Source of the DNA: Candidatus Gastranaerophilales bacterium
GTDB taxonomy: Bacteria > Cyanobacteriota > Vampirovibrionia > Gastranaerophilales > UBA9971
Assembly: GCA_028278305.1 (NCBI GenBank)
Contig: JANQEP010000140.1
Location: 1-45,878 of the forward strand
DNA length: 45,878 nt
Direction: 5' to 3'
The notes under the pieces were generated by a model, which saw only the letters and a program-made list of their open reading frames with translations, had not been told where the DNA came from and ran no database searches. Made by a program: the position numbers and the translations under genes. The first letter of the stretch is position 1. Each line of letters opens with the position of its first letter. This document shows positions 1-45,878 of this stretch, in pieces.

Positions 1-60
1 CGCCCACCCTTAAAGGTGGTTAAGGGACTTCGTCCCTTAACAATTCCATATAGATTTTTG

Positions 61-98
61 AAAAATTTTAAAATGCGTAAGTTTTTATTCTTTACCCC
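61..98 (+). repeat. Intergenic repeat family 1, copy 1
   Basis: AAAAATTTTAAAATGCGTAAGTTTTTATTCTTTACCCC. Positions 61-97 are 37/37 identical to copy 2. Confidence 0.9.
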
Positions 99-270
99 GT
101 AAACAAAAAATTTCTTAAAATTTATAGAAAAAAGTATGCTGTCAGCACATCTCCTTCGGGCTGGGCGGGCATTTTGAAAAAATTTATAAGCAGCAGCTTG
201 AGTAAAAAAAATGAACAATCCGGGAAAACTTTTCGTTTTAGAATATAGAAAAAATTTCAAGGTGAAAAAA

Positions 271-636
271 ATGAGTGAAAAATGCGAAAAATATGAATCC
301 CTCTTTATTTTTGGTTCAGAAGAAGAACTTGCCAGTCACCTTGAAATTTGCGAAGATTGCCGGCAAGAACACAGTAAAATGCAAAAAACCCAAAATCTGA
401 TAAAAGAAGTAAAATCATATTATGAAACTGAAAAACCCAATAAAAAGAAACTGAACATCGACTTAATAAAAATTGCAACCGGAATAATTATTTTGTGCTT
501 AACCTGCTTTTCTGCCAGTCATTTGTTAATTGATAAAAAAGCCGGTGAATACAGCCTTTCTTATTGGGAAAGTGAATCAATCGTATCAGAAATGGGGCTT
601 CCTACAGATGAATACGGATTGCTTACGGTTTATTAA
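271..636 (+). CDS. Membrane-anchored anti-sigma factor, zf-HC2 (ZAS) type
   Basis: The H-x3-C-x2-C motif (HLEICEDC) is followed by one hydrophobic TM segment (IATGIIILCLTCFSASHLL). The TAA stop abuts the ATG of the ECF sigma gene (TAAATG). The ORF track starts at 211, but ATG 271 is preceded by AAGGTG at about 7 nt, so 271 is preferred. Confidence 0.7.
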   Translation: MSEKCEKYESLFIFGSEEELASHLEICEDCRQEHSKMQKTQNLIKEVKSYYETEKPNKKKLNIDLIKIATGIIILCLTCFSASHLLIDKKAGEYSLSYWESESIVSEMGLPTDEYGLLTVY

Positions 637-1170
637 ATGATGAATAACAGCGTAAAAAAAGAGAATAAAGGAATTGAAGCCATAATAAAACTTTATGGGC
701 AAAACATAAAAAACATTATTACTTCAATCATCGGAAACAGGCATTTTCAGGATATCCAGCAGGAAGTTTACATAAAACTCTGGAAAAACCTTCCCAAATA
801 TCAGGATAAAGGCAAACTTCAGGGCTGGGTTAAAAAAATTACCGTGAATACCTGCAAAGACCATTTAAAATCCAGGCAGTTTAACCAGGATAAGCTGACT
901 GACTACGAAGAAGATAACCTTATCAACATAAAAGACAAAAAAACAACACCTGATAACCTGTTTTTACTTAATGAAAGGCAGAAAAGAATAACCAATACTA
1001 TTGAGAGGCTTAAGCCAAAGCTGAAAGAAGTGATTATTCTATATGATATAAAAGAGATGACCTATGAGGAAATTTCCGAAAAAATAAAATGCCCGGTTGG
1101 AACTGTAAAATCAAGGCTTTTTAATGCCAGAAAAAAGCTTCAGAATGAATTAACAGATTTAATTGAATAA
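637..1170 (+). CDS. ECF-type RNA polymerase sigma-70 family factor
   Basis: 177 aa. Region 2-like (QQEVYIKLWKNLPKY...WVKKITVNTCKDHLKS) and region 4 HTH-like (MTYEEISEKIKCPVGTVKSRLFNARKKL) segments are present. It is adjacent to an anti-sigma gene. Confidence 0.85.
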   Translation: MMNNSVKKENKGIEAIIKLYGQNIKNIITSIIGNRHFQDIQQEVYIKLWKNLPKYQDKGKLQGWVKKITVNTCKDHLKSRQFNQDKLTDYEEDNLINIKDKKTTPDNLFLLNERQKRITNTIERLKPKLKEVIILYDIKEMTYEEISEKIKCPVGTVKSRLFNARKKLQNELTDLIE

Positions 1171-1190
1171 AAACTGAAAAGGAGAAATTT

Positions 1191-1730
1191 ATGAAAAAGC
1201 TTTTAATGCTGCTTGCAACAGTAGTTTTTGCGACTATGTCAATTAATTGTGCTTTTGCAAAAGAAGACCCTGATACCGGAAACTTTGGGAAATTCAAAAG
1301 CCGAAAAGAATTTCGCCAAAAACACGAAGAGCGTCTTAAGAAAGAAAGAAAAAAAATTAGAGAAAGGCTAAACCTTACAGAAGAACAAAAAGCCAGGGCA
1401 AAGGCAATTCATGAGGAAGCAATACCCAGGGTTCAGCCTATAATTCAAAAAATGAAACAAAAGATTGAAGAAATCAGGGAATTAAAGCAATCCGGCGCGT
1501 CCAGGGAAGAATTAAATCAAAAAGTCGAAGAAATTAAAGCCTTAAAAGAGCAGGCAAGCGAGATCCGCAGAAAAAATACAGAAAAATTTGAATCCATACT
1601 TAATGCCGAGCAAAAAGCAGAATTTAACAAGATTAAAGCAGAAGCGAAACAAAAAAGGAAAGAAATGCGCTCAAAAAGAAAAGAAAACAGAAAAGGCAGT
1701 CGTCGTCACCGGCAGATGGAAAGGAAATAA
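1191..1730 (+). CDS. Secreted Spy/CpxP-like (LTxxQ motif) periplasmic protein, highly K/E/R-rich
   Basis: It has an N-terminal signal peptide (MKKLLMLLATVVFATMSINCAFA) and an LTEEQ motif plus a second AEQK repeat. A GGAG-type RBS (AAGGAGA) lies upstream. It is co-oriented 20 nt after the ECF sigma gene. Confidence 0.6.
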   Translation: MKKLLMLLATVVFATMSINCAFAKEDPDTGNFGKFKSRKEFRQKHEERLKKERKKIRERLNLTEEQKARAKAIHEEAIPRVQPIIQKMKQKIEEIRELKQSGASREELNQKVEEIKALKEQASEIRRKNTEKFESILNAEQKAEFNKIKAEAKQKRKEMRSKRKENRKGSRRHRQMERK

Positions 1731-1770
1731 ACCGGAATATCTGTTTGGTTAAAAATATACAAAATATACT

Positions 1771-1806
1771 AAACGTAAAAAGCCGATATACCGGCTTTTT
1801 ACGTTT
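1771..1806. terminator. Bidirectional rho-independent terminator-like palindrome
   Basis: AAACGTAAAAAGCCG-atatac-CGGCTTTTTACGTTT forms a 15-bp perfect stem with A/T runs on both sides, about 40 nt after the stop of the Spy-like gene. Confidence 0.7.
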
Positions 1807-1955
1807 AAAGGAAGCTTTAAAACAGCGTAAAGCCAGTTATTACAGGGCTGTTTTGCCGGCTTGAAACATTAACTATATTTCGTTTAATATTATATTTGTT
1901 TTATGAAAATCCTTTTCAATAAAACCATGTTTAACTTAAAAAACAGGATTAATAA

Positions 1956-3584
1956 ATGATACCGGTTGATATAATAGCCTGGATTCTTTTTGTTTACCTT
2001 GCATATTATGTTTTTTACAGATATGTAATTATTTTCAGGTCATCTAAAGGCAGGTTTTATGATATTGAAAAACGTGAATATGAATCTTCCTACGATCGAA
2101 AATTCACAATAATTATTTATTCACATAACAGCTCCGCAAAAGTAAAATCACTCGTAGAATCGTTTGCCCGTCAAAATTATGATGAGAAAAAGTATTCTAT
2201 AAACGTTATTCTCGATAACTGTGACAGCGAAAATACAAAACTGCTGGAAATCCTTGGCGGTACAAAGCTATGGAGAATAAACACCGACGTAAAACCCATA
2301 GGGAAATATAAAGCGTTTGCCTGGCTCCTGGAGAGAATCAGGGCTTTTGAAAATACAAATGCTTTTGTTTTTCTTGACGCCGACTGCAAAATTAAAAGCG
2401 ATTTTCTTGAAAAAGCCAATCTTAATCTTAACGAGGAGTCAGTTATAGCCGGGGAAATCATAAAAAGAAAGAATTTTTTACTTAACAGGATTGTTAACGT
2501 AAAAAATAAAATTAATAACAGGGTAATGAGGCATGGAAGGTTTTATACTTCTCTGGGAAACATAATTGATACTGATGTTTTGCTTATAAAGCAGGATATT
2601 CTGGAAAAAATTGAATTTGAGTCCGTTAAAAACGGCTTTGAAGAGTTTGAATACCCTGTTAAGCTTAAATATTTCAAGGTAGCTGTAGCATATTCAAGTG
2701 ATATAACGGTTTATAAAAACCAGATCGAAACATTAAAATCAATTGCAATAGATGAATACAGGAAAAGATACGGTTCCCTGAGAGCGTTTATAAACAATTT
2801 TAGTATCCTGTTTACCAGAAGCAGCCTTTCTGTTAAAGAATTCATATTATCAATGCTATATCCCTCAGGGTCTGTTTTTTTTCTCTGGAATATTGTTTTA
2901 ATGGGCATAATTTTAACTTATCCGTCTGCCCAGTTTTCCCGGCTTATAACCCTGGATATTCTCTGGGGATTACTGGTTTTAAAGATTTTTTCCGATTTTT
3001 ATTCGCTAATAGCCCTGCGGGGAAGTATTCTTGATTATTATCATTCTTTGCTGCTGTTTTTGCTGTCGCCTGTTATTTACTTAAGGTCAATACTGGTAGG
3101 GTTTGTAACCACACCAGCTGCTGGAAAAGAAAGAGAAGCGCATAATCCCGGAGTTATTAATTTTGAAAAAAATACAGCTGATGTAACCATAACCGACGGT
3201 AAAAAGGAATTTCCCTGCAAAATAGAGGTGATCAAAACAGATGAAAACGCCAGGGCTACGTTTATGTTCAGGGATAAGAAACTCAGCTCTTCTAGGCATC
3301 CCCGTGTAAGCTATGCAGTGGAGGAAATTGTAGAGAAGTTGAAAAAGCACGGTTTTTCGCTTAAAATTTGCTCAAACTGCGGGTATTTCCTGATAACAGA
3401 ATCCACCGCCGCCCATTCAGACGGGGAAAAAGGGTATTGCCTGTACAATAACTTTAAGGAAAACTCAAAGGAAAAAAAGTTTATGCCGGTCTGGGATTCC
3501 TGCAAAAATATAATTCCGGCTCAGGCAAGAGCATATATTTTACAGCAGCTCGGGCTTGAAAAATCTTCATCCGGAAGCAGGTAA
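1956..3584 (+). CDS. GT2-like membrane glycosyltransferase with C-terminal Cys-rich cytoplasmic domain
   Basis: An N-terminal TM segment is followed by a GT-A-like core (FTIIIYSHNS..., NVILDNCDSEN, FLDADCKI = DxD). A multi-TM block spans about aa 295-385. A soluble tail of about 157 aa carries CSNC...C...C. Confidence 0.6.
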   Translation: MIPVDIIAWILFVYLAYYVFYRYVIIFRSSKGRFYDIEKREYESSYDRKFTIIIYSHNSSAKVKSLVESFARQNYDEKKYSINVILDNCDSENTKLLEILGGTKLWRINTDVKPIGKYKAFAWLLERIRAFENTNAFVFLDADCKIKSDFLEKANLNLNEESVIAGEIIKRKNFLLNRIVNVKNKINNRVMRHGRFYTSLGNIIDTDVLLIKQDILEKIEFESVKNGFEEFEYPVKLKYFKVAVAYSSDITVYKNQIETLKSIAIDEYRKRYGSLRAFINNFSILFTRSSLSVKEFILSMLYPSGSVFFLWNIVLMGIILTYPSAQFSRLITLDILWGLLVLKIFSDFYSLIALRGSILDYYHSLLLFLLSPVIYLRSILVGFVTTPAAGKEREAHNPGVINFEKNTADVTITDGKKEFPCKIEVIKTDENARATFMFRDKKLSSSRHPRVSYAVEEIVEKLKKHGFSLKICSNCGYFLITESTAAHSDGEKGYCLYNNFKENSKEKKFMPVWDSCKNIIPAQARAYILQQLGLEKSSSGSR

Positions 3585-3877
3585 CTTTTGTTAAGAAATA
3601 TAAATCATTTTTTATTATTTTTTTATCATTATTTTTTATAAACTGGATATATAATTCATATTGTATAAATACATAGCAAGTATAGGCAAATTTAAGCTAA
3701 AATAACCCAAAACCCTTCTTTCAAGTGCATTTTCTCCTAAAACACCTTAAAACGCCTATTAATCAGGAAAAATGGCAATTTTTGTTTAAACAAAGTTTTT
3801 AAATTAATAGAAGTAGAATAATAGTTAAAAACTAATGTAGAAATTTAGCAATAAATATTTTGGAAGGGGAGTAAATT

Positions 3878-4300
3878 ATGTCCTTAGTCTCAGCAGTGGG
3901 TGGAATAGCATGCGCCGTAGACGGTATTTCTGAAAAGCAAAGGGAAGCTGGTCTTATTGCAAAAGAAATAGCCAGATACGGTGAGCAAAGTAATAATATT
4001 GGAGCTGAAATTTCAAGGGTTCAATCCTATTTTGCAAACATGATGAATTTTGCGATGATGCAACTCCGACAATCAGGAAATTCTCCTGATGGAAACGATA
4101 TTATCCGATATATTCAAAATCAGGAACGTATTCAGGTTTCTATTTTAGAACGAAAACAAAAACGTTTGCACGATAAAGAAAAAGAACTTAACAGAATGAA
4201 AAACTGGCTAGAAACCTACTTACAAATAGAGGAAGCAAACTTAAAAAGAGAAAAGAAATTCGTAAAGAAGGCGATAAAGATAGGGTTCGAATACGCATAA
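3878..4300 (+). CDS. Hypothetical coiled-coil protein
   Basis: 140-aa ORF with a strong SD (GGAAGGGGAG) 6-7 nt upstream and a K/E-rich predicted coiled-coil C-terminal half. A terminator follows. I recognised no family. Confidence 0.55.
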   Translation: MSLVSAVGGIACAVDGISEKQREAGLIAKEIARYGEQSNNIGAEISRVQSYFANMMNFAMMQLRQSGNSPDGNDIIRYIQNQERIQVSILERKQKRLHDKEKELNRMKNWLETYLQIEEANLKREKKFVKKAIKIGFEYA

Positions 4301-4330
4301 AAATAAGTTTAACAAAATATTTAAATACAA

Positions 4331-4358
4331 AAAAGAGAGGACTTCGGTCCTCTTTTTT
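4331..4358. terminator. Bidirectional rho-independent terminator
   Basis: AAAAGAGAGGAC-TTCG-GTCCTCTTTTTT is a GC stem with a UUCG tetraloop, an A-run upstream and a T-run downstream. It sits between convergent genes. Confidence 0.8.
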
Positions 4359-4706
4359 ACTGATTTTTAACACATAGCTAAAAGCTCCTTTAGGATTGAA
4401 TTGTAAAGACGGACTGTTTGGAAATTGACAATCTGCCTTGCTTTATAGGACGAATTGCCTTCAGCACGTTCCAGGTAAGCAAAAGCGACTAAATATATCC
4501 AAATAAAAATCGAAGCACCATGCTGTGTTGCTGACAGCGATTAATACCCACTCAATGTTTGAGTATTTTGAAAGTTTTCTCTATTTTCCATCGCTTGAAA
4601 CATATGCAACCTCTAATTTCAGACTTAATACCCTGTTAGTAGAGGTTTACTCTATTTCTCAGCTTTTCTCAAAAATCAGTTTTAATAATAATTTTTAAGA
4701 AAATCA

Positions 4707-5345
4707 TTATATATGATCATTATTTACCAGATATTCCCTGATACTATTTAACGCAGACTGAACAATCCTTGTAATTCTGGAAGACGATAAACCAACCTGG
4801 TTCGCAATATCTTTTATCTGAAGATTTCTGTAAAACCTATATTCTACAATTGTTCTTTCTTTTGGGGGCAGACTGGCAATTGCCCTTTTAATGGCTTTGC
4901 TAAGCTCAACAAGCTCCATCCTTTCCTCAGGAAGAGCTGAGCTATCTTTGAGAAAATCAAAAGGCGTGTCATTGTCAGAAGCATCAGATAAACTATCAAT
5001 GGAAAGAATAGCTTCATAAATCCCTTCCCTCAATTTTTCCGGGGATGCGTCAATTCCCCCTGATCCTTCTTCTTCATTCTCTGTTTTTTCCCCATGCTTA
5101 TATGAATACCATTTATAGCGGTTTCTTAACTCGTTTCTTATAGCCCATCTGATTGCTGTACCAATATAGGACTTGTTATATTTTTCAAGTTCTTTTTCAT
5201 TTTTATCTTTTATAAGAGCCTGAACAGCAATTATTCCAATACTTACCAGTTCTTCATGTTCCACCATATGATTAGGTATGCGCCTTTGCTCTATTCGCGC
5301 CACCTTTTCAACAATATCTATATAGTCTTTAACCCTACTGTCCAC
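4707..5345 (-). CDS. fliA: Sigma-70 family factor, FliA/sigma-28-like
   Basis: 212 aa. It has a region 2-like segment (EELVSIGIIAVQALIKDK...GTAIRWAIRNELRN) and a region 4 HTH (LQIKDIANQVGLSSSRITRIVQSAL). It lies 24 nt downstream of flhB on the same strand. Confidence 0.65.
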   Translation of the reverse strand: MDSRVKDYIDIVEKVARIEQRRIPNHMVEHEELVSIGIIAVQALIKDKNEKELEKYNKSYIGTAIRWAIRNELRNRYKWYSYKHGEKTENEEEGSGGIDASPEKLREGIYEAILSIDSLSDASDNDTPFDFLKDSSALPEERMELVELSKAIKRAIASLPPKERTIVEYRFYRNLQIKDIANQVGLSSSRITRIVQSALNSIREYLVNNDHI

Positions 5346-5369
5346 GGATTCTTTAACTTTCTTGATAAA

Positions 5370-6455
5370 CTATGAAGCGGTGTTTATATCTGATTTATTT
5401 TCCTTACGTAAATTATATACAAATAATAGAATTTCCGCTACCGCTTTATATAATTCAGGAGGAATTTCTCTGTTAACTTCAACAAATCTGTACAGTGCGC
5501 GGGCTACAGGGGGATTTTCAATAACAGGAATATTATATTGTTTTGCCAGCTCAACGATTTTTTTTGCGAATAATTCTGTTCCTTTAGCAAGAACTCTTGG
5601 GGCGTTCATTTCTTCAGGATTATATTTTACTGCAACAGCTACGTGAGTAGGGTTTGTGGTTATAAAATCCGCCCCCGGCACAGCTTCAAGCATTGTCTGT
5701 TGAATCATTTGCATACGCCTCTGTCTTAAGGCTGACTTCATATGAGGATCTCCCTCGGTATTTTTATATTCATCCTTGATTTCTTTAAATGACATTTTCT
5801 GGTCTCTTAAAAACTTCCATCTGGTAAATAAATAATCCACCCCGGCAATAAAAAGAAAAATAATTCCCGCTTTTGTCACGAAGTCAATTATCATTTTGCC
5901 AAACTCAAAAATAACTGCAAAAGTATTCTCCATAGCGCACAGGGTAAGTAAGGCAGGAATATGGGACTTAAAGGTAAAAAAAGCTACAGCGCCAAGAATC
6001 ACGACTTTTATGATATTTTTAGCAAGCTCAAAATATGTTTTTATGTTAAAAAATATATTTTTAAACCCGGTAACAGGATTTAGTTTGGAAAATTTCGGCT
6101 CTATTGATTTTGTTGTCATCAGCGGACCTACCTGCATAAAATCCCCTATTATAGCCGTTAGAAAAGCCAGAAGAAGTATAGGTCCTATAATCAGAATGGT
6201 AGGCAGTGCCGCAAGAAAAAAAATGTAGAGATAGCCTATATTTTCAATATGTGCATGAGGAATCTGTTCATAGACAAGCACAAAAAGCTTTGAAAACTGC
6301 TCCCAGAGTATAGGAGCAATATAATATATTGCAGTAAACATTACCAGCAAGAATATAGCGGTGGATAAATCCTTACTTTTTACTACCTGTCCTTCTTTTT
6401 TAACTTTTCTTAATTTCTGGGGCGTTGCCTCAAAAGGCTTATCCTCATCAGACAT
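5370..6455 (-). CDS. flhB: Flagellar export apparatus protein FlhB
   Basis: It carries the NPTH autocleavage motif (TTNPTHVAVAVKY), four N-terminal TM segments and a typical N-terminus (KPFEATPQKLRKVKKEGQVVKSKDL). The ORF track starts at a TTG at 6479. ATG 6455 (MSDEDKP...) fits FlhB N-termini better. Confidence 0.9.
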   Translation of the reverse strand: MSDEDKPFEATPQKLRKVKKEGQVVKSKDLSTAIFLLVMFTAIYYIAPILWEQFSKLFVLVYEQIPHAHIENIGYLYIFFLAALPTILIIGPILLLAFLTAIIGDFMQVGPLMTTKSIEPKFSKLNPVTGFKNIFFNIKTYFELAKNIIKVVILGAVAFFTFKSHIPALLTLCAMENTFAVIFEFGKMIIDFVTKAGIIFLFIAGVDYLFTRWKFLRDQKMSFKEIKDEYKNTEGDPHMKSALRQRRMQMIQQTMLEAVPGADFITTNPTHVAVAVKYNPEEMNAPRVLAKGTELFAKKIVELAKQYNIPVIENPPVARALYRFVEVNREIPPELYKAVAEILLFVYNLRKENKSDINTAS

Positions 6456-6556
6456 AATATATTCCCAATAGCCTAACAACTCTTTATTTATACATTATAA
6501 CTTAACCGGCAGAGCTGTCATTTTTTCTCATAATACGTTTTAACAAAGCGTTAATG

Positions 6557-7243
6557 TCACCTTAAAATGCATTCGCTGCCCTGAGTCCTGAGAATTTCCA
6601 ATAACCCGGAGAATTCCTCATCACTGTAATTTTCCTGCTTGCCGGGCTCAATATCCAGCCCTTTGGAAGGAGTATATTTTTGCAATACAAGTTTTGAGCC
6701 TTTTACAAGCTCTCTTATTTTGATTATGTCACTTTTTGATAACAGGGATTTAAGCACTGTTGTGCGAAACTCATGACTTAGCTGTGAGTTTTGGATTATA
6801 TTTATGCTCTGTTGTATTTTTTGAGTATCAATTTTTTTTCTTACAATTTCAGAATAACTTTCAAGCGGGGCTTTTATATCCATCGCAATATAATCAACAA
6901 TCCCGGTTTTTATGGCTTCTTGCAGAATTTCAGGGTTACTTCCGTTAGTATCGAGTTTTATGAGAAAACCCGGTTGTTTAATTTTTTTCATAAACTTTAT
7001 TAAATCAGGTTGTAAGGTTGGCTCTCCTCCGGTTATAACCACAGCATCAATTTTTTTTTGTCTTTGTCCGAGAAAAGCCAGGATTTGCTCAGGGGTTATT
7101 ATACTGCTATGTTCTTTAGTGCTGATTAGTTCTTTGTTATGGCAATACACGCAGTCAAAATTACACCCCCGGGTAAAAATTATGGAAGAAATTTGACCCG
7201 GATAGTCTATAAGTGAAAATTTTTGAAGCCCGCCAATTATCAT
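6557..7243 (-). CDS. nrdG: Radical-SAM activase, anaerobic ribonucleoside-triphosphate reductase activating protein-like
   Basis: FSLIDYPGQISSIIFTRGCNFDCVYCHN is the CxxxCxxC radical-SAM cluster motif in the NrdG-type context. The ORF track starts at a GTG at 7273; ATG 7243 (MIIGGLQKFS...) matches family N-termini. Confidence 0.7.
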   Translation of the reverse strand: MIIGGLQKFSLIDYPGQISSIIFTRGCNFDCVYCHNKELISTKEHSSIITPEQILAFLGQRQKKIDAVVITGGEPTLQPDLIKFMKKIKQPGFLIKLDTNGSNPEILQEAIKTGIVDYIAMDIKAPLESYSEIVRKKIDTQKIQQSINIIQNSQLSHEFRTTVLKSLLSKSDIIKIRELVKGSKLVLQKYTPSKGLDIEPGKQENYSDEEFSGLLEILRTQGSECILR

Positions 7244-7271
7244 AAGTTTATCTATTATAAAACAAAGTTTC

Positions 7272-7297
7272 ACTTATAAGGGGTAAACAATAAAAAA
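7272..7297 (-). repeat. Intergenic repeat family 1, partial or degenerate copy 5
   Basis: The reverse complement reads TTTTTTATTGTTTACCCCTTATAAG. This matches the 3' part of the element plus the copy-3 flank (TTTTTATTCTTTACCCCTTATATAAG). It lies just upstream of nrdG. Confidence 0.55.
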
Positions 7298-7390
7298 TTA
7301 ATAAAAATCGTTAAAAGTAGAGCTGCTGTTATACCTTAAATGAACGAAGCCCGCACCTCATGCCTGGTGAAGCGTACTTGCGGAAATTAT

Positions 7391-10057
7391 TCAGCTTTCA
7401 AGAGATTTAAGCAGGTTTCTAATGGACTCTGACTGCTCTTCGATTTCACTGATGCGCTCTCTGGTTTTAACAATTACTTCTTTAGGAGCGCTCTCCAGAA
7501 ATTGCGGGCTATCCATCCTTGATTTAAGACCTTTTTTTTCTTTTGTCAGGATTTCCAGCTCTTTTGTCTGTCTTTTTACTTCTTTATCAAGGTCGATTAA
7601 CCCTTCCAGGGAAACCGCAATAAGTGATTTACCTACCATAGCAGTCGCGGAACGTGAAGGAATTTCTTTTGCCACCCCGGATTCCGTTAACATTTGATCA
7701 ACCCGCGCAAGCGATTTTACATAAAACTCGCTAATTTCCACATCTTCTTTATCCTGGTTATTCGCGCAGAAAATTTTAACGTTTATACATTCCGAAACCG
7801 GAATATTAAAGGATTGCCTGATATTTCTAAGAGCTTTTACAATATCAATTGCTTTATTAATTTTCCTGTCAGCTTCTTCATTTTTAAAAAAAGGTTCATA
7901 TACAGGGAATTCCGTAATCATTAACGATATTTGATCACCCTTAAAAGCTTTTCCGGGAATTAACCTCCATATTTCCTCGGTTATATGAGGAATTATAGGA
8001 TGCATTAGCCTTAAAGACCTTTCAAGAATGTATTTTAATATTCTCTGGGTATTTAATTTCATTTGAGGGTTTTGAAGCTGGATTTTAGCTATCTCCAGGT
8101 ACCAGTCACAATATGCGCTCCAGAAAAATTCGTATAAAAGATGCGCGCACTCACCAAACCTGAAAGATTCCAGGTTTTCGTTTACCAGCCTGTTAACTTC
8201 GGAATATTTATGTAAAATCCACTTATCAGCTATGGTTAAAGAGGTCATATCAACCGGTTTATCATCAGACCCTTCGAGGTTCATAAGCACAAATCTTGAA
8301 GCGTTCCATAGTTTGTTTGCGAAATTTCTTCCGTGTTCAAATCTCTCGTCAGAAAGCTTTATATCCTGTCCGCCGTAAGTAACAAGGCTTGTAAGAGTGA
8401 ACCTCATGGCATCAGCGCCGTATTTATCAATAATTTCAACCGGGTCAATGGTATTGCCTTTTGACTTGCTCATTTTTTGTCCTTTTTCATCGCGGATTAA
8501 ACCGTGAATATAGACATACTTAAACGGTGATTTTTGGGTAAATTTATAGCCCATAACCGCCATTCTGGCTACCCAGAAGAAGATTATGTCAAACCCTGTA
8601 ATAAGCGTATCTGTGGGGTAGAATTTTTTAAAATCAGGATTTTTAACATCGGGCCAGCCCATAGTAGAAAAGGGCCATAACGCTGATGAAAACCAGGTAT
8701 CAAGAACATCAGGATCCTGTTTTATATCTGAGCTATTACATTTTGTGCAAGCCTCGGGTTTTTCTGTACAAACCATCATTTCTCCGCAGTCTGTACAGTA
8801 ATAAGCCGGTATTCTGTGTCCCCACCATAACTGCCTGCTTATACACCAGTCCCTGACGTTGTTCATCCAGTCCAGGTAGACCCTGGTCCATCTTTCCGGG
8901 ACAAAATTCAGTTCTTTTTTACTGACTGCTTTTACTGGTTTTTCCGCAAGCGGACGCATTCTTACAAACCATTGCTCTGATAAATAAGGCTCTATTGTGC
9001 TATTACAGCGCTGGCAGTGTCCGACACCGTGTTCATGATCCCTTGCCCTGACTAATTGTCCCTGTTTTTTAAGAACTTCAAGGACTTTATCCCTGGCTTC
9101 ATACCTGTTAAGCCCCCTTAAATCAGACGGAACATAGCTGTTATCGGACATATTCCCGTCTTCATCCATGATCCAGACAGGAGAAAAGCCGTGTTTCTTA
9201 CCAATTTCATAATCATTCGGGTCATGAGCGGGCGTAATCTTTAAAGCTCCTGTTCCAAAACCTATTTCAACATTTTCATCCGCGATTATCGGAATTTCCC
9301 GCCCTATAACCGGTATAACTGCAGTCTTACCTATCAAATGGTTAAACCTGTTATCATCAGGGTTAACCGCAACGGCAACATCGCCAAACATTGTCTCAGG
9401 TCTGGTTGTTGCGATTACAATTGCCCCAAATTCATCCTTGAAAGGGTATGCTATCTCCCAGAGATATCCTTTTTCTGTTAAATACTCGGTTTCAATATCA
9501 CTTATAGCTGACCTGCACCGGGGACACCAGTTAACAATATATGTTCCCTTGTAGACCAAGCCGTCATTGTATAAATTTACAAAAACTTCTTTTACTGCCT
9601 CGGAGCATCCGGCATCAAGTGTGAATCTTTCCCTGGAAAGGTCAAAAGACGCCCCCAGTCGTTTAAACTGGTTTAAAATTTTCTTTCTATGTTGATTTGC
9701 CCAATCCCAGGTGATTTCAAGAAATTTTTTTCTACCTATATCCTGTCTGGTTAAGCCTTCTTTTTTTAATTTTTTTTCAACAACGTTCTGTGTGGCGATA
9801 CCGGCATGATCGGCTCCGGGAAGCCATAGAGTTTCAAACCCTTTCATTCTCTTGTATCTTACCAGGATGTCCTGAAGAGTACCGTCCAGGGCATGCCCCA
9901 TATGAAGAACGCCTGTTACGTTAGGAGGAGGAATAACAAGGCTGAACGAAGGTTTTTCACTATTGACATCTGCCTTGAAAAACCCGTTGTTCTCCCAAAA
10001 TTTATATATCTTATCCTCGGTTTCCTTTGGATTATATGTTTTTTCCAGTTGTTTCAT
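7391..10057 (-). CDS. valS: Valine--tRNA ligase
   Basis: Class I HIGH (PPPNVTGVLHMGHAL) and KMSKS motifs, a CP1 editing region and a C-terminal coiled coil are present. The ORF track starts at a TTG at 10096. ATG 10057 has a GGAG 6 nt upstream and gives MKQLEKTYNPKETE... Confidence 0.95.
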   Translation of the reverse strand: MKQLEKTYNPKETEDKIYKFWENNGFFKADVNSEKPSFSLVIPPPNVTGVLHMGHALDGTLQDILVRYKRMKGFETLWLPGADHAGIATQNVVEKKLKKEGLTRQDIGRKKFLEITWDWANQHRKKILNQFKRLGASFDLSRERFTLDAGCSEAVKEVFVNLYNDGLVYKGTYIVNWCPRCRSAISDIETEYLTEKGYLWEIAYPFKDEFGAIVIATTRPETMFGDVAVAVNPDDNRFNHLIGKTAVIPVIGREIPIIADENVEIGFGTGALKITPAHDPNDYEIGKKHGFSPVWIMDEDGNMSDNSYVPSDLRGLNRYEARDKVLEVLKKQGQLVRARDHEHGVGHCQRCNSTIEPYLSEQWFVRMRPLAEKPVKAVSKKELNFVPERWTRVYLDWMNNVRDWCISRQLWWGHRIPAYYCTDCGEMMVCTEKPEACTKCNSSDIKQDPDVLDTWFSSALWPFSTMGWPDVKNPDFKKFYPTDTLITGFDIIFFWVARMAVMGYKFTQKSPFKYVYIHGLIRDEKGQKMSKSKGNTIDPVEIIDKYGADAMRFTLTSLVTYGGQDIKLSDERFEHGRNFANKLWNASRFVLMNLEGSDDKPVDMTSLTIADKWILHKYSEVNRLVNENLESFRFGECAHLLYEFFWSAYCDWYLEIAKIQLQNPQMKLNTQRILKYILERSLRLMHPIIPHITEEIWRLIPGKAFKGDQISLMITEFPVYEPFFKNEEADRKINKAIDIVKALRNIRQSFNIPVSECINVKIFCANNQDKEDVEISEFYVKSLARVDQMLTESGVAKEIPSRSATAMVGKSLIAVSLEGLIDLDKEVKRQTKELEILTKEKKGLKSRMDSPQFLESAPKEVIVKTRERISEIEEQSESIRNLLKSLES

Positions 10058-10136
10058 CTGCATCTCCAAAAAGATTCCTTTGGTTTTTACAGCCAAATAA
10101 AAGATATCATAAACTTAAACTATTTTTAATATTAAA

Positions 10137-10190
10137 GGGTAAAGAATAAAAACTTACGCATTTTAAAATTTTTTAATTCCTTAATTAAAT
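10137..10190 (-). repeat. Intergenic repeat family 1, copy 2 (extended form)
   Basis: The reverse complement of 10137-10173 equals copy 1 exactly. The 5' extension (TTAAGGAATTAA...) matches copy 3 and overlaps the treY stop codon. It lies about 80 nt upstream of the valS ATG. Confidence 0.9.
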
Positions 10191-13100
10191 TTTCTGTAAA
10201 GAACCGCAACTGGCAGGGTGTTTAGAATTTTGCCCGCATAAAGGACTGATTCCCGGCTTTCAAACTCCTGGGCTGTTAATATGTCTTTCCATATGCAGTT
10301 GGAATATTTATCCGGTAAGATAACCCCTGTATCCTGCCAGACATTTTCTCCCAGGGGAATCGGGCTCTCTTCTGAGATTGCGTTGTAAATAAGCCTGGGA
10401 ACAACCACTATGACCGCTTCCTGTTCAAACTCTCTTGCAAATGTAACCAGGTTTCTCTCTCTTACGCCTTTTGTTTGCAGAGGCAGGTAATTACCCCTTC
10501 TGAATATATCCTGGTGCTTTTGCCTGAAATTAAGAATGGATGCGGTTAAAAACAGTTTCATTTTTCCGGATTCAAGCGGGAGAATCTCTTGCTGTATGTT
10601 GAACTCTTCGGGTACATCAGGGTTTATAAGATGCTTTATTTCTTCAAGTTTTTGACCTGACTCCACGTAATTAACCGGTTTTCTGTTGTCAGGGTCTACC
10701 AGGGCAAACTTATAAAGCTCACTTCCCTGGTAAATATCAGGAACTCCCGGACAGGTAAGCTTTAGCGCGCACTGGAATATTGAATTTAAAAACCCTGCCC
10801 TTGCAATTTCTTTTTGAAAAGGCAAAAACTCCCTCCAGAAAGGATGATTTTCAGGAGAAGACAGGATTTTTCTTATAAACTCACAGGTTGCCTTTTCATA
10901 CTGTTCGTTTATATTGACCCAGCTTGTGTGTACTTTTGCCTCTCGCAGGGCTTTTATCATATAGTTTTCAAGTATTTGTATAAGTTCTTCTTTTTCGTTT
11001 TCATCAGGGGTTTTATAAGACCAGATCCCTATAAGGGTCTGGTAAAAAAGGTACTCGTCGTTTCTGTCAGGGGTGAGAATATTTTCAATTTTGGGTTTTC
11101 TGGATTTATTAAGCCTGGAAAACCTGTTTACCTTTACCATCCACTTTTCAGGAATTTCAGAAAGCACGCATATCCTCATACGCACGTCTTCTGAGCGTTT
11201 AGTATCGTGAGTTGATGTTGTAAGAAAACCATGAGGGGTTCTATCCAGTCTTTTTATGTTTTCATTATGAAAATCATTAGTTGAAATTCCAAAATGTGAA
11301 GGCTCTCCACCGACTTCGTTTAATGCAATCAGCTTATTGAAACGGTAAAAGCTCGTATCTTCAAGCCCTTTCGCCATTAAAGGAGCTGTATATTGCTGGA
11401 ATTTCATTGCAAAATCAAGTATATCCTGATATGCCGGGGAATTTTTGTCTTCTTCCAGCTCAGCCAGCAGGATGCTTTCTATAAAGTCGAAAATAGAAGG
11501 ATCAGTATGCATTGTACGCTTTTTAGCAAGCCCTATAGCCCATTTTATATAATTAACAGCCTTACCTGAGCAGTTTTCTCCCGAGATATAAGTCCTGTAA
11601 ATCGGAAAGCAGGCTATAATTTCCGTAAGAGCATCCCTGAGGCTGTTTAAGGTATAATCCCTTGTGCTGTAATATTTTTCTGAAATCCTGTTAAGATAGT
11701 TGGAAAGCGTGCTCAATTCACCTGTTAACGAGGTTTTCATTATAAGTTTCTTACTTTCAGTTATAAGCTCGCTAAAATTCTCGGATTTACCTATGAACCG
11801 CTGGTAAATCCGGGAGAATTTCCTGGAATTCCTCTTATCCACAAACAAATTGCATACCTGGTTCAGGAATTCATAACCTACAGTTCCGCTGACTGCCCAG
11901 TTTTCCGGCAGTTTTTCAAACGGGGCAAGTATTTTTTCCGCCACAACATATATAGGCAGCTTATCCGAGCCCAGAGGCTCTTCTTCTGATAAGTCATACC
12001 TGATACCGAGCCTTTTACCCGCTTCCGCCTGGAGCTTTTTAAAATATTCCCCGGGGTCCAGCAGTCCGTCAGGGTGGTCAATTCTAAGTCCGTCAATCTT
12101 TTCCTGTTCTATTAGATCCAGGATTAATGAATGTGTGCTCGTGAATACAAGCGGATTTTCAGCCCTAAGACAGATAAGGTCATTAATATCAAAGAATCTT
12201 CTATAGTTAATTATGTCTGTAGATACACGCCAGTAAGCAAGCCTGTATGCCTGCTCTTCAAGAAGACTGTGAATCCTGTTACAGGAAACAGGATCATTGG
12301 GTTTTCCCTCAAAGTCAATGATATTTTCCTGTATAAACCCTTCAATTACCAGGTTATGATTGCACAATGCTGATAATCTTCTTGAAGCAATGTCTTTTTC
12401 CCTGTTTCTTTCAGCTGTTTTTTCCGGTGAAGCCTCGTTAATACCGGGAATTTTCTTAAGCTCGGTTATTATGCTCAGGTATTCAAGGAAATCAGGGTTA
12501 TTACTGCCCAGCCTGGATTCCAGAACTTCTATTCTGTGTTCAAGGAAAATAGGATAGGAAGAAGGGTTAATCGGGAATTCATGATCCCAGTAACTTAGCT
12601 TTAATTTGCCTGTTTCCCGCACAAAATGAAACTTAAGCTGCCCGCTTTGAAGTATATTCCCGTAATGATCACCCAGAACAGGAACCAGAACTTTGCCTTC
12701 CAGTTCCTTTTTCAGGGGATGCCAGTCTATGTCAAAAAATGAAGCATAAACAGATGCCTGTCCGTTTTCCAGGACATCCATCCACCAGCGGTTTTCCTTA
12801 CCTACGCCCATATGATTGGGCACAATGTCTATAATAAGCCCCATATCATGGTGGTAAAGAGTGTTTACAAATTCATGAAAATCGTTAAGGGTTCCTATTT
12901 CCGGGTTTAGCTCGGAATGATTGATTATATCATAGCCATGCGGGCTGCCTTTCCTTGCACGAAGAAGAGGAGAAGCATAGCAGTGGGAAATTCCAAGGTC
13001 TTTTAGATAAGGAACTATTTCCTGCGCATCTTTAAACGTGAAATTTTTATTGAATTGCAGCCTGTATACCGAAAGCGGTGTCCTTTCAAGTTCTATTCTG

Positions 13101-14860
13101 CGCCCATATCCCGGGCTTTCATCTTTTTGCTTCTGGATAAGGTTTATAGACTCAAAAAAAGCAGGCGTTTCTGCTTTGGTTATCTCTTCTATATCAAAAT
13201 CAGTTTCATATAAAAACCCGTAATTTTCCAGTATTTCCCTGGTTGGAAAAGAAATTTCCCCTGCTTCATCCGGGATTATCAGGCATTTATTTCTGTGACT
13301 CTCAAGGGCGAGTATGCCTATCAGCTCTTCTGCAGGGTATTTTACGCAGAAGTTGATATCGGGATTTTGTTTTGAGCGCCAGAGCTGTTTTTCAAAATTA
13401 TGTATATTTTTTATCCTGATAGCTCCTGAGTGGGTCATATCAGTGGATAGAGCCTCAGAAACATATTTATACCCATGCTCTTTTAATTTAAAAGGCAGGA
13501 TGGGCGGGCAATCCGGATAATCTTCCGTTATCTGCTTTGTGAGGGTTTTTGCCTTAAAAGCGTAATACTCCTGTCTTAACCAGGTTTCTGCGCTGTCAGA
13601 ATTTACAAAAAACTGCCATTGCGAATAAATTCCCACTGAAAGCTTACTTACCCAGGAGGTTTTTCCTGCAAGACTTAGCTGGATGTCTGCCAGCCACTGT
13701 AAAAACTCGTAAAACTGAAGGGTCTCGATATTCTGGTTTTCAAAAAGCAGCACAGCCTCGCTGTTAGGGTTCCTGTACATTTCGGGCCATTCATGCCAGT
13801 CTGCTAATTTCGGGTCCTCACCGGAGAGGTATTCTTTTATTGCCTCAAAAAGCGCCAGTTTTCTGAGGTTATCCTCTTTTGCCGAGAGATAATGGAAAAA
13901 ATCCCTGCTTTTTTCGCTTTGTTTATTAATGTGATTTTCCCTGAAAGAGTTATAAATCAGGCGCAAAACACGGAGTTTTAGCTCATAAACAGCCTTATAG
14001 TTTAAGGTTTCGCTTTCCTGGACCTTTTTTAACTCTTCCTGGAACTCCTCGGTCAGCAGTTTCAGTTTAATTTCCCTGTCTTCCACGAAATTTATAGCTT
14101 CATCAATGTCTATAAGAATTGAGTTATACATTATCCGGCTGGACGGGATTTCCGGATCGGTTTCACCGTTGTAAAAATGGAACTGGTTCAGGGAATCCAC
14201 GCCTACAATACCTGCTTCCCTGTCTTTAGCATAAATTACGGCATTTTTCAGGTCTGTATAGTCTGAAATCCTGTAGTCTGACTCAAAATTATCCCTGTAA
14301 AGACTGAATTTTAAACCTTTTATTTTTTTCTTTTGCTCAACGGCAAGAGGTTTATAACATTTTTTGGGAACAATTATAAGCTTCATCAGGTCTTCTTTAC
14401 CGGTTTCAGACCTTATTTTCAGGTTATGATAGCCGGTGCCGACCAGAATAGGCACTGGAAGGTCGATTTTATAGAAAGTTGTTCCGTTTATAGTCCGGGA
14501 CTCGGAAATTTTAAGGTGGGAAGCATAGAATTCCCCGTGATGAAACCTGCCTCCTTCTTCCTGCAGTACCCATTCAAAAGATTTATTAAGCTCAAAATCA
14601 GGAAGACGCAGCGTAACCACCGGAGCTTCACCGTGTTTTATTATTTTTACCGGCGGAATTATCCTGTTCCATTTTTCAAGCTCGGTTCTCTGAAGCTCTT
14701 CAGCAAGCATGTCCATGCTTTCAGTGTTAATCCCGATGATATTCAGGAATTCCTGACATTCCCTGGATGACACCTTCTGGGTTTTGCCTTCTTTGTCGGT
14801 GTATTCCGGGATTAAGCCGTAATATTCAGCCAGTATTTCAAGTATTTTATGTCTTTCCAC
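10181..14860 (-). CDS. treY: Malto-oligosyltrehalose synthase (TreY) fused to an N-terminal MalQ/GH77-like module
   Basis: The C-terminal ~967 aa carry TreY/GH13 signatures (YRLQFNKNFTFKDA, GISHCYASPLL, GLRIDHPDGL, VVAEKIL, TSTHDTKRSEDVR). The N-terminal ~590 aa follow the layout of a long 4-alpha-glucanotransferase (see finding). Confidence 0.9.
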   Translation of the reverse strand: MERHKILEILAEYYGLIPEYTDKEGKTQKVSSRECQEFLNIIGINTESMDMLAEELQRTELEKWNRIIPPVKIIKHGEAPVVTLRLPDFELNKSFEWVLQEEGGRFHHGEFYASHLKISESRTINGTTFYKIDLPVPILVGTGYHNLKIRSETGKEDLMKLIIVPKKCYKPLAVEQKKKIKGLKFSLYRDNFESDYRISDYTDLKNAVIYAKDREAGIVGVDSLNQFHFYNGETDPEIPSSRIMYNSILIDIDEAINFVEDREIKLKLLTEEFQEELKKVQESETLNYKAVYELKLRVLRLIYNSFRENHINKQSEKSRDFFHYLSAKEDNLRKLALFEAIKEYLSGEDPKLADWHEWPEMYRNPNSEAVLLFENQNIETLQFYEFLQWLADIQLSLAGKTSWVSKLSVGIYSQWQFFVNSDSAETWLRQEYYAFKAKTLTKQITEDYPDCPPILPFKLKEHGYKYVSEALSTDMTHSGAIRIKNIHNFEKQLWRSKQNPDINFCVKYPAEELIGILALESHRNKCLIIPDEAGEISFPTREILENYGFLYETDFDIEEITKAETPAFFESINLIQKQKDESPGYGRRIELERTPLSVYRLQFNKNFTFKDAQEIVPYLKDLGISHCYASPLLRARKGSPHGYDIINHSELNPEIGTLNDFHEFVNTLYHHDMGLIIDIVPNHMGVGKENRWWMDVLENGQASVYASFFDIDWHPLKKELEGKVLVPVLGDHYGNILQSGQLKFHFVRETGKLKLSYWDHEFPINPSSYPIFLEHRIEVLESRLGSNNPDFLEYLSIITELKKIPGINEASPEKTAERNREKDIASRRLSALCNHNLVIEGFIQENIIDFEGKPNDPVSCNRIHSLLEEQAYRLAYWRVSTDIINYRRFFDINDLICLRAENPLVFTSTHSLILDLIEQEKIDGLRIDHPDGLLDPGEYFKKLQAEAGKRLGIRYDLSEEEPLGSDKLPIYVVAEKILAPFEKLPENWAVSGTVGYEFLNQVCNLFVDKRNSRKFSRIYQRFIGKSENFSELITESKKLIMKTSLTGELSTLSNYLNRISEKYYSTRDYTLNSLRDALTEIIACFPIYRTYISGENCSGKAVNYIKWAIGLAKKRTMHTDPSIFDFIESILLAELEEDKNSPAYQDILDFAMKFQQYTAPLMAKGLEDTSFYRFNKLIALNEVGGEPSHFGISTNDFHNENIKRLDRTPHGFLTTSTHDTKRSEDVRMRICVLSEIPEKWMVKVNRFSRLNKSRKPKIENILTPDRNDEYLFYQTLIGIWSYKTPDENEKEELIQILENYMIKALREAKVHTSWVNINEQYEKATCEFIRKILSSPENHPFWREFLPFQKEIARAGFLNSIFQCALKLTCPGVPDIYQGSELYKFALVDPDNRKPVNYVESGQKLEEIKHLINPDVPEEFNIQQEILPLESGKMKLFLTASILNFRQKHQDIFRRGNYLPLQTKGVRERNLVTFAREFEQEAVIVVVPRLIYNAISEESPIPLGENVWQDTGVILPDKYSNCIWKDILTAQEFESRESVLYAGKILNTLPVAVLYRKFN

Positions 14861-14885
14861 TTAGGTCTATTCTGCTTATTTTTAT

Positions 14886-16709
14886 TTAACCTTTTAATGT
14901 CCAGTAAACTGACCAGGCAGGTAATTCTCCCGGTGTTTCAGCCGTAGAATACTTTGCAATAAGATTCTTTAGGCTTTTCGTATCATACTTAACGCTTTTA
15001 TCTGATAGATTTGCGGTAACTTCAAGGGTTTTTTCGTCATCAGTATGCCATTTAACTTTAAAACAACCTTCTGATATCACTTCATAAGAGCTTTTTGAGT
15101 GCTGAATACGTGGAATTAAAGGCATTATAAAGTTATGTCTTATTTTAAGCATTTGCGAATAGAAATCCAGGACTTCCTTATCCCGGCAACCCCAGTCAAG
15201 TTTTGAGCGTGTGTAAGTTTCTTCTGCGGTCGGGTCGGGAATTTTTTCCCTGTTTGCAGGGTCTGCAAATTCCGGGAACCTGGAAAATTCTCTTCTGCGT
15301 CCTTCCCTTACAGAATCTGAAAGATCTTCTTTAAAGTTACAGAAGAACATAAACTGGTTTTTAGATGCCCATTCTTCTCCCATAAATAAAAGAGGAATAC
15401 TTGGAGAAATCAAGTAAAGACATACAGAGGCTTTTAAAGCTTGTTTTGAAGTAAGAACAGCCAGTCTCTCGCCAAAAGCCCTGTTACCTGTCTGGTCGTG
15501 GTTCTGGATAAAGTTTACAAAGCCTGACACATTAAGATGAGTACTTTTTTCGCCTCTTACGGTATGTTCTCTATACGCGGAAATCTCTCCCTGATAGGCA
15601 AATCCTTCTGCAAGACACCTGGCAAGGAAATATTCAGGGGTTTTCCCGTTGCTCAGCTCCGGTGTATAATCCCCGTAATACCCGCCTTTTTCACCTGTAA
15701 GATGAATATGCACGCAGTGGTGAAAGTCATCGTTCCACTGGGCTTCATAATAGCGGGGATCATCATCCTGTCTCTCCAGAAAAGCGGCGATGTTATTGTC
15801 GTTTTCCAGCACAAGATGAATATTCCTGTCTTTTATTCGATCCCTTGCACGCTCTGCTATTTCCCGCAGTATATGTACACGGGAATCATCCTTGATTTCA
15901 TGCACAGCATCGAATCTTAAGCCGTCAAAACGGTATTCTTCCAGCCAGTAAATGGTGTTTTGCACAAAAAAGTTTCTTACATGCCGATTTTCAAAATTTA
16001 TTGCATCTCCCCATGGGGTTATATGTCTGTGTTCAAAGAATTTCGATTTTGCATAGCAGTAGAGATAGTTTCCGTCAGGTCCGAAATGATTGTAAACAAC
16101 ATCGAGAAATACCATTAATCCTCTATCATGCGCTGCTTTTATCAATTCTTTAAGATCATCAGAACTTCCATAAGACCTGTCAGGCGCAAAATGCAATACT
16201 CCGTCATAACCCCAGTTTCTTTTTCCGGGAAAATCCGATACCGGCATTAATTCTATTGCGGTAATTCCGAGAGAAACAAGATAATCGAGCTTGTTTCTGA
16301 TTGCATTAAAAGTTCCTTCGGGAGTAAATGTGCCTGTATGAATTTCATAAAGTACGGTTTCATTCCAGGGTCTACCTTTCCAGTTAACGTCATTCCCCCA
16401 GTTAAAACTATCAGGGTTAATAACAACGCTCGGACCATGAACATCATCAGCCTGGCAGCGTGAAGCAGGGTCAGGAACCATAAGCCCGCCATGCAGCTTA
16501 AACATGTATTCTGAACCAACACGGGCTTTATTGGTATCTAAGGAGAACCAGCCTTCCTCGCCGGGTTTCATGGGTAACTCCAGAAAGGAATTATCCTTCT
16601 GTTTTATGCAAAGCCTGATTTCCGGCTCGTCGGGCGCCCAGAAATTAAAGCTGATTTTCCCGTCAGGTAAAACTTTTGTCCCAAATCTTTTTTCCAGCTG
16701 CGTAAGCAA
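14886..16709 (-). CDS. treZ: Malto-oligosyltrehalose trehalohydrolase (TreZ, GH13)
   Basis: Signatures DVVYNHFGPDGNY, GLRFDAVHEI, LVLENDNN and FIQNHDQTGNRAFGERL are present. It has a TTG start and lies 25 nt upstream of treY on the same strand. Confidence 0.92.
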   Translation of the reverse strand: MLTQLEKRFGTKVLPDGKISFNFWAPDEPEIRLCIKQKDNSFLELPMKPGEEGWFSLDTNKARVGSEYMFKLHGGLMVPDPASRCQADDVHGPSVVINPDSFNWGNDVNWKGRPWNETVLYEIHTGTFTPEGTFNAIRNKLDYLVSLGITAIELMPVSDFPGKRNWGYDGVLHFAPDRSYGSSDDLKELIKAAHDRGLMVFLDVVYNHFGPDGNYLYCYAKSKFFEHRHITPWGDAINFENRHVRNFFVQNTIYWLEEYRFDGLRFDAVHEIKDDSRVHILREIAERARDRIKDRNIHLVLENDNNIAAFLERQDDDPRYYEAQWNDDFHHCVHIHLTGEKGGYYGDYTPELSNGKTPEYFLARCLAEGFAYQGEISAYREHTVRGEKSTHLNVSGFVNFIQNHDQTGNRAFGERLAVLTSKQALKASVCLYLISPSIPLLFMGEEWASKNQFMFFCNFKEDLSDSVREGRRREFSRFPEFADPANREKIPDPTAEETYTRSKLDWGCRDKEVLDFYSQMLKIRHNFIMPLIPRIQHSKSSYEVISEGCFKVKWHTDDEKTLEVTANLSDKSVKYDTKSLKNLIAKYSTAETPGELPAWSVYWTLKG

Positions 16710-16805
16710 TTTTTAGATATCTCCATCATTTGTATTTAATTTAAAATCAGATTATAACATAAAGTAGAAATGACTTTTGCTCTGCTGTCACACATTTAAA
16801 CAATT

Positions 16806-16855
16806 AACTCGAATTGCTAACAACTCGAGTCGCTAATTGCATTTATGTAACATTT
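16806..16855 (+). repeat. Tandem 16-nt AACTCGART-type units related to repeat family 2
   Basis: AACTCGAATTGCTAAC and AACTCGAGTCGCTAAT are 13/16 identical. The second unit plus its flank aligns loosely with family 2. Confidence 0.55.
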
Positions 16856-16857
16856 GC

Positions 16858-16884
16858 CAAGACCCCCGTTTCACAGGGGTCTTG
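16858..16884 (-). terminator. GC-rich stem-loop downstream of fliC (possible terminator)
   Basis: CAAGACCCC-cgtttcaca-GGGGTCTTG is a 9-bp perfect stem about 75 nt after the fliC stop. No clear U-tract follows on either strand. Confidence 0.4.
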
Positions 16885-16959
16885 CAAAGCAGGAGTTAGA
16901 TAGATTTTGAGGAAATTTCAAAAAAATCTAACCCGTTATTCAGTTTATTTAAAAGAGCT

Positions 16960-17763
16960 CTAGAGCAGCAAAGATGCAATTGAGGCGTTCTGATTTGCCT
17001 GGGCAAGCAAACTTGCGGAAGAGTTCTGTAATATCTGATTTTGCGTAAGTTTGGAAGTTTCTGCTGCTATATCCACGTCTCTTATTCTCGACTGGGAAGC
17101 TGTCAGGTTTTCATTTTGAATATACAGGTTGTCAATAGCGCTTTCCAGTCTGTTTGACATAGCGCCTATGTCAGCTCTTTTACCGTTAATTGCGGATAAA
17201 GCATTGTCTATTCTGTCCAGGAAGTCAGGCGCTGTTCTGTCCAGGGCTAAATCCCCTGATGAAACAGCTGTAAATGCATCACCGACTTTAAGAGAGTTAG
17301 TTTCTTTTTCTGCGTTTGCGCCTATTTGCAGGGTAACATCTTCTGAGCTGCCATCCAGGAGCTTTTGGTCACCATATGCCGTTGAACCGGCAACTCTGTC
17401 GATTTCTTCTGTTAATGCATCGATTTCACTGTCAATTGCAGCTTTATTCTCTTCGCTCATAGTACCGTTTTCACGCTGTACAGTGAGTTCCCGGATTCGT
17501 TGGAGATTCTCTGCCATATTGCTTAAACCTGATTCTGCGGTTGAGAGCATATTCATACCCATCTGTGCATTCTGGATTGCCTGTTGTGAGCCTCTTCTTT
17601 GTGATTCTATTCCCTCTGCAATCATCATGTTGGCAGCATTTTCCATTGCTTCAACCTGTTTTCCGTGTGAAATTCTTATCATGCTTCTTTCTGCTTCTTT
17701 TGCTGCGTTTGCAAGGCTTCTTTGCAAAATTAAAGAAGTAGTATCATTAATTTCAAAGCTCAT
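16960..17763 (-). CDS. fliC: Flagellin (short form, D0/D1 only)
   Basis: It has a conserved flagellin N-terminus (LQRSLANAAKE...QNAQMGMNMLSTAESGLSNMAENLQRIRELTVQ) and C-terminus (LTASQSRIRDVDIAAETSKLTQNQILQNSSASLLAQANQ). A strong SD (GAGGTGG) lies upstream. Confidence 0.95.
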   Translation of the reverse strand: MSFEINDTTSLILQRSLANAAKEAERSMIRISHGKQVEAMENAANMMIAEGIESQRRGSQQAIQNAQMGMNMLSTAESGLSNMAENLQRIRELTVQRENGTMSEENKAAIDSEIDALTEEIDRVAGSTAYGDQKLLDGSSEDVTLQIGANAEKETNSLKVGDAFTAVSSGDLALDRTAPDFLDRIDNALSAINGKRADIGAMSNRLESAIDNLYIQNENLTASQSRIRDVDIAAETSKLTQNQILQNSSASLLAQANQNASIASLLL

Positions 17764-18181
17764 CTATCCACCTCATGTGTCTTTTATACCTACCGTCAGG
17801 GAACTCTAAACAAATCCGACAGAGTTAATTTTCAGGCTAAATGCATTTGATGTTTTATTTGCATCTTTGATATTCCCTATTTATTCCACATTTTATAGCT
17901 AATTAATCTTTTTGGGGCAAAGTATTAACACATTTAGACAAAATTTTTACAAAAAATCGCATTATCCCAAATTTTTATTAAGGAATTAACAAAAATTTTA
18001 AAAGGCGTAAGTTTTTATTCTTTACCCCTTATATAAGCAGTAATTTAAGTTTGTATAAAGTTAATTAAACTTTAATCAACTTTTGTTAATACTAAACATG
18101 CTTATTATTGAAACAAACTGTGCTCGTAATAAAATAAAAAACACGGCTTAAATTTCATATAAAATTTAAAATGGATAGACT
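17764..18181. other. Candidate replication-origin region (oriC) upstream of dnaA
   Basis: This is a 418-bp AT-rich gap immediately upstream of dnaA. Gene orientation flips here: seven minus-strand genes lie to the left and four plus-strand genes to the right. Only degenerate DnaA-box-like 9-mers are present (TATTCCACA at 17882-17890, CTATCCACC at 17765-17773). Confidence 0.35.
17973..18028 (+). repeat. Intergenic repeat family 1, copy 3 (extended form)
   Basis: TTTTTATTAAGGAATTAACAAAAATTTTAAAAGGCGTAAGTTTTTATTCTTTACCCC. The core has 1 mismatch to copies 1 and 2. It ends about 154 nt upstream of the dnaA ATG. Confidence 0.9.
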
Positions 18182-19570
18182 ATGAAGTTACTTGATAAAA
18201 CTAAAGTACAGGAAGATCTGCTGGAAAAACTTAAACAGAAAATGATAACACCGGCTTATGAGTCCTGGATAAAGCCTTTGAAAATCTGTTCTTTAGACGA
18301 AGAGTGCATAGTCATATCCGCAAACAGTAATTTATGCAAAGGATGGATTTGTAAAAACTGCCTCGGAATAATTAAAGATGCCCTCTATGAAATCACGGGC
18401 AAAAAACTGGATTTAAAAATAAAAGTAGAAAAAATTGAAAATTCAAAAGCAAAGCTAAAAACCGCTAAACCCCAAAAACCTGAAACAACATCAATAAACA
18501 AAAGCACATCACTTACCGAGTCCAATATAGATTCTTTAAAAAGCCTCTCTAACAACCTTAATCTTAAGTATACATTTGATACTTTTGTAGTGGGACCTCA
18601 TAATAAATTCTGCCATGCAGCAGCCTATGCTGTAGCCCAATCACCTGCCAGAGCGCATAATCCCCTGTTTATTTACGGCGGGGTCGGGCTCGGGAAAACC
18701 CACATAATGCAGTCAATAGGACATCATATCCTGGCTCATTATCCTCAACTCAATATAAAATACTGCAGCGCCGAAACTTTTACCAATGACCTTATTAATT
18801 CCCTCAGAACTGATAAAATGCTTGCTTTTCGGGCAAAATACAGGCAGATTGATGTTCTTTTACTGGATGATATCCAGTTTATAGAAGGCAAGGAGAATAC
18901 CCAGGAAGAAATTTTCCATACATTTAATACTCTTTATGAATCCGGAAAACAAATCATCTTAACCAGCGACAGGCATCCTAAAAACATTTCTACCCTTACA
19001 GAAAGGCTGAGAAGCAGGTTTGAATGGGGAATACTTGCTGATATCCAGATGCCTGACCTTGAAACCAGGCTTGCTATCCTGAGAAACAAAGCAGAAAGAG
19101 ATAACCTCTCAGTCCCGGACGATGTGCTTGAACTTATAGCAACGGCATTCCAGACCAATATCCGGGAACTTGAAGGCGCGTTAAACCGTGTTATTGCTTA
19201 CATAAGCATAAACAACCAGCCTTTTACCACGGAAACAGTTAAAAATATTCTTAATCTCTCCGGTAAAGTCAAAAACCTGAATATAGAAAAAATTATTGAA
19301 ACCACAGCCCGGTATTTTTGCCTGGAATCATCAGAAATAAAAGGGCAGTCACGAGCAAAGGAAATTTCTTACGCCAGGCAGGTGGCGATTTATATTGCAC
19401 GTGATATGACAAAGTCCAGTTTCCCGACAATCGGCGAAGCTTTTGGAGGGAGAAAGCATACCACCATCCTTTATGCTTATGAAAAAATGAAAGAAGAGCT
19501 TCAGCTAAACAAGTTATTATTTGAAAATATCAGCGAAATTTCAAAGCAGCTCGCTCAGGATACTCATTAG
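18182..19570 (+). CDS. dnaA: Chromosomal replication initiator DnaA
   Basis: Walker A (GGVGLGKTH), LLLDDIQF, a sensor region and C-terminal DNA-binding signatures (ARQVAIYIARDMT, GGRKHTTILYAYEK) are present. Confidence 0.97.
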   Translation: MKLLDKTKVQEDLLEKLKQKMITPAYESWIKPLKICSLDEECIVISANSNLCKGWICKNCLGIIKDALYEITGKKLDLKIKVEKIENSKAKLKTAKPQKPETTSINKSTSLTESNIDSLKSLSNNLNLKYTFDTFVVGPHNKFCHAAAYAVAQSPARAHNPLFIYGGVGLGKTHIMQSIGHHILAHYPQLNIKYCSAETFTNDLINSLRTDKMLAFRAKYRQIDVLLLDDIQFIEGKENTQEEIFHTFNTLYESGKQIILTSDRHPKNISTLTERLRSRFEWGILADIQMPDLETRLAILRNKAERDNLSVPDDVLELIATAFQTNIRELEGALNRVIAYISINNQPFTTETVKNILNLSGKVKNLNIEKIIETTARYFCLESSEIKGQSRAKEISYARQVAIYIARDMTKSSFPTIGEAFGGRKHTTILYAYEKMKEELQLNKLLFENISEISKQLAQDTH

Positions 19571-19646
19571 AATTATTAAACTTCATTATGCTATACTTTT
19601 ACCAGTTCTTAAAAAGCTGACCTTAAAATGATTATGGCAAATTTTA

Positions 19647-20816
19647 ATGTTTCTAAATAAGTTAAAATTAAAAAATTTCAGAAATTATGAAATCTGTGAG
19701 ACAGAGTTCCCGGGGAATAAAATCCTGCTTGTGGGTAAAAATGCCCAGGGTAAGACTAATCTGCTTGAATCCCTGCATTATCTTGCCACGCTGTCATCAT
19801 TCAGGGCATCAAACGATGGTGAAATTATAAAATGGGGCGCAGATCACTGTCTTATCGAAGCTGATTTAACCAAATACGGGGCTGATGTGGAGTTAAAAAT
19901 CCTTATAAACCCGCCCAGGCAAAAAGTCCTGAAAGTTAACGGGCTTAAAAAATCCTCTTTCTCAGACTTTCTTGGAAACCTGCTGATAGTAAACTTCAAT
20001 GTGGCTGATCTTCTGCTGTTGAGGGGTTCACCTTCTGACAGGAGAAAATGGCTTGACGATGCCATAAGCCAGGTTTATCCCGCTTATAAAGACAGGCTGA
20101 ATAAGTATTCCAGGATAAAGACGCAGAGAAACAATCTTTTAAAAGATTTTAAAACAAGTATAAACCTCTCATCTTCACAGGAAGAGCTTTTATCGGTTCT
20201 TAATGAGCAGCTTGCCGTCTCAGGAAGCAATATAGTTCACCTGAGAAATAAGTATCTCAAAGAAATCCAGCAAAAAGCCCGGGAAAAACATAAAAATATT
20301 TCCCTGAGTGATGAGGATTTAAAAATAGTATATTTATCCAATACAACAGGGAATTTTAATGCGGCAGAAGATGAAATTCCAAAGCCTGATAAGCTTCTGG
20401 AGTATTTTCAGAATATGTTTAAAGAAAAGCGCGCCGAAGAGCTGGCTCGGGCTCAGACCTTAATAGGACCTCACAGGGATGATGTCGGCTTTATGATAAA
20501 CGGGAAAAATGCGGTCAGCTATGCTTCGCAGGGTCAGCAAAGAACGGTGGTGCTCGCATTAAAACTCTCAGAAATCGACCTGATAGAGGAAATCATTCAG
20601 GAAAGTCCTGTTTTACTGCTGGATGACGTGCTTGCGGAACTTGATAACGAAAGACAGGAGTTTTTGTTAAAATCAATAAAGCAAACAACTCAGACCATAA
20701 TTACCACAACAAGCCTATCAGCTTTTAGTGACGGATATTTAAAAGACAAAAAAATTTATACGATAGATTCAGGAAGTGTTAAGGAAAATTTGAACAATGA
20801 AAAAGCTTACTTATAG
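19647..20816 (+). CDS. recF: DNA replication and repair protein RecF
   Basis: The N-terminus reads LKLKNFRNYE...GKNAQGKTNLLESL (Walker A). SMC-like signature (SQGQQRT) and Walker B (VLLLDDVLAELD) motifs are present. Confidence 0.92.
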   Translation: MFLNKLKLKNFRNYEICETEFPGNKILLVGKNAQGKTNLLESLHYLATLSSFRASNDGEIIKWGADHCLIEADLTKYGADVELKILINPPRQKVLKVNGLKKSSFSDFLGNLLIVNFNVADLLLLRGSPSDRRKWLDDAISQVYPAYKDRLNKYSRIKTQRNNLLKDFKTSINLSSSQEELLSVLNEQLAVSGSNIVHLRNKYLKEIQQKAREKHKNISLSDEDLKIVYLSNTTGNFNAAEDEIPKPDKLLEYFQNMFKEKRAEELARAQTLIGPHRDDVGFMINGKNAVSYASQGQQRTVVLALKLSEIDLIEEIIQESPVLLLDDVLAELDNERQEFLLKSIKQTTQTIITTTSLSAFSDGYLKDKKIYTIDSGSVKENLNNEKAYL

Positions 20817-22386
20817 GGAAAGTATACTGATTTTAATTACGGTAATCCTCTTTTTCTTAGGGGTATATTCCTATAATGAGGAACACCTGTCTGATACCAG
20901 GAGGTACCTTACGATTCTGCATACCAATGATGTTCATGGCAGGCTTGAACCTTTTCAATACGGCAGCAGCAAGGAACTTACCGGCGGAATGGCAAGAAGA
21001 GCCACCCTGATTAAAAAGATTGAAAGCTCAAACAAAAATGTGATTACGGTTGATGCGGGGGATTTTGCACAGGGAACCCTGTATTTTAATATTTTTAGCG
21101 GAACACCTGACGTTAAGATGATGCACCATGCGGGTTATGACATTGCAACTTTAGGTAACCACGAATTTGACAAGGGTTTAAAAGTAACAAAAGAAATCGT
21201 AAAACAGGCAAAATTCCCGTTTGTTTGCGCAAATATCGAGTTTACCGGGGATAAAGAACTTCAGGAAATGGTAAAACCTTATATAATAAAGAATTATAAC
21301 GGGTTAAAAATTGCTGTTACAGGCTTAATAGCCGCGGACCTGAAAACACTGGTAAATAACCTTGAGGATGTTGAGGTTTTTGACCCTGTAGAAACAGCAA
21401 AAGATATTGTAAAAAAAGTGAATTCCAGGGCGGATATGATTGTTGTAATTTCGCATATGGGCGTAAATGCCGATTTTAAGCTGGCAAAGAATATCCCTGA
21501 AATCGACGTTATAATTGGCGGGCATTCCCATACCCTGATAAAAGAGCCGAAATTATTCAATAAAAATGAGGATAAAACCCTGGTTATCCAGGGCGGCGAA
21601 TTCGGGGCGCATCTGGGCAGGCTTGATTTAAGCATAGAAGGTAAGGAAATTCAAAGCTATTATTATGACCTGATTCCGGTTGATGAAGAAATTGCAGCTG
21701 ACTTTGGCATTCAGGAACAAATCAAAGCTCTCTCAGATGAAATTGAAAAATATAAAAACAAAGAAGTAGGCGAATTAAAAAACACGATAGGAGAAGAAAG
21801 TAAAAATATAAGAACAGCGCTTCTTAAAAAAGGAAGTCTTGTTACCGAGGCAATTAAGCATAGGTTCCCCGAAGTTGATATAGTACTTCAGAATGCCGGT
21901 GGTGTCAGGCTAAACAGGCAGATAAGCCCGGGAATGATTACCCTGGCTGATATTATTGAGCTTTATCCTTTTAAAAATACTATTGTTACCCTGGAATTAA
22001 AAGGAAGTGATCTTAAGTCGGTTCTGGAAACAAGTTCCAGGATGTACCCCGAGGAAAACGGGGGATTCCTGCAAAGTTTAGGGCTTGAATACACAATTAA
22101 TGCGGATAAACCCGGTCAGATTTTATCCGGTGACGGTTCTGAAATTCTAAAGCCCGGTAAGAGGGTTTCTGATGTAAAAGTTAACAAAAAAACGCTTGAG
22201 AATGATAAATATTACAAAATAGCAATTAATAACTATATGTATAGAGGCGGAAACGGATATTCCCAGTTTAAAAACGCAATAAATCCTGTTGATACAGGGA
22301 TCGTTGTCCGGGATGTAATTATTGATTTTATAAAAGAAAACTCCCCTGTTTTAGTGGAGGTAAAAGACAAAATACATATTAAATAA
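20797..22386 (+). CDS. Membrane-anchored or secreted bifunctional metallophosphatase / 5'-nucleotidase (UshA/YfkN-like)
   Basis: Calcineurin-like motifs (HTNDVHGR, DAGDFAQGT, GNHEFD, GGHSH) plus a 5'-nucleotidase C-terminal domain and an N-terminal hydrophobic anchor. It overlaps the recF 3' end by 20 nt. Confidence 0.85.
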   Translation: MKKLTYRESILILITVILFFLGVYSYNEEHLSDTRRYLTILHTNDVHGRLEPFQYGSSKELTGGMARRATLIKKIESSNKNVITVDAGDFAQGTLYFNIFSGTPDVKMMHHAGYDIATLGNHEFDKGLKVTKEIVKQAKFPFVCANIEFTGDKELQEMVKPYIIKNYNGLKIAVTGLIAADLKTLVNNLEDVEVFDPVETAKDIVKKVNSRADMIVVISHMGVNADFKLAKNIPEIDVIIGGHSHTLIKEPKLFNKNEDKTLVIQGGEFGAHLGRLDLSIEGKEIQSYYYDLIPVDEEIAADFGIQEQIKALSDEIEKYKNKEVGELKNTIGEESKNIRTALLKKGSLVTEAIKHRFPEVDIVLQNAGGVRLNRQISPGMITLADIIELYPFKNTIVTLELKGSDLKSVLETSSRMYPEENGGFLQSLGLEYTINADKPGQILSGDGSEILKPGKRVSDVKVNKKTLENDKYYKIAINNYMYRGGNGYSQFKNAINPVDTGIVVRDVIIDFIKENSPVLVEVKDKIHIK

Positions 22387-22495
22387 CCTGAGTCGCCTGC
22401 TTAGCCAAAATCCGGGATATGACTGACTCAAAATTCCTTAAAGTTTATAAACAGCAACTTGAGTTAAAATATATATTGCGAAGGGATAATGTATA

Positions 22496-23383
22496 ATGGC
22501 AGTTTTAGTTACAGGAGGAGCCGGTTTTATAGGTTCATACATAGTTGATTTGCTAATTGATAACGGTTATAGCGTTATTATAGCTGATAATATGTCTCTG
22601 GGCAGGCAGGAAAATATTAATCCCGCAGCTAAGTTTTATAATATAGACATTACAACCCCTGATTTAGAAATAGTTTTTAATGAAAACAAAGTGAAATTTG
22701 TGTCTCATCACGCAGCACAGGCAGCGGTTAGCGCTTCAACGTCTGACCCCCTGCTTGATGCGCGGTCAAATATAATAGGGACCGTTAATTTACTTGAGCT
22801 GTCAAAAAAATACGGTGTTGAAAAATTCATATATGCCTCGACAGCTGCTGTCTACGGTACTCCTGAATACCTGCCCGTTAATGAAAGTCATCCTGCGATT
22901 CCAGTGTCAAACTACGGACTGTCAAAACTGACAGCTGAAAAATATATTCAGCTATCAGGGCTTAGTTATATAATTTTCAGGTATTCAAATGTTTATGGTC
23001 TACGGCAGAATGCACTTGGTGAGACGGGAGTTATACCTATTTTCATTGATAAAATTAAAAACAGCCGGATTCTTGAAATTCACGGGGATGGAGAGCAGAC
23101 AAGAGACTTCCTGCACGCAAAAGATGCTGCAACAGCTAATTTAAAAGCAATTCAGGCAAATATCACTAATGAAATTTTAAATATTTCAACGAATTCCGGT
23201 ATAAGCATTAACAAGTTTTTTAATGTAATTAAAAACAGGGATACGCAGGTAAAATATACCCCTGCAAGAAGAGGAGACATAAAAAACAGTATTCTGGATA
23301 ACAGCAAAGCCGTGAGGCTTTTGGGCTGGTCTGCCGAGTATGATTTAATAAAAGGATTGGAAGAATTTAAAGTCGGTTTTTAA
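22496..23383 (+). CDS. NAD-dependent epimerase/dehydratase (GalE-like SDR)
   Basis: It has the Rossmann motif VLVTGGAGFIGS at the N-terminus and the catalytic YxxxK (YGLSK). It is 295 aa long. Confidence 0.85.
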   Translation: MAVLVTGGAGFIGSYIVDLLIDNGYSVIIADNMSLGRQENINPAAKFYNIDITTPDLEIVFNENKVKFVSHHAAQAAVSASTSDPLLDARSNIIGTVNLLELSKKYGVEKFIYASTAAVYGTPEYLPVNESHPAIPVSNYGLSKLTAEKYIQLSGLSYIIFRYSNVYGLRQNALGETGVIPIFIDKIKNSRILEIHGDGEQTRDFLHAKDAATANLKAIQANITNEILNISTNSGISINKFFNVIKNRDTQVKYTPARRGDIKNSILDNSKAVRLLGWSAEYDLIKGLEEFKVGF

Positions 23384-23405
23384 AAATTTTTTATTAGGAA
23401 CAAAG

Positions 23406-23445
23406 AAAAAATTTTTAAAACGCGTAAGTTTTTATTCCTTACCCC
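23406..23445 (+). repeat. Intergenic repeat family 1, copy 4
   Basis: AAAAAATTTTTAAAACGCGTAAGTTTTTATTCCTTACCCC differs from copy 1 by 2 substitutions and 1 extra T. Its last 7 nt supply the Gly codon and TAA stop of the convergent ABC exporter gene. Confidence 0.9.
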
Positions 23446-25241
23446 GAGACTGCACTTGTTTCTTTTTCCTTAAACTGCATATCATAAAGGGTTTTGTATG
23501 CTCCGTTTGAAATACTAACAAGCTCATCGTGCCTGCCCATTTCCACAATCTGCCCTTCGTTAATGACTGCAATTTTATTCACGTTTTTAATAGTAGAGAG
23601 CCTGTGAGCTATTACGATTACGGTTTTATTTTCTATCAATTTATCCATTGCCATCTGAACAATTGCTTCTGACTTATTATCAAGTGCTGATGTGGCTTCA
23701 TCAAGGATAACTAACGGCGCATTTTTAAGCATAGCCCTTGCAATGGCAACCCTTTGTTTCTGACCGCCTGAGAGTCTTACTCCTCTTTCGCCGATTTCTG
23801 TATCGAGCCCGTCAGGCAGTTCTGCTATGAATTTCTCAAGATAAGCGTCTTTTAAAACTTTTTGGATTTCCGATTCTGATGCATTAAAATTGCCAAGAAT
23901 GATACTTTCCCTTATAGTGCCGGTAAACAGGAAGTTATCCTGAAATACCACAGCTATATTTTGTCTCAGGCTCGCAAGTGCTATTTCTCTTACATCAATG
24001 CCGTCAATTTTTATTGAGCCTGACTTAATATCGTAGAATCTTGGTATAAGGTTTGCTATTGTGGTCTTTCCTCCGCCAGAGTTCCCTACGAGAGCAAGAG
24101 ATTCACCCATTTTAATATCAAAACTAACGTCTTTTAGTACAGGTGCTTTTTCATCATATTCAAACCATACGTTTTCAAATTTGATAGAGTCTTTGATAGT
24201 GTTGACTTTTACAGCGTTAGGACTGTCTTTTATTGTTGGCTCAAGGTCAAAAACGTCCATTACCCTGCTCATGGCAACAAAACTACCCTGCATTCCCGTA
24301 AAGGTATTTCCCACTGATTTAATCGGCTTGTACAATAATAGTAATGCTGCCATAAATGAACCTATGCTGCCGAATGTAAGCGCTCCCTCATAAAACATAT
24401 GTGTGCTTTGCCACATAACCCCTGCGATTCCGAATGATGCGATAAGATACATTAGCGGGGAAAGCCATCCAACTCTTTTTGTTAATCTCATTTGCAGATT
24501 AAATGATTCAAATAATTTTTGTATTACTTTTTTGTGCTGATAATCCTGTAGATTAAAGGCGGTTATTATCCGGTTGCCACCAAATGTTTCATAAACATAG
24601 GTGCTTAACTTACTGCCAACTTTCATTCCTTCGTTTGATACATATTTTACGTGTTTTCTGATTAGTGAAATAGGCAAAAACGCGCCTACCATCATAATCA
24701 AAGCAAAGAAAGACAATTTCCAGGATATATATAAAAGTACTGCAATTAACCCGATTGAAGACGTTATATTAGAAATCAGGTTTTTAAGGTTTATTATTAA
24801 ACCTGAACAGGCTCCATCCGCATCTCCTAAAAACCTGCTCATAACAAGTCCTGATGAGTTTTTATCATAAAGCGCCGATTCAAAAGTCAAAAGTTTTTTA
24901 AAGAGATGGTTCTTCAGTCCTATCGCCATTTTGTATCCAACCCAGTCATTCAAGTAAGAATTTAAATATTTTAATAACCCCTGAATAAAAGCAAAAAGAA
25001 TAATCGCATACGGAACCAGAAAAACTAACTGTCTGGCTGCGGGATCTGTTTTGCCAGCCTGTAGTAAATCTAAAAACGGTTTAATGCAAAATGCGGTTAC
25101 GCTATCCAAAAGCCCAACAGGAATAGCGATTAATACCCCCAAAATTCCTCTAAATAAAAAGGGCTTAACAAACGGAAACATTCTCTGGTACATATATTTA
25201 TAATCAAACGACCGGTCTCGGGTTATTTCTTCTAACTTCAT
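23439..25241 (-). CDS. ABC exporter, fused permease/ATPase (MsbA/ABCB-like)
   Basis: An N-terminal six-TM domain is followed by Walker A (GNSGGGKTT), the ABC signature (LSGGQKQRVAIARA) and Walker B (LVILDEATSALD). Confidence 0.9.
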   Translation of the reverse strand: MKLEEITRDRSFDYKYMYQRMFPFVKPFLFRGILGVLIAIPVGLLDSVTAFCIKPFLDLLQAGKTDPAARQLVFLVPYAIILFAFIQGLLKYLNSYLNDWVGYKMAIGLKNHLFKKLLTFESALYDKNSSGLVMSRFLGDADGACSGLIINLKNLISNITSSIGLIAVLLYISWKLSFFALIMMVGAFLPISLIRKHVKYVSNEGMKVGSKLSTYVYETFGGNRIITAFNLQDYQHKKVIQKLFESFNLQMRLTKRVGWLSPLMYLIASFGIAGVMWQSTHMFYEGALTFGSIGSFMAALLLLYKPIKSVGNTFTGMQGSFVAMSRVMDVFDLEPTIKDSPNAVKVNTIKDSIKFENVWFEYDEKAPVLKDVSFDIKMGESLALVGNSGGGKTTIANLIPRFYDIKSGSIKIDGIDVREIALASLRQNIAVVFQDNFLFTGTIRESIILGNFNASESEIQKVLKDAYLEKFIAELPDGLDTEIGERGVRLSGGQKQRVAIARAMLKNAPLVILDEATSALDNKSEAIVQMAMDKLIENKTVIVIAHRLSTIKNVNKIAVINEGQIVEMGRHDELVSISNGAYKTLYDMQFKEKETSAVSG

Positions 25242-25418
25242 TTAATTGCCTCAAATTTTAGTAAATATATTGCTTATTTTATCAGTAAAATACCAATGGT
25301 AAATTAAATTTTAATCACTACTATAAAAATGATGAATAAATCAATGTAAAATTGTAATACCGGCTCAAACTCCCTGACACTTCATCTCAATCTAACTGTC
25401 TTTTTACCGTAAAATAAC

Positions 25419-25452
25419 GAAATTTCAAAAAATACAATTCGTGATTCGGGTT
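25419..25452 (-). repeat. Intergenic repeat family 2, copy A
   Basis: The reverse complement AACCCGAATCACGAATTGTATTTTTTGAAATTTC matches 35972-36005 with 1 mismatch over the first 33 nt. Confidence 0.85.
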
Positions 25453-25596
25453 AAATAGACTTGAAGCCAGGGAATGAATCCGATAAACATGAATAATAAT
25501 CAAAAAATAAGTTGTGGTTAAGAATATATTGCAAAAAAGATGATTTATATATGATAATAACACTTATGTCTAAAAATCAAAGAAGGATATGAGCTT

Positions 25597-26616
25597 ATGA
25601 GCAGTCCAAATATTGCTATACTTGGTGCAACAGGAGTTGTGGGACAGGAAATTTTAAAAATTCTTGATGAAAAAAATTTCCCGTTTAATGAAATTAAATT
25701 TTTAGCCAGTGCAAGAAGTGCAGGCAATCAAATAGAATTTAAAGGCAAGATATATACTGTTGAAGAAGCCAAGCCGGAGGCGTTTGAAGGTTTAAATATA
25801 GTTCTTGCATCTGCCGGAGGAGCTACAAGCAAAGCTCTGGCAGAAGAAATTATTAAAAAAGGAGCTGTAATGGTTGATAATTCAAGCGCATTCAGGATGG
25901 AACCCGAAGTTCCGCTTGTTATTGCCGGGGTTAATGATGATGATTTGAAAAAACACAAAGGTATAATCGCAAACCCGAACTGTTCAACCTCGCAATTAAT
26001 GCTGCCTTTAAAACCGCTTCATGACTATGCAAACATCAAACGGATGATAGTAAGCACTTATCAATCAGTTAGCGGTGCAGGAAAAGACGCTATAGACGAC
26101 CTTATAGAAGGTACAAAAGCATATTTAAATAACGAACAATATGATCCAAAAAAGTTTAAAGACTACCTGATTTCTTTTAACCTTATTCCTCATATAGATT
26201 CTTTTGTAGATTATGACTATACAAAAGAGGAGATGAAAGTGGTAAACGAAACCAGAAAGATTCTTCACCTCTCAAAAGACGTGAGAATCTCCTGTACCGC
26301 AGTGCGAGTTCCGGTACATACCAGTCATTCGGAATCTGTAAGTGTAGAATTTGAAAAAGAAATCACACCGGAAAAAGCCAGGGAAATTCTCTCTTCTGCT
26401 TACGGCGTGGAAGTTGTCGATGATGTCGCAAATTTAAAATACCCGACACCAATTGAAGCCGCGGGAAAAGACCCGGTTTATGTAGGCAGGATAAGAAAAG
26501 AGCTTGCCCTTGATAATGGACTTGCAATGTGGGTAGTAGCTGACAATTTAAGAATAGGCGCAGCTCTTAATACCGTAAGAATTGCGGAAAAACTTGTTGA
26601 AATGAACTTATTTTAA
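25597..26616 (+). CDS. asd: Aspartate-semialdehyde dehydrogenase
   Basis: It has GATGVVGQ at the N-terminus and the active-site motif IANPNCSTSQL. The length (339 aa) is typical. Confidence 0.93.
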   Translation: MSSPNIAILGATGVVGQEILKILDEKNFPFNEIKFLASARSAGNQIEFKGKIYTVEEAKPEAFEGLNIVLASAGGATSKALAEEIIKKGAVMVDNSSAFRMEPEVPLVIAGVNDDDLKKHKGIIANPNCSTSQLMLPLKPLHDYANIKRMIVSTYQSVSGAGKDAIDDLIEGTKAYLNNEQYDPKKFKDYLISFNLIPHIDSFVDYDYTKEEMKVVNETRKILHLSKDVRISCTAVRVPVHTSHSESVSVEFEKEITPEKAREILSSAYGVEVVDDVANLKYPTPIEAAGKDPVYVGRIRKELALDNGLAMWVVADNLRIGAALNTVRIAEKLVEMNLF

Positions 26617-26640
26617 ATTATAGCTAACTCGTCATTGGGG

Positions 26641-26662
26641 TTAAATAACTCGAGTTATTTAA
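26641..26662. repeat. Perfect 22-bp palindrome between convergent genes (possible bidirectional terminator or binding site)
   Basis: TTAAATAACTC|GAGTTATTTAA is centred on AACTCGAGTT. It lies 25 nt after the asd stop and 3 nt before the stop of the convergent TPR/NHL gene. Confidence 0.6.
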
Positions 26663-26664
26663 AA

Positions 26665-27579
26665 TTAATTTTTCCAGATTAATTTATGTTTTGATACAGT
26701 GTTATTTGCCTGTTCGCTTACATAGAGAATACCTGAATCATCAACCATCAAAAAGTAAGGCTTTTTAACGTTTATGGGAAGTATTTTAGGCGCCTTGCCT
26801 GATGCCGGTAAAAGAACAATTTCATCGGAGTCGTAATTTGCGACATAGAGGTTATTATATTTATCTATCGCAAGACCTATAGGTCCTTTTATAAGTCCTT
26901 TTCTTGCAATAACTTTCTGTTCGCCGTCATTACTTATGTAAATAATGGAATTCTCGCTGAAATCAGCTACATAAATATTTCCTTCACTGTCTTTAGCTAT
27001 ACCTGTAGGCGCTTTAATCTCTGAAATATTATTTTCCAGGGTTTCGCAGGAATCCGGTCCGTTTAGTTTTTTTTCTACATCTTCTTTAGTTTCTTCTTTA
27101 GTTTCCTCGATATCATCTTTTCGACTTACTGAAAATATATTTTCCCCGGGATCAGACATAAACTCGACTATTCTCTTAAAATGAGGATCTTCAGGGGGAA
27201 TCTGTTTTATATAAACTTCTGCCTGTTCCAGATTCTCTGTTGTATAATGCAGAGTTGCAAGTTTATAAATAATTTCATAATCTTCAGGTTTGTATTTATG
27301 TGCTTTTTCGAAAACTTCTATTGCTTTTTCTCTATTACCCCGAAATTCCTCTAAAATTCCGAGATTATAGTAAGCATCAACAAATTCAGGTTCTTTTTCT
27401 ATTGCTTTTTGAAAGTGAACTATTGCTTTTTTATACTTTTCCCTGCTTGTCATTTCAATACCCTTGTTATAAGAGTTAATTGCGTCCTGACTGAACGCAT
27501 AACAAGGAAACTGGAGCATAAACGTAAAAATTGTCCCCACAAAAAATATTTTGCTAAATTTATAGATACAATGTTTCAT
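26665..27579 (-). CDS. Secreted TPR-repeat plus NHL-repeat (beta-propeller) protein
   Basis: A signal peptide is followed by TPR-like helices (AINSYNKGIE...YYNLGILEEFRGNREKAIEVFEKA) and then NHL-like blades (GIAKDSEGNIYVADFSENSIIYI, PIGLAIDKYNNLYVANYDSDEIVLL, DDSGILYVSEQANNTV). Confidence 0.6.
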   Translation of the reverse strand: MKHCIYKFSKIFFVGTIFTFMLQFPCYAFSQDAINSYNKGIEMTSREKYKKAIVHFQKAIEKEPEFVDAYYNLGILEEFRGNREKAIEVFEKAHKYKPEDYEIIYKLATLHYTTENLEQAEVYIKQIPPEDPHFKRIVEFMSDPGENIFSVSRKDDIEETKEETKEDVEKKLNGPDSCETLENNISEIKAPTGIAKDSEGNIYVADFSENSIIYISNDGEQKVIARKGLIKGPIGLAIDKYNNLYVANYDSDEIVLLPASGKAPKILPINVKKPYFLMVDDSGILYVSEQANNTVSKHKLIWKN

Positions 27580-27659
27580 AATAACTCAACTCCTCAATTC
27601 TAAATATTTTTAACATACTTTTTTATATAACGAAAAAAATTAAAAATTATAAATAGAAA

Positions 27660-27717
27660 CCCGGGCAGGTGCTATGTACTATTTAACAATAATTGCCGCC
27701 TGCCCGGGTCGGGCAGG
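27660..27717 (+). promoter_or_regulatory. GC-rich three-segment alternative-hairpin element in a divergent intergenic region
   Basis: CCCGGGCAGG (27660-27669), CCTGCCCGGG (27699-27708) and CGGGCAGG (27710-27717). The middle segment can pair with either flanking segment, but not both at once. Confidence 0.4.
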
Positions 27718-27816
27718 TAAGTTGGTTAGCAGTTCTTACAATGCAGTAGTTGGAGTTATATCTGTATTTGTGTTAAAAAAAGATATGGTTTTATAAACCC
27801 AAAAGGATATGAAAAC

Positions 27817-28665
27817 TTGCTGACAGGACCTTTTTTACCCAGAAGCTGGCTGGGTTCAGTTAATGAAATCGAAAAAGCTGATTGCATAATGGTCGGACTT
27901 CCCTATGACGGAACCTGCTCTTTCAGACCCGGAACCCGCTTTGCGCCGCAAGAAATACGACTTGCGTCACAGGGAATTGAAACATATTCCCCGATTTTAG
28001 GTAAAGACCTCTCGGAATCTAAATTCTACGATGCAGGAGAACTTGAGTTTCAGCCTGCAAATAAAGAAGATACTTTATTTAAAATTGAAAGAGCAGCCAG
28101 GGAAGTTTTTTTCGAAAACAAAAAATGGCTTGGAGTTGGAGGTGAACATCTTATAACTTTACCTGCGGTTAAGGCATGCTTTGAAAAGCATCCTGACGTG
28201 GCAATAATACAGTTTGATGCTCATGCAGACTTAATTAAAGACTATATGGGTGAAAAACTTTCTCATGCTACTGTTATAAGAAGGATTTCAGAGTTTATAA
28301 ACCCGAAAAATATAATTCAGACAGGAATAAGATCAGGTACAAAAGAAGAGTTTCAATGGATTATGAAGAATAAAACTCTGTTTAATTCTGATGAAGAGTT
28401 TATAAACAGGATTAAAAATTTGAACGATACTCCGGTGTATTTAACTATAGACCTTGATGTTCTTGATCCTTCAGTCCTGAAAGGAACCGGTACACCTGAG
28501 CCTGGAGGAATGAGTTTTAAAGAGCTGGCTGGCAGGTTTATTGCACTAAAAAATCTTAATATAGTAGGTGCGGATATAGTTGAACTTTCACCTCATTATG
28601 ATCCTTCAGGGGTTTCAACTATAACAGCAGCAAAGGTTATAAGGGAAGTTTTATTAAGTCTGTAA
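27817..28665 (+). CDS. speB: Agmatinase (arginase/ureohydrolase family)
   Basis: Mn-binding motifs GGEHLIT, FDAHADL and DLDVLDP are present. It has a TTG start with AAAAGGA upstream and is 282 aa long. Confidence 0.85.
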   Translation: MLTGPFLPRSWLGSVNEIEKADCIMVGLPYDGTCSFRPGTRFAPQEIRLASQGIETYSPILGKDLSESKFYDAGELEFQPANKEDTLFKIERAAREVFFENKKWLGVGGEHLITLPAVKACFEKHPDVAIIQFDAHADLIKDYMGEKLSHATVIRRISEFINPKNIIQTGIRSGTKEEFQWIMKNKTLFNSDEEFINRIKNLNDTPVYLTIDLDVLDPSVLKGTGTPEPGGMSFKELAGRFIALKNLNIVGADIVELSPHYDPSGVSTITAAKVIREVLLSL

Positions 28666-28725
28666 TAAGAAATATAATATTGCCGGGTAGCTTTAAAAGA
28701 TAAATTGCTTTTGAAATTACTTCTT

Positions 28726-29901
28726 CTATCGATTTACATCGAAAATATTTATATCATCAGGAAGTTTTGATATATTAACCGGGACTTCCATAAATTTTTT
28801 CTCTCTTAAAATCCGGAAATTAAGAATTTCACCTATAGAAGCCGATGAAACAAGGTTTCTCAGATGACTTTTGTCTTTCAGCCCTATGCCGTTAACTGAA
28901 ACCAGTACATCTTCTTTTTTAAGTCCGGAAATACTTGCAGGGCTGCCCTTTACTACATCTACTACCAGTAACCCCCTGCTAATCCTAAACCCCGGAAATT
29001 CAGGGAGTCCGTAATTCATGTTTTGTACGGCTATTCCAATCCAGCCCCTTTCAACTTTTCCTTTTTGCAAAATTTCATTAAACACTTTCAGGGCTATATT
29101 GGATGGAACAGCAAAGCTTATTCCCTCATATCCCCCGCTTTTTGTAAGTATAGCAGTGTTAATCCCGATAAGCTCCCCCCGGATATCAACCAGTGCGCCG
29201 CCAGAATTGCCGGGATTTATTGCAGCATCGGTCTGGATAAAGTCTTCATAGTCAACGATTCCTATATTTGATCTTCCGGTTGCGCTTATAATACCCATAG
29301 TCACGCTTTCACCTATACCAAAAGGATTTCCGATAGCAAGGACCACATCACCTATTCTTACATTTGCAGAATCCCCGAATTTCATATAAGGCAGATTTTT
29401 TTCATCTATCTTAATGACCGCAAGATCTGTTTTAGGATCCGTTCCTATTATTTTTGCCCGGTAACTTTTTTCTGCACCGAGCTCAACACGTATTTTTCCC
29501 GGAAAACTTTCCACAACATGGTTATTTGTAAGTATATAACCGTCAGAAGTCACGATTACTCCCGAACCCAGGCTTTGATAATGTTTTCGGAAAGGCTTGT
29601 ATACGTTAAAACCAAATTGCCTGTGTTTTAGGGTTCGCCTGTATGAAAGCTTTTTATCCAGGGCAATATGTACTATTGAAGGAGTTGCCTTGCTTGCAGC
29701 AGAAGGCATCATGTCAAATTTACTGATTATATGATAAATTTCCCTGTTATTAGGCGTTACAGAAAAATTTTGTTCTTTTTTAAGAGAATCTGTATTTCTC
29801 AACAGCCCGTTTATGGTTACTATAAGAGCAATAATAACTATAGCTATGACAATATAGAAGATTTTTCTTCTTTTTACTTTATCAAACAAAATCCACTCCA
29901 T
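28726..29901 (-). CDS. HtrA/DegP-family serine protease with one PDZ domain
   Basis: It has an N-terminal TM segment, the His (TNNHVV) and Asp (DLAVIK) regions, the catalytic-Ser motif (GNSGGALV) and a C-terminal PDZ-like segment. Its start overlaps the upstream PBP stop (TAATG). Confidence 0.9.
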   Translation of the reverse strand: MEWILFDKVKRRKIFYIVIAIVIIALIVTINGLLRNTDSLKKEQNFSVTPNNREIYHIISKFDMMPSAASKATPSIVHIALDKKLSYRRTLKHRQFGFNVYKPFRKHYQSLGSGVIVTSDGYILTNNHVVESFPGKIRVELGAEKSYRAKIIGTDPKTDLAVIKIDEKNLPYMKFGDSANVRIGDVVLAIGNPFGIGESVTMGIISATGRSNIGIVDYEDFIQTDAAINPGNSGGALVDIRGELIGINTAILTKSGGYEGISFAVPSNIALKVFNEILQKGKVERGWIGIAVQNMNYGLPEFPGFRISRGLLVVDVVKGSPASISGLKKEDVLVSVNGIGLKDKSHLRNLVSSASIGEILNFRILREKKFMEVPVNISKLPDDINIFDVNR

Positions 29902-32132
29902 TATCTGCGGTTTTGATTATATCTATATCCGGGTCTTACAGCGGGTCTTGGAGGTCTGTACATAGGTCTGGGCTGGTAACCGTAACGATTATAGTTTCTG
30001 TAGTTATAATTTCTATAAGTATTTTGCGGCTGCTGAACCTGTGGATACCGGTTTTGTTGAGGCTGAGCAGGTTTGGTTCTATAATATGGACGGGAATATC
30101 TTTTCTTCACAGACTTTCTTGTATTTGGTTTAATCCCGGGTCGTATCTTTTGCCCGGGTGTATAATTTCTTGGCGGAGTTATAACAGGTCTGTCGTAGAG
30201 CTCTTTATCATCTTTTTTCTTTTTCTGAGTCTCAGGCTCAGGAAGCTTGAAAGGCTCGGGAGGTATGTTGTTTTTTGCATAATATTCCTTGCTGAAATTT
30301 TTCCATAACCTTGCGCAATTACTGCTCCATATTCCCCTTAGAGACTGGTTTTCATCGTTTCCAAGCCAGATAGTCGTCACTGTATCAGGTGTGAAGCCGT
30401 TAAACCATACATCTTTGAAATCGTCAGTTGTTCCGGTTTTCCCGGCAACAACCCTGTTTTTTAATTTTGCCTGTCTACCGGTTCCTCTTTCTACAACATC
30501 TACAAGTATAGAAATCAGCAGTCTTACATATTTAGAATCCACAACTCTCACAGGCTGTCTTTTATTTGACTCAAGAAGATTTCCTTTACTATCAATTACG
30601 CTTCTTATGGCGGTAGGTTCAAGATAAATTCCATCCCTGGCAATGGTTGAATACGCTGTGGCGACTTCAAGAGGTGTAATACCTGCTGATCCCAGGACTA
30701 TAGAATATCCGCGATCCATATGGCTTCTTATTCCAAGAAGCCTGGCTGTTTCAATTACCTTATTCAGTCCGGCTTCAAGGGCTATTCTAACAGTCGGGGT
30801 GTTTCTTGAAAGAGTAAGAGCTTTTCTTACGGTCATTCTGCCCATATACCTGCCATCCCAGTTATGGGGACACCATACGTTCCACTTTGTACGGTAAGCA
30901 ATAGGGGCATCAACAACATATGATTTGGGAGTTATTAATCCTAACCTGAACCCTGTCAGATAAACTATAGGCTTAAACCCTGACCCTGTAGCTCTTTTAG
31001 CTAGGGTTGCACGATTAAACTGGCTTCCTTCATAATTAACTCCGCCCACAATTGCTTTAATATAACCGGTTTTAACATCTATGGATACCAGTGCGCCTTC
31101 TCTGACCATTGCATATTTAGGCAGTTTTTTAACTCCTTCTACAATTGTTTTATCCGCTATCTCCTGAACCTGCGGATCAAGTGTGGTATAGACTTTAAGC
31201 CCGCCTTTTTTAACCAGGCTCTCCCCATAGCGCTGTCTGAGAAGGTATAGAACATGGTCTATGAAATACTGGTATTTTGAAAAGGGAATTTCTCGAGGTT
31301 CCAGTTTGATCTCTTTTTTAAGTGCATTTTCCTTTTGTTCTTCAGTTATAAAGCCGTATTTAGACATTCTTTGCAGAACAAGTTTCTGGCGTTCCCGGGC
31401 TTTTTCATAATTCGAATACGGAGAAAACATTTCCGGGGCTTTGATAAGGGCTGCAAGCAGGGAAGATTCAGCTAAATCAAGATCTTTTGCGTTTTTATCA
31501 AAGTATCTTTGCGCAGCCCTTTCAATTCCATATGACCTGTTTCCCAGGTAAATCAGGTTCATATATTTTTCAATAATTTTTTTCTTGCTGAATTTATTTT
31601 CAATTCTCGAAGCAAGCAATGCTTCGAGAAATTTTCTCTCCAGGGATTTTTTCGGTATTAAATACCAGTTTTTTGCAAGCTGCTGGGTTATGGTACTACC
31701 GCCCTGAATGGATGAAGCGCCTGTTAAATTGTTTAAAAACGCCCTGATTGTTCCTTTCAGGTCTATTCCGCTATGGTTATAGTATCGTATATCTTCAATA
31801 GCTATTACTGCCCGGACAAAATAAGGAGAAATCCCCTCAATCGGAACATAAACCCGGTCTTCATCAGCAGTGACTTCAGCTACCAGCTTGTCGTTAATAT
31901 CAAATATCTGACTGGACTGCTCCGGTTCAATGGTTTTGATGAAACTTATATCAGGCAAGCCTGAGGCAAGTTTTATAATAAAAAAGCTAAACAATAAGCT
32001 CATTATAAAAATAATAAACTGGGTATAAAACACTGTTTTTTTCAAAGCCAGTTTAATAATATTTTCCCGGTCAATCTCTGACTGTGTGGTCAGATCAACC
32101 AGGTTCAGTTTATTTATAGGTTTTTTATCCAT
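29901..32132 (-). CDS. Class A penicillin-binding protein (transglycosylase/transpeptidase) with Y/R/N/P/Q-rich C-terminal tail
   Basis: GT51 motifs (IEDIRYYNHSGID, GSTITQQLAKN) and transpeptidase motifs (SGFK, SRN, KTGTT) are present, with an N-terminal TM anchor. Confidence 0.92.
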   Translation of the reverse strand: MDKKPINKLNLVDLTTQSEIDRENIIKLALKKTVFYTQFIIFIMSLLFSFFIIKLASGLPDISFIKTIEPEQSSQIFDINDKLVAEVTADEDRVYVPIEGISPYFVRAVIAIEDIRYYNHSGIDLKGTIRAFLNNLTGASSIQGGSTITQQLAKNWYLIPKKSLERKFLEALLASRIENKFSKKKIIEKYMNLIYLGNRSYGIERAAQRYFDKNAKDLDLAESSLLAALIKAPEMFSPYSNYEKARERQKLVLQRMSKYGFITEEQKENALKKEIKLEPREIPFSKYQYFIDHVLYLLRQRYGESLVKKGGLKVYTTLDPQVQEIADKTIVEGVKKLPKYAMVREGALVSIDVKTGYIKAIVGGVNYEGSQFNRATLAKRATGSGFKPIVYLTGFRLGLITPKSYVVDAPIAYRTKWNVWCPHNWDGRYMGRMTVRKALTLSRNTPTVRIALEAGLNKVIETARLLGIRSHMDRGYSIVLGSAGITPLEVATAYSTIARDGIYLEPTAIRSVIDSKGNLLESNKRQPVRVVDSKYVRLLISILVDVVERGTGRQAKLKNRVVAGKTGTTDDFKDVWFNGFTPDTVTTIWLGNDENQSLRGIWSSNCARLWKNFSKEYYAKNNIPPEPFKLPEPETQKKKKDDKELYDRPVITPPRNYTPGQKIRPGIKPNTRKSVKKRYSRPYYRTKPAQPQQNRYPQVQQPQNTYRNYNYRNYNRYGYQPRPMYRPPRPAVRPGYRYNQNRR

Positions 32133-32277
32133 TTGTTTTTATCCTGCCTGATTTTCAAAATATTTCCCAACAGTAAAATATAAAATTTCTATCTTAAAAT
32201 TGTACAAATAGATAAACAACAAATAATGAACCTGTCTTACATACCAGGCAGGCTATTTTTTAATAAGAAAGTAAGGG

Positions 32278-33759
32278 TTAAAGTAAATTTATCTCAACTT
32301 CAAAAGTCCTGCCCCATGGGAAGCTAACCACCACTCTATCCGAATTAATCCCAAATTCAGAAGCTATTCGCTCTATAAGGGGAATTAATTCTTTATTCAG
32401 AAGCACTTCATCTGCCTGATCAGAAGCAGCTCTTATTACCTGCCTGGCAATACCCTGGTATGCCCAGTCATCTGCAAATCTTACAAACATAAGCCTGTTA
32501 AAATTTTCTTGCCGGAAATTCCCCTGTTTCTCGGCGATATAACGGCAAATTCCGGTTGCCAGCACGGAACCTATGGAATTAGCAGCGGTATTCCAGGCGG
32601 CATAACCATATAATTTTTTTAAATCAATGTTTTCAAGGAATAATCTTTCTGCGAGAAGATTATCAGATCCGTTTGCATTGCGCACATCAGCCAGCATTAT
32701 CGGTTTATCATTGTTTTTGATGAACTCAAGACAAAAATTGACAGCCTGCGTATTTTCAGGTTCTAAAAACACCTGTAGCGCCAGGTCATTTTGTTTTTCA
32801 TCAGGTGTATGTAAGAGAATCAGCATATCAGCCTCAATTTTTGACTGCGCGGGTTTCACACCGCATATATTAAAATGTTTTTCAACAGATTTGCTCAAAG
32901 GCTGGTCTTCATAGCAGGGAACCGCATCTGCACCTGTCAGTGTAGAAAATAAAGGAAATACAGAAATTTTTTCGCGAAAAATTTCTGTTATTGCCCGTGT
33001 AACAAGCATTGTGATAATTTCATCAGAACCTGTATGAAGAACAGCTTTTTTCTCAAGGTTTTTACTGTTTATTTCTCCCTGCAGTAATTCAGCTTCCTGA
33101 ATATTTAAACCGACAGTTGCCGTGTCATCTTTTCCATAGACCAGAAAGTCAAAAGTATTCTCTTTCAGCCGGTTTAAATATGTTTTATTTACAAAAAATC
33201 TTCTTTGCCTTATTTTCAGGTAATTGACAATTACCTGAAGCGGAATCAGGCTTTTAACTTCTTGAAATTCAGCTTTTAGCTCTGAATTATCAGGATTAAG
33301 TTCCTGTTTATGTCTTAGGCAGGAGTATTTAAAGATTAATTTTCCGTATTTATCCCAGTAAGTCTTTTCTTCTTCATTATCGTTGCTGTTTGAAATTCTC
33401 ATTATGCTGCTAAAGGCAAAAACCCTGCTTTTCAGGGGCTCTATTATTTTTCTAAATTTCCGCAGTCTTGAGAATATGACTTCCTGCTGATCTTCACACC
33501 GTCTTGAAGGGATTAACCCCCCGTATGCAATTGTATCAAGCGCGCATATTATAAAATCCGTTTTATTTTGCAGTACCACTTTTTCCAGCCATAAAAGGAT
33601 CTTTTCAATACCGGCAGAGGTTTTTAAGCCGCCCATAAACTCCCTGGGCGGCAGGATGATATTGATTCCTACATTTAAAGCGCCCACTGAATCCGCAAGT
33701 GTATAGTTAACCGGTCTGTTATCCACCGGAATTACAACTATATTTGATTTATTATTCAT
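32278..33759 (-). CDS. DUF4127-like uncharacterised protein
   Basis: The N-terminal motif IPVDNRPVNY and DTIAYGGLIPSR resemble what I recall of DUF4127 proteins. I recognised no catalytic motif. It overlaps the upstream ORF by 8 nt. Confidence 0.5.
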   Translation of the reverse strand: MNNKSNIVVIPVDNRPVNYTLADSVGALNVGINIILPPREFMGGLKTSAGIEKILLWLEKVVLQNKTDFIICALDTIAYGGLIPSRRCEDQQEVIFSRLRKFRKIIEPLKSRVFAFSSIMRISNSNDNEEEKTYWDKYGKLIFKYSCLRHKQELNPDNSELKAEFQEVKSLIPLQVIVNYLKIRQRRFFVNKTYLNRLKENTFDFLVYGKDDTATVGLNIQEAELLQGEINSKNLEKKAVLHTGSDEIITMLVTRAITEIFREKISVFPLFSTLTGADAVPCYEDQPLSKSVEKHFNICGVKPAQSKIEADMLILLHTPDEKQNDLALQVFLEPENTQAVNFCLEFIKNNDKPIMLADVRNANGSDNLLAERLFLENIDLKKLYGYAAWNTAANSIGSVLATGICRYIAEKQGNFRQENFNRLMFVRFADDWAYQGIARQVIRAASDQADEVLLNKELIPLIERIASEFGINSDRVVVSFPWGRTFEVEINLL

Positions 33760-34432
33760 TTATTTTCTGTTCTTTTTTTATATCAGGAGATCTTAAGTTT
33801 CTGAGCATCAGCGGCTTGTTATGATAATACATATCATCGTTATAGAGGTAATCTTTTTCAGAAGATTTCTGACTTGAAAGCGCTTCCATTGTTCTTGAAA
33901 CATCACCCATTCCTCCTATTCCCGGACCTATAAGCGGTAAGGAATGTTTTTCAGGTTTTTTTTCTATTGAAATAGCATTATAACTTGTTTCGATCCCGCT
34001 TGCACCCATAATCCTGGCTTTTTTAACGTCACTTAAATCATCTGTTTTCCAAACCAGAGCTTCGAAATAAATGATTGCTCCGACAAGGTCTTCCCGCTCA
34101 GGTATTTCCAGATCCAGTTTAGCTATTCCTTTTTCTCCTATTACACCTTCTATTTTGTCTATTATGTTTCCCAGCCTTAAATGCTGTCCGTAATAAGGCT
34201 TTGCTCCCTCATTTTCTGCTGAAAACACTATTATTACATATGTTCCGGGATCGCCTTTAACTGTAAATTCCGTTTTATCACCTATTAACAGCCTTGAAGG
34301 TTTATATATTTCTGCCATTGGCGGTTTTATACGAGGGTTATCCCTTGCCGAGCTTATGTCAATTACCTGTGCGAATCCGGGAAGGGAAAAAATATTTAAA
34401 ATTAATAGTGTATAAATAATTTTTTTTAACAT
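33752..34432 (-). CDS. Secreted hypothetical protein
   Basis: 226-aa ORF with a signal peptide (MLKKIIYTLLILNIFSLPGFAQ). It is translationally coupled to the downstream DUF4127-like gene. I recognised no family. Confidence 0.55.
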   Translation of the reverse strand: MLKKIIYTLLILNIFSLPGFAQVIDISSARDNPRIKPPMAEIYKPSRLLIGDKTEFTVKGDPGTYVIIVFSAENEGAKPYYGQHLRLGNIIDKIEGVIGEKGIAKLDLEIPEREDLVGAIIYFEALVWKTDDLSDVKKARIMGASGIETSYNAISIEKKPEKHSLPLIGPGIGGMGDVSRTMEALSSQKSSEKDYLYNDDMYYHNKPLMLRNLRSPDIKKEQKINE

Positions 34433-34463
34433 TGCTTATAATCCCTTTTTTTATTTTTATCTA

Positions 34464-34515
34464 TTTTGTCAACTTACCGGACTTTTTGTCAATAAATTAT
34501 TTAAAAAGTTAATAT
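34464..34515 (+). promoter_or_regulatory. Two TTTTGTCAA direct repeats 20 nt apart plus a sigma-70-like promoter candidate
   Basis: TTTTGTCAA occurs at 34464-34472 and 34484-34492. TTGTCA (34486-34491), an 18-nt spacer and TAATAT (34510-34515) point toward the 34653 gene. Confidence 0.3.
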
Positions 34516-34652
34516 CCTGTATAAAATCATCTAAGAATTTTTTCTTTATTCCTTATTTAAAACAAGAAATAATAAAAATTTTCTGAAAGAAAGCAATTTT
34601 TATTATTTATAAACATTATATAATAAGAATAAACAAAAAATTATAGTGTGAG

Positions 34653-35948
34653 ATGTTAAACCTAAATAATGTTACTTCTACAATTCAGAGTAATACAATA
34701 CTTAACCGTGGACTTCTTGACGTCGGCGGAGTTGCTGTGCCCAACTCAATAATGTCAAATAACTCGGTTGAAAGCAGTGAAAGAGCCGTCAACTCCGGAA
34801 TGTACTTTATCCTGGCGTTTTTAACCCCGTTTGTAACTCTTCCGCTTACAAACAGGTTTGCTTTGAGTAAACTATTTAAGGTCACAAAAAACTTCAGCTC
34901 AGAAGAAAATCACTTAATCCGCCTTTCAAATAAATATCTTACAGGCACGGCAGAAGATATGAAAAAAGGCATTAGTGAACTGTCAGACTATCTGCTAAAA
35001 CATAAGAAAATAGATGTTAACGGGTTTAAAAGCGTTCTTGATAAATTCAAAGGCAGAGAGGAAGAGCTGAGACAGAAACTGGTTAATGCAAAAAGTTCAG
35101 TATGGGGAAGTGATTTCTGGTTTACGGGGGTATCAACAGGCAGTATAGTCTGGGTTACCCAGGAGGTGACAAAACAATTAACAGGAAGAACCGGATTTTC
35201 CGCCAAGTACGAAATGGCTGATGAAAGTCATACCAAAAAAATGGCTGAGCAGCATGAGAAGAATAAATGGAAAAAATATCTGTGCTTTCTGGGATTCGCT
35301 ACAGCATCAGCGATTGTGCTACCCAAAATAATGGCAAAATCAATGCTGGCGAAAAATGCCACGGGAATTTTCAGGATAATTAAAGAAAATGCTCAAAAAC
35401 TGGATTATAAAGACGGAAAATTTATGAGCATGCCGACTTATTTCTCGATTTTCCTGCTGACCGCTTTTCCGGGTGTACTTCTGGCATCAAGGGATTCAAC
35501 CGAGAAAAAAGACTGGCTGCTAAGACTTACCCTCTTAGGTGGTCTTTTCTTCGGGGGAGACGCCCTCATGAACGGCGCAGGCGCAAGGATATCCGATAAA
35601 CTCCTGGGCACCCAACTTATTGATAGGGAAAAATTAAAAAGCGGATCCTGGTTTAGCACGATTTTCCCGCCGGTGAGAAAGATTAACGATTTAGATAAAG
35701 TAAAAGGCTTAAGCCAGGATATTATAAACCGGACTAAAAAATCAGGCGCAGCGCTGTACTGGGGAACTTTGTTTATCAATATGCTGTTGCTGGGTTTTGG
35801 CATGCCGTATTTTTTAAACAAAATAATCAAAAAAGACGTGGAGAAAGATCTGAAAAAAATGCAAAGTTCCCAGGCAGAAAAGAATATACATCAGGGAGTT
35901 TTTAAAAATTTTTATGATAGACTCGAAACCTTCAGTCAATCAAAATAA
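34653..35948 (+). CDS. Hypothetical multi-pass membrane protein
   Basis: 431-aa ORF with several hydrophobic segments (FILAFLTPFVTLPL, CFLGFATASAIVLP, YFSIFLLTAFPGVLLA, LTLLGGLFFGG, LFINMLLLGFGMPYF). I recognised no family. Confidence 0.55.
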   Translation: MLNLNNVTSTIQSNTILNRGLLDVGGVAVPNSIMSNNSVESSERAVNSGMYFILAFLTPFVTLPLTNRFALSKLFKVTKNFSSEENHLIRLSNKYLTGTAEDMKKGISELSDYLLKHKKIDVNGFKSVLDKFKGREEELRQKLVNAKSSVWGSDFWFTGVSTGSIVWVTQEVTKQLTGRTGFSAKYEMADESHTKKMAEQHEKNKWKKYLCFLGFATASAIVLPKIMAKSMLAKNATGIFRIIKENAQKLDYKDGKFMSMPTYFSIFLLTAFPGVLLASRDSTEKKDWLLRLTLLGGLFFGGDALMNGAGARISDKLLGTQLIDREKLKSGSWFSTIFPPVRKINDLDKVKGLSQDIINRTKKSGAALYWGTLFINMLLLGFGMPYFLNKIIKKDVEKDLKKMQSSQAEKNIHQGVFKNFYDRLETFSQSK

Positions 35949-35971
35949 GTTAAAATTTTTAAAAATTAATC

Positions 35972-36005
35972 AACTCGAATCACGAATTGTATTTTTTGAA
36001 ATTTT
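35972..36005 (+). repeat. Intergenic repeat family 2, copy B
   Basis: AACTCGAATCACGAATTGTATTTTTTGAAATTTT lies between the convergent 34653 gene and rpoC2. Confidence 0.85.
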
Positions 36006-36029
36006 CTCAAAATCCCTCTGTTTTATTTT

Positions 36030-39000
36030 TTATTCTTCTTCCTCTGTAAGCTCACTGTCATCAGAGTAGATTTCTTCCATTTCCTCTTCTGTATCTTCTC
36101 CTTCTTCATAAATTTCAGAAGAGGCTTCTTCTGCTGAAAATTCAGGTGAGCCGAACATTCCTTCAATTTCCTCGAGAATAGCTGAAGGCTTTCTTGCCCC
36201 GGCTTTACTGAATCTTCTTTTTCTTTCCTCTTCTTCCTGGTCTTCGGAAGTATGAGTAAGATGATAATGCCCTGTACCTGCAGGGATCAATCTTCCAATT
36301 ATGACGTTTTCCTTAAGTCCTCTTAAAACGTCTTTTTTACCTTCAACAGCAGCTTCTGTCAGTACTCTTGTCGTTTCCTGGAAACTTGCCGCTGAAATAA
36401 AGCTTTCCGTATTTAAGCTGGCTTTTGTTATACCCAGAAGAACAGGTGTATACTCAGCCGGAGCAGATTCTTCCATTTCCGATATTTTTACATTTTCTTG
36501 CTCAACCAGTTTTGCTTCAGTTAATTCACCGGGTAGAAGCTTTGTATTTCCGGATTCATCAATTTTAACTTTTTTAGTCATCTGCCTTACAATAACTTCA
36601 ACGTGCTTATCAGCGATTTCAACACCCTGGGACCTGTATACTCTTTGGACTTCATCTACCAGGTACTTTTGAACGGCATTAGCTCCGCTAAGTCTTATAA
36701 CATCATGCGGGTTAAGCGGTCCGCTGGTAAGAGGTTGACCTTTAGTAATTTTTTGTTTATCAGATACGATTATATTGGAATCAACCGGAAATTTAATTTC
36801 CTGGCGTCCTGACTCAGTTACAAGATATAATCTTGGGACATCTTCTTCGTATTCAATTTCAATTTCTCCGTTTTCTTCTGCCAGAATTGCGCTCTCTTTA
36901 GGCTTTCTGGCTTCAAGAAGTTCTTCTACTCTCGGAAGACCCTGGACAATGTCACCGGTTTTCTGACGTTCAAAAACAAGCGTTGCAAGTAAATCACCAC
37001 GCTGTACCAATCCCTCATTTTCAACCTGAAGCTGCGTTCCAACGCTGATGAGATATGGTCTTGCTATATGTACCGTAATTGTATTTCCCTTTATCTCTAC
37101 TACTTTACCGGAGATTGTGGCTTTTTCACCGCTCTCAGAGACAATCTGGTCTATACTTATCAGGTCATTTTTCTTTATTATCGGTGAGGTTTTAAGGTCG
37201 AGTATTTCATATGAATCCGGAGTTATAAGGAAAATCCTCCTTACTTCTTTGCTATCAGGTTCTTCTTTCAGGCTGACTTTCGCTTTATTTTTTACCAGGA
37301 CCTGGGTTTTGGAAATCGGGGTTTTTGGTTCTATAAATTGACCTGACTCAACCAGAAGTTCTGTTTGAAGAGAAGTTTTTTCCCTTGAAGCCGCTTCTGT
37401 TTCTCTTCTTACAATGAGGTTTTCAAGAACAACCAGCTTAAGATTCTGTTCTTCAGCAGGCGCTTCAGCAGGATATAGCTCTACTAATCCTTTAAGATGG
37501 CTCAGGTAACCTTCCATCTGGATTACAAGGCTTGTTCTTGTCAGGTTAGCCCCTTCCAACTGGCGTATTCTTGCGCCGTCTCTGTATTGCAGTTGTGTAA
37601 CAGAAACCAGGTTAATAAGATCTGTTTCTGTTGATTCAAATTCAATACTTACCTCTTTTGGTCCGATTTCATATTCCTGAATCGGCCTGATAAGAACTTC
37701 CACAGGTTTTGCTTCGGTTGTTTCCTCTAATTCTCCGGAGTCTTCATCTTCAATATCCATTGCTTTAGAGTATTCATGTTCATAGTTTATAAAGTTTATT
37801 ATGCTCTTTTCTTTTGCTTTAACACCTTTGGTAATTTCTGTTCCTTTTTCAACTATTTCCCCGTCTTCAACGTTAAGGGTATTTACATCTTCTACTTTTA
37901 CAAGTTCTCCGGGTCTTACAATGACTTCCTGAATTATGTTGTTGTTTTCCTTGATTTCAACAATGCCGTCAATATGAGTTCTTATGTCCTTGACGACTTC
38001 TGTGCCGGAAACAACATAAGTTCCTGATTCTGTCATTTTTAATGAAGAATCCTTACTTACTTGATGAATTTCTTCAGGAATAAATATAATTTTACCCGGT
38101 TTGGTTATTATCTGATTTTCATCAACTTCAATACCTTCATAGCGAATTTCGCCGCTGGAGGTTACTTTATTTTCTTCCTCGATAAGCTCGGCAATGACCA
38201 TGCCATTCTCGACAACTGTACCTACCGGAGATTTTACTATATAGATTTCATCTGATCCCTTAACCTGCCATAATTGCTCTTTTTTAGTTGCTTCAAGAAT
38301 AGCATTTTTAGGGGTTAATGAAGCTATAACAACCGTAATTTCTTTACCGCCTATAATTTTCTTTATTTTTTTACCTTTAAGTTCAGTCTCTTCAAGTTCA
38401 AGATCATCAGGAATCCTGACTTCTCCTCCATGATCACTTAATGTGGTTGTTTCAGCGATGATTTCCCCGGATTTTACTTCCTGTTCATTTTTTACAAGAA
38501 TAGTTGAATTTCCAGGCAAGCCGTAAACATCACCGGCAAGTACCCATATTTTTCCGCCCTTATTGGCTGTTTTGCTAATGTTGCCCTGTCTATCACGTTT
38601 TTCATCAACGTTAAAACCTTCAAACAGAATTTTCCCGCCAACATCGGATGTTATGTCCTTTGTTGCTCTCTCTGTCAGCCTTCCTGAGCTGTCGAGTGTG
38701 CTGGGTTCATATTCTGCAATTATATTGCCTTTTTGAATTTTATCACCTTTTTGAGCAAATACTGTAGCTCCATGAGGTATTATATATGAGGTTTTCTTAC
38801 TCTTACTGTCCTGTATTTCCAGCTTTCCTTGTTTAGATGTGACGTTTACTATATCTCCATGTCTGGTTCTAAGCTCACGGGTTGTTAACCCTGTAAGTAC
38901 TTCTCCATCTGTTTTTGAAACTATCTGACGAATACTTCCCGCGCCTTTGAATACACCACCGGTGTGGAAAGTTCTCATTGTAAGCTGTGTTCCAGGCTCT

Positions 39001-39995
39001 CCAATACTCTGTGCTGCTATAATTCCTATAGCTTCACCTATATCAACAGGTCTGTTATTTGTAAGCGCCCATCCATAGCAATGCTGGCATATTCCATGTT
39101 CAGTTTCACATGTTAGCGGTGAGCGAATTTTTATTTTCTTAATAGAAAGATCTCTTACGATGTTTATCTGCTCTTCAGATAAAATTGTATTTTTGTTTAT
39201 TACAACATTTTTGTTTTCATCTTTTACATCTTCTATTATGGCTCTTCCCAAAAGTCTTTCAGTTAATGAGACAATTTCTTTTTCCGCGTCGGTAATTGTT
39301 TCAATTTCAATGCCTTCAGAAGTACCGCAGTCTTTTTCACGAATAATAACATCCTGAGCCACGTCTACCAGTCTTCTGGTTAAATATCCCGAATCAGCTG
39401 TCTTAAGAGCTGTATCAACAAGTCCTTTTCTTGCGCCGTAGCTGGAAATAATATACTCTGTTACACTAAGACCCTCGGTAAAATTAGCTTTAATAGGAAG
39501 GTCAATGATTTGTCCCTGTGCGTCAGCCATCAGCCCACGCATTCCCACCAGCTGACTAACCTGGCTTATATTACCCCTTGCACCCGAGAATGCCATCATA
39601 TATACCGGGTTTGTCTTTTTGAAATTTTCTACTACGCTTTGGGTAAGTTTTTCTGTGGTTTCACTCCAGGTGTCAATTACTTTTGTGTATCTTTCTACCT
39701 CAGTGATCTCACCTTTAAGGTAGCGCTGTGTAGACTTATCAATTTCGTTTTCCGCGTTTTTAATAAGTTCTTTTTTTGCGGGAGGTATGTCTAAATCATC
39801 AATGGATATAGTAGTTCCCGCGTTGGTGGCGTATTTAAATCCCAGATTTTTAAGACAATCAGCAAGATATGCTGTTTTTGAGGTTCCATACTCCAGATAA
39901 ATCTTGGAAAGTAGTTTATTTAAAACTTTTTTATCAACTACACTATTTATAAATTCAAATGATTTTTTCGGGGTTTTTGGCATTAGGGTGCTCAT
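36030..39995 (-). CDS. rpoC2: DNA-directed RNA polymerase subunit beta' C-terminal part (split rpoC2)
   Basis: Beta' C-terminal half motifs are present (GARGNISQVSQLVGMRGLMA, bridge helix LSVTEYIISSYGARKGLVDTALKTADSGYLTRRLVDVAQD, trigger-loop GEPGTQLTMRTFHTGG). A large insertion follows the trigger loop, as in cyanobacteria. Confidence 0.97.
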   Translation of the reverse strand: MSTLMPKTPKKSFEFINSVVDKKVLNKLLSKIYLEYGTSKTAYLADCLKNLGFKYATNAGTTISIDDLDIPPAKKELIKNAENEIDKSTQRYLKGEITEVERYTKVIDTWSETTEKLTQSVVENFKKTNPVYMMAFSGARGNISQVSQLVGMRGLMADAQGQIIDLPIKANFTEGLSVTEYIISSYGARKGLVDTALKTADSGYLTRRLVDVAQDVIIREKDCGTSEGIEIETITDAEKEIVSLTERLLGRAIIEDVKDENKNVVINKNTILSEEQINIVRDLSIKKIKIRSPLTCETEHGICQHCYGWALTNNRPVDIGEAIGIIAAQSIGEPGTQLTMRTFHTGGVFKGAGSIRQIVSKTDGEVLTGLTTRELRTRHGDIVNVTSKQGKLEIQDSKSKKTSYIIPHGATVFAQKGDKIQKGNIIAEYEPSTLDSSGRLTERATKDITSDVGGKILFEGFNVDEKRDRQGNISKTANKGGKIWVLAGDVYGLPGNSTILVKNEQEVKSGEIIAETTTLSDHGGEVRIPDDLELEETELKGKKIKKIIGGKEITVVIASLTPKNAILEATKKEQLWQVKGSDEIYIVKSPVGTVVENGMVIAELIEEENKVTSSGEIRYEGIEVDENQIITKPGKIIFIPEEIHQVSKDSSLKMTESGTYVVSGTEVVKDIRTHIDGIVEIKENNNIIQEVIVRPGELVKVEDVNTLNVEDGEIVEKGTEITKGVKAKEKSIINFINYEHEYSKAMDIEDEDSGELEETTEAKPVEVLIRPIQEYEIGPKEVSIEFESTETDLINLVSVTQLQYRDGARIRQLEGANLTRTSLVIQMEGYLSHLKGLVELYPAEAPAEEQNLKLVVLENLIVRRETEAASREKTSLQTELLVESGQFIEPKTPISKTQVLVKNKAKVSLKEEPDSKEVRRIFLITPDSYEILDLKTSPIIKKNDLISIDQIVSESGEKATISGKVVEIKGNTITVHIARPYLISVGTQLQVENEGLVQRGDLLATLVFERQKTGDIVQGLPRVEELLEARKPKESAILAEENGEIEIEYEEDVPRLYLVTESGRQEIKFPVDSNIIVSDKQKITKGQPLTSGPLNPHDVIRLSGANAVQKYLVDEVQRVYRSQGVEIADKHVEVIVRQMTKKVKIDESGNTKLLPGELTEAKLVEQENVKISEMEESAPAEYTPVLLGITKASLNTESFISAASFQETTRVLTEAAVEGKKDVLRGLKENVIIGRLIPAGTGHYHLTHTSEDQEEEERKRRFSKAGARKPSAILEEIEGMFGSPEFSAEEASSEIYEEGEDTEEEMEEIYSDDSELTEEEE

Positions 39996-40056
39996 AACTC
40001 TATATTTACCTCTTTATTATTTATATTTCCGTCTTTAAAAATTTTACCAGTTAACT

Positions 40057-41769
40057 TTAAGAAACAACAGCTTCTCTTACAGCCATGTTAAATATGATCC
40101 TGCCCGGGGTTGTGACTATTTTTTCACCTTTTTCATCCCTGACTTTAACCTTGGAGTGCATATTAATAATTCCCGCTTCCAGGGCTGTGATTACGTCATT
40201 AAAGTCAAGAAAACATCTTTCCGGTTCTGATTCATCCTGGGTATCCAGGGTTAAATAATAAATACCGAGAACCATGTCCTGTGTAGGTGTTATACAGGGC
40301 TTACCCGTGGCGGGAAGCAGTATGTTATTTGGTGAGAGCATAAGCATTCTTGCTTCTGTCTGAGCCTCTATCGAGAGAGGAACGTGTACAGCCATCTGGT
40401 CGCCGTCAAAGTCTGCGTTAAATGCTGAGCAGACTAACGGGTGCAGTTGAATAGCACGACCTTCTACAAGAACCGGCTCAAATGCCTGGATTCCAAGCCT
40501 GTGAAGAGTCGGGGCTCGGTTCAGCATTACGGGATGTCCGTCAATGACTTCTTCCAGGGCATCCCAGACCACGTTTTCCGAGCGTTCAATTTTCTTTTTG
40601 GCTGATTTTATATTCTGAACAATCCCGCGCTCAATTAATTTATTAACTACGAACGGCTTGAAAAGCTCTACAGCCATTTCTTTAGGAAGCCCGCACTGAT
40701 TTAATTTAAGCTGCGGTCCCACAACAATAACGCTTCTTCCCGAGTAGTCAACCCTTTTTCCGAGAAGATTCTGTCTGAAGCGTCCCTGCTTTCCTTCAAT
40801 AATATTACTTAAAGATTTAAGAGGTCTGTTATTCGGACCGATTACGGTTCTTCCGCGTCTTCCGTTATCAATAAGGGCATCCACAGCTTCCTGGAGCATT
40901 CTTTTTTCGTTTCTTACGATAATTTCAGGCGCCCCCATTTCTATCAGCCTTTGAAGACGGTTATTTCTGTTGATAACTCTTCTGTATAAATCATTAAGAT
41001 CACTGGTGGCAAATCTTCCGCCATCGAGCTGTACCATTGGGCGAAGATCAGGCGGAGTTACCGGCAGCGCATCCATTATCATCCAGGTGGGATCTGTATT
41101 ACTGGAAACCAGCGACTCTACAAGCCTCAATCTTTTAATTACCTTAGCTTTCTTCTGTATTGAGCCGCCAACAGATTCCAGTTCATTTCTCAGCGATTCT
41201 ATCATCTCATTAAGGTCAATTTCCGAAAGAAGCTGTTTAATTGCTTCCGCGCCGATTCCTACCTCAAGTGTTGACTCTTCATTTTCGAGCATATAGTCTT
41301 CATATTCTTCTTCAGGCAGCAATTGCGTCTTTTTATAATCAGTATCACCGGGGTTCAGCACTATATAGCTATTAAAATAAATTACCTGTTCCAGGTCTCT
41401 TAAGGACATATCAAGGATCAGTCCTAAATAGCTCGGGATTCCTTTTAAAAACCATATATGAGAAACCGGCGCCGCAAGATTAATATGTCCCATTCTGTGA
41501 CGTCTTACCTTGCTGTCAGTAACTTCTACACCGCAACGTTCACAGATTATACCTTTATGCCTTACTCTTTTATACTTACCGCAATAACATTCCCAGTCTT
41601 TTGAGGGACCAAAAGTTCTTTCACAGAATAAACCGTCACGTTCCGGTTTTAATGTCCGGTAATTAATAGTTTCAGGTTTGTTCACTTCTCCGAATGACCA
41701 TTTTAAGATCCTTTCAGGAGAGGCGATCCCTATTCTTATATAATCAAAATAATCTATACTGGTAGACAA
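40057..41769 (-). CDS. rpoC1: DNA-directed RNA polymerase subunit gamma (beta' N-terminal part, split rpoC1)
   Basis: Zn-finger [23 protein letters not shown] and the catalytic NADFDGDQM motif are present. It has a TTG start with AAGGGAG 7 nt upstream and ends where cyanobacterial gamma ends. Confidence 0.97.
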
Positions 41770-41902
41770 TTTTATTCTCCCTTATTCTAAATTCTTAACA
41801 TCTGCGATACTTGATTATCCTTATATTGGTCTTTTGTTCTGCTGAATCTATTTCAGCATATTAAAGGAATGATATCCCGAAACAAGTTCGGATGATACTT
41901 TT

Positions 41903-44900
41903 TTATTCTTTTACGCTTCCCGGGGTCTGAAAGAAGTTTATATTGAGTAATTCTGAATCCACATCACTAAGTGTTCTTTTTGGAACAGCTTTTTTAATCT
42001 CATCAGTATCACTCATAAGGTCAACTTCTCTACCTCCACGTTTTGCGACTGTTATATCCAGACCGATACTCTGTAGTTCACGTACAAGTACCTTAAATGA
42101 CTCTGGAATTCCTGGTCTTTGTAGATTTTCACCTTTTACTATGGACTCATAAGCCTTACTTCTGCCGTTTACATCGTCAGACTTAACTGTAAGCATTTCC
42201 TGCAGTGTATATGCAGCTCCATATGCTTCCAGCGCCCAGACTTCCATTTCTCCAAAACGCTGTCCGCCAAACTGTGCCTTACCTCCAAGCGGCTGCTGCG
42301 TAACAAGACTATAAGGTCCGGTACTTCTTGCATGAATTTTATCATCAACAAGGTGTACAAGCTTCATCATGTAAGAAAGACCTACAGAAACCGGATTGTC
42401 AAAAGGCTCGCCGGTTCTGCCGTCATAAAGTGTAACCTTTCCGGTTTGAAATACCCAGTTATAGCCAGTTTTCTCTATACCTTTATTAAGTTCATCGGTT
42501 GTAGTTTTCTTAGAAGCTATATCCCCGCATTTTTCATCAAACGGCGGAATCTCATAGTAACTTTCCGTGAGGTACGCAGCCAGTCCCAGCAGGTTTTCAT
42601 AAGTCTGTCCCACATTCATACGGCTTGGTACTCCCAGCGGATTAAGCACAATATCAACCGGTGTGCCGTCCGGTAAGAAAGGCATGTCTTCTTTTGGAAG
42701 AACTTTGGAGATAATGCCCTTGTTACCGTGTCTTCCTGCTATTTTATCCCCAACGCTGATTTTACGTTTTTGAGCTATATAAACCCTGATCACTGTATTT
42801 GCTCCGGGAGGAAGCTCGTCTCCTTTCTCCCTGTCAAATACTTTAACATCAATTACACGTCCGCCTTCACTATGAGGAACACGTAAACTGTTATCTTTTA
42901 CATCCCTTGCTTTTTCAGCGAAAATTGCACGTAACAACTTTTCTTCCGGGGGATGTTCGGATTCTCCTTTAGGTGTAATTTTCCCTACGAGAATATCATC
43001 AGCATATACTCTTGCCCCGATTCTTACTATTCCTCTTTCGTCAAGATGTCTTAAGCTGTCTTCGCTTACATTGGGAATCTCTCTTGTTATTTCTTCGGGT
43101 CCCAGCTTTGTTGTACGAGCGTCTATTTCAAGTTTTTCAACGTGAATACTTGTAAACACATCGTCATGAACCAGTCTGTCACTTATTAAAATTGCGTCCT
43201 CGTAGTTATAACCTTCCCAGGGCATAAATGCGATCAGAACATTTTTTCCTAATGCCAGCTCACCTTTATTTGTAGATGCCCCGTCTGCTATCGGATTGCC
43301 TTTTTTAATTTTATCACCTGTTTCTACCATGGGTTTCTGGTTTAAACAGGTATCCTGGTTGCTTCTTACAAATTTCATTAAAGGATATTTATGAATTTTT
43401 CCTGAATCATCTTTAATTCTTATTTCGTCACCACAGACGAATTCAACTTCTCCGTCCTGCTGGGAAACAATTACCATACCGGAATCACTGGCTGCTCTCC
43501 TTTCAAGACCTGTTCCTACAACTGGTCTTTCTGTTTTCATCAAAGGAACAGCCTGACGTTGCATGTTTGAACCCATCAGTGCCCTGTTTGCATCGTCATG
43601 CTCAAGGAATGGAATTAATGATGTTCCTATAGAAACTATCTGGATAGGGGATACACCAACATAGTCAACTTTATTAGACTCACCCAGTGTAAATTCGCTT
43701 CTGTACCTGATCGGAACCATTCCGCTTGCAATTTTTCCTTCTTCGGTTAACGGCACATCTCCCGGGGCTACACGGAAGTCGTCTTCTTCATCTGCGCTCA
43801 GATAATGGATTTCATCTGTCACTTTACCGTCTTTTACTGCATAGTATGGTGTTTCGATGAATCCGTACTCATTTACCCTTGCAAATGTACTTAAACTTCC
43901 TATAAGACCGGCATTAGGTCCTTCAGGTGTTTCTACCGGGCATATTCTTCCATAATGGCTAGGATGAATATCCCTTACCGCAAAGCCTGCCCTTTCTCTT
44001 GCAAGCCCACCAGGTCCGAGAGCTGATAATCTTCTTTTATGAGTCAATTCTGCAAGCGGGTTTGTCTGGTCCATAAACTGTGAAAGCTGTGATGAACCGA
44101 AAAATTCCCTGATTGCAGCTATTAAAGGTTTAGTATTAAGAAGGTTTACAGGTGTAAGAGTATCTGAATCCTGAAGAGTCATTCTCTCTCTTACAATTCT
44201 TTCCAGTCTTGTAAGACCAATTCTGAACTGGTTTTGTAAAAGTTCGCCTATTGATCTTATACGTCTGTTTCCGAGGTGGTCAATATCATCTATGACTCCT
44301 TCATCAAATGTAAGGTTGATAAGATATTCAACAGCAGCTACTATATCCTGGACAGTAAGCGTTCTTCTTGTTTCAGGGAGGTTAAGTCCCAGCTTTTTAT
44401 TTAGTTTATAGCGTCCTACCCTGCCAAGGTCATATCTTTTTTCATCGAAAAACCTGCTGTCTATAATGGATTTTCCACCGCTTGCACTGGCAGGATCTCC
44501 GGGTCTTAACTTTTTATAGACCTCTACTAATGCTTCATCCCCGGTTTCTGTAGTATCTTTATCAATTGTTTTCTTTAAAAACTCATTATGCCTGAACATG
44601 GATTCCATCTCGCTAATTCCTATGCCCAGAGCTTTTAAGAATGTTGTTGCCAGAATTTTTCTGTTTTTATCAATCTTTACGTATACTAAATCATTGACAT
44701 CAGTCTCTATTTTTAACCATGCACCTCTGTTTGGGATTAATGTGGCATTATAAACACGTTTTCCTGTTGGTGCAATATCTCTTTTAAAGTAAATTCCAGG
44801 AGATCTGACAATCTGACTGACTATAACCCTTTCAGCTCCATTAACTATAAAAGTTCCTCTCTCGGTCATCATTGGAATATCTCCAATATAGACCTCTTGT

Positions 44901-45214
44901 TCTTTTATTTCACCTGTGTCACGGTTAACTAACCGCATCCAGATATAAAGCTTCTTTGTGTAGCTTGCATCATGCAATCTGGCTTCTTCTATGGTATATT
45001 TAGGGTCGTCAAACCTATAGTTTGGTAAAAAGTGAAGTTCTAATCTGCCTGTGTAATCTTTTATCGGAGAAAAAGAAAGTAATTCTTCCTTTAAACCCTC
45101 TTTTAAGAACCATTCGAATGATTTTTTCTGGATTTCCGTTAAGTCGGGCATCTGATCAAGATTTGATGCTGTTAGATTTCCTGGGATAACACGCTCGTTA
45201 TGTTTTTTAGCCAT
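41903..45214 (-). CDS. rpoB: DNA-directed RNA polymerase subunit beta
   Basis: 1103 aa with canonical beta motifs ([50 protein letters not shown]). A GAGGT SD lies upstream. Confidence 0.98.
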
Positions 45215-45647
45215 TACTTACCTCGCCTGATATGGTGCTTTCGAAATTTATAATAAAAATATAGTTGTAATTTTATTTACAAATGTAATATTTATAAGCA
45301 ATTAAGCATTCTTTCAAGTAGATTTTATAACAAAAACAGTTCTTTATTTAAACATGTGCTTTTTATCAGTATCATCGTATAGCAAAAAATATTATAGTCA
45401 AGAACTTGAGTGACTTATCTTTCAAGTGCTCAATTAAAATTTTTTACAAAACTTAACATTTTTTAAACGATAAAATTTTTCATACCTTATTATTAGATCT
45501 TCTCAATTAATATTGTAACAAAAAATTAAAAATACAAAGATAATTCGGAACAGTTAAAAAATTCGGAGTATTGTCCATAATTTTTTTAAATAACCCGGGT
45601 TATATAGGGTCCTCTGTGGCATTACTTTTCTTGCTTTCTTACGCAAT

Positions 45648-45680
45648 GCGGACAGTGATGACTGCTTCGCGCTTCTTTTT
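45648..45680 (+). terminator. Plus-strand terminator-like hairpin with T-tract inside the rpoB upstream region
   Basis: GCGGACAGT-gatg-ACTG(c)TTCGC forms 9 bp with one bulge and one G-U pair, followed by GCTTCTTTTT. No annotated plus-strand gene lies upstream of it. Confidence 0.4.
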
Positions 45681-45807
45681 ATGTTCAAAGATAATAAAAA
45701 AGTAAAAATTAAGCGTTTAATGCTGCTAAAACATAACCCTGAAACTTATTATCACTTAAAAGCCGGTTATCACCAAGGGACCTAACACAGAAAATAACCC
45801 GGCATTA

Positions 45808-45864
45808 CATGAATGAAATCATGGAAATCATGACTATGACATGATTTTCATGATTTCATTCATG
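45808..45864. repeat. 25-bp inverted repeat built from AAATCATG units
   Basis: CATGAATGAAATCATGGAAATCATG-actatga-CATGATTTTCATGATTTCATTCATG pairs at 24/25 positions, with one G-T. It sits at the right edge of the window. Confidence 0.8.
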
Positions 45865-45878
45865 CTAAATCAATACCT

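Follow-up and report, generated by a model that had tools for sequence, protein, structure and literature searches.

A near-invariant intergenic repeat in gut Melainabacteria is probably one terminal arm of a non-autonomous DNA transposon

The stretch of DNA analysed here, which we call the window, is 45,878 nucleotides long, and the homologues of its DnaA and ValS assign it to Candidatus Gastranaerophilales (Melainabacteria). The Melainabacteria are a non-photosynthetic sister lineage of the Cyanobacteria. As in Cyanobacteria, the rpoC gene of the window is split (rpoC1 at 40057-41769, rpoC2 at 36030-39995), which fits this placement. Non-coding DNA makes up just 9.7% of the window, and it holds all five copies of a short repeat that stands beside unrelated genes, among them an anti-sigma/ECF operon, valS, a MalQ-like gene, dnaA and an ABC exporter.

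A sequence-only reading of the window had described this repeat as a near-invariant element of 37-58 nt at five loci. We find four near-identical copies and a decayed fifth, all intergenic. The 37-mer AAAAATTTTAAAATGCGTAAGTTTTTATTCTTTACCC is matched exactly at 61-97 (+) and 10137-10173 (-), with one mismatch at 17991-18027 (+) and with three ungapped mismatches at 23408-23444 (+). Across 100 dinucleotide-preserving shuffles of the window there was no match at all to the 37-mer, and none is expected by chance. The partial copy that had been placed near 7272-7297 (-) is real, as 7281-7297 (-) matches the 3' 17-mer of the 37-mer with two mismatches and over 26 nt copy 3 and 7275-7300 share 92% identity. 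The 5' extension TTAAGGAATTAA that copies 2 and 3 were said to share is also present, giving 51 nt at 94% identity.

The question of an assembly artefact can be addressed with independent data. Logan assemblies from two sequencing runs (L005, L006 and L007) carry copy 3 and the partial copy intact, while other Logan contigs terminate within copy 2 and within copy 4, as is expected of a true multi-copy repeat. These observations fit a genuine repeat and argue against an artefact of a single assembly. Only the window contig itself spans the junctions of copies 1, 2 and 4.

We built an HMM from the window copies and diverged copies from the relative JANQIY, and later a second HMM from the arm tips. 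The features of the window that concern the repeat are listed below; the E-values for 54-100 and 7277-7303 are those of the first HMM, and that for 34527-34558 is from the arm-tip HMM.

1-53 (+): GC-rich core remnant of a full-length-type element, truncated by the contig start; within it lie CGCCCACCC..GGTGG, the module TTAACAATTCCATATAG and, at 19-41, a strong hairpin TTAAGGGACTTCGTCCCTTAA.
54-100 (+): copy 1, a right arm ATTTTTGAAAAATTTTAAAATGCGTAAGTTTTTATTCTTTACCCCG followed by TA (E = 7.7e-16).
163-195 (+): a second-arm-type fragment fused to a G-rich core end, GGGCGGGCATTTTGAAAAAATTTATAAG.
about 7277-7303 (-): decayed arm TTTTTTATTGTTTACCCCTTA, the partial copy (E = 0.055).
10100-10131 (-): valS promoter-like block, also found in L014, L017, L018 and L019.
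10133-10183 (-): copy 2, a derivative of ~51 nt in which the left terminus TAAGGAATTAA is joined to a right arm.
17979-18031 (+): copy 3, a derivative of ~53 nt with inverted arms overlapping back to back and TA at both ends.
23395-23446 (+): copy 4, a derivative of ~52 nt between convergent genes, matched on both strands by the arm-tip HMM.
34527-34558 (-): solo arm terminus AAATAAGGAATAAAGAAAAAATTCTTA in a divergent intergenic region (E = 0.0017).

Copy 1 is an arm plus a core that is truncated at the contig start, and it ends 113 nt upstream of the anti-sigma/ECF operon. The core remnant folds well (z = -3.7). Its hairpin TTAAGGGACTTCGTCCCTTAA is seen again in L002, and the 23-mer at window 37-59 is seen inverted in L001. 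The module at 163-195 also stands at the end of L018, and Logan contig L004 starts within it, at window 174. The decayed arm sits between valS and a radical-SAM (nrdG-like) gene. Two of the copies reach into the ends of neighbouring genes. The MalQ-like gene stops at the TAA that ends copy 2, and the ABC exporter stops at a TTA in the right arm of copy 4 (23439-23441, read on the opposite strand). Truncation of the exporter C-terminus by copy 4 was ruled out, as the tail has a normal length when compared with homologues. Copy 4 does not lie upstream of a gene but fills a 55-nt gap between two convergent genes.

The nature of the repeat becomes apparent in related species. The first HMM matched four arms in the ENA contig L012; the DnaA of its species and that of the window share 80% identity. 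This contig hosts an element of ~150 nt twice, in opposite orientations, at ~3031-3180 (+) and ~8376-8525 (-). The two copies are ~97% identical from TAAGGGAGC to TTATTCCTTAA and differ at five positions, of which a flipped hairpin loop accounts for three. Their boundaries are sharp at both ends and their flanks are unrelated. Each consists of a left arm (TAAGGGAGCAACAAAAAATTCTTACTTAAAATTTTCAAAAT), a GC-rich core with a hairpin GCGCAGGC..GCCTGCGC followed by TTGTTAAATATAG, and a right arm (ATTTTTTGAAAATTTTAAGGCGTAAAAACTTTTTATTTATTCCTTAA). The arms are ~40-45 nt long, are inverted versions of one another and of the window 37-mer; the arm-tip HMM matches them at both ends of both copies, in inverted orientation (E = 3e-6 to 2e-5). 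No coding gene was called across either copy; each has TA at both ends and no transposase. Folded as DNA, the full element forms a long hairpin of -26.4 kcal/mol, compared with -15.2 +/- 2.9 for shuffled sequences (z = -3.94), and none of 200 shuffles folded as well.

The window aligns to this element in several places. The ATATAG junction and arm of copy 1 (window 48-103), that is, the 37-mer with its extension ATATAGATTTTTGAAAAATTTT, align to the L012 right arm (E = 1.9e-5), and the same extension is present in L001 and L002. The fragment at 163-195 is homologous to the junction of the left arm and the core, and the solo terminus at 34527-34558 is 85% identical to the left arm over 27 nt. 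By eye, CGCCCACCC..GGTGG also looks homologous to the L012 core. The 37-mer is the outer part of one terminal inverted-repeat arm. The element of 37-58 nt that had been taken for the unit is one end of an inverted-repeat element of ~150-190 nt, which is found whole in relatives.

Other relatives host their own forms. The MAG JANQEB has a variant of ~185 nt with a 26-nt terminal repeat TAAGGAACAAACAAAAAATTTTTAC, in which the left end TAAGTAGGTAACAAAAAATTTTTAC stands opposite the right end (in reverse complement) TAAGGAACAAACAAAAAATTTTTAC; the left arm of copy 4, TAGGAACAAAGAAAAAATTTTTA, closely matches this repeat. The JANQIY contig L017 has half an element at each end, two in all. A catalogue made with the arm-tip HMM comprises about 20 arms in the ~170 kb sampled, roughly one per 7 kb; it is not a genome-wide census, and a density for whole genomes would be an extrapolation. 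No second arm was recognisable with this HMM in the arm-plus-core copies L001 and L002.

Copies 2-4 (~51-53 nt) consist of little besides two arms joined back to back, the core having been deleted. This follows for copies 3 and 4 from matches of the arm-tip HMM on both strands, which in copy 3 cover 17979-18013 (+) and 17992-18031 (-). By hand count, the left 19 nt of copy 3 (TAAGGAATTAACAAAAATT) are identical to the outer part of the L012 left arm at 16 of 19 positions. Two arms placed back to back explain both the 5' extension of copies 2 and 3 and the weak hairpin that had been drawn for it.

The arm tips examined read TA and then AGG, the exceptions being the right end of copy 4 and its left arm (TA, then GG). 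TA flanks both ends of every complete copy, the trace expected from a transposase that duplicates TA, although in AT-rich DNA such as this TA is frequent by chance, and it could belong to the arm itself rather than to a target duplication. This ambiguity stems from gene order, which around dnaA, valS and the ABC gene is unlike that of the window in every relative sampled. Searches with the DnaA, ValS and ABC-exporter homologues thus gave no base-exact empty site to pair with a filled one, synteny being broken in all. As an observation on gene order itself, copies of the repeat stand at the junctions where window 1-24000 departs from L008, L010, L012, L014 and L017, and indeed at each point where the sampled species disagree in gene order. 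In JANQIY and JANQEB, for example, dnaA is followed by a gene of 542 aa of unknown function, which in the window lies 16 kb away behind the ECF operon.

The distribution of the repeat is narrow. Apart from the window's genome, the 23-mer GCGTAAGTTTTTATTNNTTACCC is present in a single one of 185,579 species representatives, namely the MAG JANQEB01, which shares its study and samples with window-type contigs and has three copies (L001-L003). These three exact copies may be mis-binned contigs of the window's species; both species are present in run SRR20820733, and the dnaA and valS loci of JANQEB itself carry a different arm variant. Diverged variants are found in all four of the species sampled from the window's clade. 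The exact 23-mer pattern is absent from JGI metagenomes and viral contigs, and a scan of viral contigs with the arm consensus found nothing. A looser pattern gave 27 matches in JGI metagenomes, all of which are due to chance, as none extends past the 21-mer that was searched for. A phage or plasmid origin was likewise rejected, with matches at chance level only (E ~0.04).

We think it likely that the repeat is the terminal inverted-repeat arm of a non-autonomous DNA transposon (MITE), moved in trans. MITEs are short elements, generally <200 bp but reaching ~400, that carry no transposase gene. They are also recognised by terminal inverted repeats, a core, a target-site duplication, a stable hairpin, empty and filled sites, and a partner insertion sequence (PMC3184786). 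The element measures ~150 nt in L012, ~185 nt in JANQEB and 51-53 nt in the window, which is too short for a transposase, and no transposase gene lies within the window. Terminal inverted repeats are found in both L012 copies, in JANQEB and in window copies 3 and 4, while a stable hairpin is formed by the full-length L012 element but not by the short window copies. Across the family, arms flank a core, copies stand in both orientations and are confined to intergenic DNA, lineages have variants of their own, and orthologous sites in relatives lack the element; from these observations we infer transposition, a TA target duplication and a transposase acting in trans.

The mechanism that we propose can be outlined as follows. 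The full form, of ~150-190 nt and without a gene, would have inverted arms of ~26-45 nt whose outer ends read TA, then AGGRA...AAAAAAYTTTTAC, with a GC-rich, hairpin-forming core between them. A transposase whose gene lies elsewhere would recognise the arms and place the element in AT-rich spacers between genes, apparently at TA, and copies would persist where genes and promoters stay unbroken. The arm variant GCGTAAGTTTTTATTCTTTACCCC would have multiplied recently in the window's genome, both with the core (copy 1, L001-L003) and as internally deleted forms of ~51-53 nt (copies 2-4), the core plausibly having been lost between the AAAAATT runs of the two arms. The sequences at 7277-7303 and 34527-34558 would be older copies that have decayed. 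Part of the spread may be due to recombination or to one-ended events, given that L001 and L002 have a single arm.

The conservation of the repeat does far exceed that of its surroundings, which had been put down to recent spread or strong selection. The first of these explains it better. The 5' half is unconserved in the JANQIY copy and in the decayed copy, so near-identity in the window reflects recency rather than constraint and is most readily explained by the recent multiplication of a single arm variant. There is a slim chance that copies of ~51-53 nt are still mobile, that the same arm variant has moved recently between co-resident Gastranaerophilales species, and that some copies have been co-opted. 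The arm variant is identical in the window and in the MAG JANQEB, whose DnaA and ValS are only 83% identical to those of the window. Co-option may apply to the stop codons supplied to the MalQ-like and ABC genes, and to the AT-tract beside the valS -35 hexamer. If this is true, the copies of ~51-53 nt would be among the smallest working transposition substrates in bacteria.

The position of several copies upstream of genes had suggested a promoter or leader function, and a selected cis-acting DNA signal is thus a natural rival to the MITE reading. Such a signal could act as a mobile promoter read by an alternative sigma factor, as an AT-tract enhancer of the UP kind or as the binding site of a global regulator. 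Among the ten copies whose orientation could be scored, six point toward the start of a downstream gene (the ECF operon, valS, dnaA, the nrdG-like gene, aroA in L003 and valS in JANQIY), and both of the informative tandem spacers are co-oriented. Moreover, 4-5 nt separate copy 2 from the valS -35 hexamer downstream of it, which is the place expected of an UP element, and promoters are carried by MITEs such as Correia (PMC10969869). However, the other four (copy 4, L001, L002 and one JANQIY copy) are directed at the 3' end of a convergent gene, the spacing between element and -35 hexamer varies from about -3 to 80 nt, and the lack of conservation of the 5' half in the JANQIY copy and in the partial copy also speaks against a signal. 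When compared with the consensus, no copy has a sigma-70-type -35/-10 pair with 16-18 nt spacing inside it. The inferred extended -10 promoter of valS (TTAAAA-N17-TATCTT with TGn) is conserved in five species. In JANQEB and L019 this promoter is conserved and the element is missing from the corresponding position, while in JANQIY a diverged copy stands 43 nt further upstream; L018, a third valS contig, begins at the promoter block. The dnaA promoter block (TTGAAA-16-TAAAAT) is likewise conserved in four species, three of which have unrelated sequence where the window has copy 3, 80 nt upstream of the block. The promoters of valS and dnaA therefore lie outside the element and are conserved without it, which indicates that the element is not the promoter of the genes that follow. 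We consider a cis-acting signal improbable. Sigma-70, ECF, sigma-28 and sigma-54 promoter readings of the 37-mer were rejected because the hexamer pair or spacing is inconsistent, and an NtcA/CRP-type site was rejected because GTA-N13-TAC is found where GTA-N8-TAC is required. Counted by hand, the spacing from GGAAT to CGTAA is 17 nt in copy 2, 19 nt in copy 3 and 21 nt in copy 4. Separately, the block upstream of dnaA, at window 18058-18140 and in L008, L010 and L012, consists of TTTAATCAAnTTTTGTTAATAC followed by TTGAAA-16-TAAAAT (GCTCGTAATAAAAT) and is probably the dnaA promoter together with an unknown operator or box.

There are two further rivals. An RNA element, be it a small RNA, a UTR motif or an attenuator, could explain why the orientation matches at least one neighbouring gene in every known case and why a hairpin can be drawn for copies 2 and 3. 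We nevertheless hold it to be very improbable. A covariance-model scan assigned the repeat to no Rfam family: the window has no match at the gathering score, and nothing overlaps the copies at E <= 5 (window, L001-L003) or E <= 1 (L012, L017). The hairpin proposed for the extended form did not hold up (z -0.5 to +1.25), and neither strand of the short window copies out-folds shuffled sequences (sense z -1.0 to +1.25). The T-to-C change of copy 4 is one-sided only (G-U to G-C) and is not a compensatory pair. Neither in this hairpin nor in a smaller one (GCGTAAG/TTTACCC) does any pair change on both sides, and pairing equals that of shuffled controls. Copy 3 also lies upstream of the dnaA promoter with no co-oriented gene before it, so that no known transcript would contain it. 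The other rival is a REP/REPIN-type repeat, an extragenic palindrome that a domesticated tyrosine transposase (RAYT) would spread, with the ~150-nt form of L012 as a REPIN doublet of inverted REPs. The L012 form is an inverted pair that folds into a hairpin, the copies are strictly intergenic, three of the six copies with both neighbours known are in convergent-gene spacers, and other small GC-rich hairpin repeats with compensatory changes occur in the same spacers. REP/REPIN and BIME/NIME repeats are also short modules that return in varied combinations and orientations, often between convergent genes, and the spacers here similarly combine G-rich runs, CATGAATGA units and small GC hairpins, as mosaic repeats do. 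However, REPs are imperfect palindromes of 20-40 nt whose GTAG or CGTC tag defines two large superfamilies, whereas the arm here starts with TAAGG and has neither tag (PMC3733652). A single arm is no convincing palindrome and folds no better than shuffled sequences, the element is AT-rich where REP stem-loops are G-C-rich (PMC3184786), and no RAYT gene was found within the 46-kb window. We therefore regard this reading as improbable, and prefer the MITE.

Several other candidates were rejected. A leader peptide (MRKFLFFTP) has no ribosome-binding site, and copies 3 and 4 as well as the JANQIY copy no longer have its ATG, in agreement with the earlier argument against a peptide. An intrinsic terminator on the reverse strand has too weak a stem (-1.9 kcal/mol) and stands behind a gene in only three of eight copies. 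The 38-bp repeat of Tn3-type elements would require GGGG and ACGYTAAG on the same strand, which is not the case. For an integron attC, dif, ter, parS or uptake sequence the supporting anatomy is absent.

Among known MITEs, the Correia elements of Neisseria (CREE/NEMIS) are a close parallel. They are intergenic MITEs of ~100-150 nt with long terminal inverted repeats, occur in full-length and internally shortened forms near gene starts, form a hairpin and are flanked by TA. Correia elements target TA. The two are likened by description, and we know of no resemblance between their sequences. Correia elements belong to a different host phylum and contain promoter and IHF sites (PMC10969869), whereas the arm described here has neither promoter hexamers nor an IHF consensus. 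Their shortest forms also differ in size, being ~51-53 nt here and ~104-157 nt in Correia (PMC3184786). Nezha and other cyanobacterial MITEs (Anabaena/Nostoc, Microcystis) come from a related host lineage, Cyanobacteriota sensu lato. These are ~130-170 nt long, with terminal inverted repeats, a stable predicted hairpin and a presence that varies between close species (PMC3184786). Compared by description, Nezha differs in having a partner, ISNpu3, that shares its repeats, and documented empty and filled sites. Putative mobile promoters also place a near-identical sequence before unrelated housekeeping genes, but the genes here keep conserved promoters downstream and the element has no promoter consensus within it.

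The claim that the repeat belongs to no known class is not supported: the family is undescribed, but its class is that of the MITEs. We read it as a new MITE family, scattered between the genes of a few related gut Melainabacteria, and as an ordinary kind of selfish repeat rather than a new regulatory signal. In the literature that we searched there is no description of MITEs in Melainabacteria. The family appears to be dense and breaks short-read assemblies of uncultured gut bacteria. Knowledge of it can aid the assembly and binning of MAGs, and its lineage-specific variants may be used as strain markers. The result also cautions against taking such repeats for regulatory motifs, although it opens no new mechanism.

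The contigs examined host further repeats. At the contig end, window 45808-45864 forms a near-perfect hairpin with arms of 25 nt (CATGAATGAAATCATGGAAATCATG and its reverse complement). Tandem units of CATGAATGA(G) are present in L001 (640-720 and 1551-1567) and where L019 begins. The hairpin and these units look like a repeat family of their own. Two unrelated spacers, at 25420-25457 and 35967-36004, share a 38-nt inverted repeat (92%) that includes a terminator-like hairpin CAATTCGTGATTCGAGTTG followed by a T-run. In L019, a relative from SRR17165154, a direct repeat of ~45 nt (CCCGCTG..CGAACAAAG..CG..CTTAAGAAAAC) lies on either side of valS, at 1-60 and 2830-2880. Finally, a small GC hairpin is found both in L003 (~3650-3675, CCCGTATCAAGTACGGG) and in L017 (14-33, CCCCGCATCAAGTGCGGGG), with a TCAA loop in each and a compensatory change from T-A to C-G, as in a REP-like hairpin family residing in the same spacers.
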